Shown: piece after piece, positions 1-64,000 of the stretch | Position numbering within the stretch: position 1 is the first letter of the stretch | How the letters are laid out: each line of letters opens with the position of its first letter | DNA from: a phage | Strand: one strand, 5' to 3' | Sequence record: PZ386977.1 | DNA length: 64,000 nt | Translations under genes and position numbers: made by a program | The notes under the pieces: model-generated | Told to the model about the DNA's origin: nothing | The model's database searches: none | The model's input: the letters and a program-made list of their open reading frames with translations, nothing else

Positions 1-936
1 CTCGGTCTCGTTTTCAAGAGTGAAAATGGTCTCTAAAGGCTTCCACAGTTCTAACAAATTACCTTCAAACTTTTCAGAAGCATAAGCTTCAAGAACTTTC
101 AAAATGTAGTCGGTGCTACCTGTACGTCCTGAAACTTTGAATTGAGTGATACCAATATCATTATAAAGTTTCAAATCTTGAGGACGAACAAAACGAGTTC
201 TCAACCAGTTAAATGGGTCTGTATCACGAGCTTTAATACAGTGCTGCATTGGATATCCGTTTAAGGATTTAGCATCATCAGCTGTAACATCAGTACTATG
301 GAAAATATAGCAAGAGTCACGATAGCTACAATGTGTTGTATACCCTTTACCAGCATTAGAACAGAACTCATTTACAAGAACTTCAAATATTATATTGTTC
401 TTATTGCAAAACTCTGCTGCACGCTTCAGGAAAGAAACTGAACGGTTCTTATGAATTCCGCAACAGACTTTTTTGATGTTATATTGGTCGTGCAAGTATT
501 TGATTTGAGTTACAGCATCGACATGTAGAATTGTTGAAACTTCAATCTCAATGTCTTTATTGACTTCACGAACAATTTCCATAACAACAGGGTTAGCGAT
601 AGTAATACGCCATACGCCTATTGACCAAAGATACTGAACATAATCCTGAATAGCTTTCTTCTTCCACTCGACTAGTTCTCTTTTTGAACCAGGATTTATC
701 GTGTTGAGTGTATAGTTAAAGCAAATACCTAATTCGTTACAACGTTTAACGTAATCTTCTAACATCTTTTTGTCAACGTCAGGAAGCCTAAAATCAGGTC
801 TGGCTGCTACAAAAGCCATTTCTCTTGTAGAGCCATATACTTCGTTTATCAAGCTATTAGGATAGGTTTTATTGAGCTCTACGATTTTATCAAGAAGAGC
901 TAAATCAAAATTCGTTCCGATTTTAAAAGTATTCAT
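1..936 (-). CDS. hypothetical Cys-rich enzyme, 3' end beyond window edge (possibly U32-like TIM-barrel/Fe-S protein; tentative)
   Basis: Minus-strand reading frame from ATG at 936 runs off the window start; translation MNTFKIGTNFDL...; clustered Cys FCSNAGKGYTTHCSYRDSC; absent from ORF track because no stop in window. Confidence 0.35.
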   Translation of the reverse strand, partial: MNTFKIGTNFDLALLDKIVELNKTYPNSLINEVYGSTREMAFVAARPDFRLPDVDKKMLEDYVKRCNELGICFNYTLNTINPGSKRELVEWKKKAIQDYVQYLWSIGVWRITIANPVVMEIVREVNKDIEIEVSTILHVDAVTQIKYLHDQYNIKKVCCGIHKNRSVSFLKRAAEFCNKNNIIFEVLVNEFCSNAGKGYTTHCSYRDSCYIFHSTDVTADDAKSLNGYPMQHCIKARDTDPFNWLRTRFVRPQDLKLYNDIGITQFKVSGRTGSTDYILKVLEAYASEKFEGNLLELWKPLETIFTLENETE

Positions 937-993
937 TTTTTTGCATCTCGCGTTAATTGATGCGATGGTTTTTTGCAGGTCTTACTTAAATTA

Positions 994-1380
994 TTATAGA
1001 TTCGGTTTATATGATTTAAATGTTTCGAATTCGCCTTTATTCATAAGAGCTTTGAATTCGTCAGGACGCATAGCTTTGTCGTCGATAATCCAATCATATA
1101 CTGGTTTATGTGTTAGCAAATTATGGTACTTCAAGCCAATGTTTGCCAAGTTCTGAATCAGACTTGGGAGAATGTCAATTGCTATACGTCCAGGACCTAC
1201 TGACTTCATACCACGAGCAGTGTAAAGCGTTATGGTGTGCCCTGCATCATACAGGGCATTAATGGCGGACACCATTTCGACGTCTGGTTTGAAGTTCACA
1301 TAATCACGATTGTTATTCCATTCCGTGATGCAATCATCGACATCAAAACAAAGATTAAGCATGTTTTCTACACGGTGCAT
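994..1380 (-). CDS. HAD-superfamily phosphatase-like protein
   Basis: FDVDDCIT (motif I-like) and WIIDDK (motif IV-like); ATG at 1380 overlaps upstream stop (TAATG); track ORF 994..1395. Confidence 0.5.
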   Translation of the reverse strand: MHRVENMLNLCFDVDDCITEWNNNRDYVNFKPDVEMVSAINALYDAGHTITLYTARGMKSVGPGRIAIDILPSLIQNLANIGLKYHNLLTHKPVYDWIIDDKAMRPDEFKALMNKGEFETFKSYKPNL

Positions 1381-3065
1381 TAGATTCGTTCCCATTGATG
1401 AGTGATATCGCCACCGATTGGACGATAGGAAACACCAGTTTCTTTATCAGTTAGTACCCATTTACCAGGATTTTTTGTAATCAGAGTAGCCGTTACAGGT
1501 TCTGCTACGTCATAACTAATAGAGCCATCTTGAAGTACACGGCCCATGTTACGTAATTGCTTAGTCAGAAGTTCCATACCTTTATAATATGCGGCTACCG
1601 CTTTAAGTGGATTATTCTTGAAATAACCACCTAATGCAATCCAGATAATTGCTACTGCCAAATGATGATACTCGTTAAACGAACTCATCTTTCCATATTT
1701 GTAAACTAATGGATTGATGTTAATAGTCACATTACAAGTTGTTTCATCAATAATAAACTGACCCCAGGTCGGATTAGCATTGAATTCATCATAACCTGAA
1801 ACAGCATAAAGCACTTTAGCTTCATCATACAATTTTGGCCCGTAAATCTTGGTTTCACCAAAATATCCACGAGGGTCGATAAACTTGACTTCGCCGTTAT
1901 CAGTAATCATAGTATTACTGAAGTTCGGGTCACCATGAATAACAGAGTACTGTCCCTGAGAACGGTTATGATAACGAATAAGATGTTCTAAAGCTTGTTT
2001 CAACATTGGCTTCAGACGTCCAATCTTAGTGTAGTTCACGTGTGTGATTTTACCAAATGAATCAATCAATGGCTGAATGCTTTCACAACGATCAATAACT
2101 TTCGTATAGAACTCTTTAGTGAAATCACGGCGAACAGTTTCAGGACTTACAAAATAAGTGTCTGTGCTGAATTTCAGTGCATCTAAAATTGCATCAACAA
2201 TTTGTGGACGAGCAAGACTTGATTTGGATTTAATATATTCAAATGCCGGCTTACCTTTAATACGTTCCATTTCAAAGTTATTTTCATTAACAGAAACTAA
2301 CTGAGGGACTGAATCTGATTTCACTTTCAAATACCATGAAATCTCATCTTTCTGAAGAGCTCGACCCTGTTCGGTTAATGCGAATTTAGTTACAGTTTCT
2401 TCACCAATTTCAACTGCATTAAAACTACGATTAAGTTCACGAACTTCATGAGCTTTTTCAAGTTTAGGCATATCACCTAAATCAATTATATTCATAAGCT
2501 CTGATTTATTGAATGCGCCGCTGTAAAGGAATTCTACGAAATCACGTCCTTTGCAGTATTCATGAATTTCCTCATCAGTAGAACCCATATAGAATTCCCA
2601 GTCTTTGAACTGATAAATTCCTACAACATTACCACCTGTTGAACCTACGTTAGTGATATTTTCACCATCGAAATTATATCGACATTCATCACCCTTAACA
2701 TAGATTGCGTTAACATTCCAAGACCATGAACCAAAGTCAGGAATAATATCACACCAGTTAACAATTACGTTATGGCCATCTAAATCTTTGTATAATTTAG
2801 CAAGAGCATAAGCAGAACCATACGCTTCATCAACTGTACGAATAGTCACATTGAACCCTTCTTGCTCGCAATAAGCTCGAACAGTTTCAGCAAATTTTGA
2901 ATGAACTACTACAATAATTTCATCTGCGCCAAGGTCAGAATAAATTGTATACAAATTGCTCAGAATAGTGTCTTGTTTATAGTTAACAAGCACCTTAGGA
3001 ATATGGTGCGTTATTGGATACAAACGAGTTGCCAGTCCAGCACCAAGAATAACAGCTTTTTTCAT
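1380..3065 (-). CDS. bifunctional sugar-1-phosphate nucleotidyltransferase / sugar kinase
   Basis: 561 aa; N-terminal ILGAGLATRLYP nucleotidyltransferase G-loop; C-terminal HGDPNFSN and IDPRG kinase motifs (APH/anomeric-kinase type). Confidence 0.7.
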   Translation of the reverse strand: MKKAVILGAGLATRLYPITHHIPKVLVNYKQDTILSNLYTIYSDLGADEIIVVVHSKFAETVRAYCEQEGFNVTIRTVDEAYGSAYALAKLYKDLDGHNVIVNWCDIIPDFGSWSWNVNAIYVKGDECRYNFDGENITNVGSTGGNVVGIYQFKDWEFYMGSTDEEIHEYCKGRDFVEFLYSGAFNKSELMNIIDLGDMPKLEKAHEVRELNRSFNAVEIGEETVTKFALTEQGRALQKDEISWYLKVKSDSVPQLVSVNENNFEMERIKGKPAFEYIKSKSSLARPQIVDAILDALKFSTDTYFVSPETVRRDFTKEFYTKVIDRCESIQPLIDSFGKITHVNYTKIGRLKPMLKQALEHLIRYHNRSQGQYSVIHGDPNFSNTMITDNGEVKFIDPRGYFGETKIYGPKLYDEAKVLYAVSGYDEFNANPTWGQFIIDETTCNVTININPLVYKYGKMSSFNEYHHLAVAIIWIALGGYFKNNPLKAVAAYYKGMELLTKQLRNMGRVLQDGSISYDVAEPVTATLITKNPGKWVLTDKETGVSYRPIGGDITHQWERI

Positions 3066-3106
3066 GTTGTGGTCCTCATTGGTAAGTAGGTGTATTGTAC
3101 ACTATT

Positions 3107-3250
3107 CTAGTTAAAGCATTCATACTTTGCTTGTAGCCCAATCATAATCCATCCGATTATAAGAGTCGGAATCATTACTGGAGCCGTTAAGCTCCAGTAG
3201 ATAGTCATGACAAGCATCAATAGTAAAAGTCCTATTGTTATTGCTTTCAT
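3107..3250 (-). CDS. small hydrophobic membrane peptide (47 aa)
   Basis: ATG at 3250 overlaps TGA of upstream gene (ATGA); MKAITIGLLLLMLVMTIYWSLTAPVMIPTLIIGWIMIGLQAKYECFN; below ORF-track size cutoff. Confidence 0.35.
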   Translation of the reverse strand: MKAITIGLLLLMLVMTIYWSLTAPVMIPTLIIGWIMIGLQAKYECFN

Positions 3251-3882
3251 TGTTCGCCTCGTAACATGGCACCTAGTGAACCGCCTGGATGGAACTTAAG
3301 GAAGTCATTAGAGGTAAATCCACGTTCAGACGAAAGGTTGATAGCGAACGTATCGATAAGCGCTAACAACAATGTAGTGGACATGGTCGGAGCCAGAGAA
3401 TTCTCATCAACCTCTACCGCGATGCCTGTACAGAACGTATAATCAAAAAGAGCTTCGTATTCTTGCGGAATGTCAGGGTTACAATGTAACAGAATCTGTT
3501 TAACCTGAGGACGAATCATACGAAGATGTTTAGCAACACCTATCATTTCTTCAGTCTTACCAGAACGACTGATGTGAACTAATACATCATTAGGTGCAAT
3601 AAATCCTGCGTCGCCATGAGAATAATGCCCGGTGTTCAAATACATGCTAGGAATACCTAGTGAAGCAAAAGTCTCGGAAGCTTTAGTTGCGATATTAGCG
3701 TTCTTACCAACACCTGTAATAATTACTCGGCTTTCATAATTACTCAGTCCAGGGCGACGAAGAGTTTCAAGAATAGCATTATATCGGGCAGAGTTTTGAC
3801 TAATTACTTTAGCCATAGTGGCAAGAGATGAAGCTTGTTTTACGATTGCGTCAATAGCGATAGTGATTGGTGTAGTTTTCAT
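3247..3882 (-). CDS. SIS-domain sugar-phosphate isomerase (GmhA/KdsD-like)
   Basis: 211 aa; ITGVGKNANIA and HISRSGKTEE SIS-type motifs. Confidence 0.7.
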   Translation of the reverse strand: MKTTPITIAIDAIVKQASSLATMAKVISQNSARYNAILETLRRPGLSNYESRVIITGVGKNANIATKASETFASLGIPSMYLNTGHYSHGDAGFIAPNDVLVHISRSGKTEEMIGVAKHLRMIRPQVKQILLHCNPDIPQEYEALFDYTFCTGIAVEVDENSLAPTMSTTLLLALIDTFAINLSSERGFTSNDFLKFHPGGSLGAMLRGEQ

Positions 3883-3922
3883 ATTTCTCTCATTTAATTA
3901 GTTTACCGTCCATGGCATTATA

Positions 3923-6634
3923 TCAAAAATCGAACATATCGAACAGAGATGCTTTCTTCTCGTAATCGAGTTTCGCTGCTGATGTGAATCCTTCAAGTGG
4001 TTTAATAAATGTCTTCTCAAGGAGAACAGTGTAGTCCATCCAATGAAGTACGTCGTCTTTAATTAAATCTGTGATTTCAGTACCAGAAGGCCATGCGATA
4101 CATTTATCACCGAATGGGTTTCCTTCACGTAAAGGCAGAACATATACCTTTTCGCCTTCTACAACTTGTGGAGCATCAATATTACCTTTGATAGCCCGGT
4201 TATACGTCAGAATTCCACGAATATGGAACGGACATTTTGGACCAGGGAATCCACCTACATCATATTTAGCAATGTTATTCGCAGAAGATACCGACGCGAT
4301 GCTAATATAATTCAATTGACGGAATTCTTTTTCAAACTCTTTAAAATATTCTTGTAATGATTCTTCACCTTCTTGAAGCATACGACGAATACATTCTTTA
4401 AGAGCTTTCTGTACCGCTTTAGGAGTTGAAGATTTCTGTGTTTCGAGACCCATGATTTTGAGTTTAGGCTCAGCGTAACGAGTACCTTCCATATCCCACA
4501 CGTTTAATGCGTAACGTTTCTTACCAGTCCAGAATCCACCAATACCTTTAGAGCCAAGTGGAGGACCAGCGATAGCTTCTCGGTCCATGAACATTAAGTG
4601 TTGTTTATTGTTCATGTATTCACACATTTCACGGAAACCTCTATCAATAGCAGGTTCCATACGTTCACGAGCGAACTTATCTAAGAAGTCCACCCAATGG
4701 TTGGTATCACGGAATTTAGATTCACCAACCTTATCAATAATTTTATCAGCAGATACGTAAATAGAGTCTGTATCACCATATAGAACGAAAGCTTCACCTT
4801 CTGTACCACAAACTTCATTCAGATATTCATTAACTTTACGTTCAATCCACTGTAAAGCCATTTGCCCGAATGTTGTGATTGCAGTAGCATTACGCAAATC
4901 ATAATAACGGAACCAAACGTTGCCAAGTGCACCATAAAGTGAGTTGATAAGCAATTTACGGTTAATTTGTGCAGTCATACCTGCAACTTCAGTACGTTGA
5001 GCTCTAAACAACATTTCATTAAGAGATTTAGCAGACAACTTTTTAATCTTTTCTTTAATCTCATCGCTGAAGTCGAAACGATAATCAACATCTAACGGTT
5101 CGTCAACAGAAAGATTAGGATTATGCAATGCCTCTTTAATTATTTCACCATTACGTTGAGCTGCAAGCATGTAACCTTTATGTTCTTTACGTTGATTAAA
5201 GACCTTAGTGATTTCAGTTGGAACTACACCATCACGGTCTTTATAATACATCATGCCATTAGGAGAGCAGCTGTACACATCTGAAGGACGTTCAGCGATT
5301 GCGTTAATATAATCATGCAATGGAGCTACTTTAAACGTTCCTGCTATTGTTTCTGGGCTAATATTCACTTGGCGAATAATACTTGGATACAGAGATGTAA
5401 GGTCGAAACTCATTACATATTTGTATCGATTTGGAATAGGTTCCTTAACAAAAGCGCCAGGATAAGGTTGAACCGGGTGAGAACGACCTTGTGGAATCAC
5501 CTTGTTCTGCTCTTTAAGGCTATTAAAAATAATAGCATCCCATGTTTTAATTGGGCTGAACACAGATTGAATCTGTATCTTAGCATAATAACCCATGTCC
5601 AAACTCAAGTTGATGAACTGGCGCTTAGCATCAATTTGCAATACACGATACACGTCGATGATGTTATAAGAAATATATCGTTGGTGATTGCTTTCACGAA
5701 GCTTAGAAATAGGGCCGTCATATTTCAGTTTACCAACGTTCAATTCAAATTCTGAAATGTAATCCAGAGAATACGACGGTTGATTAGTAAAAGAGAATTT
5801 TTTGTAAAGGTCAATGTAATCAAGAACAGAGATACCGAACAATGTAATGATTTCACGAGAACCATACATGTTTTCGATAACTTTAACACGAGTTTTACGA
5901 TGTGGTGATAAACGTTTCGCAGTAGATTCACCAAAAATATTCTTGATTCTGTTATACACATATGGAATATCAAATGACTCAACGTTCCATCCAGTCAAAA
6001 TGACAGGAGTTTTCTGTTGCCAGAAGTTGAGATATTCCATCAACAATTCTTTTTCGTTATCGAACGGCATATAAATGATTTTATCGATAATTTCAGATGG
6101 AACTTCATCACCACCTTGTTCTTGAAGCTTAGCAGCGATTTCAATAGACCATTCTTCCACATTGCCGTATGGAGAATTCAATAGATCAAATACATAGAAC
6201 CTGTCGTCAATTGAGTCATAATGGGTGATAGCATCAATCGGATGTTTTGCTTGTGACGGCTCAGGGAACCCATCCGGAGATGTTACTTCGATGTCGAAGT
6301 TAGCCACACGAATTTTTGTATGGTCGTATTTGATTTCATAGTTATAAGTGTCAGACAAATACGCCAATTTGAAATCGTCCATGCCAAGTGCTTCAAGTCC
6401 GATATCTTCCATGCGTTTAATCCATTGGGAGGCATCACGCATATTAGCGAACAACTTACGAGTACACGGCTTACCGTAGATATCGAAATATTTCGTGGCC
6501 TGACTTTCTGGACAATGAGCAAACAATGATGGTTTATATTCTACTTCACGAGTACGTTCACGGCCATTAGAATCGATGTAACGTTCAAAAATTGAATCAC
6601 CAATCTGTTCAACCGTTAAGTAAAATTCTTTCAT
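3923..6634 (-). CDS. 43: DNA polymerase, family B (gp43)
   Basis: 903 aa; exo motif FDIEV; polymerase motifs SLYPS, KILINSLYG, YGDTDS, KKRY; N-terminus MKEFYLTVEQIGDSIFERYID matches my recollection of RB69 gp43. Confidence 0.97.
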   Translation of the reverse strand: MKEFYLTVEQIGDSIFERYIDSNGRERTREVEYKPSLFAHCPESQATKYFDIYGKPCTRKLFANMRDASQWIKRMEDIGLEALGMDDFKLAYLSDTYNYEIKYDHTKIRVANFDIEVTSPDGFPEPSQAKHPIDAITHYDSIDDRFYVFDLLNSPYGNVEEWSIEIAAKLQEQGGDEVPSEIIDKIIYMPFDNEKELLMEYLNFWQQKTPVILTGWNVESFDIPYVYNRIKNIFGESTAKRLSPHRKTRVKVIENMYGSREIITLFGISVLDYIDLYKKFSFTNQPSYSLDYISEFELNVGKLKYDGPISKLRESNHQRYISYNIIDVYRVLQIDAKRQFINLSLDMGYYAKIQIQSVFSPIKTWDAIIFNSLKEQNKVIPQGRSHPVQPYPGAFVKEPIPNRYKYVMSFDLTSLYPSIIRQVNISPETIAGTFKVAPLHDYINAIAERPSDVYSCSPNGMMYYKDRDGVVPTEITKVFNQRKEHKGYMLAAQRNGEIIKEALHNPNLSVDEPLDVDYRFDFSDEIKEKIKKLSAKSLNEMLFRAQRTEVAGMTAQINRKLLINSLYGALGNVWFRYYDLRNATAITTFGQMALQWIERKVNEYLNEVCGTEGEAFVLYGDTDSIYVSADKIIDKVGESKFRDTNHWVDFLDKFARERMEPAIDRGFREMCEYMNNKQHLMFMDREAIAGPPLGSKGIGGFWTGKKRYALNVWDMEGTRYAEPKLKIMGLETQKSSTPKAVQKALKECIRRMLQEGEESLQEYFKEFEKEFRQLNYISIASVSSANNIAKYDVGGFPGPKCPFHIRGILTYNRAIKGNIDAPQVVEGEKVYVLPLREGNPFGDKCIAWPSGTEITDLIKDDVLHWMDYTVLLEKTFIKPLEGFTSAAKLDYEKKASLFDMFDF

Positions 6635-6715
6635 TTAATTTCCTTTAGACGAGTTATTGTCTTTTGTTTGTTGATGAACTTATTATACTCCAAATGGGAC
6701 CGGAGTCCCATTGCT

Positions 6716-7084
6716 TTAATTACCAATTGTATATTTTGCTTTCAAAGTCCAGTCATCTTTCTGTTTAAAAGAGATAACACGGAAGTTATTAGTCAGGCCA
6801 AACAGATCTTCACGAGCAGAGTCTTCAATAACAATTAATCCCCAGTCTTCAAGCAACTGAGCAATCGAATCACGTCGCTGATAGTCTTCACCATCAATAT
6901 CAACCTGACGTCCGTCCATACGCAGCATTTCTTTAAAGTGGACGATGTAATATTTACCTTGCTTTTGGAGGATATGACAAGACTGGTAAAGGACTTTATC
7001 TTTGTTATTAGCGATGCCCATACGTGTTAGAGTCTCTTTGACTTTCAGAAAATCTTCAGGGTTCTTCAATTTAATTTCAATCAT
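6716..7084 (-). CDS. regA: translational repressor RegA
   Basis: MIEIKLKNPEDFLKVKETLTRMGIANNKDKVLYQSCHIL matches T4 RegA; start moved to 4th codon of track ORF. Confidence 0.85.
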   Translation of the reverse strand: MIEIKLKNPEDFLKVKETLTRMGIANNKDKVLYQSCHILQKQGKYYIVHFKEMLRMDGRQVDIDGEDYQRRDSIAQLLEDWGLIVIEDSAREDLFGLTNNFRVISFKQKDDWTLKAKYTIGN

Positions 7085-7086
7085 TT

Positions 7087-7650
7087 TTACCATTCCAATG
7101 CTAATTTTTTAAATTGTTTTTGTTCTTTTACGTTTTTAGTAACTTCTTTGAGAAATTCATCAGTGACCATGGCCTTCAGTTCTTTAAGGACTATTGGCAA
7201 CTTGTTATTTTTTTCAAGGAGCCGCTTATACTCGGTAGCATCATTCATGTTGATTGTGTAATGTTTCATCAACAGTTTGATAACTAGTAACTCTGAAGTG
7301 TCTTCGACTAGTTTAGCCCATTTAGAGAATCGACGACCACGAGGAATTGCCGCCATCATATAGTTGAAGTGCGCTTCATCACTTAATTCAGAACCGACTA
7401 AGTTCATCATGTAAACGGCTGGCATACATTCTGGGAACTGGGATAATGAGTTCTCAACCATAAATTTTGAGTAGTCGACCTGAGCAATTGACATAGATTT
7501 CTTTTCATTAATAGCATTAATGATTTTAAAGAATTCATTCTCAGGTTTTTCTTTAAACATATCAGCACATTTTTGAATCGCATCAGCGTCATTAGACTTC
7601 CATGCAATTTGGTGCTCGTTAAGCTGGACGTCATCATCGAATAAGTTCAT
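7087..7650 (-). CDS. 62: clamp-loader small subunit gp62
   Basis: 187 aa, position between regA and 44 as in T4. Confidence 0.85.
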
Positions 7651-7651
7651 A

Positions 7652-8614
7652 TTATTTCCAAGTCAGTTCACAGGTCAGTTGAAGAAGCATATACATAACA
7701 TGTAATTCAATATTACTTGCTAGTCCATGAAACTTATTATTTTCGCCTGCAATTTCGTAAAGCGAAATAATACTTTTACCAGGTGCAACTTGGTCATAAC
7801 ATTCTGAAACTAATTTATCGATGAACCACGAATAATCTGCAGCATATTTTGGAGCTAATGCACGAAGCTGTTTGATATCTTTGTTCTTCATTGCTTCGAT
7901 AACATCAGAGACTGTGCCACGGTCATTAGTTACGATAGACAGAATACCTGCATCAAGAACACCTTTAGACGAGTACTGGTCTAATTGACCAATTGTGCGA
8001 CGAAAGTCTGGGAAGTTCTTTTTAACCAGAGCTGCAACAACTTTCATATCAGCGATTTCGATATTTTCGTTCTTACAGATTTCAACCATACGATGAATCA
8101 TTTTCTTCATCATCGAGATTTTATCTTCTTCAGTCGGTCGACCGAATTCGATAACTCGACAACGGCTACGTAATGGTTCAATAATTCCATCAATATTGTT
8201 AGCAGTGATAATAATAGAGCAGTTACTAGAGAATTCTTCCATAAACGTACGAAGGTGACGTTGTGATTCGGCGAGGCCACTACGGTCAAATTCATCAATA
8301 ACAATAACTTTAGGCTTGCCTTCCATTGAGACTGAACGAGCGAATGCAGTTAACGGACCACGCACAAAATCAATCTTACAATCAGAACCGTTGACGAACA
8401 TCATTTCGGCATTGATATCATTACATAATGCTTTTGCTACGGTTGTTTTACCGGTACCAGGAGAAGGAGAGTGCAAAATAATATGAGGAAGTTTTCCTTT
8501 AGATACTAAAGACTTGAATGTTTCATGGTCATACGCAGGCAGAATACATTCGTCAATGGAAGAAGGACGATATTTCTGTTCTAGAATGTGTTCTTTGGAA
8601 TTGATAGTAATCAT
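7652..8614 (-). CDS. 44: clamp-loader ATPase gp44
   Basis: 320 aa; Walker [19 protein letters not shown] motif; T4 gp44-like N-terminus [17 protein letters not shown]. Confidence 0.95.
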
Positions 8615-8689
8615 GTAATTTTCCTCATTATCATTAATCTGGAGGATTTCTCCTCCATAATCGTACTACATTAAACGTAAAGCTTTGAC

Positions 8690-9376
8690 TTAGAAGTCGT
8701 GAGTAGAATCGGCTTCCATTGCAATAACATAACTTACTTGAGAGCTTTCAAACTTGGCTGCAACTTTATCACCAGCTCCCCACAACATTACTTTATAGTT
8801 ACCTGGCTGGATTTTCATATTAGCCATATTGATTACGAAGTTAAAGTTATTAGAACCATCATAATCGGTAAGAGTCAAAGAATACTTAGGACGAGTCAAG
8901 CCAGAATCTTCAACTTTATTGTAACCATTGATAACAATTTTACCATCTTTATTTGTAATAGCAATTGTATCAATCTGGAGACCACGTGAAACTCGAAGCA
9001 ATTGTTGAAGGTCTTCAGCTTTAATTTCAGTAATCACAGAAGCCACTGGGAATTGAATTGGCTTATTAGGAAAAACAATGGTGCTCTTGTCGGCAGCAGG
9101 CCAATAAACTGTGGAACGTGTATCTGCAATTTTAATATTGCCGTCAGTGTGCATTGAAATTTCAGCATCATCAGACACTAGACTCAAAATGCTTAAGAAG
9201 CTATTCAAATCATAAAGTGCTACGTCAAAATCAATTTCATCAGAGATATTTGCTTCCGCATAAGTGGTGCCATTAACTGCACGAGTCATAATAAATTTAC
9301 CTTGACTCAACAGAATGCCGGAGTTAATAGAGGCAAAGTTTTTCAGAATAGCGATAGTATCTTTAGACAGTTTCAT
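8690..9376 (-). CDS. 45: sliding clamp gp45
   Basis: MKLSKDTIAILKNFASINSGILL; 228 aa from internal ATG, T4 gp45-like. Confidence 0.9.
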   Translation of the reverse strand: MKLSKDTIAILKNFASINSGILLSQGKFIMTRAVNGTTYAEANISDEIDFDVALYDLNSFLSILSLVSDDAEISMHTDGNIKIADTRSTVYWPAADKSTIVFPNKPIQFPVASVITEIKAEDLQQLLRVSRGLQIDTIAITNKDGKIVINGYNKVEDSGLTRPKYSLTLTDYDGSNNFNFVINMANMKIQPGNYKVMLWGAGDKVAAKFESSQVSYVIAMEADSTHDF

Positions 9377-9417
9377 TTTATTTCCTTTCAAGACAATTCA
9401 AAGTTTAAAAAAATTTA

Positions 9418-9834
9418 TTATGCAGCAACCATCTGCTTTTTAATAGCTTCAGGCAGTGATTCAATATATTCTGGAATTTTAGAAGCAACAATTTCGCCAG
9501 CTGCAATTAGTTGTTCGTCGGCATCAACACAATAGAAATCTTCCAGGCGCTCAGAACCATCTTTATCAAGAACGATTTTTCCACCAGCTTCAATAGAATC
9601 TTTATAGTGCTTACGCATCAGATGAATCCACATATCAGATACATCGTTATCAATAAAACCATAAATCATAAAACGAGTTTCTTGTGGCAAAGATTGAAGC
9701 TTTTTAGCACTTGCGTCATCACAATGCAGGACCCATGCTTTACGAACACGATTATGGTTATGCGGGTTAGCGTCAGTACGGATAGAAGTAACTTTCAGAT
9801 CAGCAGCAGTGAAACCTTTAGCAGTAGTAAACAT
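9418..9834 (-). CDS. rpbA: RNA polymerase binding protein RpbA-like
   Basis: 138-aa ORF in rpbA position between 45 and 46. Confidence 0.55.
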   Translation of the reverse strand: MFTTAKGFTAADLKVTSIRTDANPHNHNRVRKAWVLHCDDASAKKLQSLPQETRFMIYGFIDNDVSDMWIHLMRKHYKDSIEAGGKIVLDKDGSERLEDFYCVDADEQLIAAGEIVASKIPEYIESLPEAIKKQMVAA

Positions 9835-9846
9835 ATTATTTCTCTC

Positions 9847-10038
9847 TTATTCGTAGAAGTCAGTAACTGTCCATGCGGAATTGCGATTAGACATTATTTT
9901 ATTATACTCATCTTTAAAAGCAGATTTGAGCATTTGTTCAGTAACAATATGTTCTTCACCTGAAAACGTATTGGTCAAAACATATTTTTTAATTTCAGGA
10001 ACAACGAGAAGATGTTGTCCGGTTGAATACTCCGCCAT
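9847..10038 (-). CDS. hypothetical protein (45.2-like)
   Basis: 63-aa ORF, syntenic small gene. Confidence 0.5.
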   Translation of the reverse strand: MAEYSTGQHLLVVPEIKKYVLTNTFSGEEHIVTEQMLKSAFKDEYNKIMSNRNSAWTVTDFYE

Positions 10039-10115
10039 TATAAATCTCCGTGTTTAAAGCAATATAAATAGGTTTATCAATTTATCTGTTGCTGTATCAA
10101 ATAAGGATTTAGTAA

Positions 10116-10832
10116 ATGAATTATAACTCAATATACGAAAAGCTTATCACCAATGCTAAATCAAGAAGTTTAGATGGTTATACAGAACGTCATCACATTA
10201 TACCACAATGTTTAGGTGGAAGTGATGATGCTTTAAACTTAGTAGACTTAACACCAGAAGAACATTATTTGGCACATCAACTGTTGGTAAAAATCCATCC
10301 AGATAATGCCTCTTTAATATATGCTGCTCGTATGATGACCATATCATCTCCTAAAGCAGATAGAAGCAAAAACAAATTATTTGGATGGCTTCGACGTAAG
10401 AATCAGGAAGTTCAAAAGAATAAAGAATTCACTGCTGAAACCCGTAAGAAAATGTCCGAGTCTGCAAAAAATAAACCAAAGATTACCTGTCCACATTGTG
10501 GTTTAACTGGAACTGAAGGAAACATGCGACGTTGGCATTTTGATAATTGTAAACAAGGTCCAACGCCTAAAATAGTAAAATTATCTGATGATGAAAAACA
10601 GAGGATAAGTTCTAAACTTAAAACAATAGAGTGGAAACTCCACACATGTGTACACTGTGGTCTAGAAGGAAAAGCTTGCAATATAGTTCCTCATGAGAAA
10701 AACTGTAAACTTAATCCTAATAGAATAAAACCTAATGTAACAATAGTGGAATGTCCATACTGCTCTAAAAGTGGTTCTATATCAAATATGAAAAGATGGC
10801 ATTTCGATAATTGTAAATATAAGCCTCATTAA
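10116..10832 (+). CDS. HNH homing endonuclease with triplicated zinc-finger motif
   Basis: ERHHIIPQCLGGSDDALNLVDLTPEEHYLAHQ HNH core; three CPHCG/CVHCG/CPYCS...RWHFDNCK repeats; AAGGA SD before ATG; only plus-strand gene in a minus-strand block. Confidence 0.85.
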   Translation: MNYNSIYEKLITNAKSRSLDGYTERHHIIPQCLGGSDDALNLVDLTPEEHYLAHQLLVKIHPDNASLIYAARMMTISSPKADRSKNKLFGWLRRKNQEVQKNKEFTAETRKKMSESAKNKPKITCPHCGLTGTEGNMRRWHFDNCKQGPTPKIVKLSDDEKQRISSKLKTIEWKLHTCVHCGLEGKACNIVPHEKNCKLNPNRIKPNVTIVECPYCSKSGSISNMKRWHFDNCKYKPH

Positions 10833-12517
10833 GAGGCTTTCATTACAGTAAATCGTCCAACTTTACTCATCTGAAGATGTTGTCCATACGCTTGTGGGTC
10901 ATGGTCTCTGTGACTAATTATAAACACGTTTGCATCGGTTAGAGAGTTAAGAATTGTTGAAATAGCTTTAATACCTTCAGAATCAGTCGCGGAATCCATG
11001 ACTTCGTCCATAATTAATGTATTGATTCTAACACCAGAGACCTTTTCAGCAATATCTCGCCATGTAAACAACAATGCGATATCGATACGTGCCTTTTCAC
11101 CTTGACTAAATGAAGCATAACTAAAATCTTCACGACCACGTGATTTTATAGATTCATTGAATTCTTCGTCAATAGAAAACACATAATCAGCTTCCATGAT
11201 TTTAAGGTAATGGTTAATCTGCTTGTTGAACAGAGGCACATATTTTTTAATGATAGCACCTTTAATACCAGAATCTTTTAACATATCTGTGATAATACCA
11301 CGATGGTATTTTTCAAGAACGATATCTGATTTTGTTTTAATGATTTTATCAAGTTCTTTTTGAAGCAAAGCTATCTCATCGGCATGGTCGATAAATTCAG
11401 CTGAGGCTTGTTCTATTGCAGCTTTAACTTTCTTAGCTTTATCAATAGTGGCAATCATTGCTTGTTTCTTGGTACGAATATCAGATGCAAGGTCCTGTTT
11501 AGTCTTAACATTAGCTCTATATTCGTCCACTAGGACACTCAGATTATCTCTGTGAGAGGTAAGTTGCTCGAATGAGTGATTACATTCATGAAGCTTATCG
11601 GTAATCTTAGAGACAATAGGATCACCCTGGTGCAACTGTGATGCACAAGTAGGACATGTGCCACCGTCATGATACATCTTAATAACTTTGTTATATGAGT
11701 CGATTTTAGATTTAATCAAGAATGCTTCTTGTCCGATCTTGTTGAATGCCTCAGTAGGGTCTTCGTCAAGAACGATATTAAGTAGACGCTCGTTAGCTTC
11801 TTCAATTTCTGCTTTTAATGACCGAGCTTCTTTGGCTAGGTCGTCATACATATTCTGTAGACGCGCTACATTATCACCAGATAATTTCTTTTGACGTTCG
11901 ATATTCTCATTATAAATCTTAATTTGTTGGATAACACCATCTTTCTTGGCATCGAGAACTTGTCCCTGGGAATTAAGTTCTCGAACTTGAGACTTATTGA
12001 TTTTATCCATTTCGGCAAGTGTTCCAACTTCTAATAAGTCTTCAACAAGCTTTCTGCGAGCAGGGGTGCTAAGAGCCATGAAAGGGGTATACCCTGCCGT
12101 CCCAAGCACAACGATCTGTTTAAAAGACGCGTATGACATTCCGATGCTACGTTCAAATTCTTCTTGGAAGTCGCGACTGCTGGCAGATTCATCAAGACGA
12201 ACACCGTCAACGGAGATTTCGAAAATATTGGGCTTTTGGCCACGTTTAATGAAGTATTTTTTATCATCGAATTCCATCCAAAGCTCAACTAAGAGCTCTT
12301 TCTTGTTCGTGCTATTAATGATTTGTCCTTTCTTAACATCACGAAATGGTTTACCGAAAAGTCCGAAAGTAATGGCTTCTAACATCGTAGATTTACCACC
12401 GCCATTTTTACCAGTGATTAATGTCTTTTGGACTTTATCTAATTGGATATCAATAGGATTCCCACCTACCGACATGATGTTTTGATAACGAACACGATTT
12501 AATTTAAATGATTTCAT
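10829..12517 (-). CDS. 46: recombination endonuclease subunit gp46 (Rad50/SbcC-like)
   Basis: 562 aa; Walker A GKNGGGKST, long coiled coil, C-terminal signature/D-loop LIMDEV. Confidence 0.95.
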   Translation of the reverse strand: MKSFKLNRVRYQNIMSVGGNPIDIQLDKVQKTLITGKNGGGKSTMLEAITFGLFGKPFRDVKKGQIINSTNKKELLVELWMEFDDKKYFIKRGQKPNIFEISVDGVRLDESASSRDFQEEFERSIGMSYASFKQIVVLGTAGYTPFMALSTPARRKLVEDLLEVGTLAEMDKINKSQVRELNSQGQVLDAKKDGVIQQIKIYNENIERQKKLSGDNVARLQNMYDDLAKEARSLKAEIEEANERLLNIVLDEDPTEAFNKIGQEAFLIKSKIDSYNKVIKMYHDGGTCPTCASQLHQGDPIVSKITDKLHECNHSFEQLTSHRDNLSVLVDEYRANVKTKQDLASDIRTKKQAMIATIDKAKKVKAAIEQASAEFIDHADEIALLQKELDKIIKTKSDIVLEKYHRGIITDMLKDSGIKGAIIKKYVPLFNKQINHYLKIMEADYVFSIDEEFNESIKSRGREDFSYASFSQGEKARIDIALLFTWRDIAEKVSGVRINTLIMDEVMDSATDSEGIKAISTILNSLTDANVFIISHRDHDPQAYGQHLQMSKVGRFTVMKAS

Positions 12518-12768
12518 ATGTATTCTCTTCGAATGAAGTCCTCTACATATTTTAACATGTCATCTCTATCAGCAAAATATTCATCTAGTTCTGCATACAT
12601 AACAACACCTGGTGCGTACTCACAGGTAACATACATTGTTCCAAAGAAACGAGGAGTTGATTCCTCGTAATTCTCAGTCCATTCAACGATACCAATATAA
12701 CCGTCACCAATACTAAATTCATGACGATGGATTTCATAATCAGTCTTCGTCATTATACGCATCCTCAA
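12514..12768 (-). CDS. hypothetical protein (46.1-like)
   Basis: 84-aa ORF, ATGA overlap with 46. Confidence 0.5.
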   Translation of the reverse strand: MRMRIMTKTDYEIHRHEFSIGDGYIGIVEWTENYEESTPRFFGTMYVTCEYAPGVVMYAELDEYFADRDDMLKYVEDFIRREYI

Positions 12769-12997
12769 TACACGCTTCGGCCATTTTAAGAATAGAGCCA
12801 GGAGTATCGTTGTCCATTATATTAAAGCTAAATTCAATAGCCCAGTCGGTACAGACATGAACGGCTTTAACTTCATTGCCTTCAACGCGTAATGGCTCAA
12901 TCCAATACTTGATAGTGTTCTCGAATCCATCATCATCTTTAACGTCCATTTCAACTTCAAGCCTGAGTCCAGCATTGTTAAATTCATCTAAAGTCAT
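12740..12997 (-). CDS. hypothetical protein (46.2-like)
   Basis: 85-aa acidic ORF. Confidence 0.5.
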   Translation of the reverse strand: MTLDEFNNAGLRLEVEMDVKDDDGFENTIKYWIEPLRVEGNEVKAVHVCTDWAIEFSFNIMDNDTPGSILKMAEACIEDAYNDED

Positions 12998-14013
12998 TGT
13001 GTTGCCTCAATATAAAGTTCGTTGGAATATTTGACCAGCGCTTCTCTGTCTTCGTCTGAGATATCTGGAATCGCGTCAATATATTCTTTAATGATATCTT
13101 GAAGTGATTTAATCTCGATTTCCTGGTCGTCATCAGATTCAACACTGTTATCAACTTTAGAAACCATACGAAGAGAGTGAACTACTTTTTCAAGTTCAGA
13201 TTCAAACTTAGTCAACTCTGAATCAATTTCTGATACTATAACACGTACGGCTAGATTAGTATAATCAGAATAATTGATTTTGCCTTTAAACGGATAAGTG
13301 ATTCGTCGATGCCATGTTGTTTCATTAGGAATAAATTCCATACGTTCAACATCGGTGTCAAATACCCAGAATCCTCGAGGGTCGTTTTCATCACCTGCAG
13401 TAAGGGTCCATGGTGTCCCAATATATTTGACATTAGCAGCTTCAGAGATTGTGTGGAAGTGGCCAGACCAGACTTGTTTATAGGTCTTTAAAAAATCAGG
13501 TTCAAGCCCATGAGACTTCATTCCTTTATAGAAATAAAAACCATTCAGTTCCCAGTGCCCAACACAAAAAGAAGCAGATGAAGTTTTGATATGTTCAAGA
13601 ATTTCACCAGTATTTTCTTCGCACATCCAAGGAATTAAATCAATCAAACATCCGTCAAAATCTACTGTAGTAGGCTTATCATATACTTTAACATTAGGAT
13701 ATTTAGCTAAAAGCTCAGTAGAAGCGTTTGGAGTTAAAGTATTTTTAAAGTGCATATCATGGTTTCCTACAACAGTATGTAGGGTAATACCAGCATCATC
13801 AAGCATTTGAACTATTTCACGTGCGAACTCCATAGTTTTATGCGTGATTGCTTTTCGCACATCAAAAATATCGCCGTATTGAATCCATGTAGTAATTCCA
13901 TTTTTCTTAGAATATTCTATCGCCTGCTTAATTCCATCCAACTGAATGGATTGAACCCACTCATCATCGGCTTTAACACCTAAATGCCAATCACCTAAAT
14001 TTAAAATTTTCAT
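12994..14013 (-). CDS. 47: recombination nuclease subunit gp47 (Mre11/SbcD-like)
   Basis: 339 aa; phosphoesterase motifs LGDWH, GDIFD, GNHD, GHFH. Confidence 0.95.
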   Translation of the reverse strand: MKILNLGDWHLGVKADDEWVQSIQLDGIKQAIEYSKKNGITTWIQYGDIFDVRKAITHKTMEFAREIVQMLDDAGITLHTVVGNHDMHFKNTLTPNASTELLAKYPNVKVYDKPTTVDFDGCLIDLIPWMCEENTGEILEHIKTSSASFCVGHWELNGFYFYKGMKSHGLEPDFLKTYKQVWSGHFHTISEAANVKYIGTPWTLTAGDENDPRGFWVFDTDVERMEFIPNETTWHRRITYPFKGKINYSDYTNLAVRVIVSEIDSELTKFESELEKVVHSLRMVSKVDNSVESDDDQEIEIKSLQDIIKEYIDAIPDISDEDREALVKYSNELYIEATQ

Positions 14014-14059
14014 ATTATTTCCTCATTAGTTAATTCATTCTATCATCCGTTTATAAAGC

Positions 14060-14083
14060 AAAAAAGGAACTCCGAAGAGTTCC
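14060..14083 (-). terminator. intrinsic terminator hairpin (UUCG loop) plus U-tract
   Basis: minus-strand GGAACUC-UUCG-GAGUUCC followed by UUUUUU. Confidence 0.6.
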
Positions 14084-14256
14084 TATCCACATAGTACACC
14101 GTACAGAGGCTCATTTGAACTTTTAAATCGAATGGGCTTGTATGTAATAGTTCCTTCGGCTTTAGCTTTATCATAAGACTCTTTAAAACGTCTCATTCTT
14201 TCTGCTTTGCCTTTACGGATTTTATCGAAATTTTCAGAAGTCGGGATGTTCGTCAT
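14083..14256 (-). CDS. small basic hypothetical protein (57 aa)
   Basis: GAGGTG SD then ATG at 14256; MTNIPTSENFDKIRKGKAERMRRFKESYDKAKAEG...; not in ORF track. Confidence 0.3.
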   Translation of the reverse strand: MTNIPTSENFDKIRKGKAERMRRFKESYDKAKAEGTITYKPIRFKSSNEPLYGVLCG

Positions 14257-14295
14257 GCATAAGCACCTCTCAGAAAATGCCTAAATCGATTTCTC

Positions 14296-14517
14296 TCATC
14301 GTTTCCACCATTTCTTAACTTGAAATGAATCAACCCACACGAGTTGTTTTGGGTCTGCCTTTACAATAGGCGGACAAATTTCTGTAATAGAACCGTCGTG
14401 ATATTCCTTTTCAGAGATTTTAACGCAAAGAGGACCTCCCAATTTAAGGGTGAACCCTGCGTTCAGCTTCAGACGTTTAAACTTTGTTTGAACTAGCGCC
14501 ATTAATGATGTCCTCAA
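14296..14517 (-). CDS. hypothetical protein
   Basis: 73-aa ORF in minus-strand array. Confidence 0.45.
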   Translation of the reverse strand: MRTSLMALVQTKFKRLKLNAGFTLKLGGPLCVKISEKEYHDGSITEICPPIVKADPKQLVWVDSFQVKKWWKR

Positions 14518-14800
14518 TAGCCTGACGAGTAGTAACCCATTGGATTTTAATTAACTTGTCGTTATATGGTTGTCGTAGAATATCCCGAGATTTCTTAATA
14601 GCATATTCGTAAGCTTCGAAGTTGTTTTGAATTGCTGCTTCTTGAGCATGAGCATAAAGACGGTTTAGTTCAAAACGATTCTTTTTAAGAATCTTTTCGG
14701 ATTTTTTACGTGCTTCAGCTTCATTTTTCTTTTGGATTTCTTGTAGCATTTTAGCTACTGCATCTTCTGCTTCTTTATTTTCAATAATCTCGGTAGTCAT
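14477..14800 (-). CDS. hypothetical protein
   Basis: 107-aa ORF in minus-strand array. Confidence 0.5.
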   Translation of the reverse strand: MTTEIIENKEAEDAVAKMLQEIQKKNEAEARKKSEKILKKNRFELNRLYAHAQEAAIQNNFEAYEYAIKKSRDILRQPYNDKLIKIQWVTTRQAIEDIINGASSNKV

Positions 14801-14801
14801 A

Positions 14802-15017
14802 TTATCTCATTAAATTAAAATAAAAACGTCCATCCTCTTCAATACAGAACTCATACTCAACCGGAGTCCCATTTATCGAAAATGACACGTCATGTGGGTT
14901 CAAAGGGTCGATGTCAAAATTAATTTTAAATTCACGACCCAACAGTTTTACCAAATAAGGGATTGCTTCGTCAAAAGGTTCTTCTAAGTAGTTAGAGATG
15001 TCAATTGTCATCCTCAT
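14802..15017 (-). CDS. hypothetical protein
   Basis: track ORF 14802..15095 trimmed to internal ATG because the 5' part overlaps gene 55. Confidence 0.4.
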
Positions 15018-15558
15018 ATAAAAAATCCAAACTAGGCGAATCGCTAACAACTTCCTTCTTTTCAGCCCCAGGAGCTTTATAAGCGGATTCTTCATAATGC
15101 GTCATTTTATCGTAGATGTCTTGAATAAACGTTTCATCTACCAACGCTACCATATCATCGTCATGACTGTCGTAGACGTTATGAACGAAGTAACTATATT
15201 TCTTTGCAACTTCCTTACGTTCTTTTTTGATACGTTGGACAAAAGCATTAAAACAAGCTCGAGTTATGTATGCATGTGGGTTATTGTACTTAGTTTCGTC
15301 GAAATTATGAAGTCCCTTAATAGAGGCTTCAATCCCATCTGCAATCATCTCCTGCTTCCAAGACTGGGTATATCCTGAAAAGTTGAAACGTTTGGACAGG
15401 CCTTCGGCGATAAGCATAATTGCTAAACCGATGGTATCATTCTGACGAATAATTTTGTTTGGGTCTTTATTATTTAAGAGCTCCTTTTTCCACTCGATTA
15501 TAGCGGCGAGAAGCTCTTTATTATTCACATAGTTATTTTTAGGTTTTTGTTCAGTCAT
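15001..15558 (-). CDS. 55: late-transcription sigma factor gp55
   Basis: 185 aa; [26 protein letters not shown]4 gp55-like. Confidence 0.9.
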
Positions 15559-15630
15559 AAGTACCTCTTAGCTCAATTCATAGGTCTATTATATCATAAT
15601 ATTTAGAGACCTATCTTAAAGCACGAGATA

Positions 15631-15900
15631 CTATCGGAGCAAACAATAAGCCTGAAACACTTTTTCCATTAAACGTTTGAACTCATGGATATCGATATAA
15701 AGCTCAGTAAGACCGGCATTATAAAGAAAATCTAAAAAGTTCTCATGTGTTTCGTTATAGTCGCCTTCGTTTAATTGAGATACATGAGTTTCCCAAAAAC
15801 CAACACCTTTAACGAATGGAAAATACGTGACTTTCATGTATTCGTCAACATAAAATTCGCCCAGCTTTTCTTCAGTTATACTGATTCGAGTTAATTTCAT
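15631..15900 (-). CDS. hypothetical protein
   Basis: 89-aa ORF. Confidence 0.45.
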   Translation of the reverse strand: MKLTRISITEEKLGEFYVDEYMKVTYFPFVKGVGFWETHVSQLNEGDYNETHENFLDFLYNAGLTELYIDIHEFKRLMEKVFQAYCLLR

Positions 15901-16124
15901 TCTAGTTCCTTTGCTGCTTCAAGAGCATCATCCAACGAATCAAATTGGTCAACGAAATCGATATTCAACGCATCGTCAGCCGTAGCATATAGCCACCATT
16001 GTTTGAATTCATATTCTAGGATAAATCCAAGCCCTTCAATCTGAGAAAGACCTAGGCTATTTGTACCAACTTCGTAACCAGCTAGACGCAGGTCATTAAT
16101 CAAAGATTCTGTTAATACACTCAT
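15897..16124 (-). CDS. hypothetical protein
   Basis: 75-aa acidic ORF, ATGA overlap. Confidence 0.45.
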   Translation of the reverse strand: MSVLTESLINDLRLAGYEVGTNSLGLSQIEGLGFILEYEFKQWWLYATADDALNIDFVDQFDSLDDALEAAKELE

Positions 16125-16453
16125 TTTACCGCCTTAACAATTTTCAGGTCAACGAATTTTTTCTTACGTTGATTTTTCATACGACGGATAGTCTTTTCAG
16201 AGATTTCATGTTTCTGATAAGCTTTAGATTCAACACCAAATGCAGCAACGTCAAATTCAGAAAGAATATATTGTACTAGAATTTCACGAATAGAATTACG
16301 TCCAATTTTCTGGTCGTGTTTTTGCATGATTTCATAAAGACGGAATTCCCACGCGTCAAGGACTTGAGGAGTAACAATATTGCCGGATTCCAGAAGAGCA
16401 ACAACTTTATCGAAAGCGAAAGAATTAACTACATTTTTGATTTTAGTAGACAT
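16121..16453 (-). CDS. hypothetical protein
   Basis: track ORF 16121..16492 trimmed to ATG with GAGGAAAA SD; upstream part lies inside a promoter repeat. Confidence 0.45.
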   Translation of the reverse strand: MSTKIKNVVNSFAFDKVVALLESGNIVTPQVLDAWEFRLYEIMQKHDQKIGRNSIREILVQYILSEFDVAAFGVESKAYQKHEISEKTIRRMKNQRKKKFVDLKIVKAVK

Positions 16454-16519
16454 ATTATTTTCCTCTGTTATTTTATTATCCAATGAGAGCATTATACTCT
16501 GCTCTCAAGAGTTTGTGCA

Positions 16520-16759
16520 TTATTCCGTGATAAGATAATGTAAATAGTTTGCTTGACGAACACTGATATCAACACCCATATCAAAGATACCTTTATAGAA
16601 CGGGTATTTGTTTTCAGTAGAATCTAGACTAAAAGCCTTTCCACCACAACTAACGGTAATAGCATCAGTTAAAGTGTCATATACAAACTTAATAGTTGAG
16701 CCATTCACTACGACTTCAAGACGTTTTTTCGATGTAATAACGTCTAATTCTTGTTCCAT
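16520..16759 (-). CDS. hypothetical protein
   Basis: 79-aa ORF. Confidence 0.45.
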   Translation of the reverse strand: MEQELDVITSKKRLEVVVNGSTIKFVYDTLTDAITVSCGGKAFSLDSTENKYPFYKGIFDMGVDISVRQANYLHYLITE

Positions 16760-16822
16760 GATATTTTCCTCATTTTAAGACGATAGGAAGATAATAACAC
16801 GTCTTCCTATCGTTGTACATTA

Positions 16823-17035
16823 TTAACCGAACTTTTTAGCGCCTTTCCAGCCTTCATACATAGCTGCACAAGTCAGTAGTACAGCGTGCTGGCATTCTTT
16901 GTATTTGTAAATCCAGAACCAACGTAAAAAGTCTTCGTCCTCAACGCCGTTGAGTTTCATATTGGCAAAGAATTCGGCACGTTCTTCACGAAGTTGCCAT
17001 GACACAATATTTTCAGGATTCATTTTGTGTTCCAC
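16823..17035 (-). CDS. hypothetical protein
   Basis: 70-aa ORF. Confidence 0.45.
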   Translation of the reverse strand: MEHKMNPENIVSWQLREERAEFFANMKLNGVEDEDFLRWFWIYKYKECQHAVLLTCAAMYEGWKGAKKFG

Positions 17036-17247
17036 GTCCCATTTTCATCGATGAACTTAATCCAGTCATTTACAGACCATTTAGTTGTATCACCCTTTGG
17101 ATTAACATTTAAAGTATATAATCCCTGCTTAAAAAGCATTCGTTTGATATTCATAATTTCCTCAACTGTAACGATAACATTCATTAGCTTTACGTTTGGC
17201 TTCAGTATGAGAAGTATTATAATCATAATCTTCTTTACTGTAAACAT
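17020..17247 (-). CDS. hypothetical protein (start uncertain)
   Basis: 75-aa ORF; 5' part overlaps neighbour in another frame, true start probably an internal ATG. Confidence 0.35.
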   Translation of the reverse strand: MFTVKKIMIIILLILKPNVKLMNVIVTVEEIMNIKRMLFKQGLYTLNVNPKGDTTKWSVNDWIKFIDENGTWNTK

Positions 17248-17482
17248 CTTTTTTCAACTTACGAACTTCTTTGCGGAGTTGTCGATTCATTTCGTTCTTG
17301 ACTTCAGAATCAACGCCTTTCATACGTTTCCATTTATCTGAGCGGAAAATGTTTTCAACCATGTCTTTGTGGCTAACACCGTCAGGAGCTTTACGTTTAC
17401 CAAAATAGTCGTAATCACGAACTTTCAAATCTTTACGACGATACGTTTTACCCATAAGTACCTCAGAGGTTGATTGATACAA
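17162..17482 (-). CDS. hypothetical basic protein
   Basis: 106-aa Lys/Arg-rich ORF. Confidence 0.45.
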   Translation of the reverse strand: MYQSTSEVLMGKTYRRKDLKVRDYDYFGKRKAPDGVSHKDMVENIFRSDKWKRMKGVDSEVKNEMNRQLRKEVRKLKKDVYSKEDYDYNTSHTEAKRKANECYRYS

Positions 17483-17711
17483 TGCGTTTGATAAAATTCA
17501 CTTCACTTACTGAAAGGTCTTTAAGACCAATTGATTCTAAACGCTGAGTAAGCGTCAACATTGGGATATAGTCCCAATGTGTTTTAGACGTTTGATAAGT
17601 ATGGACGCCATTAGCAATTTCAACGTTCAAATCAGAAATGGTAACGAATACTGGACGCTCATCATTAACTTTAAGGGTTAGAACAACTTTCTTTGAATCT
17701 AAACTAATCAT
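17463..17711 (-). CDS. hypothetical protein
   Basis: 82-aa ORF. Confidence 0.45.
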   Translation of the reverse strand: MISLDSKKVVLTLKVNDERPVFVTISDLNVEIANGVHTYQTSKTHWDYIPMLTLTQRLESIGLKDLSVSEVNFIKRIVSINL

Positions 17712-17983
17712 GGCTTAATTTCCTTCGCAATTGAACAGAAGATACCACGGTCACAAATCATTTCACCAATTTCTGGATATTTGATCGAACGGTACCAAAC
17801 ATCCAGGCTTGAAACTCTGGTTATCTGTACTGCATTACCATTGACAGAATAGTACTGGTCAACCTTAATTTCTTTATCTTCAATTGTCATTTTATTTTCC
17901 TCTATAGCAGTTTGTTTAATCTTAACACATCTATCGAGGATGTAAACTGTTTTATGAAAATATTTTTGATTTGAGAGGGGCAC
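17708..17983 (-). CDS. hypothetical protein
   Basis: 91-aa ORF. Confidence 0.45.
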   Translation of the reverse strand: MPLSNQKYFHKTVYILDRCVKIKQTAIEENKMTIEDKEIKVDQYYSVNGNAVQITRVSSLDVWYRSIKYPEIGEMICDRGIFCSIAKEIKP

Positions 17984-18055
17984 AAGGAGATAGTGAAGTG
18001 AAGATTCTAATGGATTATATTAGAAATAGGATAAAGAAGACCAGGCGGCACCTGG

Positions 18056-18379
18056 TCAATCTTCTATGATATCAGAGTCGTATCCTAATGAAATCAAGGA
18101 CTTTTTAAACTCTGCAATATTCTTTTGTTTCTTATCATTTAAAAATATGACAGGATAACGAATATTAAGTGAAGTGAATCCTGCACGTTTAGCAAGAGAT
18201 ACGATTAAAGGACGATCATATTCAATCTTACCATTATTAGTGAGGACTTTATAAAATGTATAAGGAGCATTGAGCTCCTTTAAAAGTTTTGTAACAGTAT
18301 AACATCCTGGACAACGTCCAACTTCTTCAGGGATGCCATAAATTTCAATCTTGTTCTTTAAGTTCGAGTTTTGTTCCAC
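18056..18379 (-). CDS. thioredoxin/glutaredoxin-fold protein (CPGC), possible NrdH-like redoxin
   Basis: GRCPGCYTVTKLL CxxC motif; proposed GTG start with AAGGA SD; track ORF 18056..18508 has a 5' extension overlapping the upstream gene. Confidence 0.45.
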   Translation of the reverse strand: MEQNSNLKNKIEIYGIPEEVGRCPGCYTVTKLLKELNAPYTFYKVLTNNGKIEYDRPLIVSLAKRAGFTSLNIRYPVIFLNDKKQKNIAEFKKSLISLGYDSDIIED

Positions 18380-18662
18380 GAGAAATAATTCCTTGGTAAG
18401 CCCAATAAGGAGGATTAACAGAATCCTCACCAGAGTTTTCTTCAGGAAAATAAACCTGGATAACAAATCCAGATGCATCAAATGTAAAATAAACTGTAGG
18501 CAGTTCACCTAACAATTCGGCACGAGCATTAATTTCTTCGAGATCTCGTTCACGTCCAGCCCAAAAACTAGGATTTAGACTACATTCATAGAAATAATAG
18601 TCATTACCGAACATATCAAACCCCTTCCAACTCTCTACCACGTACTGCTCAAAACTAATCAT
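18345..18662 (-). CDS. hypothetical protein
   Basis: 105-aa ORF. Confidence 0.5.
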   Translation of the reverse strand: MISFEQYVVESWKGFDMFGNDYYFYECSLNPSFWAGRERDLEEINARAELLGELPTVYFTFDASGFVIQVYFPEENSGEDSVNPPYWAYQGIISRGTKLELKEQD

Positions 18663-18664
18663 AA

Positions 18665-18880
18665 TTAAGCCTTTTTATCAAGAACAGAATTCAGTTTGTT
18701 AGTAATTTTATCCAGACGCTCATTGAACTCACTAGAAGATAAGCCCTTTTCTGGAGAAATTAAACTAATCACGAAAAATACACCAGTAAAAGGAATAAGA
18801 AAAATAGCTCCAACTGCCATAAACAAAAAGAACGTTACAGTTGTAAGAAAATCAGCTAAACCTTTACGAAATTTATACAT
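18665..18880 (-). CDS. small membrane protein
   Basis: 71 aa, hydrophobic stretch FLTTVTFFLFMAVGAIFLIPFTGVFFVISLI. Confidence 0.45.
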   Translation of the reverse strand: MYKFRKGLADFLTTVTFFLFMAVGAIFLIPFTGVFFVISLISPEKGLSSSEFNERLDKITNKLNSVLDKKA

Positions 18881-18991
18881 ATTTACCCTTAATTAATTAA
18901 CCAAGCGTTGATAAGCAAACAATATTGCGAATAAAATTCTGGACCAAAATGAAAAATCATATCATTTATAGTATCCATAATGTAGTTCAAT

Positions 18992-19462
18992 TTAATCATG
19001 TTTCCACACCCCATCGGTATTTGACCAAAGTCGCTGATTATCTGATCCTCGCCACAGCTTTTTGGTCGGAAGACTTTTCTCATACTTCCCATCAATAATA
19101 ACATCAACATATTTAAGCATTTCTAGTTGTTTAATATCTTCAAACTTATATCCTGTCCACAACCAAATGCTTTTATTGGGATAAAGATTTTTTACTGTTT
19201 GAACAATGCAATGAACAACATCTCGGTTATCAGGATAGAGAGGGTCTCCTCCGGTTATAGTAAATCCTTCTATATAATCATTATTCAAACATTCAATTAA
19301 TTGTTCTAGTGTCTCTCCAGTGAATGGAGCACCATTTCTAGCGTTCCATGTTGATTTATTATAACACCCTTCACATTTATGCAAACAACCTGTAACGAAA
19401 AGAACGACCCTACAACCAGGGCCATTCACAAAATCGCAAGGATAAAATCTATCATAATTCAT
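18992..19462 (-). CDS. nrdG: anaerobic ribonucleotide reductase activating protein NrdG (radical SAM)
   Basis: 156 aa; GCLHKCEGCYN cysteine motif. Confidence 0.9.
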   Translation of the reverse strand: MNYDRFYPCDFVNGPGCRVVLFVTGCLHKCEGCYNKSTWNARNGAPFTGETLEQLIECLNNDYIEGFTITGGDPLYPDNRDVVHCIVQTVKNLYPNKSIWLWTGYKFEDIKQLEMLKYVDVIIDGKYEKSLPTKKLWRGSDNQRLWSNTDGVWKHD

Positions 19463-21276
19463 TGGTGTTTAACCCTATGCATGATTTCTTTATTTTTACC
19501 GAGATTAAATCCGCGCTCGTTCGGATTTCCAAGATAACCGCATGTTCTTCTTATGGTGTTCATCTTTTTAGGATCAGTTTCTCCGCAAACTGAACAAACA
19601 AATCCATTTTCGGTAGGAGTCATTTCATGGGTACTTCCACATGTAAAACATTTATCTACTGGCATATTAACACCAAAATAATCTAAATGTTGTGCAGCAT
19701 AATCCCAGACAGCCTCAAGACCTTTTAGGTTATTTTTCATATCAGGAAGTTCAACATAAGAAATGTGACCACCTGTCGCAATGAAATGATATGGCGCTTC
19801 ACGAGAAATCTTTTCAAACGGAGTAATATTTTCTTCTACTGAAACGTGGAAACTGTTAGTGTACCAGCCTTTATCGGTAACATCCTTTACACTTCCATAT
19901 TTTTCTGTATCGAGTTTACAGAAGCGATAACAAAGGTTTTCAGCAGGAGTCGAATATAAACTAAAAGCAAATCCAGTTCTTTCGGTCCACTGTTTAAGAT
20001 GAGCATTCATTTTAGTTAAAATTTCCTGTCCAATATCACGACCGACAAGAATATTCAATTCATGAATACCAATGTATCCTAAAGACACTGAACTTCTACC
20101 GTTTTTAAATAACTCAATTATATCATCATCAGGTTTAAGACGAACCCCGAATGCACCTTCTTGGTAAAGAATAGGAGCAACAGTCGCTTTAACACCCTTT
20201 AAAGAACTAATTCTACACATCAAGGCTTCAAAACACAGATCCATTCGTTCATTAAACAACTCGATAAATTTCTGTTCATTGAACTGTGTTCCAATATAAG
20301 AATCTAATGCGATGCGAGGAAGATTCAGCGTTACAACACCGAGATTATTACGTCCATCAAGAATTTCATTACCAGTCGAATCTTTCCATACGCTCAAGAA
20401 ACTACGGCAACCCATTGGAGAAACTGGAACTGAAGAACCGGTAATAGCTTTATTATTCTTAACCGAAATAATGTCAGGATACATTCTTTTGCTTGCGCAT
20501 TCTAACGCAAGTTGTTTAATATCATAGTTCGGATCATCTTTATAAAGATTAACACCTTCTTCAACAAACATAACAAGTTTAGGAAAAATAGGAGTTATTC
20601 CATCACGACCAAGACCTTTAATGCGGTTTTTAAGAATTGCCTTCTGAATAATTCGTTCAGTCCAGTCAATTCCCGTACCAAATGTAATTGTTACAAAAGG
20701 CGTTTGTCCGTTTGAACTAAAGAGAGTATTTACTTCGTATTCATAAGCTTGGAATGCGTCATAGACATCTTTTTCTGTTTTAGATTGAGCATAATTCAAC
20801 GCATCAGCGATTTGCCATTTTTCTGCATCTTCAACATGTTTAGCGTATGTGCGTTTAACATAAGGAGAAAGTACTTTATCTACATTAGCAAAAGTCGTTC
20901 CGCCATACTGGTGTGAAGCAACTTGTGCGGTAATTTGTGCCATAATTGCAGTAGCAACTCCAATTGATTTAGGAGTTTCAATTTGAGCATTACCTAGCTT
21001 AAATCCGTTCTCAAGCATTCCTTTTAAATCTACTAAACAACAATTAGTAAATGGAAGAGCAGGAGAATAATCAATATCATGAAAATGAATAATTCCGCTT
21101 TCATGCGCTTTCATAATAAAAGACGGGACCATATTTTTGGCAATGTGTTTAGACACAATACCAGCCATAAGGTCCCGTTGAGTTGGAAAAACACGAGAAT
21201 CTTTATTAGCATTCTCGTTTAAAAGGTCTTTATTAGTTTTATGAATCAATCCTTCAATTTCTTTTTCAATTGTCAT
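19459..21276 (-). CDS. nrdD: anaerobic ribonucleoside-triphosphate reductase NrdD
   Basis: 605 aa; C-terminal Zn-ribbon CFTCGSTHEM...CSVCG and glycyl-radical region RRTCGYLG. Confidence 0.95.
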   Translation of the reverse strand: MTIEKEIEGLIHKTNKDLLNENANKDSRVFPTQRDLMAGIVSKHIAKNMVPSFIMKAHESGIIHFHDIDYSPALPFTNCCLVDLKGMLENGFKLGNAQIETPKSIGVATAIMAQITAQVASHQYGGTTFANVDKVLSPYVKRTYAKHVEDAEKWQIADALNYAQSKTEKDVYDAFQAYEYEVNTLFSSNGQTPFVTITFGTGIDWTERIIQKAILKNRIKGLGRDGITPIFPKLVMFVEEGVNLYKDDPNYDIKQLALECASKRMYPDIISVKNNKAITGSSVPVSPMGCRSFLSVWKDSTGNEILDGRNNLGVVTLNLPRIALDSYIGTQFNEQKFIELFNERMDLCFEALMCRISSLKGVKATVAPILYQEGAFGVRLKPDDDIIELFKNGRSSVSLGYIGIHELNILVGRDIGQEILTKMNAHLKQWTERTGFAFSLYSTPAENLCYRFCKLDTEKYGSVKDVTDKGWYTNSFHVSVEENITPFEKISREAPYHFIATGGHISYVELPDMKNNLKGLEAVWDYAAQHLDYFGVNMPVDKCFTCGSTHEMTPTENGFVCSVCGETDPKKMNTIRRTCGYLGNPNERGFNLGKNKEIMHRVKHQ

Positions 21277-21746
21277 TTTAAACTCTTTCTAAGCTGCTTT
21301 TTGAATGAAGCTATTAATTGCGTTTTAGTATCAGATTCATTATATTCAAATCCTCTTTGAAGCATCTCAGCCATCATTTCCTCTTTACCTAGTCTTGAGA
21401 ACTCTTTAGTTTTGTCTGGAACAAAATTAGGATGGATATTATTATCAGAATAATCTTGTTTCAAATAAGCAAGAAGAGATTCAAGCCATTCGAGGTAATC
21501 AACGTTTTGACCTTTAAGACCAGAACGGTTGAACTTATGCTTCATTTGACCTTCTGCTGCGTTGCACAGATTACAGAGTAACCCACGAACTCTACCTGCT
21601 TTTGGCCCGTTTAATTCGTGGTCGTGGTCAAGATGGTTACCTTGAACATCAGGGTCTAATTCACGGTGGCAAATAGGACACTTACCGTTCTGTGCATCAT
21701 AAAATTTTTGTTTTTCTTCTTTATATTTTGCGCCTGACAATAACAT
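21273..21746 (-). CDS. 49: endonuclease VII (gp49), Holliday-junction resolvase
   Basis: 157 aa; CPICHRELD...HLDHDHELNGPKAGRVRGLLCNLCNAAEG as in T4 gp49. Confidence 0.9.
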   Translation of the reverse strand: MLLSGAKYKEEKQKFYDAQNGKCPICHRELDPDVQGNHLDHDHELNGPKAGRVRGLLCNLCNAAEGQMKHKFNRSGLKGQNVDYLEWLESLLAYLKQDYSDNNIHPNFVPDKTKEFSRLGKEEMMAEMLQRGFEYNESDTKTQLIASFKKQLRKSLK

Positions 21747-21781
21747 GATAAACCCTTACCTTAAATAGATAAGGGTATTTA

Positions 21782-22195
21782 TTAACTTAAACGTCTTTCT
21801 AAATATTCAATGTATTCTGCGGCTGCTTGCATCAGGTTACCTTCATAGCCGTCGTTATTTTCTTGTCCGGCTAATTTAGCTAAAGCATAAGAAATACGTT
21901 CACCTTCGAATTCGCCAAGTTCACCATCACAAACTACTTGGTCAATTTCTTCGAGTTCATCTATTGAATGGGATTCCCAGAAGCACCAAAGAGAAGTATC
22001 ACGGTCATAGATGCAAAGTTTCTCACCTGTGTTCAACATCACTTCGTTAATGCCATGGTCGCCATAACCATCTTCGGTAGTAGTACCAATTACCTTGATG
22101 ATTGTGCCTTTCTTTAATTCAGGAAACTTGACTTGTAGTTCTTCATCTTCTTTAACAATCTTGAACCATTTACCGCGAGTTTCAGAAATATTCAT
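21782..22195 (-). CDS. hypothetical acidic protein
   Basis: 137-aa ORF. Confidence 0.5.
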   Translation of the reverse strand: MNISETRGKWFKIVKEDEELQVKFPELKKGTIIKVIGTTTEDGYGDHGINEVMLNTGEKLCIYDRDTSLWCFWESHSIDELEEIDQVVCDGELGEFEGERISYALAKLAGQENNDGYEGNLMQAAAEYIEYLERRLS

Positions 22196-22196
22196 A

Positions 22197-22394
22197 TCAA
22201 TATTCTCTATAAAAGTTACGATGAGAACGTTTAGCTTTGCGAAGCTGACGTTTAGTAGGACGAACCGTAAAAGGTTTACCGGAGAAAAAATTCGGTTCAG
22301 TTTTAATTAACAAATACCATCCTTTTTTGCCACTTTTGAATGAACGATACCTCAATTCAACTTGCATAATAATCTCTTCCCATTTCCATATCAA
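22197..22394 (-). CDS. hypothetical basic protein
   Basis: 65-aa ORF. Confidence 0.4.
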   Translation of the reverse strand: MIWKWEEIIMQVELRYRSFKSGKKGWYLLIKTEPNFFSGKPFTVRPTKRQLRKAKRSHRNFYREY

Positions 22395-22495
22395 TTAATT
22401 CATTTATTGAAGGTTCATCATAACACGTTTCTTCGTCGTTGTAAACTGTTTCGACGTCTGGCTCGACAGTTTCCCATCGAGCCGAATACCATGGC

Positions 22496-22852
22496 TTAAC
22501 CCCGGAGTTTATTGAGCTCTTCATAATCAATCCAGGATTCTAGCCCTGACGGCAGATCACATTCAATGTTCCACAGAAGCTCTTCAATGGCTTGCAGGCG
22601 ATTATATTCTTCAACAGTAATGGTAACCATTGGTGCAACCGGTTCTGCCTTTTTAATCATCATGTCATTCATCAGGACGTAAAGGTCATCACGAACGTCA
22701 GTGTCGTTCCAACCCCATGATTTGGCTTCATAAGCTAATGATGAAGGGAGCACATTTAAAACTTCAATAATAGTTGGAGCATCAGGACCAAGTTCATTGG
22801 CACAAACTTCGTATGCATCTTGGAAATCTTTAAGATTTAATGAATATGTCAT
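22496..22852 (-). CDS. hypothetical protein
   Basis: 118-aa ORF. Confidence 0.5.
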   Translation of the reverse strand: MTYSLNLKDFQDAYEVCANELGPDAPTIIEVLNVLPSSLAYEAKSWGWNDTDVRDDLYVLMNDMMIKKAEPVAPMVTITVEEYNRLQAIEELLWNIECDLPSGLESWIDYEELNKLRG

Positions 22853-22870
22853 TTAAAATTTTCTCGCAGG

Positions 22871-23167
22871 TTATTGTTCTACCCATGAACAAGAGACTTC
22901 AAAATCAGGACCACCGTATTCCCAGTGATATTCACCAACAGGAATCCAGTCACCGTGCTCGTTTTCTTCATAGTCCTCAGGCTCAAGGCCAACGAATCGC
23001 CATTGGACACCGATGATTCGATTACCCATTAATATACGAAATTCACCCCATGGATTATCGATAGCATACTGAATATCGTTCTTGGCACGAGAGCACATTT
23101 CTTGATATAATAAAGCTTCTAATTCACCCTGGTCATAAGGGCCAGGGAAAGTTAAATCAATACTCAT
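22871..23167 (-). CDS. hypothetical protein
   Basis: 98-aa ORF. Confidence 0.5.
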   Translation of the reverse strand: MSIDLTFPGPYDQGELEALLYQEMCSRAKNDIQYAIDNPWGEFRILMGNRIIGVQWRFVGLEPEDYEENEHGDWIPVGEYHWEYGGPDFEVSCSWVEQ

Positions 23168-23427
23168 TTAAAATATTCTCGCAGTTGGTCAAATCCACCA
23201 ATATGACTTCCATCAGGAGCAAATACCTGAGGCATAGTCAATCCAACTTGTGATTCACGTCCTAGTTTATTCAGAAGCTCGTCAATTTTTTCTTCATCAA
23301 ATACACCTTTCTCTGGCATCACGTTAATGAATTCGAACGGCTGTTTCTTAACAGTCAGCAATCGTTTCGCATTATCACAATAAATGCATTTATGAATAGT
23401 AGAGTCATACCCGTACACTTTAAACAT
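23164..23427 (-). CDS. nrdC: thioredoxin NrdC
   Basis: MFKVYGYDSTIHKCIYCDNAKRLL...GLTMPQVFAPDGSHIGGFDQLREYFK matches T4 NrdC; start at internal ATG. Confidence 0.9.
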   Translation of the reverse strand: MFKVYGYDSTIHKCIYCDNAKRLLTVKKQPFEFINVMPEKGVFDEEKIDELLNKLGRESQVGLTMPQVFAPDGSHIGGFDQLREYFK

Positions 23428-23833
23428 TATTTTTCCTTTCATCAATTAAATATGCAATGCCAAATACAATACATGTAATAAAACCTGTGATACAGATAGA
23501 AACCAACAACACTGTACCAAAGAACCAAATCAAGTTATCTTTAGTAGTTTGTTTGATATCCATCTCACGAATTTCTATAGCTATCGTATCACCTTTATTC
23601 AGAAGCGTATAAAACGATGGCGATACACGCCTGTCAAAAACTCGTCCTTGCTCATCTTTATAGACTGCAATAAATTCTAAATTAGAATATTTTCCTGTAG
23701 ATTGGCCTGAGATTAATTCCACTACCTCCACAGGAATTACTTTAGTTTCCATGTAAGTATTCTGGCTGTTCCAAATGAATGGAATAACGGCAAAAACTAA
23801 AGCTGCGATAAAACAACGAAGGCTATATCTCAT
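23420..23833 (-). CDS. membrane protein
   Basis: 137 aa with N- and C-terminal hydrophobic helices. Confidence 0.5.
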   Translation of the reverse strand: MRYSLRCFIAALVFAVIPFIWNSQNTYMETKVIPVEVVELISGQSTGKYSNLEFIAVYKDEQGRVFDRRVSPSFYTLLNKGDTIAIEIREMDIKQTTKDNLIWFFGTVLLVSICITGFITCIVFGIAYLIDERKNNV

Positions 23834-24138
23834 TATAATGTTCTCTCAAATTTGTGGAAGCATTTACGACATTTCAATTTCAAGTTATCAGTGGTCCAGT
23901 TAACCAGTTGGACTTGGATAGTTCCACATTCCGGGCATGGATGTTTTGCTGCCGATTTGGCAGCATTTTCACGTCGTTCAACCATTTTCATTATTTCGTT
24001 CCATGCCGGAGGAACGAACTCTTCTTCACCGTGGATTTTATCTCGCTGAACAAATTCAATCTTTGAACTATCGTCAATAAACTTAACCAAGCCATGATTA
24101 GTGCTCATATCAATATCCTCTAAAAGACGTAGTTTCAT
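23833..24138 (-). CDS. zinc-ribbon protein
   Basis: 101 aa; CPECG...CRKC. Confidence 0.5.
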   Translation of the reverse strand: MKLRLLEDIDMSTNHGLVKFIDDSSKIEFVQRDKIHGEEEFVPPAWNEIMKMVERRENAAKSAAKHPCPECGTIQVQLVNWTTDNLKLKCRKCFHKFERTL

Positions 24139-25088
24139 TATAACACCTCAATGGCATTTCGTAAACCGTCCGCTTTCGCATTCAGAGCTTTTAACGATTT
24201 AGTTTGTTCTTTAATCTGGGCTTCGACTTCTTTCAGACGAGATTTGAGGTACTCACGTTCTTCGCTCAAGTTGTCAACTTTTTCTACTTTAGGTTCTTTA
24301 ATAGTCTTAAGTTTATACTCGTTAGGGTTCTTCAACTTAATTCGGGTACGAGAACTATATAACATTGAACCGTTATCTTCGGATTCGTCGAACGTTTCAA
24401 CAACATCCATAGTCTCTAACAATGTAATAAGTTTATAAGACAACGAACGAATAGTTTTGTTGTGCTTATTAATTTCTTCGGCTTTCATGGTACCGAGATT
24501 ACGTGAGTAGTAATAAGGAACCTGGATATCAATTGATAATGATGCGTTACCATTACCAGTTGGTTTGAATACTGCAGTAACCCAATCTTTAACATGAACT
24601 TTATTTGTACGGCCATCACCGCCAGTGAATAATTTACGAGAATGTTTAAAAAGCATATTCACTTGTTTATTGAATTCACAAGCAAATTTATCAGCAAATT
24701 TAGTTTCAGGAATGGTAGATAACCAATCAGCCAAATGAGTCTTTTTAACATCATTAACAATAGTGAATTCAACCAAATCGGTTTTAGATGTCACAGATTT
24801 AATAAAGCTCGGCTTCATAAAGTTTTTAATGTTATCGCGAGCTACAGTAGAAGATAATAAACGAGAACGTTTGAACCATTGAAGCAGGGTCCCTAATGAA
24901 TGAGAATACGCATTCTGAGTATCTTTACAGATATGATTTTCTTGGCCTGTGTATGTACCAAAATCGCGAAGAATACCACTTACTACATCTCGGTGCGGAA
25001 CATCAAATCCTAGTGCACCAGAAGCGCGCTGAGCATGAACGTTAGCGATAAGACCGGCAAAGTATTCAATGTAATGTGAACGTGTCAT
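24138..25088 (-). CDS. hypothetical protein with C-terminal coiled coil
   Basis: 316-aa ORF with own early promoter. Confidence 0.55.
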   Translation of the reverse strand: MTRSHYIEYFAGLIANVHAQRASGALGFDVPHRDVVSGILRDFGTYTGQENHICKDTQNAYSHSLGTLLQWFKRSRLLSSTVARDNIKNFMKPSFIKSVTSKTDLVEFTIVNDVKKTHLADWLSTIPETKFADKFACEFNKQVNMLFKHSRKLFTGGDGRTNKVHVKDWVTAVFKPTGNGNASLSIDIQVPYYYSRNLGTMKAEEINKHNKTIRSLSYKLITLLETMDVVETFDESEDNGSMLYSSRTRIKLKNPNEYKLKTIKEPKVEKVDNLSEEREYLKSRLKEVEAQIKEQTKSLKALNAKADGLRNAIEVL

Positions 25089-25116
25089 AATATTTTCCTC
25101 TCGTTAAGATAGATTC

Positions 25117-25146
25117 ATTATACTCCGACCATCCTTGGTTGTAAAC
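25117..25146 (-). promoter_or_regulatory. early promoter GTTTACA-N17-TATAAT
   Basis: minus-strand GTTTACAACCAAGGATGGTCGGAGTATAAT upstream of 25088 start. Confidence 0.55.
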
Positions 25147-25150
25147 TATT

Positions 25151-26110
25151 TTATGATTTTAATGCATTCATTGCGTTAAAAAGTTTAGAATACTGCAACT
25201 GGAGATTCGTTACAACACTTTGAGCATCACGAAGCTTAGCTTGTGCTTTGTCAAGTTCAACAGACAGTTGGTCCATAGTGACCTTGATTTGATTGTAATG
25301 GTAATCTTCGACCGGAAGAAGGTCATTAGAAACATTTAGTTTTACTGCAGACAGTTTGCACACATTTGGCGAACCTTTAAACATTGATTTACCCGAAGTA
25401 GAATAAGCACTTAGGACTTCGGCCTGTTCAATTGGGGTCCCAGTAAGCGATGCTTCAAACAATGCATTTTCCTTTTTAAGATTTTGATAGTATTCAGAGT
25501 CTTTGTGCCACCATGGCGCAGGAACCTTTTTACCAATAGATACACGAGCCTGGATAGCGATATGGCCCTTATTCTTGATAGGGTCGACAATATTAAGCTC
25601 ACGAGAATAAATTGCTTTAATCTGGTGGATATTATCACCTAAAACTTCCAACGCTTGGTGGAATACACGAGCAACGTTATCATTCTTAGGTTTATACGTA
25701 AGAGTGAACTCATTCTCACTGATAACCATGATTTCCAACTTATCGTAAGTATATTTCAAATGTTTCATGTTAATTGCTTGAGGACGAATACGAGAAGCAA
25801 TGGCCATCAGATTGTTAAGGTTATTCCGGAACTGCTTAGCGAAATATTGTCCTTCACCGCCAATACAAAAATTACGAAGTTTCTGTTTGGCTAGTAAACG
25901 GCTGAACTCACCATTTTTAATGAACTCTTTAACGGGTGTGTTAGTAACGCATTCAAATTGAGTAAACGTACGAGAATTAATCCCATAATACGAACAGATT
26001 TCCTCAATCTCTTCAGGAGTCTTTACAGGCATACGGATAGGATTAGGTTCTGGGGTATATGCGTTCGAGGTAAATTCTTTGATAAGTTCTCTACGTGTAA
26101 TAAAAGCCAT
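25151..26110 (-). CDS. hypothetical protein with C-terminal coiled coil
   Basis: 319-aa ORF. Confidence 0.55.
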   Translation of the reverse strand: MAFITRRELIKEFTSNAYTPEPNPIRMPVKTPEEIEEICSYYGINSRTFTQFECVTNTPVKEFIKNGEFSRLLAKQKLRNFCIGGEGQYFAKQFRNNLNNLMAIASRIRPQAINMKHLKYTYDKLEIMVISENEFTLTYKPKNDNVARVFHQALEVLGDNIHQIKAIYSRELNIVDPIKNKGHIAIQARVSIGKKVPAPWWHKDSEYYQNLKKENALFEASLTGTPIEQAEVLSAYSTSGKSMFKGSPNVCKLSAVKLNVSNDLLPVEDYHYNQIKVTMDQLSVELDKAQAKLRDAQSVVTNLQLQYSKLFNAMNALKS

Positions 26111-26136
26111 TTTATATTCCTCATGTTGAAAAATTT

Positions 26137-26165
26137 ATTATACTCCAACCATCCTTGGTTGTACA
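26137..26165 (-). promoter_or_regulatory. early promoter TGTACA-N17-TATAAT (duplicate of the 25117 cassette)
   Basis: spacer ACCAAGGATGGTTGGAG differs by 1 nt from the 25117-25146 copy. Confidence 0.5.
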
Positions 26166-27161
26166 TCATTCCTTAAGAAGTTTTACTACCTGAATAAGAT
26201 TAGCTCGTTCTGTTTTATTTTTACCGTTTAAGCCTGCTAATCGTGAGATTTCATCGTCAGTTTGTTGAATAGTTACATTAAGTTCATTAATCAAAGCTTC
26301 AAAGTATTTGATTTGCTCAGCATGTTTTGATTCAAATTTCTGAACCGGAATAACGTCTTGGTTTAGTTCGTCAATAAGGTCTTTAAGAGCATCTTCTTGG
26401 TTGATATCATATTCAACTTCTTTTATTTCTTCAACGAGCTCGTCTTTATATCTAACGTCTTTTAGTCCTGGTGCTGGTCCTGAAATCTCTTCTTTAAGAG
26501 TACAAACATACCCAATACGGTATCCAGTGCCGTCTCGCTTGATATCAACTTCGTCGATAAATCCACAATGTTTAAGTCCAGAGCCGATTATGTCAAAATA
26601 TCCTTGACGTCGTCCTTCAAACGTTACACGAACTACTAAGATAGTTTTGCCACCAACCTTTTGAAGCTCACATTTATAAAAGTTTGTTGAACCTGAATAA
26701 CGTGGATGAGTTTTAAAGTTCATCTGACGATCTAGGCCCATTTGTAAACGCGCTGTTACAGCCATAAAACGTGTTTGGTTCTCGTTAAGATGAGCAACGA
26801 TCCATTTCAAAGGCATTTTACACTGTTCACGACCGAACAAATCAGTACGTCCTAGATTACGCAGGATGTTGTTAGAGTTAATCATCGACAGAACGTTAAG
26901 TTTATTCAGCGCGCTGAAGATTCCATCAGCCATTGATTTTCCATAACCTTTACACGCTTTAATAAGTGCTCGTGGCAGATTAGTATAGATTTCAGACGGC
27001 ATATGAAAATCAAATTTACTAGTCAGTAATTGATGAACTTGGATAGCAATTTGCTCATAATTAAGTGCTCTGCGATCGTTATGGTCTTTAAACCACACTT
27101 TAATCTGTGAAGCACATAAACCGTTAATTTCATGTTTTACCGCATCAGATGTAATGCTCAT
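26166..27161 (-). CDS. hypothetical protein with C-terminal coiled coil
   Basis: 331-aa ORF. Confidence 0.55.
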   Translation of the reverse strand: MSITSDAVKHEINGLCASQIKVWFKDHNDRRALNYEQIAIQVHQLLTSKFDFHMPSEIYTNLPRALIKACKGYGKSMADGIFSALNKLNVLSMINSNNILRNLGRTDLFGREQCKMPLKWIVAHLNENQTRFMAVTARLQMGLDRQMNFKTHPRYSGSTNFYKCELQKVGGKTILVVRVTFEGRRQGYFDIIGSGLKHCGFIDEVDIKRDGTGYRIGYVCTLKEEISGPAPGLKDVRYKDELVEEIKEVEYDINQEDALKDLIDELNQDVIPVQKFESKHAEQIKYFEALINELNVTIQQTDDEISRLAGLNGKNKTERANLIQVVKLLKE

Positions 27162-27223
27162 AACTATTTCCTCAGATTGAATTGGAACTCAAAACCATTA
27201 TAACCCGTCCTTGGGTAAAGCGT

Positions 27224-27751
27224 TTATGCGTGAACCGTCTTTAAACGTTCTTCAAATTTCCGAAGAGTACTAATACGTTCTGCTTTCTGTTTTGTATAGT
27301 TTGCAATACGTTCTGAAGTGAGAGCGTATCGTTCGTTTACTGTTTCTTTCATGAAGTCAGGGATTTCACGAGAAGCTTTAATTTCATCAAACTTATCGAG
27401 TACTGCCTGGTCTTCAGCGATTAAATTTTCGTACATCTCGATATCTTTCTTGATAAACTCGATATCTTCCTGGGTTACTTTGGATAAACGAGATGCTTTA
27501 TCCTTTTTGTACTGCTCGTTAGTTTCACGAGACCAGAATAATGTACGTTTTTTGTTAGTGTTTTTGTAGACTTCCACAATTCCAACTGAATCGATGATAA
27601 CAATCCAATTCCAGTGAGATTTGAAAATCTGACCTCCGTCCACGGTAATCTCGTTACCATAAGCAACATCGTTAAAGAACTTGCTTTGTGCTTCAGATTT
27701 AAATTTACCGTCGTTATAATTTACCAGGTTGAAAATATCTTTAGCGTTCAT
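27224..27751 (-). CDS. hypothetical protein
   Basis: 175-aa ORF. Confidence 0.5.
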   Translation of the reverse strand: MNAKDIFNLVNYNDGKFKSEAQSKFFNDVAYGNEITVDGGQIFKSHWNWIVIIDSVGIVEVYKNTNKKRTLFWSRETNEQYKKDKASRLSKVTQEDIEFIKKDIEMYENLIAEDQAVLDKFDEIKASREIPDFMKETVNERYALTSERIANYTKQKAERISTLRKFEERLKTVHA

Positions 27752-27809
27752 GTTTTACCTCCAGTAGTTGATAGGTCTATAATAACATAACCATAGACCT
27801 TGTAAACAA

Positions 27810-28097
27810 CTAAAAGAAACTTTTTTCGGTATTTTTTCCACTGAACCAAACAGACTTCGGGGTTTTTTGTAATTTTTCAGATTTAAGTTTCTCTTCCTGT
27901 TCTTTCTTATATACACTCTTGTCGTACTGGAGCATCTCTATGGCATTCTTTTGCAAATGATCTAAGGTAATTAAGGCTTTAGTTTTTCCTTTCAAGGAAG
28001 AGTCCTGGCGAACTTCCTCGCTATATTGCATCGTAGAACTAACCATACGATGTGCATACAGTTCGAATGCGGCTTTGATTTTTTGCATAAAATCCAT
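27810..28097 (-). CDS. hypothetical protein
   Basis: 95-aa ORF. Confidence 0.45.
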   Translation of the reverse strand: MDFMQKIKAAFELYAHRMVSSTMQYSEEVRQDSSLKGKTKALITLDHLQKNAIEMLQYDKSVYKKEQEEKLKSEKLQKTPKSVWFSGKNTEKSFF

Positions 28098-28235
28098 AAC
28101 ATATCCTCTTTGATTTGTACATCATTATTTTTAAATATTTCTATGCCCTCAGTAGGTTCCTGGTGTCCTTCTTTGAGGTAAGCCATATGATTATTCATCT
28201 TTATGGCTTTTGTTACCTCAGGACTTCCTGTAAGC

Positions 28236-29237
28236 TTATTTCAGTAAAGTTACTTCAGAGATTTCCTCCCAACCATCTTTATCAGTTGAAATAAAATCTG
28301 CTACATAAAGAGCCGTACGTAATGATACATTGCGAAGACGAGATACGTTAGCCTTCATCCAGGACAATGCTTTGTACGTTTCAGCATCAGTCAAGCCACG
28401 TTTCTGCATCATGTCAGTAGATAATATTACATCTTCAACTCGAACCATAATCTCTTCATTAGAGTGTACTCCAAGATCGAGATATACTGAACGAGATACT
28501 AAAGCTTGAAGGTGAGGAGCAAGTTTCGAACCACGTTCTAACTCTTTATCGATATCAACGTTTGTAATGAAAACGATAGTACCTTCAAACTCAAATTCTT
28601 TATCGATACCCTTATCATCAAGATAAGATGATGCAGTGCTCCAGCAAACTTTGCGTTTATCACCGGTATCTAATGCGGCTTTAAGAAGGTTCAGGATGTC
28701 CATATCCGAGAATACGTCAACGTCGTCGATTAAGAGAACGCTGTCTGCATCACGGTTGAGCCAAAGTTGTTCGTAAAGGCCAATACCAGAGATTTTACCA
28801 TTAATGCTTTTGTATTTGATGAAACCATTATCATTAGCACTATTAAGTGCTTTATCCAGAGAATACGTCTTACCAATACCGGCTGCACCTGAAATAATGA
28901 GTGAACGAATTTTGCCATCGATAATGCCATTCGTCATCATGTTCATTACTTTAAAGCGTTTGTTGATACGAGTTTTCATATCTTCAGTGCTTTCAACAAC
29001 TGCAACTGGTGTTGTCTCAACTCCTTCCATTACGATGTCTGATTTGAAGACCCATACTCCACGTTCAGAACCATCAATCATAACGAAAATTTTACCATCA
29101 CCTAAGTGGGAACATTCAGGATTAAGCTTTGCTGGGAACCAGGTCTTTGTGGCAACATAAGATCCAGAGATTTCGTTATTACGATAGATACCTTTTTTGA
29201 TTTGAACGTTGAACATTTTATTCTCCAATTTACTCAT
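28236..29237 (-). CDS. P-loop NTPase
   Basis: 333 aa; Walker A SGAAGIGKTYS, Walker B VLLIDDVD. Confidence 0.6.
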   Translation of the reverse strand: MSKLENKMFNVQIKKGIYRNNEISGSYVATKTWFPAKLNPECSHLGDGKIFVMIDGSERGVWVFKSDIVMEGVETTPVAVVESTEDMKTRINKRFKVMNMMTNGIIDGKIRSLIISGAAGIGKTYSLDKALNSANDNGFIKYKSINGKISGIGLYEQLWLNRDADSVLLIDDVDVFSDMDILNLLKAALDTGDKRKVCWSTASSYLDDKGIDKEFEFEGTIVFITNVDIDKELERGSKLAPHLQALVSRSVYLDLGVHSNEEIMVRVEDVILSTDMMQKRGLTDAETYKALSWMKANVSRLRNVSLRTALYVADFISTDKDGWEEISEVTLLK

Positions 29238-29305
29238 TTCGTTTCGATAGGTCTATAATAACATATCCTAAAAGCATGTACACTACTTTTTTTAAAATAT
29301 TTTAA

Positions 29306-29332
29306 CCCCCTAAAGGGACCCGAAGGTCCCCA
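29306..29332 (-). terminator. stem-loop module (GGGACC-UUCG-GGUCCC) after stop codon
   Basis: 27-mer identical to 47507..47533; no clean U-tract, so may be a processing/stability hairpin rather than a terminator. Confidence 0.4.
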
Positions 29333-29335
29333 CAT

Positions 29336-29602
29336 TTACTTATCGCACTTAGCAACATAATTAGGCATATCACAGAATACAGAGTGAGTAACTACTCTGC
29401 CCTTTGACCATGCTTCAGTTGCTTGTCCAGCCGTGCTATTAATATAGCTTGATTTGATATTCTCAATACCCTGAGAATGTGAAGCATTTACCGAACCATT
29501 GGAAGGCCCAGAAGACTGGTTACCACCAGCTCCTGCACCCGTGGTAGCACCAACAGAGAACGCCATCATTACTGCGAATAAACCAATTACTAATTTTTTC
29601 AT
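29336..29602 (-). CDS. small secreted protein
   Basis: 88 aa; signal peptide MKKLVIGLFAVMMAFSVGA; minus-strand TATAAATA late-promoter motif about 25 nt upstream of the ATG. Confidence 0.5.
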   Translation of the reverse strand: MKKLVIGLFAVMMAFSVGATTGAGAGGNQSSGPSNGSVNASHSQGIENIKSSYINSTAGQATEAWSKGRVVTHSVFCDMPNYVAKCDK

Positions 29603-29633
29603 ATTTACCTCAAGTGAATGGTTATTTATCTAT

Positions 29634-30623
29634 TTATTTATAGTAAGAATTATGATTTTCGAGATAGACTTGCTCAAGGAAATCATCCCAGAAACTCATA
29701 TCTACTTTTTGTTGCATACCGTTCTTAGCGGCTTGTTCTGATGCTTGTTCAACTTGGTCAACGATATCTTCTAGGAATTCTTGTACAGTTTTAAACGTAT
29801 GTTTACCAAGCTTAACATCGAGAATAAATGGAGCATCCTGAAGCGGGTAAACCAGGTCGCCGGTTTTGTAAATTTCCAATAATTGAAGTCCACCACGACA
29901 TGCATGACTCAATGCTTTCCAGTCAATACCTTCGTTAGCTTCCGCCTTACGAGCACGTTCACCATAGTTCTCTTCCAGTTTAACCAGGATGGCATTGAAC
30001 TCTTTATTGGTTAACGTGTCTTGGAATTTACGGTCTAACAGATTATAGAATGTTTGCTTACCTGTTTTCTCGTTTTCGGTTTCAACCCATGAAGCAAATT
30101 CACCTACAGGCAGAACATTCTTCATATGTGATAAACGAATTACTGCACCATTATCAAAGTATTGTCCCCATTCATTAGAACGTTTAAGGGCTTGACGAAG
30201 AACAGCCAGTCGAGAACCCTTGACACCGTATTTAGAAGCTTGCTTACGGACATACCCTAAATAAGATTTCATGTTAGTGGTATAGAAACGAGACCTGTTA
30301 TCTTGAATATACTTCCATACATCAGGCAAATCAGATTTAACTACTAGACTTGGTGGAGTGTGAAGCATATCTAATGCAACAGTTTCACCATCCGCAGCTA
30401 GTTTAAAGAAATATTTGAGACTATACAACTCATGGTCCACGTCGTCTTTTGTGTTCTTAGAAGATGTGTTATTCGTGTTCTTGCTCATATGTTCTTTAAC
30501 GTTACCTGTCAAGATATCACGAGCATGAGGGACATAAATTTCTTTAAAATCAACGTCAGATTCAGGAGTAGATGTTCCATAAAGGTGGCTACCAAAGTAG
30601 CTTTTCATAATTGTTTTCATCAT
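29634..30623 (-). CDS. Pol-beta-superfamily nucleotidyltransferase
   Basis: 329 aa; YFGSHLYGTSTPESDVDF = G[S]x10DxD motif, downstream LDML acidic motif. Confidence 0.55.
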   Translation of the reverse strand: MMKTIMKSYFGSHLYGTSTPESDVDFKEIYVPHARDILTGNVKEHMSKNTNNTSSKNTKDDVDHELYSLKYFFKLAADGETVALDMLHTPPSLVVKSDLPDVWKYIQDNRSRFYTTNMKSYLGYVRKQASKYGVKGSRLAVLRQALKRSNEWGQYFDNGAVIRLSHMKNVLPVGEFASWVETENEKTGKQTFYNLLDRKFQDTLTNKEFNAILVKLEENYGERARKAEANEGIDWKALSHACRGGLQLLEIYKTGDLVYPLQDAPFILDVKLGKHTFKTVQEFLEDIVDQVEQASEQAAKNGMQQKVDMSFWDDFLEQVYLENHNSYYK

Positions 30624-31093
30624 TTAGCCTTATATTCAAGAGTAGGACAGACTTTTTCTTTACGAGCTTTAAGGTATTCACTTATTAATGATTTCTTACG
30701 TTCAATAGGCTCAAGTCCATTTTTAATTCGTTCTTGGTTTTGCGCAATGAGCTCAATTTCTTTATAATATTTTCTGTCGTTATATTTGTCTAACAACCAA
30801 GACGGACCAATTACCAACCCGGTAGCAATAAAAGCCATGACTGCTACAATTAAAATGCCTACACCAATTGAGGCTGGAACTAATGTCCATAGACTGCTAA
30901 AAACAAAGAATTTAGTTAAAATTTCGTGGCCAAAGATTGTGACTGCTGCTAAAATCGCAAATCCAATAATTGAAACAGCCAATACCGGGATTAACGTTTT
31001 CCAAAAATAAGCACACAACGTTTTCGGACGATTCCATGTACTATTGAACGCGGCATAAATTTTAAAGTGCCAAGAGTTTTCATTGATAATCAT
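30620..31093 (-). CDS. membrane protein
   Basis: 157 aa with three hydrophobic helices. Confidence 0.5.
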   Translation of the reverse strand: MIINENSWHFKIYAAFNSTWNRPKTLCAYFWKTLIPVLAVSIIGFAILAAVTIFGHEILTKFFVFSSLWTLVPASIGVGILIVAVMAFIATGLVIGPSWLLDKYNDRKYYKEIELIAQNQERIKNGLEPIERKKSLISEYLKARKEKVCPTLEYKAK

Positions 31094-31102
31094 AATAATT
31101 CC

Positions 31103-31645
31103 TTATTTCAAAGTTGGGATAATAGAATCGAGATAAGCTTTAAGAGCAACTGCTTCATCTTTGTCTAATGTAACGATATGTTGACGAAGGTCATCAATTT
31201 GACGAATAACTACAACATCGCCATCTTCATAAGAAGGATTAACGCCTAGGACTGTTGTATAGTCAGGGCGGTCCTGATTTGTAATAAAAGCATTACGGCA
31301 TTTAGCCCATTGAAGTTTGGCCTTTTTGGCTATTTCAGATTCCATTAATTCTTTCACCTTAGTGACGAATGTTTTCCAATTATTGATAGAAAGGCATTCA
31401 TCTTCTGTTTCGATATTAACCCCACTATAAAGACCGTGATAAAAACGAACTTGAAGGTCTTCATCGATGTTAATTACAGATGCATGGCCTGGCGGATTGA
31501 GTTTCAAAATCTTGTCCAGTTCCATAGGAAGAATAGTAACAGAATCATCTTCTTGTGTCAGAACATACACATAACCACGTTTTTCGATACATAAATCACC
31601 AAACAACTCGGTTGTTTCAATTACAATTTTCATATTATTCACCAA
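31103..31645 (-). CDS. hypothetical protein
   Basis: 180-aa ORF. Confidence 0.5.
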   Translation of the reverse strand: MVNNMKIVIETTELFGDLCIEKRGYVYVLTQEDDSVTILPMELDKILKLNPPGHASVINIDEDLQVRFYHGLYSGVNIETEDECLSINNWKTFVTKVKELMESEIAKKAKLQWAKCRNAFITNQDRPDYTTVLGVNPSYEDGDVVVIRQIDDLRQHIVTLDKDEAVALKAYLDSIIPTLK

Positions 31646-31978
31646 TTAAAGTTTCAACAAAATTCACCAAATCATTCAGACAAGCATCAACCTGTTTTTC
31701 ATAAAAGTCTTCGTTATCATTTACTGCATGATAAGCTACATCATTCAAATCTGAATCGGCTTCACGTAAGTTACGGATAAGTTCCATCAATTTATTAGCT
31801 TGTTCACGGGTCATTTTACCATACTCGTTTCAATAAGATTCACTATGCCGTTTACCATGTTATAAGTAAACATCGGATAATTGTATTGTACTACAACATA
31901 AGCGATAAGCAAAAGTTTCATTTTGTTCTCCATTCGTTTTGGTAGGACTACTATAACATAATCCTACCAAGATGTAAA

Positions 31979-32212
31979 CTACCGATTGTGTTTTAAATGT
32001 TGATAAAGTTCTTCAACTTGTTTTGGGTCCAAAACAATTAGGTCATTTTCTTGACGAAGATAAATCCATCCCTTATCCCCAGGACCATTTTTACAAAACA
32101 TTGCCACCATATCATCATCTTCAGCGCTTTCAGGTAAAAGTTCAACCACACCGTCTTCAGATTTTCCAGTATAATCGTAAAGCATAATATCCTCACATAA
32201 TCTCGTTAACAT
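31979..32212 (-). CDS. hypothetical protein
   Basis: 77-aa acidic ORF. Confidence 0.45.
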   Translation of the reverse strand: MLTRLCEDIMLYDYTGKSEDGVVELLPESAEDDDMVAMFCKNGPGDKGWIYLRQENDLIVLDPKQVEELYQHLKHNR

Positions 32213-32372
32213 ACATTTGCAATTCGGTGTGAGCGTCGGCCATCTTTTTCATAGCTCTGTTAATGTCGATGTCTCCATCTTCGCAACCATGAGCATTTTC
32301 CCAATCAGATACCGCATTAGCGTACTCTTCAATCAAAAACATCAACTTAGAAATCTTTTCTTTACGTGTCAT
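32193..32372 (-). CDS. hypothetical protein (59 aa)
   Basis: track ORF starts at TTG inside the promoter; trimmed to ATG preceded by GAGGAG SD. Confidence 0.4.
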   Translation of the reverse strand: MTRKEKISKLMFLIEEYANAVSDWENAHGCEDGDIDINRAMKKMADAHTELQMYVNEIM

Positions 32373-32399
32373 AACGTTCTCCTCTAGTAAGTAAGAACT

Positions 32400-32428
32400 A
32401 CTATAACACAACCTGAGGAGAAGTAAAC
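32400..32428 (-). promoter_or_regulatory. early promoter GTTTAC-N17-TATAGT
   Basis: minus-strand GTTTACTTCTCCTCAGGTTGTGTTATAGT. Confidence 0.5.
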
Positions 32429-32439
32429 TGATAGATGCC

Positions 32440-32466
32440 AAAAAGCCCCAACCATAAGGAAGGGGC
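32440..32466 (-). terminator. intrinsic terminator after rI
   Basis: minus-strand AGCCCCUUCCUUAUGGUUGGGGCU followed by UUUUU; near-copy of the 48203..48230 terminator. Confidence 0.55.
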
Positions 32467-32473
32467 TATTAAA

Positions 32474-32776
32474 TTAGATAGATGTAGGCTCTAATTTTAT
32501 TTTCATGAACTCAGCAAATTGTCTGGCGGTTTTTATGCCTTGTTCATGACATTCAAATGCATCATCACAGGGACTATTTTTGTAATGCTTTGCCATATAC
32601 TTATAGAATTTTTCAGAATTCTCGACATTTTGAATTTCAAACAAAGTATATACGTTTTTAATCCCTGATTCCATAAAGTTATCAAAATATGGGTCGATAT
32701 GTGCAGTACCAACGATAGGAGTTGTTGCTGCAAAAAACCCCAGCATCGCTATGACAGCTATCGCTCTTAAGGCCAT
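32474..32776 (-). CDS. rI: lysis-inhibition regulator rI
   Basis: MALRAIAVIAMLGFFA...HIDPYFDNFMESGIKNVYTLFE...PCDDAFECHEQG matches T4 RI. Confidence 0.8.
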   Translation of the reverse strand: MALRAIAVIAMLGFFAATTPIVGTAHIDPYFDNFMESGIKNVYTLFEIQNVENSEKFYKYMAKHYKNSPCDDAFECHEQGIKTARQFAEFMKIKLEPTSI

Positions 32777-32788
32777 ATAGGCCTCCTG

Positions 32789-33001
32789 TTAATTTTGGCC
32801 AGTATTTATTTTTCGCCTTTGGACGGCCTTAACATCTGTGAGGTATTTTTCCAGCTTGCGCTTGCGTGTATAATCAGCTTTAGAACCAGTTTGACGGATA
32901 TCCTCATTTAAATGAGAAATAGAATGTCCTAATTCTCTTCGGATTTCGTCTAATTGGGTTACAGTAAGATTACGAAGTTGTCTTTCGTTTAATTGCTGCA
33001 T
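32789..33001 (-). CDS. hypothetical basic protein
   Basis: 70-aa ORF. Confidence 0.45.
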
Positions 33002-33028
33002 ATATACCTCTTGGTTAGATATTAGTAT

Positions 33029-33610
33029 TTATAACAACCCTGTCAAATCATTCCAATGCTTCCGGCATAATGACACGTATCTATCTGTATCGCCAATTTC
33101 AATTTGACTGCCATCTGTAATTGGAAGTCCGTCTTCCGTGACTCTAGCTACCATTGTGGCCTTTTTACCGCAATGACAGACACCTTTAAGTTCAACAAGC
33201 TTATCGGCAATAGCCATTAATGCTTGAGAACCTTCAAATAGATTACCTTTAAAATCTGTTCGTAGTCCATATGCCATTACTGGCACATTGTATACGTCAA
33301 CAATACGACTAAGTTGATACACCTTTTCAGTAGTTAAGAACTGAGCTTCGTCAACAAATACACAGTGAATATCCTTTTGTGCTGCAGCCCATTTATAAAA
33401 TTCAAAGATATCCATGTCTTTTGTAATTATATTGGCATCCTGACGAATACCAATACGAGAGACTATTTCACCTTTTGAATCGCGAGTATCAATAGCCGGT
33501 TTAAGAACTAATACACCCATGCCACGTTCTTTATAGTTATGTGCGGCAGTAAGTAATGAAGCAGACTTACCAGCGTTCATAGCGGCATAGGTAAAAATTA
33601 AACTAGCCAT
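33029..33610 (-). CDS. tk: thymidine kinase
   Basis: 193 aa; Walker A AAMNAGKSA; C-terminal Zn motif CHCGKKA...CRKH. Confidence 0.92.
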   Translation of the reverse strand: MASLIFTYAAMNAGKSASLLTAAHNYKERGMGVLVLKPAIDTRDSKGEIVSRIGIRQDANIITKDMDIFEFYKWAAAQKDIHCVFVDEAQFLTTEKVYQLSRIVDVYNVPVMAYGLRTDFKGNLFEGSQALMAIADKLVELKGVCHCGKKATMVARVTEDGLPITDGSQIEIGDTDRYVSLCRKHWNDLTGLL

Positions 33611-33619
33611 AAGAGTCCC

Positions 33620-33802
33620 TTATAGTGAATTCACGTAGTCAATGAGTTCTTGTTCTTTCCTGTCAAATGATTCCATCAATGCTTGATATTCTTCGTCTGT
33701 TAAAGGAGCATATTCATCGTACGCATTGGTGGCTGCTTGTTCATCCAATAGGTCATGGATAAGTTCGAACAGTTTAGCTTTCTCTTCTTTAGTTAATTTC
33801 AT
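33620..33802 (-). CDS. hypothetical protein
   Basis: 60-aa acidic ORF. Confidence 0.4.
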   Translation of the reverse strand: MKLTKEEKAKLFELIHDLLDEQAATNAYDEYAPLTDEEYQALMESFDRKEQELIDYVNSL

Positions 33803-34011
33803 TTAGGTTCACCTTCTTTAACGAAATCTGGGTAAGGGTAAAATCCTGAGTAAAATCCTTCACCTTTATGATTGCTACAACCTTTGTTCGAACAGTAACA
33901 CCAATAATCAAAATCACAAGCCATTTCGTCATTGCATAAAGCAAAAACTACAGGCCATTCGCATTTTTCGCATTTAGCACCTGTAAGAATTTTTGTTTGG
34001 CTCATAACCAT
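33799..34011 (-). CDS. Cys-rich small protein
   Basis: 70 aa with 9 Cys (CEKCEW, CNDEMACDFDYWCYCSNKGC). Confidence 0.45.
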   Translation of the reverse strand: MVMSQTKILTGAKCEKCEWPVVFALCNDEMACDFDYWCYCSNKGCSNHKGEGFYSGFYPYPDFVKEGEPK

Positions 34012-34229
34012 GTCACCTTTAAACAGTATTCTTCTACATGCTGTTTACGACCTTTCTTATCAATAAAGGTATATTCAACGAATGTTCCAATGTAGTCTTT
34101 ATCTACATCATGTGGACTATTAATTGGACATTTAGTACGACAAATGAGTTCCCATTGACGAATAATTACTGCCTTATTCTTTGGGTCGTATGGATGTGGA
34201 TAATGTATATTCATAATAATGGTTCCCAA
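34002..34229 (-). CDS. hypothetical protein
   Basis: 75-aa ORF. Confidence 0.4.
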   Translation of the reverse strand: MGTIIMNIHYPHPYDPKNKAVIIRQWELICRTKCPINSPHDVDKDYIGTFVEYTFIDKKGRKQHVEEYCLKVTWL

Positions 34230-34678
34230 TCAACAATCACAATTTCTAGTTTAGTGGAATATGTATCAAGAATTTCTTCAATGATATCCCAGTTTCCACC
34301 ACCTATACCTGCACCAATTCTTGGCATATAAATTACAGGCTTTGTTATCTTATTTTTTCCGAATTCATTTAATTCTATTATACAATTCATTAAAGCATAG
34401 TACTCAAAATTAGGTCCCGGCTCAAACTGTGTATAAAGATTAAAGCAATAAGCTTTATGGGTCTTAAAATATTTTTCATAAACCGAATAAGTCCCGAGTT
34501 TAGACTCGTCTCCTAATTCGGTTTGAAGTTTATCGGCTTCTAAAATTTTTGGATAAGCCTTTGCCAATTGACCTGCTACACCGGCGCCCATTGTATGAAA
34601 ACAATTGCACCCATGAGCAATATTATTACCTTTAGAAAACAGGGCGACAATATCGCCCTTGATATAGTTTTTAATCAC
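34211..34678 (-). CDS. macro-domain (ADP-ribose-binding/processing) protein
   Basis: 155 aa; NIAHGCNCFHTMGAGVAGQL and PRIGAGIGGGNW glycine-rich loops typical of macro domains. Confidence 0.55.
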   Translation of the reverse strand: MIKNYIKGDIVALFSKGNNIAHGCNCFHTMGAGVAGQLAKAYPKILEADKLQTELGDESKLGTYSVYEKYFKTHKAYCFNLYTQFEPGPNFEYYALMNCIIELNEFGKNKITKPVIYMPRIGAGIGGGNWDIIEEILDTYSTKLEIVIVDWEPLL

Positions 34679-35018
34679 TTGCTACAAGTCCTCTAGTATA
34701 AGAGTCAACTAGACGGTCCACCATAGAATTGCATGCTGCCTTATCTTTAGGTTCCGCCACCGAGCATTCTAATATTTGCCATTTTTTATAGTATCTTTTA
34801 ATTAAGGTAGACGCCTTGAACCTACTAGACGCCCCATCTTTTTCTCCGTCTTTATACGCATATAACAATTTTTGTGAAAAATCTACTTTACACTCTTGAC
34901 TTTTACCACAATAATCAGACGCCGTTCTGTTTGTATACTCCGTTACATCAGTATATGTAGTATTAGCAAGAGCGTTAAATGAAACCAAGCCAACTATTAA
35001 AGCCAACATTTTGGTCAT
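34671..35018 (-). CDS. secreted protein
   Basis: 115 aa; signal peptide MTKMLALIVGLVSFNALA. Confidence 0.5.
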   Translation of the reverse strand: MTKMLALIVGLVSFNALANTTYTDVTEYTNRTASDYCGKSQECKVDFSQKLLYAYKDGEKDGASSRFKASTLIKRYYKKWQILECSVAEPKDKAACNSMVDRLVDSYTRGLVASD

Positions 35019-35557
35019 TCTTTTATTTCCAGTAGTTTATTTGATTTAAGGTAATTAGCCTTTTCTAGGACTTCAGAAGCATATTTACTTCCAGCACTTG
35101 TCTTCCATCCCGCATTGTATGAGGATATAGCTTTTCTTATATCCCCATTATGTATATTTAACCAATAAGAAAATTCGATATAAGCCCATCTGGTTGAATT
35201 AGACCGCTTAGATAGCATTTTCTTAATTTGGGCATCAGTCATATTATAACCAAGCTGGTTAATTCTTGCCCTCATTGTTGGTAGATAATTTTGGAACATT
35301 CCATACGCATGGTGACCTTTCTTATCTTTAAGATTAATACCAGCAGATGATTCCTGCCATAGTATTGCGGCCATTATGTATCCAAGTCCTTTCTTATGCA
35401 TATTTTCATGCGTTTTAAATTTTCCATCCTTAGAAAACTGTTCCCCAAACTGATAAGCATAATTCAAGTTATCGAGTTGGACATTACTAAAAGTATGCTC
35501 GGAGCTATGTGCTGATAATGAAAGAGCAAATAGACCAGCGAGTAGTGCTTTTCTCAT
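35015..35557 (-). CDS. secreted lytic transglycosylase-like protein (SLT domain)
   Basis: signal peptide MRKALLAGLFALSLSAHS; WQESS catalytic-Glu motif, GMFQ, YNAG. Confidence 0.55.
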   Translation of the reverse strand: MRKALLAGLFALSLSAHSSEHTFSNVQLDNLNYAYQFGEQFSKDGKFKTHENMHKKGLGYIMAAILWQESSAGINLKDKKGHHAYGMFQNYLPTMRARINQLGYNMTDAQIKKMLSKRSNSTRWAYIEFSYWLNIHNGDIRKAISSYNAGWKTSAGSKYASEVLEKANYLKSNKLLEIKE

Positions 35558-35565
35558 GTTTACCT

Positions 35566-36024
35566 CTAGATTTTAATCACTGCTTTAGAAGCTTTTCCTG
35601 GTAGTCGTTTACTGTTAATAATAGCCATTCTGCATTGAAGAGTCTTCATTTTGAATGCCGGATTTTCGCGACAAACTGTAAGTCCTAACCAAAGATTTCC
35701 ATCAGTTATTTCTAAACGGCCTGGACGATACTCGACACCTTCGTCAAAATCTTCATCAACATCTGGACGTGCCGGCATTGATAAAAATTCTGCAACTTCT
35801 TTAACATGATTTTTTACTTTATGAAATAATTCAAAAACGTAATTCTCATCTATTTCTCTCTGGATGGCACGATCTAAGAGATGTTGAGAATACTTGATAT
35901 GAAAGCCTGGTAGTCCAAGAGACTTTGCAGCATCTTTTATACCGGCATTTATTTTGCGGAACTCCGTTTCAAAGATTCGACGGAGTTTATTACGGCGGAT
36001 AAAAACGTCTGAATTGATAGTCAT
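35566..36024 (-). CDS. regB: endoribonuclease RegB
   Basis: MTINSDVFIRRNKLRRIFETEFRKINAGIKD...LDRAIQREIDENYVFELFHKVK matches T4 RegB. Confidence 0.85.
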   Translation of the reverse strand: MTINSDVFIRRNKLRRIFETEFRKINAGIKDAAKSLGLPGFHIKYSQHLLDRAIQREIDENYVFELFHKVKNHVKEVAEFLSMPARPDVDEDFDEGVEYRPGRLEITDGNLWLGLTVCRENPAFKMKTLQCRMAIINSKRLPGKASKAVIKI

Positions 36025-36086
36025 TTTTGATTTCTCCTCTAGTTGACAGGTCTATAGTAACACAACTAGAGGAGAAGTAAACTACT

Positions 36087-36302
36087 TTATTGATAAAATG
36101 GAGTTAAAGCCCAAGATTCTTTAGATACTATATTGGCGAAATGCCTCATCTCTTCGATTTGGCGGCGGCGCTGGTCGGCATAATCTTCTTCGCCTTCTTC
36201 CTTACAATCTTCAAGGTCTTCTTCAAGATACTTTAAGTATTCACTACAAATTTTGTTGACCTTTTCTTGAAAGTCCAATAACCCAGTAATAGTAGAAGCC
36301 AT
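36087..36302 (-). CDS. hypothetical acidic protein
   Basis: 71-aa ORF. Confidence 0.45.
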   Translation of the reverse strand: MASTITGLLDFQEKVNKICSEYLKYLEEDLEDCKEEGEEDYADQRRRQIEEMRHFANIVSKESWALTPFYQ

Positions 36303-36568
36303 TAGTATTTTTCCTCAGGTCGAAATACTGCACGACACGCCCACATGCTGGCTTCTTTTAGATGTTGCTTAGCATACTTAAGAGCCTGCACTGCATCCAT
36401 ATCTTCTTTGGTTTGTTGCTCTGTTTCATTTTCTTTCAAGATATATGCTTCTTCAATCAGAGCATCAAACATCAATCCAAGACGGACTTCTGCATCTTTA
36501 ATAGCGTTAACTTTGCTGATTTTGTCATCGGTGTGCGGTTTGTAACCTTTAATATCTTCAATCGACAT
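36302..36568 (-). CDS. hypothetical helical protein (88 aa)
   Basis: track ORF 36302..36736 trimmed to internal ATG; 5' extension overlaps next ORF. Confidence 0.4.
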   Translation of the reverse strand: MSIEDIKGYKPHTDDKISKVNAIKDAEVRLGLMFDALIEEAYILKENETEQQTKEDMDAVQALKYAKQHLKEASMWACRAVFRPEEKY

Positions 36569-36782
36569 AAGGAATTTCCTCATCGGTAGCAAGGTCGTAT
36601 TCGACCAATTGGATAGGCTCATTAATACCATATCCACGTACAGTGATATCAGTTGTCGGATAGTTTCCAGTAATATCACCCATTCTAAATGCTTCAGTGA
36701 ATGATTGCTCGCCTGAGCAACTAAACCAGGCGGCAAAGCATTTTAAAACATCTTCAGACCCTTCTATAATCAATTTAGCCAT
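36558..36782 (-). CDS. hypothetical protein
   Basis: 74-aa ORF. Confidence 0.45.
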   Translation of the reverse strand: MAKLIIEGSEDVLKCFAAWFSCSGEQSFTEAFRMGDITGNYPTTDITVRGYGINEPIQLVEYDLATDEEIPYVD

Positions 36783-37144
36783 TATAGACTCTCAGTAAAG
36801 GTACGAGCGATAACGTCGCGTTGCTGTTCTGGAGTCAGAGAGTTAAAGCGAACTGCATAACCGGATACACGGATGGTCAGCTGCGGATATTTTTCCGGAT
36901 GCTTAACTGCATCTTCCAGAGTTTCACGACGCAGAACATTAACGTTCAGGTGTTGACCACCTTCAATTTTAACTTTAGGTTGATGTTCAATTTCAATTTC
37001 ACGGGCATTCAAACCGTAGAAAATTTCCGGGTCTACAATAGCGTCTTCTTTAAAAGACTTAGAGACAATAATCCGGGCCTGAGTACCGTCTTCAAAATAA
37101 ATAGTGCCTTTATGTGCACCTTCAAGAATTTGATATGCTTTCAT
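36782..37144 (-). CDS. autonomous glycyl-radical cofactor (GrcA/YfiD-like)
   Basis: 120 aa; C-terminal RVSGYAV glycyl-radical motif. Confidence 0.8.
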
Positions 37145-37150
37145 ATAACC

Positions 37151-37459
37151 TCAATTAGAAAATAAATTTATCCAAGATTTTTCTTTAATCAAAAATGGGT
37201 CGGAATTAAACGCCATTAAACTTTGAGTGATTAATCCCTTAAATGGCCCGTCAATAAATTCCATTTTGAAATGCGGAATACTAGTCATCAACCGTGCATT
37301 AGGAGCAGTACAAAGAACCTGCTGCCCTGCAAACGGCCCTTTAGTCAAACGGTATCGTTTAGGTTTAAAATGGTAAATCTCGTAATTTTCTACAAGAGCC
37401 CTTTTATTGCATACTGGGCTGTTATAACAATACTCGAAAACTTCAATAGTGGTCATCAT
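37151..37459 (-). CDS. hypothetical protein
   Basis: 102-aa ORF. Confidence 0.5.
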   Translation of the reverse strand: MMTTIEVFEYCYNSPVCNKRALVENYEIYHFKPKRYRLTKGPFAGQQVLCTAPNARLMTSIPHFKMEFIDGPFKGLITQSLMAFNSDPFLIKEKSWINLFSN

Positions 37460-37995
37460 TGCATTCCAATCACAAAAAATTGAGGACGAGCATTACCGCC
37501 GATGCAATATTTGCTTTTGCAGCAGTGCTGTACTGTTTTAATGTGGACATTGTAAATCTTATCCATATCAGGAGCTTTAATAGGCTCGTCAATTATATAC
37601 AGAATACGAGAAAGCGTTAATCCACGGAATTTAGAACCTTCATTGCCAATAAAACTACGAACAGAATCAGTAAATAAACGGAATCGAATATCGTCGCTAG
37701 AATAACGAGAAAATTCTTTTTCAATGTTGCCAGCAGAAATTTTAGCATAAGCTGAAGTATTAGAAAGAACAATAACTGTTCCGCCATCATACAGCCAATT
37801 AGCAGCAAAGTTAGTCACAGCAATTGATTTACCTGATTGTCGGCCGCCGTCTAAACGAAGTGTACAGTACTGCTTGAGTACGTCTTCAAATGGTGGGACA
37901 TAACCGTTCTTACAAATTTCTTCTACTCTAGCATCAGAATGGTGTGTAAAAGCATTCATCAGGGATAGATAAGGTCCGGTTAAAAATGTTCTCAT
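37456..37995 (-). CDS. hypothetical protein (possible P-loop GGRQSGKS)
   Basis: 179-aa ORF. Confidence 0.5.
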   Translation of the reverse strand: MRTFLTGPYLSLMNAFTHHSDARVEEICKNGYVPPFEDVLKQYCTLRLDGGRQSGKSIAVTNFAANWLYDGGTVIVLSNTSAYAKISAGNIEKEFSRYSSDDIRFRLFTDSVRSFIGNEGSKFRGLTLSRILYIIDEPIKAPDMDKIYNVHIKTVQHCCKSKYCIGGNARPQFFVIGMQ

Positions 37996-38173
37996 TTAGT
38001 TTCTCTTAAGGTTGGGGCCATTCCGTGGCACATGAATTGTCCATTTCTGTATTTACCCATTACCGCACTTGGGCTCGACCTTATTACAGGTTGGCGGGAA
38101 TCCCTCATAGAATCATGAGGTCCAGGTTGTTCCCATGTTATTTAAATGTAAATATGCCTAAGTATAGGCCTTA

Positions 38174-38752
38174 TTAATTACCACGGGCTGCATTAGCAAC
38201 GGCGTAAGCGTACTGAACATTAGCGTCTTTAAATGTACCTTTAGAGGTATCTATTTCTGCCTTAAAGCCGCCTTTAGCCATAACATCGGCAAATTCTTTA
38301 CGGAAAGCCATTGCATCAAGACCTTTCCATGATGATTTATGCTTGGCAAATTCAAGACCAGCGAAATTGACCGCTTTAGCCAGTTTATTATCAATAACCC
38401 ATTTACCGGCTTTAGGCACAAACTTCGGGCCTTTTTGTTTAGAGAATAGTTTTAAATTCCATCGACGAAGGTCACTGTCTGCTTTAACAAAAGCTGCGTC
38501 TAAGTTACTAGCAACAACATCTTCAATATGGGCAAATTTAAGTCCGTCAACTTCAATATTTAGATCGTTACGCCAGCGAAGTCCTTCCCAAGCGAAGGCT
38601 TTAAAGTCGGAAGCCTTTGTAGCTAAGTACCGTTCAATAGGAGCTGTTTTAGGGTCAAAGCCGTTTCCGCCACGATAAGTCCACTCGTCCTTATTAATGC
38701 CTTGAGCTTTTCCTGCAAAGGCTTCGGCGATAAATTCTTTATACGTTTTCAT
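38174..38752 (-). CDS. internal head protein (IPIII-like) with capsid-targeting leader
   Basis: 192 aa; starts MKTYKEFIAE| (prohead-protease LxE-type site). Confidence 0.75.
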   Translation of the reverse strand: MKTYKEFIAEAFAGKAQGINKDEWTYRGGNGFDPKTAPIERYLATKASDFKAFAWEGLRWRNDLNIEVDGLKFAHIEDVVASNLDAAFVKADSDLRRWNLKLFSKQKGPKFVPKAGKWVIDNKLAKAVNFAGLEFAKHKSSWKGLDAMAFRKEFADVMAKGGFKAEIDTSKGTFKDANVQYAYAVANAARGN

Positions 38753-38777
38753 TTTGTTCCTATTTATTTAATTTATG

Positions 38778-39092
38778 TTATTCTTTAGGGAAGTTTTTAG
38801 AGTATGCGTCATAAAGTTTATTACCAATACGACGGAAGACTTTAGCTGCAAAACGGTTTTCAGGGTTTTTAATCATGATTTGCATCATGTAAGTTCCTGC
38901 ATCCGAAAGAGCTTCTTCGTAGTACCCATTAATTTCTTTAAGAGTCCTACGTTTACCGCCAGGACCATCAACGGTAATTTTCCATTTACCTGTAGAAGTG
39001 CGGCTCGGTGGCTCAACTTGTTCAATCCAAATATAACCACCTTCAACGCGTTGGTTGGCGGATTCTGCAATAAATTCTTTATACGTTTTCAT
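38778..39092 (-). CDS. internal head protein (IPII-like) with capsid-targeting leader
   Basis: 104 aa; starts MKTYKEFIAE. Confidence 0.75.
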   Translation of the reverse strand: MKTYKEFIAESANQRVEGGYIWIEQVEPPSRTSTGKWKITVDGPGGKRRTLKEINGYYEEALSDAGTYMMQIMIKNPENRFAAKVFRRIGNKLYDAYSKNFPKE

Positions 39093-39257
39093 TTTTGTTT
39101 CCTTGTTTGTTTTGATAGAGTAATTATACCATATTAATACTTAAGCGTAAACAATTTAAGCTTTACCGCCAGAAATAATTCCAAAGTTGTTAAAATCGTA
39201 TCCAATATCGTCAACATCCACTTTAGGGATAAATTCTTGATACATTTTCATTTTTCC

Positions 39258-39671
39258 TTAGTAAATTGATTTACCATAGTATTTGTACCAAGTCGGACGT
39301 TGAGCAATTTTTTCATCTAAGCGTGCTTGACTTATCGCAATGGACGCTTCGGACGGGACATAATTATTACGAAATTCGGCAGGGATGTCGGAAATATCCT
39401 GGACAGTCGTGTCCTTGATTTTGAAACCACGTTTCAAGCATTCAGCGATTAACTCGATTTGTCGTAAACGTAAAAATTCAAGTTTGTCGTAAAAGAATGT
39501 TACGTGACCTGTGCCTAAGATAAATGTTGGAGAGATTTTAAAATCCTTTACACGTTTACCGTTTTGAACATGTTTACGGACCGCACCAAATACGCGTGGT
39601 AATTCACGATACTCAGCCATAAGATGTTGGTCGGTCAGTTCAGAAACAAGTGTTAAATTGATACGGGTCAT
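39258..39671 (-). CDS. denV: endonuclease V (pyrimidine-dimer DNA glycosylase) DenV
   Basis: [34 protein letters not shown] matches T4 DenV; ATG after GGAGG SD (track ORF starts at upstream TTG). Confidence 0.92.
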
Positions 39672-39729
39672 AATTTCCTCCAAGTAGTTGATGAATGTAT
39701 AGTATCAAAACCCTTGGAGGAAGTAAACA

Positions 39730-40026
39730 CTATTTTTCTGAAGCGCCTGAAATATATTTTTCAAGACGTTGTTTCATCAGAGAGCCGTTCTTAGCGATTT
39801 CTTCCGGCTTATCGCACATACGTAACAAGGCTTCAAGCTTAGCGATATCACTGGTGCGCTCAAATTTGCGAGTATCTATCTTACTAGCAAGTTCAGAAAT
39901 ACGTGCTAATAGACTTTCGGCTTCAACCAAAGCTGCACCTAGCTTAGTTGCAAATGTGTCAGTAGCTTCGTTAAGAATAGATTCTGATAAAAATTCATTA
40001 TATGTTTTCATATATACGCTTTCCAA
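39730..40026 (-). CDS. internal-protein-like protein with capsid-targeting leader
   Basis: 98 aa; starts [10 protein letters not shown]. Confidence 0.7.
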
Positions 40027-40496
40027 GTTCCTGTTTTAAATGTTGAGATTACGCGTTTCGCGCGATTAGGTGTCTGACGATACCATTTAGATTGGGCTAG
40101 ATTTACTGCCGCTTCATCCCAACGTTTCTGCTGAAGCATACGAAGAGAATTAGTAAAACCGGCGACGCCTGCTACACCCATTTGGAAGACCATATTGACC
40201 AATGCACACCGACGAACTGCATCTAAAGAATCATATACCGGTTTAAGTTTAGCATTACCCAAGATTCCGCGAACGGCTTTATCAACGTCTTCATTAAATA
40301 GCTTTTCAGCCTCATCAAGGGTAATTGTACCGTTGCATTTACGACCGATCATTCTGTCAAGTTCAGCTTTAGCTACGGCTAAAGACGGGTTCTTTGTTAC
40401 TAAATGGCCTATGCCAATCGTCCAAAAGCCTTCAGTGTCTTTGTATAAAGTCAGTCTAAGACCTTCGTCATTACGAAGCATTTCAAATATATTCAT
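40008..40496 (-). CDS. e: lysozyme (endolysin) e
   Basis: [32 protein letters not shown], 162 aa from internal ATG, T4 lysozyme-like. Confidence 0.95.
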
Positions 40497-40530
40497 AATA
40501 CCTCCCACGTTTATAGGAGGTATTTATTAC
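40497..40530 (-). promoter_or_regulatory. SD-sequestering hairpin plus late-promoter-like AATAAATA upstream of e
   Basis: mRNA ACCUCC-N10-GGAGGU places the GGAGG SD in the 3' arm; AATAAATA lies just 5' of the hairpin. Confidence 0.55.
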
Positions 40531-40989
40531 TTATAGGAGTGTAGTGAGCACCTTATATAATGATTTGCCCATTACATATTCCCATTGAGAAGGTTTAATT
40601 AAAGCGAATGCATCAAATTCAGGAATCTGTCGTCCGTCTGGGAATGTATGATATGAATTACAAACACTGTTTCTGAATTGCTCGTGCTCTACAGGGATGG
40701 TATATAGGAACAGATGAATATTCTTATTGTCTGAGTAATGATGTTCACCTAGGTCTTTCAGGAAGGCAGGGTCATATTGTGTAAACCCGGTTTCTTCTTC
40801 GCATTCGCGAATAGCGGCTTCAATAGGAGATTCGCCAGGCTCGACACGTCCTTTAGGAATATCCCACCGATGAGCTAAAGAACCTTTAGGACGAGAACCA
40901 GTTACACGCCCCATGAATAATTCTTTATCTTCGGTAAGGAAAATAATACCGGCTGATAGTTCTTTCACTTTATTTTTCTTACTCATCAT
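40531..40989 (-). CDS. nudE: Nudix hydrolase NudE
   Basis: 152 aa; Nudix box GRVEPGESPIEAAIRECEEETG. Confidence 0.85.
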   Translation of the reverse strand: MMSKKNKVKELSAGIIFLTEDKELFMGRVTGSRPKGSLAHRWDIPKGRVEPGESPIEAAIRECEEETGFTQYDPAFLKDLGEHHYSDNKNIHLFLYTIPVEHEQFRNSVCNSYHTFPDGRQIPEFDAFALIKPSQWEYVMGKSLYKVLTTLL

Positions 40990-41230
40990 CTCGGTCCCAT
41001 GATTTGGCCATTAATTCGGACATAAATTCTTCAATGCGCGTTTCTTTAGATGGGCTTTCACTATTAGAGACCGCAAGTTTGTAATCTGCAATAGGACAGA
41101 ACATATCAAAGTCCATATTAAGGTCGTCTTTGATTTTTTCTTCTGACACATCTTTATCGTATGTGTACAGATAACTATCACATGATTCTGATTTAATGTA
41201 AATTGCTATACTCATCTCAAATTCCTGCAT
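40979..41230 (-). CDS. hypothetical acidic protein
   Basis: 83-aa ORF. Confidence 0.45.
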   Translation of the reverse strand: MQEFEMSIAIYIKSESCDSYLYTYDKDVSEEKIKDDLNMDFDMFCPIADYKLAVSNSESPSKETRIEEFMSELMAKSWDRDDE

Positions 41231-41703
41231 TCGGTAATAAAACGTTCAACTTCATTATTCTTGGCTTTTATCTTGTCTTTACGTTCCTGTAAACTACTTT
41301 TAACAAGATTAATAATGATACCTATAGTACCTCCACCAATTATACCACCAATTATACTTACGATAGTAGATGCCAATAAGATAGCGATAATATCTGGTAT
41401 GGCAAAGGCACTTACTTTAGTACTAAAAAACCATACCGACGGTACAAATATAATCCATCCTGTTATCCATTGGCACTTATTGAAAAACTTTTCAAGCTCA
41501 GCTTGAGTTGTTCGTATTACTTCATCGATAGGTTGATATCCATTAATGTATCTGTTCACGATAATACCTGCTGGCTGGTCGATTTTAAATTCTTGGCAAA
41601 TACGTTTCACTAAGTAGGATGGACATCCTGTCCAATCCACTGAATAGTATGAAATACCTTCATTACCGTCGTCAATATTAGACCAATATGTTTTGTTAAT
41701 CAT
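41212..41703 (-). CDS. membrane protein
   Basis: 163 aa; hydrophobic WITGWIIFVPSVWFF and AILLASTIVSIIGGIIGGGTIGIIINL. Confidence 0.5.
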   Translation of the reverse strand: MINKTYWSNIDDGNEGISYYSVDWTGCPSYLVKRICQEFKIDQPAGIIVNRYINGYQPIDEVIRTTQAELEKFFNKCQWITGWIIFVPSVWFFSTKVSAFAIPDIIAILLASTIVSIIGGIIGGGTIGIIINLVKSSLQERKDKIKAKNNEVERFITECRNLR

Positions 41704-42389
41704 TACCAGCCTTCCATAGGGAATTCTAGATAAACTTGAGCGTTGACACGAATTTCATTGGTAATCTTTTTAACTCGGTCTGTATTACGAGATACACGTC
41801 CGAACCAACGCCATCCATTACTAATTGCACGAGAACCAGTGTGCCATGTTTGCCAATCAAACTGAAGAAGAGTACGGTCCGGAGCTTCCCATTTCTCTAG
41901 TTCGCCTTTTTCGATTTTTTCGAGGACTTCTTTGTGCCACTGGCGATAGATAAGTTCGCCATCAGGAATCTGACTGAACTCTGCAGTTCCTGTTGCAAAA
42001 TGAGTAGGACACACGTCAGCGTTAACAAGACCAAGAATATGTTCAGAATGGTAACGAGGGTTATCATAGTCAGGTTGTCCTGCAGTAATAAAGTGTTGGC
42101 CGACTGGAATATCAGGGCGAGGAACATCGTCATGGTGGTATCCAGGAATAGCAGGATACCAACCAGGCATAAGCATATGAACACGTGAATCGAATACTAC
42201 TTCATTAGTGTTCCAGTCATCAGGCAGATTCATGATGAAAGAACGAGTGATAGGACCGCCGTTATCAAAAGCAAACTTCAGGTCGCAGTTGAAGAACATA
42301 GGCTCATTTTTAATTTTATCATTACTGATACGGCCAGCGAAACCACCTACTGCACGAGCTTGACTATTAAACACTTTAGAACTATTCAT
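41703..42389 (-). CDS. hypothetical protein (His/Asp-rich, possible metal-dependent enzyme)
   Basis: 228 aa; GYHHDD...HSEH. Confidence 0.5.
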   Translation of the reverse strand: MNSSKVFNSQARAVGGFAGRISNDKIKNEPMFFNCDLKFAFDNGGPITRSFIMNLPDDWNTNEVVFDSRVHMLMPGWYPAIPGYHHDDVPRPDIPVGQHFITAGQPDYDNPRYHSEHILGLVNADVCPTHFATGTAEFSQIPDGELIYRQWHKEVLEKIEKGELEKWEAPDRTLLQFDWQTWHTGSRAISNGWRWFGRVSRNTDRVKKITNEIRVNAQVYLEFPMEGW

Positions 42390-42390
42390 A

Positions 42391-42696
42391 TTATTTTCCT
42401 CGACATTCTTTAATGAAATTTTCTAGATGGGTAGATTCAATAGCTTTTTTACGAGCTTCTGCGTGTTCTTCTTCAGACAATTTACATTTATAATTAACCC
42501 AGACATTATGGTCGAAACTAGTCGTGGCGTATAATAGCAGTGCTCCAACGAATAACAAAAATGGTGATAAAAATATACAACCAGGAACACCATCCATATC
42601 GTAAGCCTTTTGTAATACTGCAACAGAAAGAGCTGCGTAAAAAGGTGATGCAAATATTGTTAAAAGACCAATTCGGTTGGTTTCGCCTAATTTCAT
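42391..42696 (-). CDS. membrane protein
   Basis: 101 aa, two hydrophobic helices. Confidence 0.5.
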   Translation of the reverse strand: MKLGETNRIGLLTIFASPFYAALSVAVLQKAYDMDGVPGCIFLSPFLLFVGALLLYATTSFDHNVWVNYKCKLSEEEHAEARKKAIESTHLENFIKECRGK

Positions 42697-42724
42697 AATA
42701 TTCTCCTCATGTTTTAATAGGACT

Positions 42725-42754
42725 ACTATAACATAGTCCTATAATTGTGTAAAC
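42725..42754 (-). promoter_or_regulatory. early promoter GTTTACA-N17-TATAGT embedded in ATAGGACT/AGTCCTAT palindrome
   Basis: minus-strand GTTTACACAATTATAGGACTATGTTATAGT. Confidence 0.55.
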
Positions 42755-42766
42755 AGTTTTGTGAAG

Positions 42767-43723
42767 TTATTTGAAAGGTTTTACCATATGGAAATTTTGT
42801 TTGAAACGTTTGACGTAATCGTCGTGTCCTAAGCTTTGATACATACTTACTACTTTACCATAGTTCTCCCAGGCATACTCACGGAACCATCCTGACGTGA
42901 TTGATGTACAGACCTTTTCAAGGGCCATCATAAAACTATCACGTGGATGGATTTTAAAGTCATTAGGAATCTGAGAACGTTCAAGAGCTAGTACACATGC
43001 TTCTTCGTATACACCGGCCAATTTGACCATTTCAGGTAATGATTCGAACTTCTCACGAGACGTCATGACTTCAGAACCATCTTTCATGTAAAATGTATAA
43101 GCCGGACGGTCTGTTAGTGCAATGGCTTCATGAATAGTATCATGGTCATATGTATAAATGTCATCTTTAAAGAACGCACTTTTAGAAGTGTCAAGAACTG
43201 GGTGAGCATAGTTCAAGGTTTCTTTCTGGCGTTTCAGCATAATTTCAGTAAGTTCATCGTTCAGTGTAACACCTTTACCACGAAGATACTGAATATGGTT
43301 CATAGTCTTTAAAAAGAATGGATTATTTTTCTTGAAACGATGAGACATCTTAATTGCAAGGCATACATCAGGAGTTGCCCAGTAAAATCCATTTAAACGG
43401 TCTTTAGACAAATTTTTCTCGGCATATTTTAAAAGGTCATAAGAAGACGTGAAATCTTCAGGAGTGAGTTCACCGACTAATTCACGGACATTAGTGATTG
43501 CCGGAACAATATATGCTTCAAAATGAGTTTCGCGTCCGTTATGGAAGCATTTGAAAACTTGGACACCAGGGTTATCTTGGTGAACATATACACCCATCAT
43601 TTGATTTTTGAATGCATTCCAAGAACATTGGTCCGCAATAAAGTCCCAATCGCTATTTTTGATAGCGCTAGAATCAATAAGACCGTGATAGTGAAGTGCA
43701 CGAGAACCAATAACTAACATCAT
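42767..43723 (-). CDS. hypothetical protein
   Basis: 318-aa ORF. Confidence 0.55.
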   Translation of the reverse strand: MMLVIGSRALHYHGLIDSSAIKNSDWDFIADQCSWNAFKNQMMGVYVHQDNPGVQVFKCFHNGRETHFEAYIVPAITNVRELVGELTPEDFTSSYDLLKYAEKNLSKDRLNGFYWATPDVCLAIKMSHRFKKNNPFFLKTMNHIQYLRGKGVTLNDELTEIMLKRQKETLNYAHPVLDTSKSAFFKDDIYTYDHDTIHEAIALTDRPAYTFYMKDGSEVMTSREKFESLPEMVKLAGVYEEACVLALERSQIPNDFKIHPRDSFMMALEKVCTSITSGWFREYAWENYGKVVSMYQSLGHDDYVKRFKQNFHMVKPFK

Positions 43724-43748
43724 AATAATTTCCTCAAATTTAGATTAC

Positions 43749-44000
43749 TTAAATTTCGCGACATGCGATATTATATTCATCCCAGAGGTCATCATGTGAA
43801 GCCTCTACCAATGGAACTATTGTACCGTTTATGTCTTCATTATAAGGGCAAATTGTACAGTGCGCATCTTCGAATCGGATGCCTTTGTGTTCAGATTTTT
43901 TATAACGCATATCGAATATCTTTGCAAACTTTTCACGACTAATAGTTTTAGCAACTACTTCAGTTCCGATACTTTCGTAATAAATCATTGTGGACTCCAT
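43749..44000 (-). CDS. hypothetical protein
   Basis: 83-aa ORF. Confidence 0.45.
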   Translation of the reverse strand: MESTMIYYESIGTEVVAKTISREKFAKIFDMRYKKSEHKGIRFEDAHCTICPYNEDINGTIVPLVEASHDDLWDEYNIACREI

Positions 44001-44016
44001 TTGTTTTGATAGGACT

Positions 44017-44046
44017 ACTATAACATAGCCCTATCTTGTTGTAAAC
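44017..44046 (-). promoter_or_regulatory. early promoter GTTTACA-N17-TATAGT in palindrome (near-copy of 42725 and 50722 cassettes)
   Basis: GATAGGACTACTATAACATAGCCCTATC element. Confidence 0.55.
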
Positions 44047-44050
44047 TGTT

Positions 44051-44248
44051 TTAGCAAGAATAACTAGATGATACCCAGCCTTGAACAGTAATACTATTAT
44101 TTGATAACGAGATTGCGTCCTGGAGATTAAGACCTGCGTTATCTTCAATCCACAATGTAACTTCTTCACGCTCTTCGGTTGCAATCTGGAACAGGTTTTC
44201 TAGGGCAGCTACTGCTGTACGTACAGCACAATCTAATTCACGAGACAT
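44051..44248 (-). CDS. small protein, WVSSS-x2-C C-terminus family
   Basis: 65 aa ending QGWVSSSYSC. Confidence 0.45.
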   Translation of the reverse strand: MSRELDCAVRTAVAALENLFQIATEEREEVTLWIEDNAGLNLQDAISLSNNSITVQGWVSSSYSC

Positions 44249-44257
44249 ATGATTTCC

Positions 44258-44530
44258 TTAACAAGTGTGAGAAGATGCAACCCAACCGCCATCTTCAAGG
44301 CTCAAGTTGTAGTCGTATTGGTAAACGTCAGCCCATTCAGCATAGCCGTTTTTTATACAACGTTCAAGATCGGCTTTAAGATGTCCTGGTGAATGATAGG
44401 TTCCACCCATGCCATAAGCTGGATACAAGTCGAATGTTGTGTTTTGTTTATTAGCAATTTCTTTGGCAGCCTCAATAGCTGCATAGATTTTTGCTACGGC
44501 TTCAGCCAGTTCGGTTTGTTCTTTAGACAT
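44258..44530 (-). CDS. small protein, WVSSS-x2-C C-terminus family
   Basis: 90 aa ending GGWVASSHTC. Confidence 0.45.
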   Translation of the reverse strand: MSKEQTELAEAVAKIYAAIEAAKEIANKQNTTFDLYPAYGMGGTYHSPGHLKADLERCIKNGYAEWADVYQYDYNLSLEDGGWVASSHTC

Positions 44531-44539
44531 AATGATTCC

Positions 44540-44845
44540 TTAGCACAACGCAGAAGACGAAACCCAAGCACCTTCAGTAATAACGTAACCATTACCTTCA
44601 CGCTTAACGTCGCCACCATTATTTTCAATTTCATTTTTCATCCACTGGGATACGATTTCACCCTTAGGATAATAAGTACGACCGCTACCATAATCACCTA
44701 CAGAAAACGATACAGCGTATTGGTCTGCGATCTTTGTTGCTTCTTCTTCGATACGTTCAGCTTGATTCAGAAGTTTATAAATTGCATCTGAAGCGGATTT
44801 GGCATCATTAAACTCTGGTACTTTAATTTCAATAATCTTACTCAT
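44540..44845 (-). CDS. small protein, WVSSS-x2-C C-terminus family
   Basis: 101 aa ending GAWVSSSALC. Confidence 0.45.
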   Translation of the reverse strand: MSKIIEIKVPEFNDAKSASDAIYKLLNQAERIEEEATKIADQYAVSFSVGDYGSGRTYYPKGEIVSQWMKNEIENNGGDVKREGNGYVITEGAWVSSSALC

Positions 44846-44943
44846 TTTCTACATTCCTTAATAAAGTTTTCGATTGTTTCATTTTCACGTTTAGCTAGGA
44901 GTTCATTATAACTAATCATTTGAGAAGCGTAAACAGCATAAAT

Positions 44944-45315
44944 TCAGTTAAGGCTTTTGCATCTTATTTCCTTAACGAATTCCATAGCTTCTTCATATTC
45001 ATACTTTTTAACAGCTTCATCATACTGAGCTTGGGCTTTTGCGCACTGAACTTTCCATTCTCTTAATCGGGCTCTGTGATGACGTCCTTGGTACCAATAT
45101 CCCATCCAGTTAATAGGCATTAATAAAAACGGTACAATAAGTGGTGCGACGAACATTAATGAAAATGCTGCATCAGACGATATAACTTCACTAGAATCTA
45201 AAACAGCTCCTATAATCATAAAGATTAAAAATGCTAAAGCTAAAATAGGGCCAAATAGTACTTCATTTGGGATTAATTTACGCTTATATTCGTATGCCCA
45301 GGGCTTAATTGGCAT
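44944..45315 (-). CDS. membrane protein (start uncertain)
   Basis: track ORF 44944..45366; trimmed to internal ATG to limit overlap with upstream gene. Confidence 0.4.
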   Translation of the reverse strand: MPIKPWAYEYKRKLIPNEVLFGPILALAFLIFMIIGAVLDSSEVISSDAAFSLMFVAPLIVPFLLMPINWMGYWYQGRHHRARLREWKVQCAKAQAQYDEAVKKYEYEEAMEFVKEIRCKSLN

Positions 45316-45922
45316 GTACAGGGTTGGCTTTGACATATTCTCTACATTCCATAATAAATTGCTCAAGGATTAAATTGTTAGTGAAATTAGGACTAGCAAC
45401 CATAGTTTCATAAAGCGCATCAATAGCACTTAAAGCATCAACTCTTTTAAGCAAAGGCTTGCCTTCATACATAGTTTCAGAATCGACGATTAACGTAAAG
45501 TAGTATTTTTTATTATCGACTAGAACTTCTGTATCGATATAAAACATATTAGACCTCAGAAGTTTATCTCTAAAACCATAATAATCTTCAGAGCGTTCGC
45601 TGATATATTCCAATTCAGTGTTTAAACAACAAACAGACCACGTAGGAGCAACGAAATCAGTGAATCTAATATCATGGTCTGCAACTAGTTTAGCAATAGC
45701 TCCGATATCATGAATCATAATACCCGGGGCTAATAAAGATTTTCGGTTATTTGCATATTCAGTTGTCTCATAAGAAGCTGACCAGTACCATTTACGTCCG
45801 GTTGCAACATATCGTAATGAATCAACTAAAGACGTAGGTGGATTTACCTTATCTCGGAACTCTTCGAACATTGAGTCAATATCATTATTTTGGTTTCGCA
45901 TGTTAACTCCTTTATTATCCAA
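45305..45922 (-). CDS. hypothetical protein
   Basis: 205-aa ORF. Confidence 0.5.
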   Translation of the reverse strand: MDNKGVNMRNQNNDIDSMFEEFRDKVNPPTSLVDSLRYVATGRKWYWSASYETTEYANNRKSLLAPGIMIHDIGAIAKLVADHDIRFTDFVAPTWSVCCLNTELEYISERSEDYYGFRDKLLRSNMFYIDTEVLVDNKKYYFTLIVDSETMYEGKPLLKRVDALSAIDALYETMVASPNFTNNLILEQFIMECREYVKANPVHAN

Positions 45923-45950
45923 AAGGAGGACCGGAGTCCTCCGTATTATT

Positions 45951-46559
45951 TTATTTCAAAGAGTTAATATATTCTTGTACATCAGCAGAAGTGGTTTCGA
46001 CACCGGCTGGAGTGCCATTGAACGTTTCAACACGAGTCAGAGTGTCTTCGATATCAACCTTAGTCAGTGCAGCGATTTCAATTACATCATCAGCCGTAGA
46101 GATACCAAGGGCATTAGCTGCTCGAGTTTCACGAATGTATTCGAGTTTGATTGCCAGATTCTGACGAGCATCGTCAAGTTCAACCACCTTACGAGCAATT
46201 TCAATTCGCATAGCGGCATAACCGTCAGCTTTTGTATTAAGTTGTTCGGCAGTTCGACGATACAGAAGACCAAGCTTAGCATGCATGGTAACATCTTGTC
46301 CTTCAGCCAGGAGCTTACGAATTTCACGTTCCTTAGAAGCGGCTTGCTTGTTCTTTTCATTAACAAGTTCGCGAATACGTTTTTCTTCATTAATGGATTT
46401 AACAGAAGCCGTTTTTAGTTCTTTGATTTGGGTAATCAACTTATCTGCAGCTGCGTTATACTGTTCTTCGACAGTCAGATTTTTAGCCATAGCAGTACCC
46501 AGTTTAGTGCGGATGAATTCAACAAGTTTCTTCAGTGTGTTCATATTATTACCTTTCAA
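45951..46559 (-). CDS. coiled-coil protein (PspA/IM30-like?; tentative)
   Basis: 202 aa, heptad-rich helical sequence. Confidence 0.45.
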
Positions 46560-46614
46560 TTGGTTGTTTATTATCCAACGAGAGCATTATACTCTGCTCT
46601 CAAGAGTTTGTAAA

Positions 46615-46842
46615 TTATTTTTTAATCAAATTGACATAAAACTTGGCGTCTTCTGGGTGCATGCCTTCGCAGTATTCTTCAACCATGAACTTCTTAACAG
46701 CTTCATAAGGACCACTCAGATTAAGCTCAGTTGTCCAGAACTTGGAATCTTGGACTGAATCGATACGAACCTCAGGGTGTCGGTTGCGAATAACTTCTTC
46801 GGTGTATTCATAATCAACTACATCAATACTAACTTTAGCCAT
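46615..46842 (-). CDS. hypothetical protein
   Basis: 75-aa ORF. Confidence 0.45.
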   Translation of the reverse strand: MAKVSIDVVDYEYTEEVIRNRHPEVRIDSVQDSKFWTTELNLSGPYEAVKKFMVEEYCEGMHPEDAKFYVNLIKK

Positions 46843-47121
46843 TTTGTTTTCCTCTTGATTTGATGTGATTACTATAACATAAACTTACTTAGATGTAAAT
46901 TATTTCTACGTCACCTTTAGCTGCTTTATAACCTTCAGCCCAAGATACAACAGAGTTTTTATCTGAGGATTCAAATTCAGGCATTGGACTTTCACCAATA
47001 TTCACACAGTATGTTTCTTCATTTTCATCGAACCAAATAATTAAAGTAGTCATTTTGTTTACTCCTCTGTAGTTGATAAGTCTATAGTATCACCATCCTT
47101 GGTGTTTGTACATCATTATTT

Positions 47122-47427
47122 TTAATTTTTCCAACTTAACAACTTGTAGTATCCTTCATTCATACGTGGTTTATCCCAAGAAATACTAATATATGATTCG
47201 CCATCAATAGAAGTCGCCGGGTTTTTCTCTACCGTAAGACCTTCACTTTCCAACCATTCAATAGTATTTGCGCATAAATCTGAAGAACACCTCATCGGAA
47301 ACTGGCAAGATTTTTCACCTTTAGATGCAGTGTTATACATCTTTTCTAAAATACGCTTTTGCACGTTTTTAAAAATAGTTTCAGCAGATTCTTCAGATTT
47401 TTTATTCAGTTCAGTGTAAAGACTCAT
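47122..47427 (-). CDS. hypothetical protein
   Basis: 101-aa ORF. Confidence 0.5.
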   Translation of the reverse strand: MSLYTELNKKSEESAETIFKNVQKRILEKMYNTASKGEKSCQFPMRCSSDLCANTIEWLESEGLTVEKNPATSIDGESYISISWDKPRMNEGYYKLLSWKN

Positions 47428-47506
47428 AATATTCTCCTCATGTTTTTATAGGTCTATAATAACACATCTAGGGAAGAAGTAAACAACTTTTTCAGTAAGT
47501 TATAGA

Positions 47507-47533
47507 CCCCCTAAAGGGACCCGAAGGTCCCCA
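47507..47533 (-). terminator. stem-loop module (GGGACC-UUCG-GGUCCC) after stop codon
   Basis: identical 27-mer to 29306..29332. Confidence 0.4.
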
Positions 47534-47537
47534 TTCT

Positions 47538-48158
47538 TTACTTACGAGTTTTTGCATACTGAGCAGCGTCAGCAGCCAAACGACCTGCCTGACGAAGTTT
47601 TTCTTTAATCGCATCGTGAAGTGGTTGAGTATACTTCAAACCTTCGATAGTCAAATAAAGACGATAAAGGTCTGGGGTATCAAGGTTGTTGATATGTTGG
47701 CCATTACGAAGACTGTTGAATTCACGAACGAGTGAAGATGTATCGGATTCAATATCACGAACAAGCGAAGATAGTTGTTTATATTTTTTTTCCAGGCTAG
47801 AAGTATCAAACTTAAGAGCAGGAGCTTTAGGAGTTGCTTTTACTTCCGGCTTAGGCTCAGGTTTTGCTTTAGGGGCCGCAGGTTTAGGAACGGTAGGAGC
47901 AGGTTTTACTTTAGGCGAACCCGATTTAGCAGAAACACCACCACTAACAATATCTTTGAATGCTTTAGAAGCTCTGTAATATTCTTTTTGGGTGGAAGTG
48001 TCGATACCGTACATGGCTTGAACGTTTTTGAAAAACTCTGTACTAGTTTTTGTACCAGAAATAGCATCGTAAGCAGCTTGCCATTTCTCTTTTGTCATAC
48101 GTACACCGGCTTCGGTGATTACTTCCGTTTCGGCTAAAAATTCATTAAAAGTATACAT
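47538..48158 (-). CDS. internal-protein-like protein with capsid-targeting leader and Pro/Ala/Lys-rich segment
   Basis: 206 aa; starts MYTFNEFLAE; KVKPAPTVPKPAAPKAKPEPKPEVKATPKAPALK low-complexity block. Confidence 0.65.
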   Translation of the reverse strand: MYTFNEFLAETEVITEAGVRMTKEKWQAAYDAISGTKTSTEFFKNVQAMYGIDTSTQKEYYRASKAFKDIVSGGVSAKSGSPKVKPAPTVPKPAAPKAKPEPKPEVKATPKAPALKFDTSSLEKKYKQLSSLVRDIESDTSSLVREFNSLRNGQHINNLDTPDLYRLYLTIEGLKYTQPLHDAIKEKLRQAGRLAADAAQYAKTRK

Positions 48159-48193
48159 TGATGGTCCTTAGAAAGTGGGTTTATTGTTTACTA

Positions 48194-48201
48194 TATTTAT
48201 A
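48194..48201 (-). promoter_or_regulatory. late promoter TATAAATA
   Basis: minus-strand TATAAATA between tRNA-cluster terminator and the 48158 start. Confidence 0.5.
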
Positions 48202-48202
48202 C

Positions 48203-48230
48203 AAAAAAGCCCCAACCTTTCGGAAGGGGC
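48203..48230 (-). terminator. intrinsic terminator ending the tRNA operon
   Basis: minus-strand GCCCCUUCCGAAAGGUUGGGGC followed by UUUUUU. Confidence 0.6.
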
Positions 48231-48239
48231 TATATACCT

Positions 48240-48420
48240 TGTCGGGGTTTCCACCTACTAAGGCAAGTGTTTGTACGAAACGCCGGGATTCGAACCCGGT
48301 TATTAAGCAGTTGACGCTACTCAATATTTTTAAAAGGCCATATCTCGACCATATCCGAACGTTCCGTCAAAAACGCTACTCGGCCTACGGCAAAGATATT
48401 TCCTCGAATCGATAATTATG
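48240..48420 (-). ncRNA. possible small stable RNA with tRNA-like 3' end (cf. T4 species 1/2 RNAs)
   Basis: canonical T-arm CCGGGUUCGAAUCCCGG at 48283..48299 followed by acceptor-like CGUUUCG, but no cloverleaf could be drawn by hand. Confidence 0.3.
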
Positions 48421-48534
48421 TGCGCCGTTTCTGCTGTGATGTAAGGGGATATTAACGAATCATAAAGATTTATTAAGACCAGTCCTTACTCAGGGAACAT
48501 CAGTCCGACGACTTGCCGGTAGCGACCCGGCTTC

Positions 48535-48879
48535 TTATTTTGACATATCATCAATTTGTTCTCTACGTCTACGCCATAGATTAATTACTTCATCAACACA
48601 TTCGGCGTTTGATATATGACGGCAATAATATAATGATTCGCGTTTCTGGAATCGATGTTGCAATGGGATTTCGTTTAAAAGGTCTTTACGGTCAAAGTAT
48701 TCAAAACTAGTTAACCCAGAACGGTTTTTAAGGAACTTCCAATGACCAAATTCATTTTGAACATAGACGTAATCGGCATGCTGATACAGCGAATTAATTA
48801 ACCTATCGGAAATAACTGTTTCACGTTCGTTAAAATAAAACGTTAAATCATGAACTACCAGATAAACATTGCCTTTCAT
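48535..48879 (-). CDS. hypothetical protein inside tRNA cluster
   Basis: 114 aa from ATG with GAGGAAA SD; track ORF 48535..48927 starts at TTG overlapping tRNA-Arg. Confidence 0.5.
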   Translation of the reverse strand: MKGNVYLVVHDLTFYFNERETVISDRLINSLYQHADYVYVQNEFGHWKFLKNRSGLTSFEYFDRKDLLNEIPLQHRFQKRESLYYCRHISNAECVDEVINLWRRRREQIDDMSK

Positions 48880-48897
48880 ATTTTCCTCACTTAAAGT

Positions 48898-48974
<77 letters not shown>

Positions 48975-48978
48975 TATT

Positions 48979-49053
48979 TGGCGGACGTGATAGGATTCGA
49001 ACCTATAACCAATCGCTTAACAGGCGATCGCTCTGCCATTGAGCTACACATCC
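48979..49053 (-). tRNA. tRNA-Asn (anticodon GUU), CCA encoded
   Basis: anticodon loop CUGUUAA; T-arm AUAGG-UUCGAAU-CCUAU. Confidence 0.8.
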
Positions 49054-49057
49054 AAAT

Positions 49058-49144
49058 TGGTGGGGAGTGATGGAGTCGAACCACCCGAGTCGCAATGACA
49101 ATGGATTTACAGTCCACACCGCTACCTCTACGGGATAACTCCCC
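49058..49144 (-). tRNA. tRNA-Tyr (anticodon GUA), long variable arm, CCA encoded
   Basis: anticodon loop CUGUAAA; 87 nt; T-arm GGUGG-UUCGACU-CCAUC. Confidence 0.7.
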
Positions 49145-49156
49145 TAATTCATAATT

Positions 49157-49231
49157 TGGTGGCCCTGGGTGGAATTGAACCACCATCTGGCGATTATGAG
49201 TCGCTTGCTTGAACCTTCCAGCTACAGGGCC
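49157..49231 (-). tRNA. tRNA-Ile (anticodon CAU, lysidine-type) or elongator tRNA-Met, CCA encoded
   Basis: anticodon loop CUCAUAA; sits at the T4 tRNA-Ile position. Confidence 0.7.
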
Positions 49232-49232
49232 T

Positions 49233-49308
49233 TGGTGCTGATTGACGGAATCGAACCGCCGACCTTCTCATTACAAGTGAGTTGCTCTACCTACTGAGCT
49301 AAATCAGC
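49233..49308 (-). tRNA. tRNA-Thr (anticodon UGU), CCA encoded
   Basis: anticodon loop CUUGUAA; acceptor GCUGAUU/AAUCAGC. Confidence 0.8.
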
Positions 49309-49313
49309 AAAAC

Positions 49314-49403
49314 TGGCGGAGGCGATAGGATTTGAACCTATGAGTCGCCGGAGCGACTGCCGGTTTTCAAGACCGGTGCATTAAACCACTCTGCCACGCC
49401 TCC
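49314..49403 (-). tRNA. tRNA-Ser (anticodon UGA), long variable arm, CCA encoded
   Basis: anticodon loop CUUGAAA; 90 nt. Confidence 0.8.
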
Positions 49404-49405
49404 AG

Positions 49406-49479
49406 TCTCCATACAAGGATTTGAACCTTGGGCCTCCTGATCCCAAATCAGGCGCTCTACCAAACTGAGCTACACGGAG
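49406..49479 (-). tRNA. tRNA-Pro (anticodon UGG)
   Basis: anticodon loop UUUGGGA; T-arm CAAGG-UUCAAAU-CCUUG; no encoded CCA. Confidence 0.75.
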
Positions 49480-49489
49480 TAAATTAAAT

Positions 49490-49563
<74 letters not shown>

Positions 49564-49568
49564 AAATT

Positions 49569-49655
49569 TGGTGCGAGAAGTGGGACTCGAACCCACAAGG
49601 AAATCATTCCGCAGCATTTTAAGTGCTGTGCCTTTACCAATTTGGCCATTCTCGC
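49569..49655 (-). tRNA. tRNA-Leu (anticodon UAA), long variable arm, CCA encoded
   Basis: anticodon loop CUUAAAA; 87 nt. Confidence 0.8.
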
Positions 49656-49656
49656 G

Positions 49657-49729
49657 CTGGGAATAAAGGACTCGAACCTTTGCATCCTGGAATCAAAATC
49701 CAGTGCCTTACCAACTTGGCTAATTCCCA
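49657..49729 (-). tRNA. tRNA-Gln (anticodon UUG)
   Basis: anticodon loop UUUUGAU; acceptor UGGGAAU/AUUCCCA; abuts tRNA-Leu (dimeric precursor as in T4). Confidence 0.8.
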
Positions 49730-49826
49730 ATTATTAACAAAGGCTCTCTAACAAGAACCCTTGATGATAGAGGGTGTTAATCAGTGCGATATGAGTTAAT
49801 AATAACAAATAATTCTTAAAGCATAT

Positions 49827-50120
49827 TTACCATTTATGATAATACATATTTACGATGCAGTCAAGACCCAAAGGATTCTTGAAAATATCATATTCAAGAG
49901 GACCTTTTTCCGTTTCAATAAAGAAATCAAAATTTACTGTATTAAATTTACGGTCTTCCTTCACTAATTTAACTTGAGAAGATGAACGGTCAATGTAAAC
50001 CTTTTCAACTTCAAAACATGTTAAAATGCCATAATCATCAATCAAGGCTTTAGCCGCGTCTTGATCATATTTATATCCATTTTCAATAGACGATACTTTA
50101 GCATAAAGAATCATTATCAA
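49827..50120 (-). CDS. hypothetical protein
   Basis: 97-aa ORF. Confidence 0.5.
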   Translation of the reverse strand: MIMILYAKVSSIENGYKYDQDAAKALIDDYGILTCFEVEKVYIDRSSSQVKLVKEDRKFNTVNFDFFIETEKGPLEYDIFKNPLGLDCIVNMYYHKW

Positions 50121-50530
50121 CCTTCATCAACAATAGTATGAGTATGGGCATTTACAATTTGCCACCAATCAAAGCGATTAGAACCATACATCAGGTTGTT
50201 CTCATTTTCTTTGATAATGTCACGGAGTTCATCTTCAGTAGCGGCTTTCGCGATTAAATCAGCATATCCACCGCGAGGATAATAATTATCACCTGCAAAA
50301 AGTAAAAAGTTCGGTTTAATATTATTGAACTCTTCAAGAGTAATAACTTTTCCTGTCGGTTGAACAATCTCTACATATTTATATCCTAATTTTTGAGCAG
50401 CATCTACTGCTTCAAGCAAAGTATCATGAGCCCATCCAATTTGACAACCTGGCTTTTCAGATGGATTAGCCTGATAATCCGCGTACACTTTATACATTCT
50501 ATTCACCTTTTGCAATTTTATCCATAACAA
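50117..50530 (-). CDS. hypothetical protein
   Basis: 137-aa ORF (possible internal start at 50497). Confidence 0.5.
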   Translation of the reverse strand: MLWIKLQKVNRMYKVYADYQANPSEKPGCQIGWAHDTLLEAVDAAQKLGYKYVEIVQPTGKVITLEEFNNIKPNFLLFAGDNYYPRGGYADLIAKAATEDELRDIIKENENNLMYGSNRFDWWQIVNAHTHTIVDEG

Positions 50531-50705
50531 TAGCGATTAAGCCGATTAGAAATGCTACTACCAATGAGATAGAATTTTCGGTTGTTGTCAGTAGTCCGCA
50601 AATGAATCCTACAAACATCGAAAAACTAAAAGCCATTGAAGCAATTACTACAGCAACATTACGAATCAGTTCAGCGCGTTTCATTTTATTTCTCCATTTA
50701 CTCAT
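50499..50705 (-). CDS. small membrane protein
   Basis: 68 aa with two hydrophobic helices. Confidence 0.45.
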   Translation of the reverse strand: MSKWRNKMKRAELIRNVAVVIASMAFSFSMFVGFICGLLTTTENSISLVVAFLIGLIAIVMDKIAKGE

Positions 50706-50721
50706 TTGTTTTGATAGGACT

Positions 50722-50751
50722 ACTATAACATAGTCCTATCGGCATGTAAAC
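50722..50751 (-). promoter_or_regulatory. early promoter GTTTACA-N17-TATAGT embedded in perfect 10-bp-arm palindrome
   Basis: GATAGGACTACTATAACATAGTCCTATC at 50713..50740; the -35 overlaps the upstream stop codon. Confidence 0.55.
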
Positions 50752-51062
50752 TATTTTATGCCTTTAGATGAAATAGTATTCTGGCGTTTGACCCCTGTTT
50801 GTGAAAAATCGTGGTTATCGATTTGGTCGACTCGCATAACACCAAATGCAGATTTAATTTTAGCCTTTGAACCTTTTTTGATACTAATTACCATATAAGT
50901 ATCATTTTTCTTATATTCGAAATTTGTTACTTCAACGCCTTGATTAGAAATTGACTTAATAATAGCATTAGCGTATTCATCATCTAACGGGCCGTTAGTG
51001 TTAATAACAAAATTTTTATCCGCTTTAGTAGCTTCCGCGATAAACTCTTGATACGTTTTCAT
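50751..51062 (-). CDS. internal protein I-like protein with capsid-targeting leader
   Basis: 103 aa; starts MKTYQEFIAE; position next to 57B as T4 ipI. Confidence 0.7.
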   Translation of the reverse strand: MKTYQEFIAEATKADKNFVINTNGPLDDEYANAIIKSISNQGVEVTNFEYKKNDTYMVISIKKGSKAKIKSAFGVMRVDQIDNHDFSQTGVKRQNTISSKGIK

Positions 51063-51096
51063 TTTATTTCCTTGAGGTTGTTTATTTGATAGGATG

Positions 51097-51126
51097 ATAG
51101 TATCACACCATCATCCTTATGTAAAC
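51097..51126 (-). promoter_or_regulatory. early promoter GTTTACA-N17-TACTAT
   Basis: minus-strand GTTTACATAAGGATGATGGTGTGATACTAT upstream of 51062 start. Confidence 0.5.
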
Positions 51127-51139
51127 TGTTTTGTGAAAA

Positions 51140-51825
<686 letters not shown>

Positions 51826-51829
51826 TTTA

Positions 51830-52564
51830 TTACCTTAAGATTGTTTCAATTTTAGAATAAAGCTCTTCTAAAGAGCCGTCGTTTGTAATAACTAAATCGC
51901 CTTCTTCAATAGGCAACCCAGCTTCTGTAATATGTTTATCGGTGGATTCCGTACCAGAGCGAACCACATGAATAACTGTAGCACCCATCGCTCTAGCAGT
52001 TTCCATTTCATGGACTTGGCGTGTATCTGTTACAACATAGTAATCGAAATCACTTCCAATATAATCCATATAGTTTAATGCAAAAAGTTTAACCCAATAC
52101 ATACGGTCAAATAAATTAACGACAACATCCGTACCGAGGGCTTGCATAAGACGGCGGATTGACCATGTGTCGTTGATATTATTTATAGCTTCACGCAGGG
52201 CTTCATATGGTTTAATATCTAGATACGAATATCCACCTTCTAACGATGATAATACTTTAACATTATTAATTGGTAAATATTGACTTTGTAAATAAATTAG
52301 CGCTTCTTCCAATAATTCAATAACATCTAACTTATTGAGATTTAATGGTGTTTCACGGTCGTATCCAATGCCTTCAAAGTATTCGTATTTCAACTCTGTG
52401 AATACATCAGGATTTTCAGCATGCCTACGTCCCCAGGCTATTGCTAGAGCGTCTTTAATTGGATATGCCAATTGATATTTTACGGATTTAAAGTTTGAAT
52501 TGATGTAATCAGCGGTGGTGTCTTTACCACTACGTTTGATGCCGCTTAAAAAGATTAGCTCCAT
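51830..52564 (-). CDS. 1: deoxynucleoside monophosphate kinase gp1
   Basis: 244 aa; MELIFLSGIKRSGKDTTADYI P-loop; T4 gp1-like throughout. Confidence 0.95.
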   Translation of the reverse strand: MELIFLSGIKRSGKDTTADYINSNFKSVKYQLAYPIKDALAIAWGRRHAENPDVFTELKYEYFEGIGYDRETPLNLNKLDVIELLEEALIYLQSQYLPINNVKVLSSLEGGYSYLDIKPYEALREAINNINDTWSIRRLMQALGTDVVVNLFDRMYWVKLFALNYMDYIGSDFDYYVVTDTRQVHEMETARAMGATVIHVVRSGTESTDKHITEAGLPIEEGDLVITNDGSLEELYSKIETILR

Positions 52565-52617
52565 AAGTTTTCCTCATATAATTTATGAGTGATTATAACA
52601 TACGGAGCTAGAAGCGA

Positions 52618-53208
52618 TTAACGCAAGGAAGGGTGTCTAGAAATGGATTTAGATTCGACGGCTTGGCGTGGTTGTTGAGATACAATGACTTCGCCATCTT
52701 TTTCTATCGTCATATACGCGTAGTGAATAGTTGCTACGCACGTAACGGCAGGGTCAGAGTCTTCAGTGTAACTAAATTCAATTTCACTCAAATCAGAAAT
52801 CCATGGTTTATAGAAATTTGCTGTCAAAACTACTTCTGTCTTATTGTTGTTTAAAATGTGCAAAGTAACAAACTCAGGACCATCAGAGTGGGCCGTATTA
52901 TGTCCGGTTATATAGTTATTAGTGCTGAGCATCCATTTATACATGTTCATCCAGGACGTCATGTCTTCATCAACTATAAATCGTACAATAAAAGGGTCAT
53001 ATTCAAATGTGGTGCCTGCACGCATTGCACGACCTAGCCCCATTGTGCCTGTCACAGTTTCAACAACAGGAATTCTCACACCTGGCAGTGGAGCCGTTTG
53101 GGCATTGAGCACAAAACCTGAAGTTCGTGTACTATCCGGGATATCCACAACAAAGTTTGTTATATTTGTTTGGTTAAAAATCTGTCTCGCTGGACGAGTC
53201 ATAAGCAC
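52618..53208 (-). CDS. 3: tail completion / sheath stabiliser gp3
   Basis: 196-aa ORF, ITNFVVDIPDS...FVLNAQTAPLPG; synteny. Confidence 0.8.
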   Translation of the reverse strand: MLMTRPARQIFNQTNITNFVVDIPDSTRTSGFVLNAQTAPLPGVRIPVVETVTGTMGLGRAMRAGTTFEYDPFIVRFIVDEDMTSWMNMYKWMLSTNNYITGHNTAHSDGPEFVTLHILNNNKTEVVLTANFYKPWISDLSEIEFSYTEDSDPAVTCVATIHYAYMTIEKDGEVIVSQQPRQAVESKSISRHPSLR

Positions 53209-53304
53209 CTCAAAAACGCTTTAATAAAAATGCAGTATAATGGTTTTAGGTCTCTTCCATTAATCCGGTTCAACAGAATATCAGAAGAACGGAAGAGAAT
53301 AGAA

Positions 53305-54126
53305 TTAAGATTTCCAAACGGTATTCGCAGAGAAACGTTTTCCTTTTGACATAAACTGCTGAGTAGGTAACATGATTATGTTAGCCCAGTCTTTAGGAGC
53401 GATTTCTGTTATTGTTCCTCTAATGTGGCCTGGCAGGTATGCTTTAATCATTTTGTCTGCACCTTGAAATCCTTTCACCTTGCTCCAGTCTATTTTCAAC
53501 TTTGTGTTATTAGTAATAGTAGTTGTGCTAGCATATTGCTTCAGCAATTCTTCAAGAAACTGTTGGCGTGCTTTAGGTGGGATATAGTGCAAGTTTAACC
53601 CATACATCAAATTATGTTTACCTAATCCTAAATAAATAATCAAAGGATATCTGTCCCAATACGGCAGAGTATCTTTATGTTTGGCATCATACACGTAAGT
53701 ATAAATTTTGCCTGGCGTAGGCTTGACTACTTTATGACCTTTTACACTTTTCTTAATTGTTTCAACAAACCACTTAGATGATTTGTTGTTTACTGCTGCG
53801 CCTTCATTTCTAATCTTTTCTCGTATTGAACTGCGAAACGAGTTTATCATCAGAAGTTGACGTTCTTGCTTATTGAGTTTATTTTTAGGTTTAGATTCAA
53901 GCGTTTCAATTTTCTGTGCAGTCTTAATAGATGATGCATATCTAGACATTGCAGATGTAAACGACGAGTATTTTATTCCTTTTGATTCTGCAAATGCTTT
54001 TGCAGTGATTCCTTTCTCTTTAGCTTTCTTGTATTCTAATCCTATCTCAATCCATTTTCTTTCATTCATAGACTGAGCAATCTTAGGGGCTTGTACGCCT
54101 TCAGATATAATTTGGAATATGCTCAT
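53305..54126 (-). CDS. 2: DNA-end protector gp2
   Basis: 273-aa ORF; synteny between 3 and 4. Confidence 0.8.
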
Positions 54127-54128
54127 AA

Positions 54129-54578
54129 TTACCCCTTGTATCCGAGTTTTCTAAGTCCGTCTTCGGTTAGAACTCGAAATTTTATATTTCTCTTTTCAGC
54201 AACAGCTGAGGCAGCTTTCCATTTGTCACAGTTCACAGACCACGTGTAGATTTCATTCATATAACGTTTCTTAGCCGCAGTTGTAAGATTCACCGGTTTA
54301 ATAGGTGGCTGAGTTTCTTTCTTTGGTTTTATTTCTACAAAGAACTCTTGACCTGATGCATCTTTCATCCATATATCCATATAGTATCGACGTTTCTTAC
54401 CTTCAGCATTACAAAAATATGGAATTACTGCCGTTTCGCTGCCCCATGCAATAATTTCTGGATTTTTATCCAACCATTCGAAAAAGAATTTTTCCCAGTT
54501 TGAACGATACATTATTTTGGTATGGTCTCCACGGTATTTTTTTAAATTTTTCGGGACCCATTTACCAGAGTAGGCCAT
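54129..54578 (-). CDS. 4: head completion protein gp4
   Basis: [35 protein letters not shown] matches T4 gp4; AAGGAGG SD before internal ATG. Confidence 0.9.
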
Positions 54579-54589
54579 GTTGTCCTCCT

Positions 54590-54597
54590 TATAAATA
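54590..54597 (+). promoter_or_regulatory. late promoter TATAAATA for gene 53
   Basis: exact TATAAATA 43 nt upstream of gene 53 start. Confidence 0.55.
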
Positions 54598-54604
54598 GTA
54601 TTAT

Positions 54605-54612
54605 TATTTATA
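54605..54612 (-). promoter_or_regulatory. late promoter TATAAATA for gene 4 (divergent)
   Basis: exact TATAAATA on minus strand 27 nt upstream of gene 4 ATG. Confidence 0.55.
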
Positions 54613-54639
54613 CCAATTTCATATTGGAAGGAGACTATT

Positions 54640-55215
54640 TTGTTATTTACATTCTTCGACCCAATAGGATATAGTGCTAAAACAGTTGATAAGAATGCAC
54701 CTACTATTCCTATGACAGACATATTTCGTAACTATAAAGAGTACTTTAAACGTGTTGCTGCCAATTATAGATTACGTTCTTATTACATTAAAGGCTCTCC
54801 ACGTCCTGAAGAACTAGCAAACATAATTTATGGCAACCCTCAATTATACTGGGTCCTTTTGATGTGTAATGATAACTACGACCCGTATTATGGTTGGATT
54901 ACATCTCAGGAAGCAGCGTATCAAGCGTCTATTCAGAAATATGCAAATGCTGGCGGAGACCAAATTCTTTACCATATTAACGAGAACCGTGAGAAATTTT
55001 ACAATTTAGTTTCATATCCAGACGAGCCTTTAGTGTGGTATGATAAAGGTGACGAAGCTCGTAAGTATCCGCAATATAAAGGGCCTTTAGCCGCTGTAGA
55101 TACTTATGAAGCGGCAGTATTAGATAATGAAAAACTTCGTAAAATAAAAATTGTTGCAAAAGAAGATATAAACTCGTTTATCACAGATTTGATTCGAGAG
55201 ATGGAGATTGCATAA
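54640..55215 (+). CDS. 53: baseplate wedge protein gp53
   Basis: (M)LFTFFDPIGYSAKTVDKNAPTIPMTDIF matches T4 gp53; initiates at TTG with AAGGAG SD. Confidence 0.9.
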   Translation: MLFTFFDPIGYSAKTVDKNAPTIPMTDIFRNYKEYFKRVAANYRLRSYYIKGSPRPEELANIIYGNPQLYWVLLMCNDNYDPYYGWITSQEAAYQASIQKYANAGGDQILYHINENREKFYNLVSYPDEPLVWYDKGDEARKYPQYKGPLAAVDTYEAAVLDNEKLRKIKIVAKEDINSFITDLIREMEIA

Positions 55216-56948
55216 TGGAAATGATTAGCAGTAGCCTTAATTGGTTCGTGGGTGTTGTCGAGGACAGAATGGACCCATTAAAACAAGGGCGAGTTCGAGT
55301 TCGAGTCGTTGGTCTTCATCCGGCACAGAGGGCACAAGGTGATGTACAAGGTATTCCTACAGAAAAACTTCCGTGGATGACTGTTATTCAACCTATTACG
55401 TCTGCATCAATGTCAGGTATTGGTGGTTCTGTTACAGGTCCTGTTGAAGGAACTCGAGTATATGGTCATTTCTTAGACAAATGGAAAACAAACGGGATTG
55501 TACTTGGTACATACGGCGGAATAGTACGTGAAAAGCCTAATAGACTTGAAGGTTTTTCAGACCCGACAGGCCAGTATCCGCGACGTTTAGGTAATGATAC
55601 GAACGTATTAAACCAAGGTGGTGAAGCTGGTTATTATTCAAACTCTAACGTAATTCAAGATAACAACTTGGATTATGGTATAAACCCAGATGATACAGAT
55701 TTAGCAAATATTCCAGAAGATGATGACCCTAATTTTACAATAACAGAAATGTTACGTCGTGACGAAGGTCTTCGTGATAAAGTGTATTGGGACCATCTCG
55801 GATATCCTACCGTAGGTATTGGACACCTTATCGTAATGGAAAAGACCCGAGATATGTCTCGAATTAATAAATTGTTATCCGATCAAGTAGGGCGTGAAGT
55901 AACAGGAAATCCCGGGACTATTACATTAGAAGAAGCAACAGCGTTATTTGAGAAAGACCTTGCTAAGATGCAGAAAGACATTCGTTCTAATTCTAAAGTA
56001 GGTCCTGTTTATGCTAAAATGAACAGGTCTCGTCAAATGGCATTAGAAAACATGTGTTTCCAAATGGGCGTTGGTGGTGTAGCAAAATTCAATACTATGC
56101 TTAAAGCAATGGCCACAGGTGATTGGAAAACCGCATACAAATCTGGGCGCGATTCATTATGGTTCCAACAGACTAAAGGACGCGCTTCACGTGTAACAAC
56201 AATTATTTTAACCGGTAACATGGAATCATACGGCGTTCCTGTTAAAACGCCGCCTTCACCAGGAGTTGGTGCCGATTTAGTTACTAGAAATACCGATCCG
56301 GAAGACCCGGCTGGTCCTCCTGTTCCATTAGATTCACGTATACTTTTTAAAGAACCGGAATCAAGTTATCGTGGTGAGTATCCATACGTTCATGCTATGG
56401 AAACAGAAAGTGGTCATATCCAAGAATTTGACGATACTCCAGGTAATGAACGTTATCGATTAGTTCATCCAACAGGGTCATATGAGGAAGTTTCTCCGGC
56501 AGGCCGTCGTACTCGTAAAACCGTAGAAGACCTTTTTGACATCACTAATGGCGATGGGAACTTCTTGATTTCTGGCGATAAGCTTGTTAACGTTGGTGCT
56601 AATGAAATATATTATAACATGGCAGACCGCCTCCATCAAATAGACGGCAATGACACAATCTTTATTCGTGGTAACCAATCTAAAACTGTTGAAGGCGATG
56701 GAACTCTTTATGTTAAGGGTAATATCAAAATAGTTGTTGACGGAAATGCAGATATTCTTGTTAAAGGTGATGCTAAAACTCAGGTCGAAGGGAATCATGA
56801 TTACACCGTCAACGGAAACGTTAAATGGACTGTTAATGGTAATGTTGATATGACTGTTGCCGGGGATTGGGCAGAAACAATGTCTACAATGAGCTCAGTA
56901 GCTTCAGGACAATACACTGTTGACGGATCTCGTATTGATATTGGGTAA
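55215..56948 (+). CDS. 5: baseplate hub / tail lysozyme gp5
   Basis: 577 aa; OB-fold N-terminus, lysozyme domain ITEMLRRDEGLRDKVYWDHLGYPTVGIGHL, C-terminal VxGxxxxx beta-helix repeats. Confidence 0.95.
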   Translation: MEMISSSLNWFVGVVEDRMDPLKQGRVRVRVVGLHPAQRAQGDVQGIPTEKLPWMTVIQPITSASMSGIGGSVTGPVEGTRVYGHFLDKWKTNGIVLGTYGGIVREKPNRLEGFSDPTGQYPRRLGNDTNVLNQGGEAGYYSNSNVIQDNNLDYGINPDDTDLANIPEDDDPNFTITEMLRRDEGLRDKVYWDHLGYPTVGIGHLIVMEKTRDMSRINKLLSDQVGREVTGNPGTITLEEATALFEKDLAKMQKDIRSNSKVGPVYAKMNRSRQMALENMCFQMGVGGVAKFNTMLKAMATGDWKTAYKSGRDSLWFQQTKGRASRVTTIILTGNMESYGVPVKTPPSPGVGADLVTRNTDPEDPAGPPVPLDSRILFKEPESSYRGEYPYVHAMETESGHIQEFDDTPGNERYRLVHPTGSYEEVSPAGRRTRKTVEDLFDITNGDGNFLISGDKLVNVGANEIYYNMADRLHQIDGNDTIFIRGNQSKTVEGDGTLYVKGNIKIVVDGNADILVKGDAKTQVEGNHDYTVNGNVKWTVNGNVDMTVAGDWAETMSTMSSVASGQYTVDGSRIDIG

Positions 56949-56951
56949 TAT

Positions 56952-57467
56952 ATGGCACAAATACTTCCTTTAAATACCGACTTAGGAGAAGACATGGAAG
57001 GGGCGTCTATTGACGTCCTTTTTACTCCACAGTTAGAAACAACCGAAACTTTAGTGTCAATAAATATAACAGATTATGAACCGACACAAGGCATTACGGT
57101 AGATGGTAATCGTTTATATGGAACATATGAAAGTGTGTTTAGCTTTTCTTCGGACGCATTGAAATACCGATTAAATGATGATTTTGAAACCGCATCTTCA
57201 TGGGATGATTTACCAAAAGATGAGTCCACACAGTTATATTTGTGGAGAGCTCCTCAGAATCTTCGTAAAGTGTTTAGTTATACGGTTGAAATGATTTATA
57301 ACTACCAAGAAGAAAGTTCATCAGGCGGTTCTAGAAGTGACTCTGGCACAGAACCTCCACCAGCTCCAGTACAAAAAACTCTTACTAAGGTTTATACAAA
57401 AACTATAGTAGGAAATTGGAGCAAATGGGCTCATCAATTACGAAACTATGTTTATGTGAGGCCGTGA
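56952..57467 (+). CDS. 5.1: gp5.1-like protein
   Basis: 171-aa ORF between 5 and 5.4. Confidence 0.6.
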
Positions 57468-57469
57468 AA

Positions 57470-57763
57470 ATGTCTGGCTTAAGTTACGACAAGTGCGTTA
57501 CAGCAGGTCATGAAGCATGGCCTCCTACTGTAATAAATGCTTCCCAATCTAAAGTGTTCACCGGTGGTATTCCTGTTCTTGTGGCAGGAGATCAAATAAC
57601 ACCTCATACAGAAATTAAAAAACCATACGAGACACATGGAGGTGTTACTGAACCTCGTACATCTAAAGTATACGTCACCGGTAAAAAAGCCGTTCAAATG
57701 GCTGACCCAATTTCATGCGGGGATACTGTTTCTCAGGCCTCGTCAAAAGTCTTTATCAAATAG
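57470..57763 (+). CDS. 5.4: PAAR-repeat spike-tip protein gp5.4
   Basis: 97 aa from ATG after GAGG SD; [14 protein letters not shown]... Confidence 0.8.
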
Positions 57764-57771
57764 GAATTAAA

Positions 57772-59745
57772 ATGGCAAACACTCCTGTAAATTATCAATT
57801 AACCCGAACAGCGAATGCTATTCCCGAGATTTTTATCGGGGGCACATTTGCCGAAATCAAACAGAACATTATCGAATGGCTCCATGGACAGAATGAATTT
57901 CTTGATTATGATTTTGAAGGTTCACGCTTAAACGTATTGTGTGACCTTTTAGCATATAACACTCTTTACATCCAACAGTTCAGTAATAGTGCAGTGTATG
58001 AAAGTTTTATGCGTACTGCAAACTTGCGTAGTTCTGTTGTACAAGCGGCTCAAGATAACGGATATCTGCCTTCATCTAAATCAGCAGCACAAACAGAAAT
58101 TATGCTCACATGTACGGATGCATTAAATAGAAACTATATCACCATTCCGCGTGGCACTCGTTTCTTAGCATACGCTAAAGATACTTCTGTTAACCCGTAT
58201 AACTTTGTTTCTACTGAAGATGTCATTGTAGTTAAAGACAAAAATAACCAATATTTCCCACGTCTTCGATTAGCTCAGGGACGTATTGTTCGTACTGAAT
58301 TAACATTTGATAAATTAAAACCTATCATTATTCGTGATAAGAACATTGACCGTAATTTAGTTAAGTTGTACGTTGATGGAGCAGAATGGATTAACTGGAC
58401 ACGTAAGTCGATGGTTCACGCTGGTTCTACGTCAACGATCTATTATATGCGTGAAACAGTTGATGGGAACACCGAATTTTATTTTGGTGAAGGCGAAATC
58501 TCTATTAACACGTCAGAAGGTGCGTTAACGTCTAACTATATTGGTGGCCTTAAACCTGTTCAGGGTTCTAAAATCGTAATTGAGTATATTTCTACTAATG
58601 GCGCAGATGCTAACGGTGCTGTAGGATTTTCTTATGCTGATACATTAGCTAATATCACGGTAATCGATATTAACGAGAACCCTAGCAATAACCCAGACTT
58701 TGTTGGGGCCGACGGCGGTGGTGACCCTGAAGATATTGAACGTATCCGCGAATTAGGCACAATTAAACGCGAAACTCAACAACGTTGTGTAACCGCTTCC
58801 GACTATGACACATTCGTCTCTGAGCGGTTTGGTTCTATTATTCAAGCAGTTCAAACATTCACAGATTCGTCTAAACCTGGGTATGCATACATTGCTGCTA
58901 AGCCTAAATCTGGATTGTATTTGACTTCTGTCCAACGTGATGATATCAAAAACTATTTGAATGATTATAACTTAGGGACTATTACACCTGTTGTTATTTC
59001 GCCTGATTATTTGTTTATCAAAATGAATATCAAAGTTACATACGCGTTGAATAAACTCCAAGAATCAGAACAATATCTTGAAGGGCAGATTATTAATAAA
59101 ATTGACCGTTATTATATTGAAGATGTAGAAATTTTTAACTCATCGTTTGCAAAATCTAAAATGCTAACTTATGTCGATGATGCAGATATTTCTATTATTG
59201 GTTCTTCAGCTACTATTCAAATGGTTCGCGAAGTACAAAACTTCTATAAAACGCCTGAGGCCGGTATTAAATACAATAATCAGATTAAAGATAGATCGAT
59301 GGAATCTAATATATTCTCGTTTGATTCGCACAGACCTAATCCAGAAAATGCAAACGAAACTATTAAATATGGTGTTCGCATAGTATCTTCTGACCGTAAT
59401 GACCGTGGCATAGGTCAAGTTATTATTGGTCCATTTGCAGATGGCGATGTTGTTGAAAACGAAAATATACAACCTTATACAGGTAATGATTTTAATAAAC
59501 TTACTGTTACTGACGGACGAAACAAATACTATTCAATTGGTGAAGTGAATTATCCTGCCGATTCGATTTATTGGAACATTGCTAAAATTGACCTCACTTC
59601 AGACCGTTTTGAAGTTCAAACAATTGAACTTTATTCCGACCCTGCAGATGATATTATTTTTACAAAGGACGGTTCTTTAATCGTATTTGAAAATGACTTA
59701 CGTCCTCAGTACTTAACTATAGATTTGGAGCCTATTTCACAATGA
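57772..59745 (+). CDS. 6: baseplate wedge protein gp6
   Basis: 657 aa from internal ATG MANTPVNYQLTRTANAIPEIF. Confidence 0.9.
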   Translation: MANTPVNYQLTRTANAIPEIFIGGTFAEIKQNIIEWLHGQNEFLDYDFEGSRLNVLCDLLAYNTLYIQQFSNSAVYESFMRTANLRSSVVQAAQDNGYLPSSKSAAQTEIMLTCTDALNRNYITIPRGTRFLAYAKDTSVNPYNFVSTEDVIVVKDKNNQYFPRLRLAQGRIVRTELTFDKLKPIIIRDKNIDRNLVKLYVDGAEWINWTRKSMVHAGSTSTIYYMRETVDGNTEFYFGEGEISINTSEGALTSNYIGGLKPVQGSKIVIEYISTNGADANGAVGFSYADTLANITVIDINENPSNNPDFVGADGGGDPEDIERIRELGTIKRETQQRCVTASDYDTFVSERFGSIIQAVQTFTDSSKPGYAYIAAKPKSGLYLTSVQRDDIKNYLNDYNLGTITPVVISPDYLFIKMNIKVTYALNKLQESEQYLEGQIINKIDRYYIEDVEIFNSSFAKSKMLTYVDDADISIIGSSATIQMVREVQNFYKTPEAGIKYNNQIKDRSMESNIFSFDSHRPNPENANETIKYGVRIVSSDRNDRGIGQVIIGPFADGDVVENENIQPYTGNDFNKLTVTDGRNKYYSIGEVNYPADSIYWNIAKIDLTSDRFEVQTIELYSDPADDIIFTKDGSLIVFENDLRPQYLTIDLEPISQ

Positions 59746-62700
59746 CAGTAAAAGCGCCAGCAGTCACAAGTCTCAGAATATCCAAGTTGTCCGCTAACCA
59801 AGTTCAAATACGCTGGGATGACGTTGGTGCTAATTTCTACTATTTCGTAGAAATCGCTGAGACTAAAACGGCGGATGGGGAAATAATTCCACCTGCCAGC
59901 TACAGATGGATAAATTTAGGATATACTCCTAATAGCAACTGGTTCGAAAGTAGCTTAGACCCATTAACTTCTTATATTATTCGTGTATCAACTGCCGCTG
60001 AAGGCTTCGAGAGATCTGATTGGGTATATACCGAAATATTTGAATCATTTCAGACTAACGCATATACATTTCAACATATGATTGAAATGCAATTGGCTAA
60101 CACTTTTATTAGAGAAAAATTTACAAATAACAACATGGCTTATGTCGATTTTAATAAAGACACTATAATGGCAGCTCTAATGAATGAATCATTCCAATTT
60201 AGCCCTGCTTATGCGGATATTTCATCTATTAAAAATTTCATTATTGGTGAAAATGAGTATCATGAAATTCAAGGTTCGATTCAACAGGTGTGTCATGATA
60301 TAAACCGTGTTTATTTGATGGAATCTGAAGGAATTCTTTATTTGTTTGAACGGTATCAGCCTGTGGTTAAAGTCTCTAATGATAAGGGACAAACCTGGAA
60401 ATCGGTTAAATTGTTTAATGACCGTGTAGGGTACCCTGTATCAAGAACAGTGTATTACCAGACAGATTACACCACGTATGTTCTTGGGTATGATAAATTA
60501 TTTTACGGCCGTAAATCAACTGACGTTCGTTGGTCTGCTAATGATGTGAGATTTAGTTCTCAAGATATAACATTTGCTAAAATTGGGGACCAGTTAAATT
60601 TAGGATTTGATGTAGAAATATTTGGTAACTACGCATCATTACCTGCTAACGTATCACGTATTGCAGAAGCTATTGTTTGCAATGACGATTATGTATACGT
60701 TGCTGCTCGAGATAAAGTTCGTTTTATTAAAACTAGTAATGCCCCTATTGATTCAGACCCGTTATCTCCGACATATTCCGAACGTTTGTTTGAACAAGAA
60801 ACATTTAACATCACAGGTAACCCTAAGGCAGTTTGCTATAAAATGGATTCTGTCGGTGGTAAAATATTTGCACTGATTATCGGTGAAGTTGTTAATCTTA
60901 ATGACGACCCGAGGACCACTCCTATTGTTGATTCTGCTGATAAGGGTGTTTACGTTCTAGACCATGATGCTGGCACATTTAAACGTGTGTTTGGTAATAC
61001 TGAAGAAGAACGCCGTCGTATTGAACCAGGGTACACCAGTATGTCTACTGATGGTGTTGAGTTATCTATTTCATCTAGTAATTTTAAATTTCTAGAATCG
61101 GATATTGTTGGTGACCCAAAAACACAAGTCAAGTATGGTTTAATCGGTGCTGTTAAATATGAGTATCCTCGTGAATGGCTGGCTGATAAACATTATCATA
61201 TGATGGCATTTATTTCAACTGAAGACTCTCAATGGGAATCGTTCACTCCCCAACCAATGGAATACTATGCTGAGCCATTCTTTAGTTATTCTAGAAAGTC
61301 TGGTACTCGTTGTTGGATTAATAACTCAGACAAGGCCGTTGTAATTTATTCTGATTTGCTTTACACTAAAGTTATTGAGAATCGTCCGCTTAGTTCTTCA
61401 GATCGAGAAGTTCATGAATATTGGAAGGATGGCGACTGTACAATAGTGATGCCTAACGTAGATTTCACCGGATTTAAAAAATATGCATCCGGCATGATTT
61501 TCTATAAAGCATCAGGTGAGATTATTTCTTATTATGATTTTAGTTATCGTGTTAGAGATAATGTTTCTATAATTTGGAAGCCTACTAATATATTCTTAAC
61601 AGCATCGTTACAAAACCAAGAAAAAGATACCACATGGACTCCTGTAGAAGAGAACGGTATTGCAGACCCAGATTTACGACCATTGCTCACTACAATGATG
61701 CCAGAGTCTTATCTTTTAGATAATACAAACTTCGAAGCATTTTGCGAGGCTTATATTCAGTATCTTTCTGACGGTTATGGGACCCATTATAACAACCTTT
61801 TGAATCTTATTAAAAATCAATATCCGCGAGAAGAACATGCGTGGGAATATTTATGGTCCGAGATTTATAAACGAAACATTTACTTAAACGCCGAAAAACG
61901 CGATTTAGTGTCTCGTTTCTTTGAATCAAGAAGTTATGACTTCTATTCAACTAAAGGAACTGAAGCATCATATAAATTCTTGTTTAAAGTGCTTTATAAC
62001 GAAGATGTTGAAATTGAAATTGAATCTAGTTCCGGGACTGAATATGATATCATCATTGAATCTGATTCGTTGACAGAAGATTTGGTCGGACAGACCATAT
62101 ACACCGCGACAGGACGTTGTAATGTGACGTATATCGAGAGAAGTTACTCTAAAGGTAAATTACAATGGACCGTAACAATTCACAACCTATTAGGTCGTTT
62201 AATCCAAGGACAGGAAGTTAAAGCTGAAAGACTCCCTGGTTTTGAAGGTGAAATTGTTCGTGGTATTAAAGGTAAAGAGCTTTCTCAGAACAACATCGAT
62301 TACATAAATCGTGGTAGAGCATACTACGTAATGAAGATTAAATCTAAACTTCCATCATCTCGTTGGAAATCAGACGTATTACGTTTTGTTCATCCGGTTG
62401 GATTTGGATTTATCGCAATTACCCTTCTCACAATGTTTATTAACACCGGATTAACACTTAAACATGTTGAAACCATTATTAATAAATACAAAAACTATAA
62501 GTGGGATTCTGGATTACCGACTAAATATGCAGACCGAGTGGCTAAATTAGACCCACAAGGAAATGTTGAGTTTGACCCTATTACAGGTAAAGCGATATAT
62601 GAAATAGGCCCTATGGCTGGACAAGATTATCCATTGCCTGAAGATTATAACGCTGAAAACAATAACTCTATATTTCAAGGTCAACTTCCATCGGAACGAC

Positions 62701-62840
62701 GTAAACTGATGAGCCCATTATTTGATGCGTCCGGAACAACATTCTCTAGATTTAGAGATTTGGTTGAACAACGGTTAATCGATAATGTAGGAAATCCAAG
62801 AGACCCCGTGAATCCACCACAGGTTAAATTAGATGAATGA
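59742..62840 (+). CDS. 7: baseplate wedge protein gp7
   Basis: 1032 aa, same length as T4 gp7; ATGA overlap with 6. Confidence 0.9.
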   Translation: MTVKAPAVTSLRISKLSANQVQIRWDDVGANFYYFVEIAETKTADGEIIPPASYRWINLGYTPNSNWFESSLDPLTSYIIRVSTAAEGFERSDWVYTEIFESFQTNAYTFQHMIEMQLANTFIREKFTNNNMAYVDFNKDTIMAALMNESFQFSPAYADISSIKNFIIGENEYHEIQGSIQQVCHDINRVYLMESEGILYLFERYQPVVKVSNDKGQTWKSVKLFNDRVGYPVSRTVYYQTDYTTYVLGYDKLFYGRKSTDVRWSANDVRFSSQDITFAKIGDQLNLGFDVEIFGNYASLPANVSRIAEAIVCNDDYVYVAARDKVRFIKTSNAPIDSDPLSPTYSERLFEQETFNITGNPKAVCYKMDSVGGKIFALIIGEVVNLNDDPRTTPIVDSADKGVYVLDHDAGTFKRVFGNTEEERRRIEPGYTSMSTDGVELSISSSNFKFLESDIVGDPKTQVKYGLIGAVKYEYPREWLADKHYHMMAFISTEDSQWESFTPQPMEYYAEPFFSYSRKSGTRCWINNSDKAVVIYSDLLYTKVIENRPLSSSDREVHEYWKDGDCTIVMPNVDFTGFKKYASGMIFYKASGEIISYYDFSYRVRDNVSIIWKPTNIFLTASLQNQEKDTTWTPVEENGIADPDLRPLLTTMMPESYLLDNTNFEAFCEAYIQYLSDGYGTHYNNLLNLIKNQYPREEHAWEYLWSEIYKRNIYLNAEKRDLVSRFFESRSYDFYSTKGTEASYKFLFKVLYNEDVEIEIESSSGTEYDIIIESDSLTEDLVGQTIYTATGRCNVTYIERSYSKGKLQWTVTIHNLLGRLIQGQEVKAERLPGFEGEIVRGIKGKELSQNNIDYINRGRAYYVMKIKSKLPSSRWKSDVLRFVHPVGFGFIAITLLTMFINTGLTLKHVETIINKYKNYKWDSGLPTKYADRVAKLDPQGNVEFDPITGKAIYEIGPMAGQDYPLPEDYNAENNNSIFQGQLPSERRKLMSPLFDASGTTFSRFRDLVEQRLIDNVGNPRDPVNPPQVKLDE

Positions 62841-63837
62841 TTCAAGTGTTATCTATCGTGCAATAGTTACATCAAAATTTAGAACAGAGAAAATGCTGAA
62901 TTTTTATAATTCAGTTGGGGATGGAGATGATAAGAACTCCATTTATATTACGTTTGGACGTTCAGAGCCTTGGGCGTCAAATGAAAATGAGGTGGGCTTC
63001 GCCCCACCTTATCCTACAGATTCTGTTCTTGGTGTTACCGATATGTGGACCCATATGATGGGTACCGTTAAAGTTTTACCTTCAATGTTAGATTCTGTTA
63101 TTCCTAGGCGTGATTGGGGAGATGTGCGATATCCAGACCCTTACACGTTTAGAATTAACGATATAGTCGCATGTAATACTGCTCCGTACAACGCGACAGA
63201 AGTTGGGGCCGGTTGGTTAATTTACCGTTGTTTAGACGTCCCTGACGTAGGGCTCTGTTCAATAGAATCTTTAGATAATAAAGATGAATGTCTTAAATTA
63301 GGTGGTAAATGGACCCCGTCTGTTCGTTCTATGTCTCCTCCTGAAGGCAGAGGCGATGCTAATGGGGTTATCGAAACCGGTGATGGATATATTTGGGAAT
63401 ATCTTTATGAGATTCCTGCCGATGTGTCAATTAACCGTTGCACTAACGAATATCTTGTAGTTCCATGGCCGGAAGAAATTAAAGAAGACCCCACCCGTTG
63501 GGGATATGAAAATAACTTAACTTGGCAACAAGATGACTACGGTTTGATTTACCGTGTTAAAGCCAATACGATGCGGTTTAAAGCATATTTTGATTCTGTT
63601 TATTTCCCTGAGGCAGCTTTGCCCGGTAACAAGGGGTTTAGACAGATATCAATTATCGCAAACCCGTTAGAAGCTAAGAAAAATCCAAATGACCCTAATG
63701 TTAAAGCAGAAAAGGATTATTACGACCCTAGAGACCTGCAACGTCATTCTGGTGAAATGATTTATATGGAAAACCGACCACCTGTTATTATGGCAATGGA
63801 CCAAACAGAAGAAATTAACATTTTGTTTATGTTTTAA
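62833..63837 (+). CDS. 8: baseplate wedge protein gp8
   Basis: 334 aa, same length as T4 gp8. Confidence 0.9.
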   Translation: MNDSSVIYRAIVTSKFRTEKMLNFYNSVGDGDDKNSIYITFGRSEPWASNENEVGFAPPYPTDSVLGVTDMWTHMMGTVKVLPSMLDSVIPRRDWGDVRYPDPYTFRINDIVACNTAPYNATEVGAGWLIYRCLDVPDVGLCSIESLDNKDECLKLGGKWTPSVRSMSPPEGRGDANGVIETGDGYIWEYLYEIPADVSINRCTNEYLVVPWPEEIKEDPTRWGYENNLTWQQDDYGLIYRVKANTMRFKAYFDSVYFPEAALPGNKGFRQISIIANPLEAKKNPNDPNVKAEKDYYDPRDLQRHSGEMIYMENRPPVIMAMDQTEEINILFMF

Positions 63838-63840
63838 TTA

Positions 63841-63865
63841 GGGAGCCTTCGGGCTCCCATTTTTG
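63841..63865 (+). terminator. intrinsic terminator after gene 8
   Basis: GGGAGCC-TTCG-GGCTCCC followed by ATTTTTG. Confidence 0.7.
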
Positions 63866-63869
63866 TATC

Positions 63870-63877
63870 TATAAATA
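63870..63877 (+). promoter_or_regulatory. late promoter TATAAATA for gene 9
   Basis: exact TATAAATA 33 nt upstream of the gene 9 ATG. Confidence 0.6.
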
Positions 63878-63909
63878 GAATATAATATCGGACAACAAAA
63901 GGCAGAATT

Positions 63910-64000
63910 ATGGCATTTTTTAAGCAAACTCCTAAACAATTAATCGATACCGGCGAAATTGGTAATGCCTCAACAGGTGATATCTTATTCGACGGTGGTA
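63910..64000 (+). CDS. 9: baseplate wedge / tail-fibre socket gp9 (5' part, runs off window)
   Basis: MAFFKQTPKQLIDTGEIGNASTGDILFDGG T4 gp9-like N-terminus. Confidence 0.8.
   Translation, partial: MAFFKQTPKQLIDTGEIGNASTGDILFDGG

Follow-up and report, generated by a model that had tools for sequence, protein, structure and literature searches.

The window is the whole 64,000-nt stretch of phage record PZ386977.1 that we analysed, and it is from a Mosigvirus, an RB69-like T-even phage. At its left end a 3.9-kb block of minus-strand genes follows gene 43 (3923..6634, minus strand), which we take as the upstream boundary. The 903-aa product of gene 43 is 99.9% identical to gp43 of RB69 and of HY126, and in Bas46, RB69 and LC53 the gene carries the annotation DNA polymerase. 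A nucleotide search with the 3.9-kb block returned 153 phage records that cover at least 80% of the query. A chance pattern of ORFs is excluded because the block is 97–98% identical to more than 150 phage genomes; its DNA identity to Mosigvirus genomes is 98.4%. At the protein level, the HY126 and RB69 orthologues of the window proteins are 95.7–100% identical.

The sequence-only reading had described four genes in one orientation directly after gene 43, and we found all four on the minus strand at the positions it gave. It had also called them all translationally coupled, which is not what we see. Genes overlap at two junctions only: TAATG at 1378..1382, shared by the fusion gene and the HAD gene, and ATGA at 3247..3250, where the isomerase stop meets the start of a 47-aa ORF and not of the fusion gene. 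At the remaining junctions the genes are separated by gaps of 40, 41 and 57 nt. This 47-aa ORF (3107..3250, minus strand) lies inside the module and had been overlooked. It is hydrophobic and of membrane type, with a mean Kyte-Doolittle hydropathy of 1.37 and two hydrophobic stretches, and a Pfam search matched no family. The ORF is conserved, being annotated at the equivalent position in Bas46, HY126 and LC53, with 100% identity in HY126 and 61.7% in Serratia phage LC53.

The gene nearest to gene 43 (3247..3882, minus strand, 211 aa) is, by profiles and orthology, a single-SIS D-arabinose-5-phosphate isomerase and the equivalent of RB69 gp55. It matched Pfam SIS (9.6e-10) and the NCBIfam models KpsF/GutQ (1.1e-31) and KdsD (9.5e-30), with the SIS part of these profiles alone being matched. 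In the PDB it matched 3etn (1e-24) and 2xhz, the E. coli arabinose-5-phosphate isomerase (2e-18). It is 96.7% identical to the HY126 protein and 95.7% to that of RB69, and an isomerase role has been proposed for the RB69-type SIS protein (PMC6024577, PMC13326640).

The 561-aa fusion (1380..3065, minus strand; RB69 gp52:53) is assigned by motifs, profiles and orthology as a bifunctional AfhE-type enzyme. At its N-terminus lies a sugar-1-phosphate nucleotidyltransferase that has a GAGLATR motif at aa 8–14, a Pfam NTP_transferase match at aa 3–99 (1.3e-9), matches to NCBIfam sugar-1-phosphate nucleotidyltransferases (Arch_glmU at 1.4e-13, AglF, RmlA, MurU, HddC) and a PDB match to LicC (1jyk, 2.3e-5). 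It is followed by a C-terminal kinase of the protein-kinase-like/APH type, which carries HGDPNFSN at aa 377–384 and IDPRG at aa 396–400; Pfam kinase families match weakly at aa 308–409, none reaching the cut-off. The fusion is 96.6% identical to HY126 AfhE over its full length, and from this orthology we infer an arabinose-5-phosphate 1-kinase joined to a UDP-arabinose pyrophosphorylase. Both activities of AfhE were shown biochemically by He et al. 2026, according to Lee et al. 2026 (PMC13326640).

The small HAD phosphatase (994..1380, minus strand, 128 aa; RB69 gp51) is of AfhF type, and its aa 1–128 are 100% identical to PDB 9iqw and to HY126 AfhF. It has an FDVDD motif at aa 12–16 and matched the NCBIfam EcbF/BcbF capsule-biosynthesis phosphatase model (3.8e-13) and PDB 1xpj (5e-10). 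The Bas46 annotation uses an alternative upstream ATG at 1395; the start given here is that of the crystallised construct 9iqw and of the HY126 and RB69 annotations. By its orthology with HY126 AfhF, for which PMC13326640 cites Mg-dependent phosphatase activity, the protein would convert arabinose-1,5-bisphosphate to arabinose-1-phosphate. Assignment of the fusion and the HAD protein to nucleotide metabolism had been set beforehand as a refuting test, and the NCBIfam profiles of both point to sugar activation instead.

These enzymes can be arranged into one route. The single-SIS isomerase would turn ribulose-5-phosphate from the pentose-phosphate pathway into D-arabinose-5-phosphate, and the kinase half of the fusion would phosphorylate C1 to give arabinofuranose-1,5-bisphosphate. 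The HAD phosphatase would take off the 5-phosphate to leave arabinose-1-phosphate, which the nucleotidyltransferase half of the fusion would combine with UTP to form UDP-arabinofuranose. Arabinosyltransferases encoded beyond the window (equivalents of RB69 gp46:47 and ORF003c) would then decorate 5-hydroxycytosine in the DNA. We place the pathway steps in the window because of orthology with HY126 proteins: the window proteins are 96–100% identical to those of the kinase, phosphatase and pyrophosphorylase steps, which are reported as biochemically shown (PMC13326640).

Thomas 2018 had put forward ORF055c and ORF53_52c as genes of UDP-arabinose synthesis (PMC6024577), and Lee et al. 2026 (NAR) laid out the full UDP-D-arabinofuranose pathway via arabinose-1,5-bisphosphate (PMC13326640). 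Table 1 of the latter gives an older order, with dephosphorylation before phosphorylation, from which its own text differs. The earlier suggestion that the module makes an NDP-activated arabinose through a 1,5-bisphosphate for DNA base glycosylation agrees with that paper. A gene of the Bas46 module is annotated as 'putative enzyme involved in UDP-arabinose biosynthesis', and for Mosigvirus NP the full pathway is called 'not yet characterized' (PMC13390438).

The order of isomerase, anomeric kinase, phosphatase and nucleotidyltransferase is also that of the ADP-heptose route of Gram-negative LPS (GmhA, HldE, GmhB), and the claim that the phage builds this logic from non-orthologous parts holds by the NCBIfam profiles. 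Both systems have an SIS isomerase, a kinase-nucleotidyltransferase fusion and a HAD enzyme that removes the distal phosphate of a bisphosphate. However, the phage SIS protein is of KpsF/GutQ type and not GmhA, and the phage kinase is of protein-kinase-like/APH type where HldE has one of ribokinase type. The phage transferase is of GlmU/RmlA/MurU type and N-terminal rather than C-terminal, the phosphatase falls in the EcbF/BcbF/1xpj group (HAD-IIIA model 0.024, no GmhB model matched), and the substrate is a pentose. Given the matching logic, the EcbF/BcbF match of the HAD protein and the database labels 'phosphoheptose isomerase' and 'capsule biosynthesis protein', one could suppose that the product of the module is an activated heptose, or some other sugar of capsule type, and not arabinose. 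We believe that this is highly improbable. The SIS protein matches KpsF/GutQ/KdsD arabinose-5-phosphate isomerases with no GmhA model among its NCBIfam matches, the 'phosphoheptose isomerase' labels are mis-annotations placed on the HAD gene, and arabinose has been detected chemically in the DNA of RB69, HY126, Bas46/47 and NP (PMC6024577, PMC13326640, PMC13390438). In addition, PMC13326640 reports that AfhE and AfhF act on arabinose phosphates, and UDP-arabinofuranose is already reported as the only in vitro product for HY126.

As for the base, the sequence-only reading cited reports of arabinosylated hmC in RB69-type phages. This 2018 assignment has been revised, and the modified base is arabinosyl-5-hydroxycytosine (PMC13326640; PMC13390438). 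The T4 glucosyl-hmC system (gene 42, alpha-gt, beta-gt and host UDP-glucose) occupies the same neighbourhood, gene 43 to uvsX, and uses the same strategy, in which a ThyA homologue makes a modified dCMP that is incorporated and then glycosylated on the DNA. Unlike in T4, the canonical sites in the window hold neither alpha-gt nor beta-gt, and the base is 5-hydroxy-C, made by a ThyA homologue that depends on flavin and O2; the phage encodes the synthesis of its sugar donor because that donor is not a host metabolite (PMC13326640). The 47–55 interval (14013..15001) holds, as had been said, small ORFs only (57, 73, 107 and 97 aa; families DUF5486, DUF2654 and DUF5491) and no glucosyltransferase. 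The transferase had been placed outside the window, and tblastn with both RB69 arabinosyltransferases, ORF003c and gp46:47, bears this out (best E = 1.4 against the window). In relatives, the next 3.5 kb or so to the left contain the genes for the 5hodCMP synthase, a first arabosyltransferase and a kinase.

The module is already known and published, and the window is another member. The Afh/5ara-hC cluster of HY126, RB69, Bas46/47 and Serratia phage LC53, which hypermodifies DNA with arabosyl-5-hydroxycytosine (Mahler et al. 2025, Cell Host Microbe, and He et al. 2026, Nat Chem Biol, both as described in PMC13326640 and PMC13390438; Lee et al. 2026, NAR), has an identical gene order after gene 43 and identical pathway logic, and HY126/RB69 protein identity is 95.7–100%. 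There is no substantive difference; the window ends before the 5hodCMP synthase, arabosyltransferase and kinase genes.

The last gene (1..936, minus strand; RB69 gp50) is interrupted by the window edge, as had been noted, with the N-terminal 312 of 386 aa inside. These hold 9 Cys, and the remaining 74 aa at the C-terminus, which include a CX4CX3CX2C cluster, fall outside. Pfam (Peptidase_U32, 4.6e-11, over the cut-off) and an AlphaFold2 model (pLDDT 93.9; best PDB match the U32 protein 5d88) make it a U32-family Fe-S protein. The proposed four-gene sugar module stands for the isomerase, fusion and phosphatase but not for this Cys-rich gene, which has no evident sugar role. A 57-nt gap (937..993, minus strand) separates it from the HAD gene, and sigma-70-like hexamers (TTTAAA-16-TATAAT, 1020..993) end in this gap. 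The U32 gene may be a separate transcription unit read from these hexamers, on promoter evidence that is weak because they match a consensus and nothing more, and promoter-like sites are fewer in the region than in its shuffles.

Known U32 hydroxylases are RlhA (23S rRNA ho5C2501), TrhP (tRNA ho5U34) and UbiU/UbiV (ubiquinone), and they are O2-independent and prephenate-dependent. The phage protein shares their Peptidase_U32 TIM-barrel domain and, with RlhA, an additional C-terminal Cys cluster. Five Cys (C158, C192, C203, C209 and C233) do not vary across 74 homologues, and C203 and C209 align within a common CYIxH stretch with RlhA C169 and C176, without which ho5C2501 does not form (PMC5727448). 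The protein is very divergent from the four E. coli paralogues (NCBIfam best UbiU at 8.9e-4; hhalign 1e-5 to 7e-3), has a Cys spacing of C-x10-C-x5-C-x23-C unlike that of RlhA/TrhP/UbiU/UbiV, and forms its own phage subfamily of ~360–390 aa. Many GenBank records say 'peptidase' or 'collagenase', after the family name, and a collagenase-like peptidase is hardly credible here: U32 proteolysis has no known catalytic mechanism (PMC5727448), the invariant Cys residues form a set typical of the Fe-S hydroxylase members, and there is no reason for a protease to have chorismate mutase and DAHP synthase beside it.

In 10 metagenomic phage contigs, U32 homologues sit amid deoxynucleotide and replication genes (DNA polymerase III alpha, thymidylate kinase, dCMP deaminase, dUTPase, UDG, ThyX), and SIS, NTP-transferase or HAD sugar genes occur in none of the 10 contexts. 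Chorismate mutase makes prephenate, and its gene follows the U32 gene in 51 related phages; one metagenomic homologue adjoins DAHP synthase. Both link phage U32 to prephenate supply.

That U32 performs a sugar step in one four-gene sugar-nucleotide pathway is unlikely, although the gene is co-oriented with and adjoins the HAD gene at all U32-bearing loci of Straboviridae that were examined, RB69 gp50 is labelled 'sugar or heterocycle reductase' in Table 1 of Lee et al. 2026 (PMC13326640), and one metagenomic homologue (L014) has an NAD-dependent epimerase two genes off. Phages that infect Acinetobacter, a strict aerobe, carry the sugar genes and lack U32. In one of them, DLP1, the isomerase, fusion and HAD genes abut a ThyA-like gene, and the related phage DLP3, which has counterparts of these three genes, makes tri-arabosylated DNA (PMC13326640). 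U32 is likewise missing from the Dhakavirus phages of E. coli. Besides the lack of SIS, NTP-transferase and HAD sugar genes around the 10 homologues, no characterised U32 protein has a sugar substrate (PMC10990095), and in the reported four-step route from ribulose-5-phosphate to UDP-arabinose every step is assigned (PMC13326640). U32 is probably outside the sugar route.

The homologues and neighbouring genes point U32 to nucleobase hydroxylation and not sugar activation. The characterised pyrimidine-hydroxylating U32 enzymes all act on RNA (PMC5727448, PMC6599085) and RlhA is the best E. coli profile match (E = 1e-5), so an RlhA/TrhP-like RNA hydroxylase, tuning translation through host or phage rRNA or tRNA and unrelated to DNA modification, has to be weighed. 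We consider it quite unlikely. Neither the DUF3656 region nor the C-terminal region of RlhA is present in the phage protein, its homologues lie in DNA-replication and dNTP modules, one of them overlapped by a gene for a TET-associated DNA glycosyltransferase, and the U32 gene lies directly before the 5hodCMP-synthase gene at the inspected loci and in the features listed under tblastn matches. Its likely substrate, judging from this context, is a deoxynucleotide or DNA, not RNA or quinone.

We propose that U32 may be a prephenate-dependent, O2-independent pyrimidine C5 hydroxylase giving a route to 5-hydroxycytosine; we found no published statement of this reading. Two observations count against it: no chorismate mutase is recognisable beside U32 in Mosigvirus, and Dhakavirus phages manage without U32. 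By orthology, the cassette after gene 43 very probably supplies UDP-arabinofuranose for arabinosyl-5-hydroxycytosine DNA, with U32 standing apart and, on comparative genomics, most likely belonging with the base-hydroxylation half.

All genes in the first 6.6 kb of the window lie on the minus strand. The DNA polymerase gp43 (3923..6634, 903 aa), which shares 99.9% identity with its RB69 and HY126 counterparts, is followed by an isomerase (3247..3882, 211 aa), a strongly hydrophobic ORF (3107..3250, 47 aa), a nucleotidyltransferase-kinase fusion (1380..3065, 561 aa), a HAD protein (994..1380, 128 aa, with an alternative upstream ATG at 1395) and a Cys-rich protein, here called U32, which begins at 936 and continues past the window edge, with 312 aa and 9 Cys inside it. 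Our ORF calls reproduce the gene coordinates of the sequence-only reading, whose observation is for the most part confirmed. Because the 3.9-kb block is kept in more than 150 Mosigvirus phage genomes, at 97–98% identity, we regard these ORFs as real, conserved genes.

The same reading held that the genes are all translationally coupled, which is not what we see. Overlaps occur only at the fusion/HAD junction (TAATG) and at 3247..3250 (ATGA), and the other gaps are 40, 41 and 57 nt. The ATGA couples the isomerase to the 47-aa ORF, which had been overlooked and whose ATG overlaps the isomerase stop. This ORF is present in HY126 (100% identity), Bas46 and Serratia phage LC53 (61.7%), was not found in Acinetobacter phage DLP1 or Dhakavirus QL01, and is likened in the RB69 record to the T4 42-imm intercistronic region. 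Scans for promoters and terminators returned sites no more numerous than in shuffled sequence.

The isomerase matches the NCBIfam models KpsF (1.1e-31) and KdsD (9.5e-30) and the PDB entries 3etn (1e-24) and 2xhz, E. coli KdsD (2e-18), and is 96.7% identical to the HY126 protein. On these matches we assign the 211-aa protein to the KpsF/GutQ/KdsD arabinose-5-phosphate isomerases, as a single-SIS-domain member. The fusion is a full-length orthologue of HY126 AfhE, with 96.6% identity over 561 aa. Its N-terminal domain matches Pfam NTP_transferase (1.3e-9) and NCBIfam models of the GlmU, AglF, RmlA, MurU and HddC types, which identify it by homology as a sugar-1-phosphate nucleotidyltransferase; the C-terminal half is kinase-like, with the motifs HGDPNFSN (HGDxxxxN) and IDPRG and weak matches to APH-like kinase families. 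The HAD protein falls in the EcbF/BcbF capsule-phosphatase group (NCBIfam, 3.8e-13) and is 100% identical to HY126 AfhF and to the solved structure PDB 9iqw. In several records the HAD gene is wrongly annotated as "phosphoheptose isomerase". An assignment of the fusion and HAD proteins to nucleotide metabolism, as NT5C or tRNA nucleotidyltransferase, was ruled out by the NCBIfam profile matches, which favour sugar activation.

The pathway to which these enzymes belong has been described. Thomas et al. 2018 detected arabinose in the DNA of RB69 and proposed ORF055c and the ORF53_52c fusion, in the module between gene 43 and uvsX, as UDP-arabinose genes (PMC6024577). The Bas46 annotation likewise has a "putative enzyme involved in UDP-arabinose biosynthesis". 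Lee et al. 2026 identified the modified base of RB69 DNA as mono- and di-arabosylated 5-hydroxycytosine rather than hmC, and showed the gene-42 homologue to be a 5-hydroxy-dCMP (5hodCMP) synthase that depends on flavin and O2, the O2 requirement coming from 18O2 labelling (PMC13326640). In the sugar route, gp55 converts ribulose-5-phosphate to arabinose-5-phosphate, the kinase half of gp52:53 makes arabinose-1,5-bisphosphate, gp51 takes this to arabinose-1-phosphate and the transferase half of gp52:53 yields UDP-arabinofuranose (PMC13326640). The kinase, phosphatase and pyrophosphorylase steps go back to the HY126 AfhE/AfhF biochemistry of He et al. 2026, as it is cited in PMC13326640. PMC13326640 and PMC13390438 report arabosylated 5-hydroxycytosine in virion DNA for RB69, HY126, Bas46/47 and NP.

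The guess that the module makes arabinose via a 1,5-bisphosphate was correct, and this is the published route, with window proteins at 96.6% (AfhE) and 100% (AfhF) identity. The wider interpretation stands only in part: its core, an arabinose donor, is right, the base it named is outdated (5-hydroxycytosine, not hmC), and the fourth gene was wrongly included. By homology the three sugar genes are the UDP-arabinofuranose arm of the already known Afh / 5ara-hC cluster, and the window is a rediscovery of it. The sugar module is settled science, to which the window adds one more Mosigvirus carrying it. The transferase had been placed outside the window, and a tblastn search of the window with RB69 ORF003c and gp46:47 gave only E > 1. 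In Bas46, HY126, RB69 and LC53, the ThyA-like 5hodCMP synthase and the DNA arabosyltransferases lie directly left of the equivalent position; as the window ends inside U32, the ThyA-like and arabosyltransferase genes of this genome would fall beyond its edge.

Two known systems resemble this module. None of the GmhA, HldE and GmhB models of the ADP-heptose pathway is among the NCBIfam matches of the window's sugar proteins, which instead match KpsF/GutQ, GlmU/RmlA/MurU-type transferases, EcbF/BcbF and, weakly, APH-like kinases. Judged by these profiles, the module is an analogue of the ADP-heptose pathway in its logic and not a member of it. In contrast to the T4 glucosyl-hmC system, the relatives put an arabosyltransferase, not beta-gt, beside the gene-42 homologue. 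No T4-type alpha-gt was found between genes 47 and 55, and the observation that this interval holds only small ORFs is borne out, as it contains just four, all of DUF families. Gene 46 (AAA_23/SMC_N) and gene 47 (Metallophos) were identified by Pfam, and gene 55 only by position against the Bas46 annotation. On the opposite (plus) strand, between a gene 45.2-like ORF and gene 46, there is a 238-aa ORF (10116..10832) with no Pfam family and only a sub-threshold zinc-ribbon match. Bas46 has no gene at this site, and the two flanking genes there are just 55 nt apart. A mobile or homing-endonuclease-type gene may have inserted here.

The fourth gene is a different matter. It had been read as part of the sugar module, but it encodes a U32-family protein (Pfam Peptidase_U32 PF01136, 4.6e-11, 42.9 bits against a cut-off of 22.4), and it does not fit the sugar route because the four reported steps from ribulose-5-phosphate to UDP-arabinose leave none for it. 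Lee et al. label the RB69 equivalent, gp50, a "sugar or heterocycle reductase" and nothing more (PMC13326640). A PDB sequence search found no solved relatives of U32. Its AlphaFold2 model (pLDDT 93.9) has as its top Foldseek match in the PDB 5d88, the only U32 structure, and beyond that match there are just generic TIM barrels.

An alignment of 74 U32 homologues at 50–88% identity shows five invariant cysteines (C158, C192, C203, C209 and C233). With hhalign, U32 aligns to RlhA at E = 1e-5 over 206 columns, and C203 and C209 fall on RlhA C169 and C176; MAFFT with the E. coli paralogues disagrees, and we prefer the hhalign register, which is not certain, because both pairs lie inside a common CYIxH stretch. 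RlhA needs both of these residues to form ho5C (PMC5727448). C203 and C209 of U32 are probable counterparts of Fe-S-cluster-binding residues of RlhA, and a cluster is predicted. Matches of U32 to UbiU and TrhP are weak (hhalign probability 6–11%), which gives RlhA a mild preference only as the closest relative.

U32 and the sugar genes have different distributions. There are 374 phage records with the fusion gene, 57 of them from Acinetobacter phages, and 222 with U32, for which the organism names listed are all Enterobacterales or Shewanella. In Acinetobacter phage DLP1 the isomerase, fusion and HAD genes adjoin the ThyA-like gene and there is no U32; the related Acinetobacter phage DLP3, which has counterparts of these three genes, makes tri-arabosylated DNA (PMC13326640). 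Dhakavirus QL01 also lacks U32. In that phage (record L005, 5062..10151) imm is kept after gene 43, and fusion, HAD, kinase, ThyA-like and glycosyltransferase genes are present. It has no SIS isomerase, so it presumably takes arabinose-5-phosphate from the host KdsD or GutQ. Across genera U32 keeps 82–89% identity, and the neighbouring fusion protein only 42–73%, which points to unusually strong constraint on U32 or to its recent horizontal spread. In LC53 a putative endonuclease gene (record L003, 5352..5990) is inserted between HAD and U32, and because of this insertion the junction is consistent with being the border of two functional units.

Chorismate mutase accompanies U32 in many genera, which is indirect evidence for a dependence of U32 on prephenate. 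The product of this enzyme is prephenate. In Entb_45 (Enterobacter) and LC53 (Serratia), the gene that separates U32 from the 5hodCMP synthase and directly adjoins both encodes a chorismate mutase of type II (Pfam CM_2, 2.4e-10 and 1.7e-11). Homologues were found in 51 phage records from at least 11 host genera, and where features are given the neighbours are U32 and/or ThyA-like genes. The Mosigvirus slot after U32, about 0.1–0.4 kb left of the window, instead holds a 79-aa ORF unrelated to chorismate mutase (RB69 ORF049c; record L001 5540..5779 in Bas46, record L007 9287..9409 in HY126), and the HY126 copy is shortened to 40 aa, as if decaying. We considered whether this ORF is a diverged chorismate mutase and rejected that at the sensitivity used, as there was no Pfam match at E = 10 and BLASTP against the Entb_45 protein gave E = 6.9.

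A protein search returned 268 U32 homologues, mostly metagenomic and at about 50–58% identity, and we inspected ten independent contigs around such genes. All ten have phage-like replication or nucleotide modules, with DNA polymerase III alpha less than 7 kb from the U32 homologue in eight and thymidylate-kinase or dNK-type kinases in six. A dCMP deaminase is present in three (overlapping the U32 start in one), UDG in four, dUTPase in two, and ThyX and NT5C in one each. Genes for an isomerase, a sugar nucleotidyltransferase or a sugar phosphatase are missing from all ten, and so is a thymidylate-synthase homologue within 7 kb of U32. On contig L014 (7001..8891) the U32 homologue is followed by the gene for DAHP synthase, with which the pathway to prephenate begins; this match is at 2.6e-70, against 2.9e-17 for KDO8P synthase. 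On contig L016 (7001..9000) the gene of a TET-associated DNA glycosyltransferase (PF20691, 4e-8, above the cut-off) overlaps the U32 homologue, and genes for dUTPase/DCD and UDP-galactopyranose mutase lie nearby. We count these as two more independent links, to prephenate supply and to glycosylation of a hydroxylated DNA base respectively, and the two phages may make hydroxylated or glycosylated DNA bases so far undescribed.

A radical SAM/SPASM gene recurs near the U32 homologue (L011, L012, L017, L018 and L023). Uncharacterised proteins are also recurrent: one of about 327 aa sits between the radical SAM/SPASM gene and U32 in L017 and L018, and similar ones of 334, 307 and 338 aa come immediately before U32 in L016, L021 and L022. 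L012 encodes, after its radical SAM gene, a second U32-like protein that is only faintly recognisable (PF01136 1.4e-4, TrhP 0.0037). The recurrent radical SAM/SPASM neighbours and this second protein suggest, by analogy with UbiU/UbiV, a two-subunit U32 enzyme with a maturase.

We tentatively propose, with a good measure of doubt, that U32 founds a phage-specific subfamily of prephenate-dependent, O2-independent pyrimidine C5 hydroxylases acting on deoxynucleotides or DNA. Prephenate is the oxygen donor of characterised U32 enzymes, UbiU/V among them (PMC10990095), and pyrimidine C5 hydroxylation is known from TrhP, which makes ho5U in tRNA (PMC6599085), and RlhA, which makes 5-hydroxycytidine in 23S rRNA (PMC5727448). 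The phage U32, as an Fe-S, prephenate-dependent enzyme, would add the 5-OH to cytosine without O2, at the nucleotide level or in DNA. RB69-like phages would gain from it an anaerobic 5-hydroxycytosine route, a backup in the anoxic gut for the flavin- and O2-dependent 5hodCMP synthase. As Mosigvirus has no recognisable chorismate mutase, U32 there would depend on host PheA and TyrA for prephenate. In other phage lineages U32 may be the sole hydroxylase making the handle for DNA glycosylation, for example beside the TET-associated glycosyltransferase.

The proposed doubling of 5hodCMP synthase by U32 is the same as that of the phage's own NrdAB and NrdD. The anaerobic ribonucleotide reductase NrdD is in the same window (19459..21276, minus strand, Pfam 1.4e-170), so in other respects the phage is prepared to make DNA under anoxia. 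E. coli pairs UbiI/H/F with UbiU/V and TrhO with TrhP, which is again the same doubling. U32-bearing phages infect facultative anaerobes, and the strictly aerobic Acinetobacter hosts pair with phages that lack U32. However, this correlation is imperfect, as there are Dhakavirus phages of E. coli without U32. We found nothing relevant on U32, prephenate or chorismate mutase in phage DNA modification in the literature, with He et al. 2026 and Mahler et al. 2025 outside the scope of that search.

The published 5hodCMP synthase needs O2, yet these phages infect enteric bacteria in a gut with little oxygen. If the proposal is true, a U32 hydroxylase with prephenate as its oxygen source would explain how hypermodification can take place there. 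The U32 hydroxylase family would then have its first member directed at DNA, and since the subfamily is common in the replication modules of uncultured phages, it would be a marker for new hydroxylated or glycosylated DNA bases in them. Such DNA modifications decide the sensitivity of a phage to restriction, CRISPR and type IV systems, and this sensitivity bears on the choice of therapeutic phages.

Follow-up and report, generated by a model that had tools for sequence, protein, structure and literature searches.

A U32-family iron-sulfur protein gene beside the hydroxycytosine arabinosylation genes of an RB69-like phage: a candidate oxygen-independent dCMP hydroxylase

Of the four E. coli paralogues that share the Pfam domain of the phage protein considered here, the closest is RlhA (YdcP), which forms ho5C at C2501 of E. 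coli 23S rRNA. RlhA is a 653-residue protein with a DUF3656 C-terminal region, it acts on a ribosome assembly intermediate, and its residues C169 and C176 are essential (PMC5727448). In two further E. coli systems, TrhP/TrhO (ho5U in tRNA) and UbiU-UbiV versus UbiI/H/F (membrane quinone), one hydroxylation is carried out by two unrelated enzymes, one O2-dependent and the other an O2-independent enzyme of the U32/prephenate type (PMC6599085, PMC10990095), and such pairs are kept together in facultative anaerobes. Prephenate, the product of chorismate mutase, is a genetically defined requirement and the oxygen donor in U32-dependent hydroxylations (PMC10990095, PMC6599085, PMC5727448); the hydroxylase activity of a U32 protein has never been directly reconstituted in vitro (PMC10990095). 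In RB69-like phages, arabosylated 5-hydroxycytosine stands in for every cytosine of the DNA. To our knowledge, the sole 5-hydroxy-dCMP (5hodCMP) synthase demonstrated is a thymidylate synthase (TS) homologue. This enzyme (RB69 gp48, the HY126 hydroxylase, DLP3 gp80) has the TS fold and, as demonstrated by 18O2 labelling and its flavin cofactor (FMN), uses O2 and flavin, and gp48 together with a dNMP kinase alone is enough to yield 5hodC in E. coli (PMC13326640).

We analysed a window of 64,000 nucleotides of phage DNA (sequence record PZ386977.1), at the edge of which the preliminary description had placed a reading frame of at least 312 codons with its 3' end past the window. The frame is indeed open for 312 codons on the minus strand, starting with an ATG (936-934) and running up to the edge of the window. 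Recovery of the complete frame from the ATK47 and HY126 orthologues gave a protein of 386 amino acids counted from ATG 936, the last 74 residues of which, with a C-terminal CX4CX3CX2C cluster and the stop codon, lie beyond the window. This is a known but previously uncharacterised U32-family gene of RB69-like phages (RB69 ORF050c), catalogued with its Pfam U32 assignment since 2006 (PMC1524935) and labelled "peptidase" or "putative protease of the collagenase family" in most GenBank records. ATG 936 is likely the true start, because the upstream ATG annotated in ATK47 (MQKMNTF...) lies in another frame here (A7 in the window, A6 in ATK47) and because the alignment of homologues begins at MNxFK. 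The codon differences between the window and ATK47 comprise 16 synonymous and 0 non-synonymous changes (16 to 17 versus 0 within Mosigvirus); the frame is a real gene, maintained under purifying selection. The coordinates of the gene, its key residues, and the surrounding features are collected in Table 1.

Table 1. Positions of the U32-family gene, its conserved cysteine regions, and related features (window coordinates unless a locus is named)
Feature	Position	Strand	Remarks
U32-family Fe-S enzyme gene	1..936	-	First 312 of 386 codons; orthologue of RB69 ORF050c / RB69p050
Core Cys region, residues 191-233	238..366	-	E190, C192, C203, C209, Y210, H213, C233
C158 and C177	406..465	-	C158 at 463-465 (invariant), C177 at 406-408 (98%); conservation table
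Spacer between phosphatase and U32 genes, 57 nt, with sigma-70-like match	937..1020	-	TTTAAA-16-TATAAT, 1020->993
HAD-type sugar phosphatase gene (RB69 gp51 / AfhF-like)	994..1395	-	NCBIfam TIGR01689 capsule biosynthesis phosphatase, E=4.3e-13
Bifunctional nucleotidyltransferase and kinase gene (RB69 gp52:53 / AfhE-like)	1380..3065	-	Pfam NTP_transferase, E=1.3e-9
Arabinose-5-phosphate isomerase gene (SIS domain; RB69 gp55)	3247..3882	-	Pfam SIS, E=9.6e-10; ATK47 annotation
nrdG (18992-19462) and nrdD (19459-21276)	18992..21276	-	NRDD, E=1.4e-170; Gly_radical, E=1.4e-25; Fer4_12, E=1.9e-48
Thymidylate-synthase-family gene, separate ORF	L001, 3784-4497		Pfam Thymidylat_synt, E=2.4e-15

The resemblance to the U32 family, which had been called weak, is significant. 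The fragment encoded in the window scores 42.9 bits (E=4.6e-11) with Pfam PF01136 (Peptidase_U32), for which the gathering score is 22.4, and the full-length ATK47 protein matches it with 42.2 bits as its sole Pfam match, with no second domain and no DUF3656; none of the known T4 proteins that had been considered as possible identities, such as dCMP hydroxymethylase or beta-gt, is matched. The alternating beta-alpha character noted earlier is also real: the AlphaFold model (pLDDT 92.7) of a full-length orthologue with 87% identity adopts a TIM-barrel-like fold, which is the U32 barrel of PDB 5D88, the only solved member. PDB searches with the single sequence and with a profile yielded no relatives, and 5D88 was reached by fold comparison only; this protein, Mk0906 of Methanopyrus kandleri, shares 12% identity with the phage protein, comprises the barrel only (247 aa), and has no Cys tail of the phage type. 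The one NCBIfam model matched is UbiU, with 18.4 bits where the cut-off is 440. Judged by sequence, the phage protein is an orthologue of none of UbiU, UbiV, RlhA, and TrhP and belongs to a separate, mostly viral U32 subfamily.

The string quoted earlier as a four-cysteine cluster, FCSNAGKGYTTHCSYRDSC, is present at residues 191 to 209 (window positions 310 to 366); it contains only three cysteines (C192, C203, and C209), and the fourth invariant cysteine of the region, C233, lies beyond it. All residues listed for the core Cys region in Table 1 are invariant in an alignment of 122 sequences (two phage sequences and 120 homologues); the absence of conserved cysteines that would have spoken against the earlier reading is not seen in homologues down to 45% identity. 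Four further conserved cysteines (C340, C345, C349, and C352) fall outside the window. In the hhalign comparison with E. coli RlhA (Prob 88%, E=2.8e-6, 207 columns), E190/C203/C209/Y210/H213 of the phage protein are paired with E161/C169/C176/Y177/H180; the Glu and the two Cys residues that are essential in RlhA/UbiU (E161, C169, and C176) thus have invariant counterparts in the phage subfamily. Identity in the aligned region is only about 22%, and unlike RlhA the phage protein has its own C-terminal CX4CX3CX2C cluster, an extra invariant cysteine before the signature, and CX5C in place of CX6C. Its spacing is C192-X10-C203-X5-C209-X23-C233 and not the canonical CX6CX15-16CX3C, which appears as CX6C...CX3C in RlhA and TrhP and as C169/C176/C193/C232 in UbiU. 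The core Cys region is the U32 signature in a variant spacing and the presumed site of a [4Fe-4S] cluster, and the family match above the curated cut-off and the invariant cysteines support the earlier view of a U32-family Fe-S enzyme. The C-terminal tail, which reads CX3CX(aromatic)C, also brought to mind the CX3CX2C motif that radical SAM enzymes carry in an N-terminal partial barrel; this reading is not supported, as the protein matches no Radical_SAM domain.

The U32 gene has the sugar module on one side and the TS homologue on the other; the gene for the latter is the second one downstream and falls just past the window edge, and the HAD-type phosphatase gene is immediately upstream. The phosphatase corresponds to RB69 gp51 / AfhF, a sugar phosphatase with a role described in PMC13326640, and the gp52:53 / AfhE-like protein, which is one intact ORF of 561 aa here with weak matches to a kinase fold, makes NDP-arabinose (PMC13326640). 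Co-transcription of the U32 gene with the sugar genes is plausible because they are on the same strand, 57 nt apart, and the promoter/terminator scan found no terminator-like site on the minus strand of the spacer. The sigma-70-like match overlaps the 3' end of the phosphatase gene and is a weak indication, the number of promoter matches in the region being not above chance. In addition, the window encodes a GrcA-like glycyl-radical protein; with NrdD, an anaerobic ribonucleotide reductase, and its activase NrdG, the phage is equipped for O2-free replication.

In other genera, a gene for chorismate mutase accompanies the U32 gene. In 14 of 18 gene-called Straboviridae loci, the interval from U32 to the TS homologue contains a chorismate mutase, mostly directly after U32, and in Pectobacterium phage PM2, one of the remaining four, it was found by tblastn. 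The phage chorismate mutases match Pfam CM_2 with 44.6 and 40.9 bits (cut-off, 27), and in a tblastn search of 50,697 phage genomes 51 of 51 matches lay at the U32-TS junction. Among 32 distant lineages, chorismate mutase adjoins U32 in six, either as a stand-alone protein or fused to DAHP synthase. A KDO8P synthase had been considered for the fused DAHP_synth_1 domain given the neighbouring arabinose-5-phosphate isomerase and was rejected (NCBIfam DAHP models, 151 to 163 bits versus 53). Mosigvirus, the lineage of the window, has no phage chorismate mutase, the slot being taken by the 79-aa ORF049c; its U32 enzyme would therefore rely on host PheA/TyrA for prephenate.

Across genera, the distribution of the U32 gene follows that of the 5hoC DNA-modification cluster. 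The TS homologue is found in 374 phage records, 57 of them from Acinetobacter phages and 20 from Rhizobium phages, and U32 in 222; every named phage among these 222 infects Enterobacterales or Shewanella. No U32 match was obtained among the Acinetobacter and Rhizobium phages, which carry the O2-dependent synthase, or in phages of strict aerobes. Neither U32 nor chorismate mutase is present in the cluster of the Acinetobacter phage fHyAci03 or in that of the E. coli phage JS98, and Acinetobacter phage DLP3 produces full tri-arabinosyl 5-hydroxycytosine with a cluster that, as listed, has no U32 gene (PMC13326640). JS98 and other E. coli Dhakaviruses share the same facultatively anaerobic host yet lack U32, so the gene is not mandatory in enteric phages.

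Outside this group, 33 viral contigs and 12 genome contigs carry U32 loci of the subfamily, forming 32 lineages at 39 to 54% identity; the 12 genome contigs, the only loci in 185,579 species genomes, all come from anaerobic lineages. Within 10 kb on either side of the distant U32 genes, a homologue of the base-proximal 5hoC arabinosyltransferase is present in 18 lineages (HMM E down to 5e-30), and other neighbours are NTP-transferase/kinase (11 lineages), thymidylate-kinase-like (10), HAD (9), SIS (8), and dCMP deaminase (7) genes. Several of these phages have U32 with a nucleotide kinase and the base-proximal glycosyltransferase only, and no sugar-nucleotide genes. None of the 32 lineages has a TS homologue of the 5hodCMP-synthase type within the same 10 kb, and a whole-contig scan of IMG/VR with two short motifs of the synthase matched 0 of 33 distant U32 contigs, several of them 190 to 294 kb long; no viral contig outside Straboviridae was found to combine U32 with a TS-type synthase. 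A weak TS match in one lineage (L025), beside a glycosyltransferase, is a ThyA with canonical signature (RSGD...FND) and was rejected as a 5hodCMP synthase. In the distant lineages, U32 apparently displaces the TS-type synthase; the U32-only contigs include ones binned with MAGs of Romboutsia or Oscillospiraceae.

We propose, with a probability of roughly 0.6, that the U32 enzyme is a prephenate-dependent, O2-independent dCMP C5-hydroxylase paired with the O2/flavin-dependent 5hodCMP synthase. So specific a mechanism is put forward because a catalogued U32 gene is combined with the chorismate mutase linkage and the O2 need of the neighbouring hydroxylase; from this context we infer the substrate, the use of prephenate, the independence of O2, and the physiological role. 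The substrate would be a cytosine deoxynucleotide, most probably dCMP, converted to 5-hydroxy-dCMP, and the oxygen atom would come from prephenate and not from O2, as proposed for RlhA, TrhP, and UbiU/UbiV. The pyrimidine ring would lose two electrons through one or more [4Fe-4S] clusters, one predicted at C192/C203/C209/C233 and a second at the C-terminal C340/C345/C349/C352, and decarboxylation of prephenate would deliver a hydroxide onto C5, giving 5hodCMP and phenylpyruvate; a role for C158 or C177 as the pyrimidine C6 nucleophile is speculative. Phage kinases (the dNMP kinase is RB69 gp159) and the polymerase would then carry 5hodC into DNA for decoration by the arabinosyltransferases. 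As in RlhA, the proposed reaction is C5 hydroxylation of cytosine with prephenate and Fe-S, but with a deoxynucleotide as the presumed substrate. Where the gut is anoxic, U32 would provide the precursor otherwise made by the O2-dependent synthase, so that the two may form an aerobic/anaerobic pair for C5 hydroxylation, parallel to phage NrdAB/NrdDG. This matches the logic of the TrhP/TrhO and UbiUV pairs; those are cellular and act on RNA or a membrane quinone, whereas the phage pair would serve a DNA precursor, with both genes in one phage operon and a flavin-using TS homologue as O2 partner. In Straboviridae, the gp48-type synthase and the unrelated U32 protein belong to one cluster and would share their product and the downstream kinase and arabinosyltransferases. 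Since RlhA and TrhP are also active aerobically, "anaerobic backup" may be too narrow a term, and the U32 enzyme could be merely a parallel route. We give even odds to the wider reading that the mostly viral subfamily consists of O2-independent, prephenate-using 5-hydroxy-pyrimidine deoxynucleotide synthases, acting alongside the flavin/O2 enzyme as its anaerobic counterpart in RB69-like phages and as the sole hydroxylase in many uncultured phages of strict anaerobes, including jumbo phages of 190 to 294 kb; where U32 occurs in a kinase-methyltransferase context, the product might be O-methylated instead.

Prephenate chemistry might also act after replication, on cytosine in DNA (or on dCTP/dCDP) and not on dCMP. 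The known U32 pyrimidine hydroxylases use polynucleotides (23S rRNA for RlhA, tRNA for TrhP), and RlhA is the nearest paralogue in E. coli; however, the phage protein has a single U32 domain and a short Cys tail, without DUF3656 or another RNA/DNA-binding extension, and its most constant neighbours are NMP kinases (thymidylate-kinase-like or a guanylate-kinase fusion), which fits a modified mononucleotide in need of phosphorylation. Furthermore, RB69 encodes a dCTPase and fully replaces C before replication (PMC13326640), which would leave little DNA cytosine as a substrate, and we consider this reading unlikely. Hydroxylation of RNA, giving ho5C or ho5U in host or phage tRNA/rRNA and tuning translation during infection, appears very unlikely: the neighbours in every lineage examined are genes of DNA-precursor metabolism or DNA glycosylation and never of tRNA or translation, E. 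coli already possesses RlhA and TrhP, and the gene follows the DNA-modification cluster across genera, even though every characterised nucleic-acid U32 enzyme acts on RNA and T-even phages carry tRNA genes.

The label "sugar or heterocycle reductase" given to the gene product in Table 1 of PMC13326640 corresponds to a redox helper, for example an Fe-S protein that reduces the flavin of the TS homologue or modifies the pentose. A location with the sugar module on one side and the TS homologue on the other, the conserved Fe-S-type cysteines, and the reduced flavin required by the TS homologue would all agree with such a function, which we nevertheless regard as quite unlikely: gp48 and a dNMP kinase suffice for 5hodC in E. 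coli, DLP3 makes the complete product with a listed cluster that lacks U32, as do the clusters of fHyAci03 and JS98, U32 has no TS homologue in its vicinity in the 32 distant lineages and, in some of them, no sugar genes either, and the exclusive linkage to chorismate mutase would be left unexplained. The earlier suggestion of an additional nucleic-acid- or sugar-modifying step is accordingly upheld in its nucleic-acid part, whereas a sugar-modifying role is disfavoured because the Acinetobacter phages and JS98 carry the cluster without U32 and several distant phages carry U32 without sugar-nucleotide genes. A collagenase-like peptidase, as the family name and annotation transferred from PrtC-type proteins would have it, is scarcely credible, given that U32 proteins have no known catalytic mechanism for peptidase activity (PMC5727448), that the invariant residues are those of Fe-S hydroxylases, and that the context is nucleotide metabolism with no sign of export.

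If the U32 protein is an O2-independent dCMP hydroxylase, it would resolve the paradox of RB69-type gut phages that have an anaerobic ribonucleotide reductase although their total cytosine replacement starts, as far as is known, with an O2-consuming enzyme. Among U32 enzymes it would be the first to act on a small soluble substrate, and since dCMP is cheap and easily assayed, oxygen donation by prephenate and the electron acceptor would become addressable in vitro. Anoxic habitats may then harbour a great deal of O-glycosylated 5-hydroxypyrimidine DNA that has gone unseen, and the U32 gene would mark hydroxy-pyrimidine hypermodification in phages of anaerobes; on the distant U32 contigs, nothing is detected with the TS-homologue signature employed to date. 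For phage therapy and for evasion of restriction and CRISPR, full modification in anoxic tissue or gut may hinge on the U32 gene and also on the aromatic-amino-acid metabolism of the host.

Because its slot is filled by true chorismate mutases in other genera, ORF049c was first suspected to be a degenerate form of that enzyme; this was rejected, as Yersinia TG1-type phages possess a chorismate mutase in tandem with a homologue of ORF049c. ORF049c has no Pfam or NCBIfam match and showed no relationship to an 82-aa ORF located before U32 in one lineage of jumbo phages. In RB69, ORF049c overlaps the U32 stop codon, and in HY126 it is shortened to 40 aa.

The window derives from an RB69-like T-even phage (Mosigvirus), and its bases 1 to 3300 are 98% identical to ATK47, FP43, p000v, and about 150 others. 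The 312-codon frame reported at the window edge in the preliminary description is real; it runs on the minus strand from the ATG at 936 to 934, is the orthologue of RB69 ORF050c (RB69p050), and extends in ATK47 by 74 codons to a total of 386 aa counted from this ATG. A homopolymer of A upstream of the start has seven residues in the window (937 to 950) and six in ATK47 (L001 5937 to 5945), which puts the annotated ATK47 start (MQKMNTF...) out of frame in the window; the conserved ATG at 936 is likely the true start in both. Judged from codon changes, the gene is under purifying selection, with 0 nonsynonymous versus 16 to 17 synonymous changes within Mosigvirus and 28 to 53 versus 115 to 140 between genera. 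The nucleotidyltransferase/kinase frame is intact in the window, in agreement with PMC13326640, where the split into ORF052c/053c in the RB69 reference is put down to a sequencing error. ORF049c, which has no Cys and no family match, is shortened to 40 aa in phage HY126.

Features of the window and of the comparison loci (L-numbers; L001, ATK47)
Feature	Position	Strand	Remarks
DNA polymerase gp43	3923-6634	minus	first in transcription direction
Arabinose-5-phosphate isomerase	3247-3882	minus	after gp43
47-aa membrane ORF			between isomerase and nucleotidyltransferase/kinase
Nucleotidyltransferase/kinase	1380-3065	minus	single intact ORF, 561 aa
HAD phosphatase	994-1395	minus	directly before U32 gene
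U32 gene	936-1	minus	continues beyond window
ORF049c	L001 4543-4779	minus	just outside window, after U32; 79 aa; ATGA overlap with U32 stop codon in Mosigvirus
TS homologue			beyond window, after ORF049c
Arabinosyltransferase 1			beyond window, after TS homologue
Thymidylate-kinase-like kinase			beyond window, after arabinosyltransferase 1
NrdG, radical-SAM activase of NrdD	18992-19462	minus	
NrdD, anaerobic ribonucleotide reductase	19459-21276	minus	Pfam NRDD E=1.4e-170
Stand-alone glycyl-radical protein	36782-37144	minus	120 aa; motif [11 protein letters not shown]; Gly_radical E=1.9e-18; resembles host GrcA/YfiD, spare part for pyruvate formate-lyase
ORF049c of HY126	L123 5718-5840		
DAHP synthase-chorismate mutase fusion	L035 7302-8354		DAHP_synth_1 E=2.5e-36; CM_2 E=7.9e-18
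ThyA-family gene	L025 5500-6351		canonical dUMP signature (RSGD...FND)
82-aa protein	L041-L050 about 9640-9890	plus	predicted membrane helix, conserved Cys; directly upstream of U32
Second U32 neighborhood	L070 3044-7137		Phocaeicola faecalis FXJYN30E22

The phage protein belongs to the U32 family by profile, fold, and signature residues. Its resemblance, previously called weak, is in fact significant (Pfam PF01136, E=4.6e-11, 42.9 bits with a gathering score of 22.4; PHROG 5757, E=1e-216). The alternation of strands and helices noted earlier is borne out by an AlphaFold model of a full-length, 87% identical orthologue (pLDDT 92.7, pTM 0.91). The quoted cysteine peptide lies at residues 191 to 209, where it holds three cysteines rather than four; the expectation of conserved cysteines holds in an alignment with 120 homologues at identities down to 45%, in which C158, C177 (98%), C192, C203, C209, and C233, the out-of-window C340, C345, C349, and C352 (CX4CX3CX2C), and E190, Y210, and H213 are invariant or nearly so. 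Profile-sequence comparison with Escherichia coli RlhA (Prob 88%, E=2.8e-6) pairs E161, C169, and C176 of RlhA with E190, C203, and C209; mutation of C169 or C176 abolishes rRNA hydroxylation by RlhA, and mutation of E161 nearly does so (PMC5727448). Sequence comparison sets it apart from UbiU, UbiV, RlhA, and TrhP, of none of which it is an orthologue (it scores 18.4 bits on NCBIfam UbiU, cutoff 440, and lacks the DUF3656 of RlhA); it belongs to a separate, mostly viral U32 subfamily marked by a C-terminal four-Cys tail of its own.

In work from 2026, the modified base of RB69 DNA proved to be arabinosylated 5-hydroxycytosine (5hoC) rather than hydroxymethylcytosine, and its precursor 5hodCMP is the product of the TS homologue gp48, which binds flavin and takes 18O from O2 (PMC13326640). 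RlhA, TrhP, and UbiU/V are Fe-S proteins needed for prephenate-dependent, O2-independent hydroxylations, for which there is no in vitro assay; in ubiquinone hydroxylation the oxygen donor is prephenate (PMC10990095, PMC6599085, PMC5727448). The comparisons show the family, fold, conserved residues, gene linkage, and distribution of the phage enzyme; we infer its substrate, oxygen source, and physiological role as follows: with a probability of about 0.6, it is a prephenate-dependent, O2-independent C5 hydroxylase of a pyrimidine deoxynucleotide, most probably converting dCMP to 5hodCMP, and would be active alongside the O2/flavin-dependent TS homologue. Such a pair would mirror the TrhO/TrhP and UbiIHF/UbiUV pairs of the host and the phage's own NrdAB/NrdDG.

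Chorismate mutase produces prephenate. Serratia phage LC53 and Enterobacter phage Entb_45 each have a chorismate mutase gene (Pfam CM_2, 44.6 and 40.9 bits; cutoff, 27) lying ahead of the TS homologue and overlapping the stop codon of U32. Gene calling places one at 14 of 18 Straboviridae U32 loci, and Pectobacterium PM2, one of the four scored without it, has one by tblastn. Among 50,697 phage genomes, tblastn with this chorismate mutase retrieved 51 records, all from T-even-like phages that infect Enterobacterales or Shewanella, with each match at the junction of U32 and the TS homologue; Yersinia-type phages carry both chorismate mutase and ORF049c.

The O2-dependent TS homologue is present in 374 phage records, of which 57 are from phages of Acinetobacter and 20 from phages of Rhizobium; the U32 gene is present in 222, the named ones all phages of Enterobacterales or Shewanella. 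Neither U32 nor chorismate mutase is present in the cluster of Acinetobacter phage fHyAci03 (isomerase, transferase/kinase, phosphatase, TS homologue, glycosyltransferase, kinase) or in that of E. coli phage JS98; the U32 gene is therefore dispensable for the aerobic pathway and for sugar chemistry. The earlier suggestion of an extra nucleic acid- or sugar-modifying step is supported in part and can be read much more specifically. RB69p050 appears in a table of PMC13326640, without experiment, as a "sugar or heterocycle reductase" (fold match 5D88); a redox or sugar helper seems to us improbable, slightly more so than a hydroxylase acting at the DNA level, which is itself unlikely. A mononucleotide is favored over DNA because the protein has no nucleic acid-binding extension, because a nucleoside-monophosphate kinase is the most faithful companion of U32, and because cytosine in RB69 is replaced before replication (PMC13326640). 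An RNA hydroxylase is more doubtful again, and a peptidase, despite the family's name, is highly improbable. The weak points of the dCMP hydroxylase reading are that the window's own lineage, Mosigvirus, has no phage chorismate mutase (the unrelated ORF049c occupies that slot), that some enteric 5hoC phages have no U32, and that the Cys spacing is noncanonical for the family. This hypothesis is specific, directly testable, and well supported, with independent genomic patterns in agreement.

The U32 gene itself is already catalogued: its Pfam match was on record in 2006 (PMC1524935), and the HY126 GenBank record (He laboratory) labels it "hypothetical protein." Two tRNA pyrimidine hydroxylation pathways are mentioned in PMC13326640 with no connection drawn to gene 50, and the searchable literature holds no paper that brings phage 5hoC together with prephenate, chorismate mutase, or RlhA. 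We propose as new a U32 enzyme acting on a DNA precursor as the anaerobic twin of a TS-family hydroxylase, undescribed as far as that literature shows. If true, U32 enzymology would gain its first simple substrate, and full DNA modification in gut phages without oxygen would have an explanation.

The same subfamily occurs on 33 viral contigs (39 to 54% identity; many of 130 to 294 kb) and 12 genome contigs, all of the latter from anaerobic lineages, e.g., Oscillospiraceae, Romboutsia, Erysipelotrichales, Gastranaerophilaceae, Tannerella, and Phocaeicola. After merging into 32 lineages, a homologue of the base-proximal 5hoC arabinosyltransferase lies beside U32 in 18 (HMM E=5e-30 to 3e-24 against Straboviridae proteins); the other neighbors counted are transferase/kinase (11), thymidylate-kinase-like kinase (10), HAD (9), SIS (8), and dCMP deaminase (7); chorismate mutase is nearby in 6, mostly as a DAHP synthase fusion. 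Several compact loci consist of kinase, glycosyltransferase, and U32, with no sugar genes. No TS homologue of the 5hodCMP synthase type was found within 10 kb of U32 in these lineages. An IMG/VR scan with alignment-derived motifs, [HF]MRSQN[CM] (holding the diagnostic Asn) and LP[AS]NF[NS][TM]F, gave 50 synthase loci that overlap the U32 set only in Straboviridae contigs; other jumbo contigs have the synthase and no U32. The two enzymes therefore appear, from gene content, to substitute for each other outside Straboviridae.

The DAHP synthase with C-terminal chorismate mutase lies inside the sugar/U32 operon of uncultured large phages (L035, also L024, L033, L034, L036, L043, and L061); an assignment as KDO8P synthase was rejected (53 bits versus 151 to 163 on DAHP synthase models). 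Such a phage gene, which would steer the host shikimate pathway to prephenate, is unusual in itself. In one distant jumbo phage lineage (L025), the ThyA gene is directly upstream of a glycosyltransferase homologue, an HD-like protein, a kinase, a transferase/kinase, and U32; this phage could use a uracil derivative as glycosyl acceptor or may have two routes. The 82-aa protein of another lineage (L041 to L050; contigs of 194 to 294 kb) matches no family and is unrelated to ORF049c; contigs nearly identical to those of this lineage are binned in Romboutsia MAGs (L066/L067). A second conserved neighborhood, found in genomes and MAGs of anaerobes (L070, also L063, L065, L068, L069, L071, and L003/L004), comprises GP88 (PF17338), a guanylate-kinase-SAM-methyltransferase fusion (425 to 443 aa), a 265- to 282-aa protein with no Pfam match, and U32, followed at some loci by NT5C, a PnuC-like transporter, deoxynucleoside kinase, radical SAM/SPASM, a second U32, and nucleoside 2-deoxyribosyltransferase; this arrangement suggests a nucleotide that is hydroxylated and then O-methylated, perhaps to a 5-methoxy-pyrimidine.

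What the first reader, a model, noticed from the sequence alone, without database searches (positions are those of the whole stretch)
1380..3065. Nucleotidyltransferase-kinase fusion with inverted domain order and an APH-type kinase
Seen: the N-terminal G-x-G-x-R-L sugar-1-P nucleotidyltransferase fold is fused to a C-terminal protein-kinase-like domain with the HGDxxxxN and IDPRG motifs of aminoglycoside/anomeric-sugar kinases. Established: HldE has the opposite order and a ribokinase-type kinase; AmgK/MurU and NahK show that APH-like anomeric kinases feed nucleotidyltransferases. Inference: an independently evolved, compact single-polypeptide sugar activation enzyme; substrate and nucleotide specificity are unknown.
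Basis: partly seen in the sequence, partly recalled or inferred. Interest (0 to 1): 0.65.

Follow-up and report, generated by a model that had tools for sequence, protein, structure and literature searches.

The report
Phage UDP-arabinose kinase–uridylyltransferase (AfhE orthologue)
This gene of an RB69-like coliphage encodes a real two-domain enzyme, a sugar-nucleotide transferase fused to an antibiotic-kinase-like kinase, that helps make the UDP-arabinose the phage puts on its DNA, and it has already been described and biochemically characterised in a 96 % identical phage protein.

Summary
Window 1380..3065 (-) is an intact 561-aa ORF. It has an N-terminal RmlA/LicC/MurU-type nucleotidyltransferase domain (about residues 1-205), a C-terminal APH/choline-kinase/FN3K-type kinase domain (about 206-507) and a phage-specific tail of about 54 aa. 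HGDPNFSN and IDPRG are present and invariant in 40 homologues. The N-terminal loop reads GAGLATRL, not a literal G-x-G-x-R-L.

The window is a Mosigvirus (RB69-like). The protein is the unsplit RB69 ORF53_52c, flagged in 2018 as a UDP-arabinose candidate. It is 96 % identical to the phage HY126 protein that the literature calls AfhE. [quoted passage not shown]

It sits between an arabinose-5-phosphate isomerase (SIS) and a mini-HAD phosphatase. Pathway: Ru5P → Ara5P → Araf-1,5-P2 → Araf-1-P → UDP-Araf → arabinosyl-5-hydroxycytosine DNA. Two of its points do not hold. The specificity is no longer unknown. The kinase acts on a sugar 5-phosphate, so the two domains do not catalyse consecutive steps.

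Verdict: already known, low interest. A residual lead is that the same trio, and HAD–SIS–NT–kinase fusions, are widespread in Bacteria, Archaea and a probable giant virus.

The parts
1380..3065 (-). Whole gene: 561-aa bifunctional nucleotidyltransferase/kinase (orthologue of RB69 ORF53_52c and HY126 'AfhE'); the stop codon is at 1380-1382
   Evidence: ORF list. 96 % identical (542/562) to HY126 XAN60479.1. 99 % and 97 % identical to RB69ORF052c and RB69ORF053c. phrog_4098 matches end to end at E = 7.5e-294.
2451..3065 (-). N-terminal sugar-1-phosphate nucleotidyltransferase domain (about residues 1-205). Signature loop GAGLATRLYPITHHIPK is residues 8-24, with GAGLATRL at window 3021-3044.
1545..2450 (-). 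C-terminal protein-kinase-like (APH / choline-kinase / FN3K type) domain, about residues 206-507. Catalytic loop HGDPNFSN is at window 1914-1937; the Mg-binding IDPRG is at window 1866-1880.
1383..1544 (-). C-terminal tail of about 54 residues (508-561, conserved core T..P.KW.L.D.E....Y). It is present in the phage-type orthologues and absent from most cellular homologues. Function unknown.
   Evidence: Consensus of alignment A1. Most cellular loci match only query residues about 1-505. Lower pLDDT of 74-87. A 58-aa stand-alone phage protein matches a 53-column stretch, whose position in the query was not reported (rank 40).
994..1395 (-). Mini-HAD phosphatase (orthologue of RB69 gp51 and HY126 'AfhF'). 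It overlaps the stop of the NT-kinase gene: by 16 nt from the ATG at 1395, or by 1 nt from the ATG at 1380 that is annotated in HY126.
   Evidence: NCBIfam TIGR01689 'capsule biosynthesis phosphatase' E = 4.3e-13, below its cut-off. 100 % identical over 128 aa to HY126 XAN60478.1. hhalign probability 96 % to the HAD-motif family found downstream of cellular NT-kinase genes.
3247..3882 (-). SIS-domain sugar-phosphate isomerase (KpsF/GutQ/KdsD-type arabinose-5-phosphate isomerase without CBS domains; orthologue of RB69 gp55)
   Evidence: Pfam SIS 38.8 bits. NCBIfam kpsF E = 1.1e-31 and KdsD E = 9.5e-30, both below the curated cut-offs. phrog_5670 'arabinose 5-phosphate isomerase'.
3107..3250 (-). 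47-aa hydrophobic small ORF between the isomerase and the NT-kinase gene. An ORF at the same position is annotated in Bas46 and HY126. Role unknown.
   Evidence: ORF list. Annotated 144-nt CDS at the same position in MZ501056 and PP658200. No Pfam hit.
1..936 (-). First 312 codons of a peptidase-U32-family gene of the same cluster (orthologue of RB69 gp50), cut off by the start of the window
   Evidence: Pfam Peptidase_U32 E = 4.6e-11. The Bas46 orthologue is annotated 'putative enzyme involved in UDP-arabinose biosynthesis'.

Best explanation
The gene encodes the Mosigvirus orthologue of AfhE (RB69 ORF53_52c / gp52:53). This is a bifunctional enzyme of the phage pathway that makes UDP-D-arabinofuranose for arabinosylation of 5-hydroxycytosine in virion DNA.

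Proposed mechanism, step by step:
1. The neighbouring SIS isomerase converts host ribulose-5-phosphate to D-arabinose-5-phosphate.
2. The C-terminal APH/FN3K-like kinase domain uses ATP to phosphorylate the anomeric C1-OH. This gives arabinofuranose-1,5-bisphosphate, and the 5-phosphate keeps the sugar in the furanose form.
3. The translationally coupled mini-HAD phosphatase removes the 5-phosphate.
4. The N-terminal RmlA/MurU/LicC-like domain condenses Araf-1-P with UTP to give UDP-Araf plus PPi.
5. Phage glycosyltransferases use UDP-Araf on 5-hydroxycytosine DNA.

Shown here: the architecture, the catalytic motifs and their invariance, the folds, orthology to HY126 and RB69, and the conserved linkage to SIS and HAD genes. 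Taken from the literature: the two enzyme activities and UDP as the carrier. Inferred: which residue does what, and the reason for the bisphosphate route.
For: - Identity of the window: 98.5 % nucleotide identity to Mosigvirus genomes.
- Orthology: the protein is 96 % identical over its full length to HY126 XAN60479.1, in the same gene order. It is 99 % and 97 % identical to the two halves of the mis-split RB69 gene.
- Literature: PMC6024577 showed that RB69 ORF053c and ORF052c are one 561-aa protein and proposed a role in UDP-arabinose synthesis. PMC13326640 states that HY126 AfhE is a dual D-arabinose-5-phosphate kinase / UDP-D-arabinose pyrophosphorylase, that AfhF is the Mg-dependent phosphatase acting on Araf-1,5-P2, and that UDP-Araf is the donor used in vitro by the DLP3 glycosyltransferases.
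  - Both folds are confident.
  - All expected catalytic residues are invariant in 40 homologues down to 29 % identity.
  - A SIS gene homologous to the phage isomerase abuts the NT-kinase gene in 39 of 80 cellular loci.
  - A mini-HAD family follows it in at least 38 cellular loci.
  - Proteins of 890-955 aa fuse HAD, SIS, NT and kinase domains in one chain.
Against: - No enzymology was or could be done here.
- The primary biochemical paper (He et al. 2026) is not in the held library. The activities, and the equation AfhE = XAN60479.1, rest on the description in PMC13326640.
- Table 1 of that same paper still lists the alternative order (phosphatase first, then kinase on free arabinose) for the RB69 and DLP3 proteins.
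- Sequence and fold do not fix the nucleotide. The closest solved relative of the NT domain is a CTP-using enzyme, LicC.
- The kinase domain is below the gathering score of every Pfam kinase family.
Confidence: 0.88

Rival explanations
1. Free-sugar route, which is the reader's AmgK/NahK analogy. The HAD phosphatase first converts Ara5P to free D-arabinose. The kinase domain then phosphorylates the anomeric OH of the free sugar, and the NT domain uses the product directly, so the two fused domains catalyse consecutive steps.
Against: The text of the same paper reports, from He et al., that AfhE phosphorylates Araf5P to Araf-1,5-P2 and that AfhF dephosphorylates the bisphosphate. Free arabinose would equilibrate mostly to the pyranose form, whereas the DNA carries furanose. 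The isomerase / kinase / HAD / NT gene set mirrors the ADP-heptose bisphosphate route.
Confidence: 0.07
2. A LicC-LicA-like enzyme that phosphorylates and then cytidylylates choline, ethanolamine or another small alcohol.
Against: No Choline_kinase Pfam hit even at E <= 0.1. FN3K and APH structures score the same as choline kinases. The gene is flanked by, and in other organisms fused to, a sugar-phosphate isomerase and a phosphatase. The phage DNA carries arabinose, not phosphocholine (PMC6024577, PMC13326640). AfhE is reported as a sugar-phosphate kinase.
Confidence: 0.02
3. Same pathway but a different carrier nucleotide: CDP-, GDP-, dTDP- or ADP-arabinose rather than UDP-arabinose.
For: Nucleotide specificity cannot be read from the sequence. 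The nearest structures use CTP (LicC, IPCT), dTTP (RmlA), GTP (HddC, GMPP) or UTP (MurU, GalU) with similar scores.
Against: AfhE is reported as a UDP-D-arabinose pyrophosphorylase, and UDP-Araf supported in vitro tri-arabinosylation by the DLP3 transferases.
Confidence: 0.03

Closest known systems
AfhE of Escherichia phage HY126 (He et al. 2026, Nat Chem Biol, as described in PMC13326640); equivalent to RB69 ORF53_52c / gp52:53 (PMC6024577) and DLP3 gp82
   Same: 96 % identical over the full length to the HY126 protein. 97-99 % identical to the RB69 halves. About 57 % identical to the protein of the related Acinetobacter phage DLP1; DLP3 itself was not listed. Same NT + kinase + tail architecture. 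Same position between the SIS isomerase and the mini-HAD phosphatase, next to the DNA polymerase gene.
   Different: Nothing of substance: 20 substitutions and a one-residue indel, clustered at residues 241-264.
HldE (with GmhA and GmhB) of the ADP-L-glycero-beta-D-manno-heptose pathway
   Same: Same pathway logic. A SIS isomerase makes an aldose omega-phosphate, a kinase adds the anomeric phosphate to give a bisphosphate, a HAD phosphatase removes the distal phosphate, and a nucleotidyltransferase finishes. The kinase and the transferase, steps 2 and 4, are fused in one chain.
   Different: The domain order is reversed, and both domains are non-homologous. HldE has a ribokinase/PfkB kinase and a PF01467 cytidylyltransferase-fold transferase (own knowledge); no such signal is found here. 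The sugar is a pentose 5-phosphate and the carrier is UDP.
LicC + LicA (phosphocholine pathway; fused as LicCA in Treponema denticola, recalled from Kent et al. 2004 and not verified here)
   Different: No choline-kinase family signal, no lic operon context, a sugar-phosphate substrate, and an intervening phosphatase step.
AmgK/MurU and NahK (APH-like anomeric sugar kinases feeding a minimal uridylyltransferase)
   Different: They are separate proteins acting on free sugars in consecutive steps. The MurU equivalog model scores 24.7 bits against a cut-off of 250.
FKP (Bacteroides) and AFKP80 (Leishmania) bifunctional fuco-/arabino-kinase pyrophosphorylases (own knowledge)
   Same: N-terminal pyrophosphorylase, C-terminal kinase, one chain. 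AFKP80 also activates D-arabinose.
   Different: Their kinase is of the GHMP type, the substrate is the free sugar in pyranose form, and the carrier is GDP.

Membership tests
AfhE / RB69 ORF53_52c orthologous group (phage UDP-arabinofuranose synthesis) | Full-length sequence orthology with the same NT + kinase (+ tail) architecture | tested here: met
   542/562 identical to HY126 XAN60479.1. 99 % and 97 % identical to RB69ORF052c and 053c. phrog_4098 matches end to end.
AfhE / RB69 ORF53_52c orthologous group (phage UDP-arabinofuranose synthesis) | Location in the arabinosylation cluster: DNA polymerase, SIS isomerase, small ORF, NT-kinase, HAD, U32, then the ThyA-like hydroxylase | tested here: met
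   Window ORFs compared with the Bas46 and HY126 annotations. The ThyA-like gene lies beyond the start of the window.
AfhE / RB69 ORF53_52c orthologous group (phage UDP-arabinofuranose synthesis) | D-Ara5P 1-kinase and UDP-D-Ara pyrophosphorylase activities | not testable with these tools
   Known only from the literature for the HY126 orthologue (PMC13326640).
Sugar-1-phosphate nucleotidyltransferases (Pfam PF00483; RmlA/GalU/MurU/LicC fold) | Family HMM above the gathering score | tested here: met
   38.4 bits against 21.2, residues 3-99 only.
Sugar-1-phosphate nucleotidyltransferases (Pfam PF00483; RmlA/GalU/MurU/LicC fold) | N-terminal loop GxGTRLxPxTxxxPK with the catalytic Arg and Lys | tested here: met
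   GAGLATRLYPITHHIPK, a variant with Ala in place of the second Gly. G10, R14 and K24 are invariant in 40 sequences.
Sugar-1-phosphate nucleotidyltransferases (Pfam PF00483; RmlA/GalU/MurU/LicC fold) | Rossmann-like alpha/beta fold of about 200-250 residues | tested here: met
Sugar-1-phosphate nucleotidyltransferases (Pfam PF00483; RmlA/GalU/MurU/LicC fold) | Metal-binding acidic residues in the active site | tested here: inconclusive
   D106, D195 and D198 are invariant, but their equivalence to the Mg-binding aspartates of RmlA or LicC was not checked by superposition.
APH / choline-kinase / FN3K type protein-kinase-like enzymes (Pfam PF01636 and relatives) | Family HMM above the gathering score | tested here: not met
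   APH 14.1 bits against 23.2; Fructosamin_kin 16.9 against 22.4; EcKL 16.1 against 22. Several homologues do carry precomputed PF01636 hits.
APH / choline-kinase / FN3K type protein-kinase-like enzymes (Pfam PF01636 and relatives) | Catalytic loop HxDxxxxN, downstream Mg-binding Asp, beta3 Lys and alphaC Glu | tested here: met
   H377-G-D379-PNFS-N384, I-D397-PRG, K227 and E241 are all invariant. The assignment of K227 and E241 rests on their position in the predicted strand and helix and is inferred.
APH / choline-kinase / FN3K type protein-kinase-like enzymes (Pfam PF01636 and relatives) | Bilobal kinase fold with a helical substrate-binding C-lobe | tested here: met
HldE (bifunctional heptose-7-P kinase / heptose-1-P adenylyltransferase) | N-terminal PfkB/ribokinase kinase and C-terminal PF01467 transferase | tested here: not met
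   No PfkB or CTP_transf_like hit at E <= 0.1. The folds found are RmlA-like and APH-like. The protein works like HldE but is not a member.
LicC-LicA phosphocholine activation | Choline-kinase family signature and a lic operon context | tested here: not met
   No Choline_kinase Pfam hit. The neighbours are SIS, HAD, U32 and the DNA polymerase.
AmgK/MurU | MurU equivalog model above its cut-off; separate kinase acting on a free sugar | tested here: not met
   NF045761 scores 24.7 bits against 250. The substrate could not be tested here.

The most novel reading that the evidence does not exclude
The phage enzyme may be the only characterised member of a much larger and largely unannotated cellular pathway family. 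NT-kinase genes with an abutting SIS (or cupin) isomerase and a mini-HAD phosphatase occur in Burkholderiales, Campylobacterales, Cyanobacteria (for example Trichodesmium erythraeum IMS101 and Prochlorococcus), Clostridia, Thermotogota, CPR bacteria and several archaeal phyla. All four activities are fused as HAD-SIS-NT-kinase in 890-955-aa proteins, including one on a probable giant-virus contig and one in the transcriptome of the amoebozoan Ceratiomyxa. If these make NDP-D-arabinofuranose or related NDP-pentofuranoses through a 1,5-bisphosphate, this would be a general and so far unrecognised route to furanose donors for surface glycans, distinct from the mycobacterial DPA route and from mutase routes. 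The phage-specific tail of about 54 aa could be a viral addition, for example for complex formation. He et al. 2026 could not be read here and may already cover part of this.
Probability: 0.35. Interest if true: 0.5.

Novelty: already known. Interest (0 to 1): 0.2.

Why it matters
This enzyme supplies the activated arabinose for the arabinosyl-5-hydroxycytosine hypermodification. That modification makes RB69-like phages resistant to many restriction enzymes and shapes their sensitivity to Type IV and other defence systems (PMC13326640, PMC13390438). That biology is interesting, but it has been published, so the finding adds nothing new for this gene. Three things may still have value:
- the bisphosphate route is a clean case of convergent pathway design with ADP-heptose synthesis;
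- the gene trio and its fusions in cellular genomes could guide annotation of proteins now labelled hypothetical, 'GlmU', 'choline kinase' or 'mannose-1-phosphate guanylyltransferase';
- the enzyme is a practical one-pot tool for making UDP-Araf.

Tried and rejected
- Literal search for G-x-G-x-R-L: absent. The loop is GAGLATRL.
- Single-sequence search of the PDB found only nucleotidyltransferases, no kinase. A profile of the C-terminal domain was needed.
- The fold search could not discriminate sugar kinase from choline kinase. This line was rejected as a way to decide the substrate.
- The primary papers (He et al. 2026; Mahler et al. 2025) are not held. Text searches for AfhE/AfhF, UDP-D-arabinose and LicCA returned only the NAR 2026 paper or nothing useful.
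- phmmer and jackhmmer with the phage HAD found no cellular partner. Profile-profile comparison did.
- The afdb50 fold library was unavailable.
- The promoter and terminator scan around the gene was not above the shuffled background for promoters (9 found against 11.2 expected), so nothing was concluded about transcription.
- Considered and rejected: the long ORF as a sequencing or frameshift artefact. It was the historical RB69 entry that was wrongly split. This window and 365 phage records have the intact gene.
Full report
**What is there.** Window 1380..3065 on the minus strand is a single ATG-to-stop ORF of 561 aa. Downstream neighbours:
- A 133-aa ORF at 994..1395 overlaps the stop codon of the gene.
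- Beyond it lies a peptidase-U32-family gene that is cut by the window start (1..936).

Upstream neighbours:
- A 47-aa hydrophobic ORF (3107..3250).
- A 211-aa SIS-domain protein (3247..3882).
- A gene for a family-B DNA polymerase, then the clamp-loader and clamp genes.

Bases 900-4000 of the window are 98.5 % identical to Mosigvirus genomes, the RB69-like T-even coliphages.

**Checking the observation.**
- *N-terminal domain.* Pfam places NTP_transferase on residues 3-99, above the gathering score. The signature loop is GAGLATRLYPITHHIPK. The loop is the standard GxGTRLxPxTxxxPK with Ala replacing the second Gly.
- *Conservation.* In an alignment of 40 homologues down to 29 % identity, G10, R14, K24, D106, D195, D198, K227, E241, H377, G378, D379, N384 and D397-G400 are all invariant.
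- *Kinase family signal.* For this sequence the kinase-like Pfam families reach only sub-threshold scores. A profile of the C-terminal domain finds APH(2'')-Ib and APH(2'')-IIa among solved structures at E about 5e-6.
- *Structure.* An AlphaFold2 model built on the 40-sequence alignment is confident (pLDDT 93.4, pTM 0.90).

**What it is.** The gene is not new.
- Thomas et al. 2018 (PMC6024577) found that RB69 ORF053c and ORF052c had been split by a one-base sequencing error. They re-sequenced the region, expressed the 561-aa product 'ORF53_52c', and proposed a role with the SIS protein ORF055c in making UDP-arabinose.
- My structure search of viral proteins returns exactly those two RB69 half-proteins as best hits, at 99 % and 97 % identity.
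- Lee et al. 2026 (PMC13326640) showed that RB69 DNA carries beta-D-Araf-3-alpha-D-Araf linked to 5-hydroxy-deoxycytidine. They modelled gp52:53 as a MurU-like N-terminal domain plus a kinase C-terminal domain. They also report, citing He et al. 2026 (Nat Chem Biol), that the phage HY126 protein AfhE is a dual D-arabinose-5-phosphate kinase / UDP-D-arabinose pyrophosphorylase, and that AfhF is the Mg-dependent phosphatase that converts Araf-1,5-bisphosphate to Araf-1-phosphate.
- HY126 is in the phage collection. Its 562-aa protein at the same position is 96 % identical to the window protein. Its downstream HAD protein is 100 % identical over 128 residues.
- The BASEL phage Bas46 already annotates the orthologue as 'putative enzyme involved in UDP-arabinose biosynthesis'.

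**How it most likely works.** Host ribulose-5-P is isomerised to D-arabinose-5-P by the SIS protein, which resembles KpsF/KdsD (E about 1e-30). The C-terminal kinase domain phosphorylates C1 to give Araf-1,5-P2. The mini-HAD phosphatase removes the 5-phosphate. The N-terminal domain couples Araf-1-P to UTP.

The activities come from the literature. The residue roles (K227/E241 ATP lysine-glutamate pair, D379 catalytic base, N384/D397 metal ligands; R14/K24 and the invariant aspartates in the transferase) are inferred from invariance and fold.

The two fused domains thus catalyse steps 2 and 4, separated by a step on another protein. This is exactly the situation in HldE of the ADP-heptose pathway, where GmhA is a SIS isomerase and GmhB a HAD phosphatase. 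The kinase and transferase folds here are unrelated to those of HldE: no PfkB or PF01467 signal appears. Its AmgK/NahK picture of a free-sugar kinase feeding the transferase directly is probably not.

**Independent support from comparative genomics.**
- The protein database search found about 50 phage orthologue clusters (48-99 % identity). It also found many 500-550-aa cellular homologues, and proteins of 890-955 aa whose domain order is HAD-SIS-NT-kinase.
- One of those long proteins lies on a 103-kb contig among Rpb2, Rpb10 and MutS-HNH genes, a giant-virus-like set. Another comes from the Ceratiomyxa transcriptome.
- A scan of one genome per GTDB species returned 80 loci across Bacteria and Archaea. 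Most cellular loci match residues about 1-505 only, so they lack the phage tail.
- In 39 of these 80 loci a homologue of the phage SIS protein directly abuts the NT-kinase gene.
- In 58 of the 80 loci a 100-200-aa ORF starts at the NT-kinase stop. 38 of the 40 ORFs in the 115-145-aa range form one family with DxDGT and LLTAR HAD motifs. This family matches the phage mini-HAD profile at 96 % probability, E = 4.6e-9.
- A Burkholderiales variant replaces SIS by ribulose-phosphate 3-epimerase plus a cupin/PMI-like isomerase. About 788-aa NT-kinase-cupin fusions also exist.

These gene-fusion and neighbourhood links argue strongly for a sugar-phosphate pathway and against the choline-kinase reading, which fold similarity alone cannot exclude.

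**Rivals.**
- Free-sugar order (phosphatase first) still appears in Table 1 of PMC13326640. It conflicts with that paper's own text and with the furanose form of the product. I give it about 0.07.
- A LicC/LicA-like phosphocholine enzyme is suggested only by nearest-structure names. It is contradicted by context and by the absence of a choline-kinase signature (about 0.02).
- A different carrier nucleotide cannot be excluded from sequence. It is contradicted by the reported UDP-Ara activity and by the use of UDP-Araf by the DLP3 transferases in vitro (about 0.03).

**Limits.** I could not read He et al. 2026 or Mahler et al. 2025. The activities, and the mapping of the name AfhE to the HY126 gene, are therefore second-hand. 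The LicCA, FKP and AFKP80 comparisons rest on my own recall.

**Verdict.** Its functional inference is right in outline but outdated and wrong in one mechanistic detail. The gene is already known and characterised, so novelty is 'already known' and interest is 0.2. The most novel reading left open concerns the widespread cellular, giant-virus and eukaryotic relatives and their four-domain fusions, not this phage gene.

Noticed in passing
window 1-936 (-), cut by the window start; full-length orthologue at L001:1877-3037 (-): A peptidase-U32-family protein (PF01136, E = 4.6e-11; weak UbiU hit for the full-length Bas46 orthologue) sits inside the arabinosyl-5-hydroxycytosine cluster. The U32 family includes the O2-independent hydroxylases RlhA (5-hydroxycytidine in 23S rRNA), TrhP (5-hydroxyuridine in tRNA) and UbiU/UbiV (own knowledge). 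PMC13326640 mentions those RNA hydroxylation pathways but labels RB69 gp50 only 'sugar or heterocycle reductase'. It could be an anaerobic alternative to the O2/flavin-dependent ThyA-like 5-hydroxy-dCMP synthase.
   Followed up: partly
proteins P0084, P0088, P0089, P0091, P0094, P0096, P0097, P0104, P0106, P0107, P0109, P0118; locus L003:8001-10781: Proteins of 890-955 aa fuse HAD, SIS, nucleotidyltransferase and APH-like kinase domains in that order, which covers all four steps of the phage pathway. P0084 lies on a 103-kb contig between Rpb2, Rpb10, a MutS-HNH gene and a protein kinase, which looks like a giant virus. P0091 is from the Ceratiomyxa fruticulosa (Amoebozoa) transcriptome.
   Followed up: partly
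loci L008-L085 (for example L066 Trichodesmium erythraeum IMS101, L023 Dakarella massiliensis, L015 Micrarchaeota, L063 Prochlorococcus): The NT-kinase gene is widespread in Bacteria and Archaea. A SIS isomerase abuts it in 39 of 80 loci, and a mini-HAD family follows it in at least 38. Burkholderiales loci instead have ribulose-phosphate 3-epimerase plus a cupin/PMI-like isomerase, and NT-kinase-cupin fusions of about 788 aa exist. The products in these organisms are unknown.
   Followed up: partly
window 1383-1544 (-), residues 508-561 of the protein: A conserved C-terminal tail of about 54 residues (T..P.KW.L.D.E....Y......W) is present in the phage-type orthologues and missing in most cellular homologues. 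It has lower model confidence than the rest. A 58-aa stand-alone protein of an uncultured phage (A0A6J5KUX0) matches a 53-column stretch at 38 % identity; whether that stretch is the tail was not checked.
   Followed up: no
window 3107-3250 (-): A 47-aa strongly hydrophobic ORF (MKAITIGLLLLMLVMTIYWSLTAPVMIPTLIIGWIMIGLQAKYECFN) lies between the isomerase and the NT-kinase genes. An ORF at the same position is annotated in Bas46 and HY126. No family hit. It may be a small membrane protein of unknown role in an otherwise cytoplasmic pathway.
   Followed up: no
window 48898-49729 (-): A cluster of 10 tRNA genes (Arg-tct, Asn, Tyr, Met-cat, Thr, Ser, Pro, Gly, Leu, Gln), coinciding with the local G+C peak of 0.415. 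One published Mosigvirus (phage NP) is listed with only 2 tRNAs in PMC13390438, so tRNA content seems to vary within the genus.
   Followed up: no
loci L006 (CAVJPU010000002.1, 167 kb) and L007 (JASFZA010000007.1, 120 kb): Two contigs filed under bacterial MAG bins ('bacterium isolate H07650-L1' and 'Candidatus Izemoplasma') carry the phage-type SIS / NT-kinase with tail / mini-HAD trio at 54 % and 35 % identity. They have T4-like contig sizes and are probably phage genomes mis-binned as bacterial.
   Followed up: no
window 1380-1395 (-): The HAD phosphatase gene overlaps the end of the NT-kinase gene. The ATG at 1395 gives a 16-nt overlap. The ATG annotated in HY126, at window 1380, gives a 1-nt overlap with the stop codon. 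Either way this suggests translational coupling of the kinase/transferase and the phosphatase that acts between their two reactions.
   Followed up: partly
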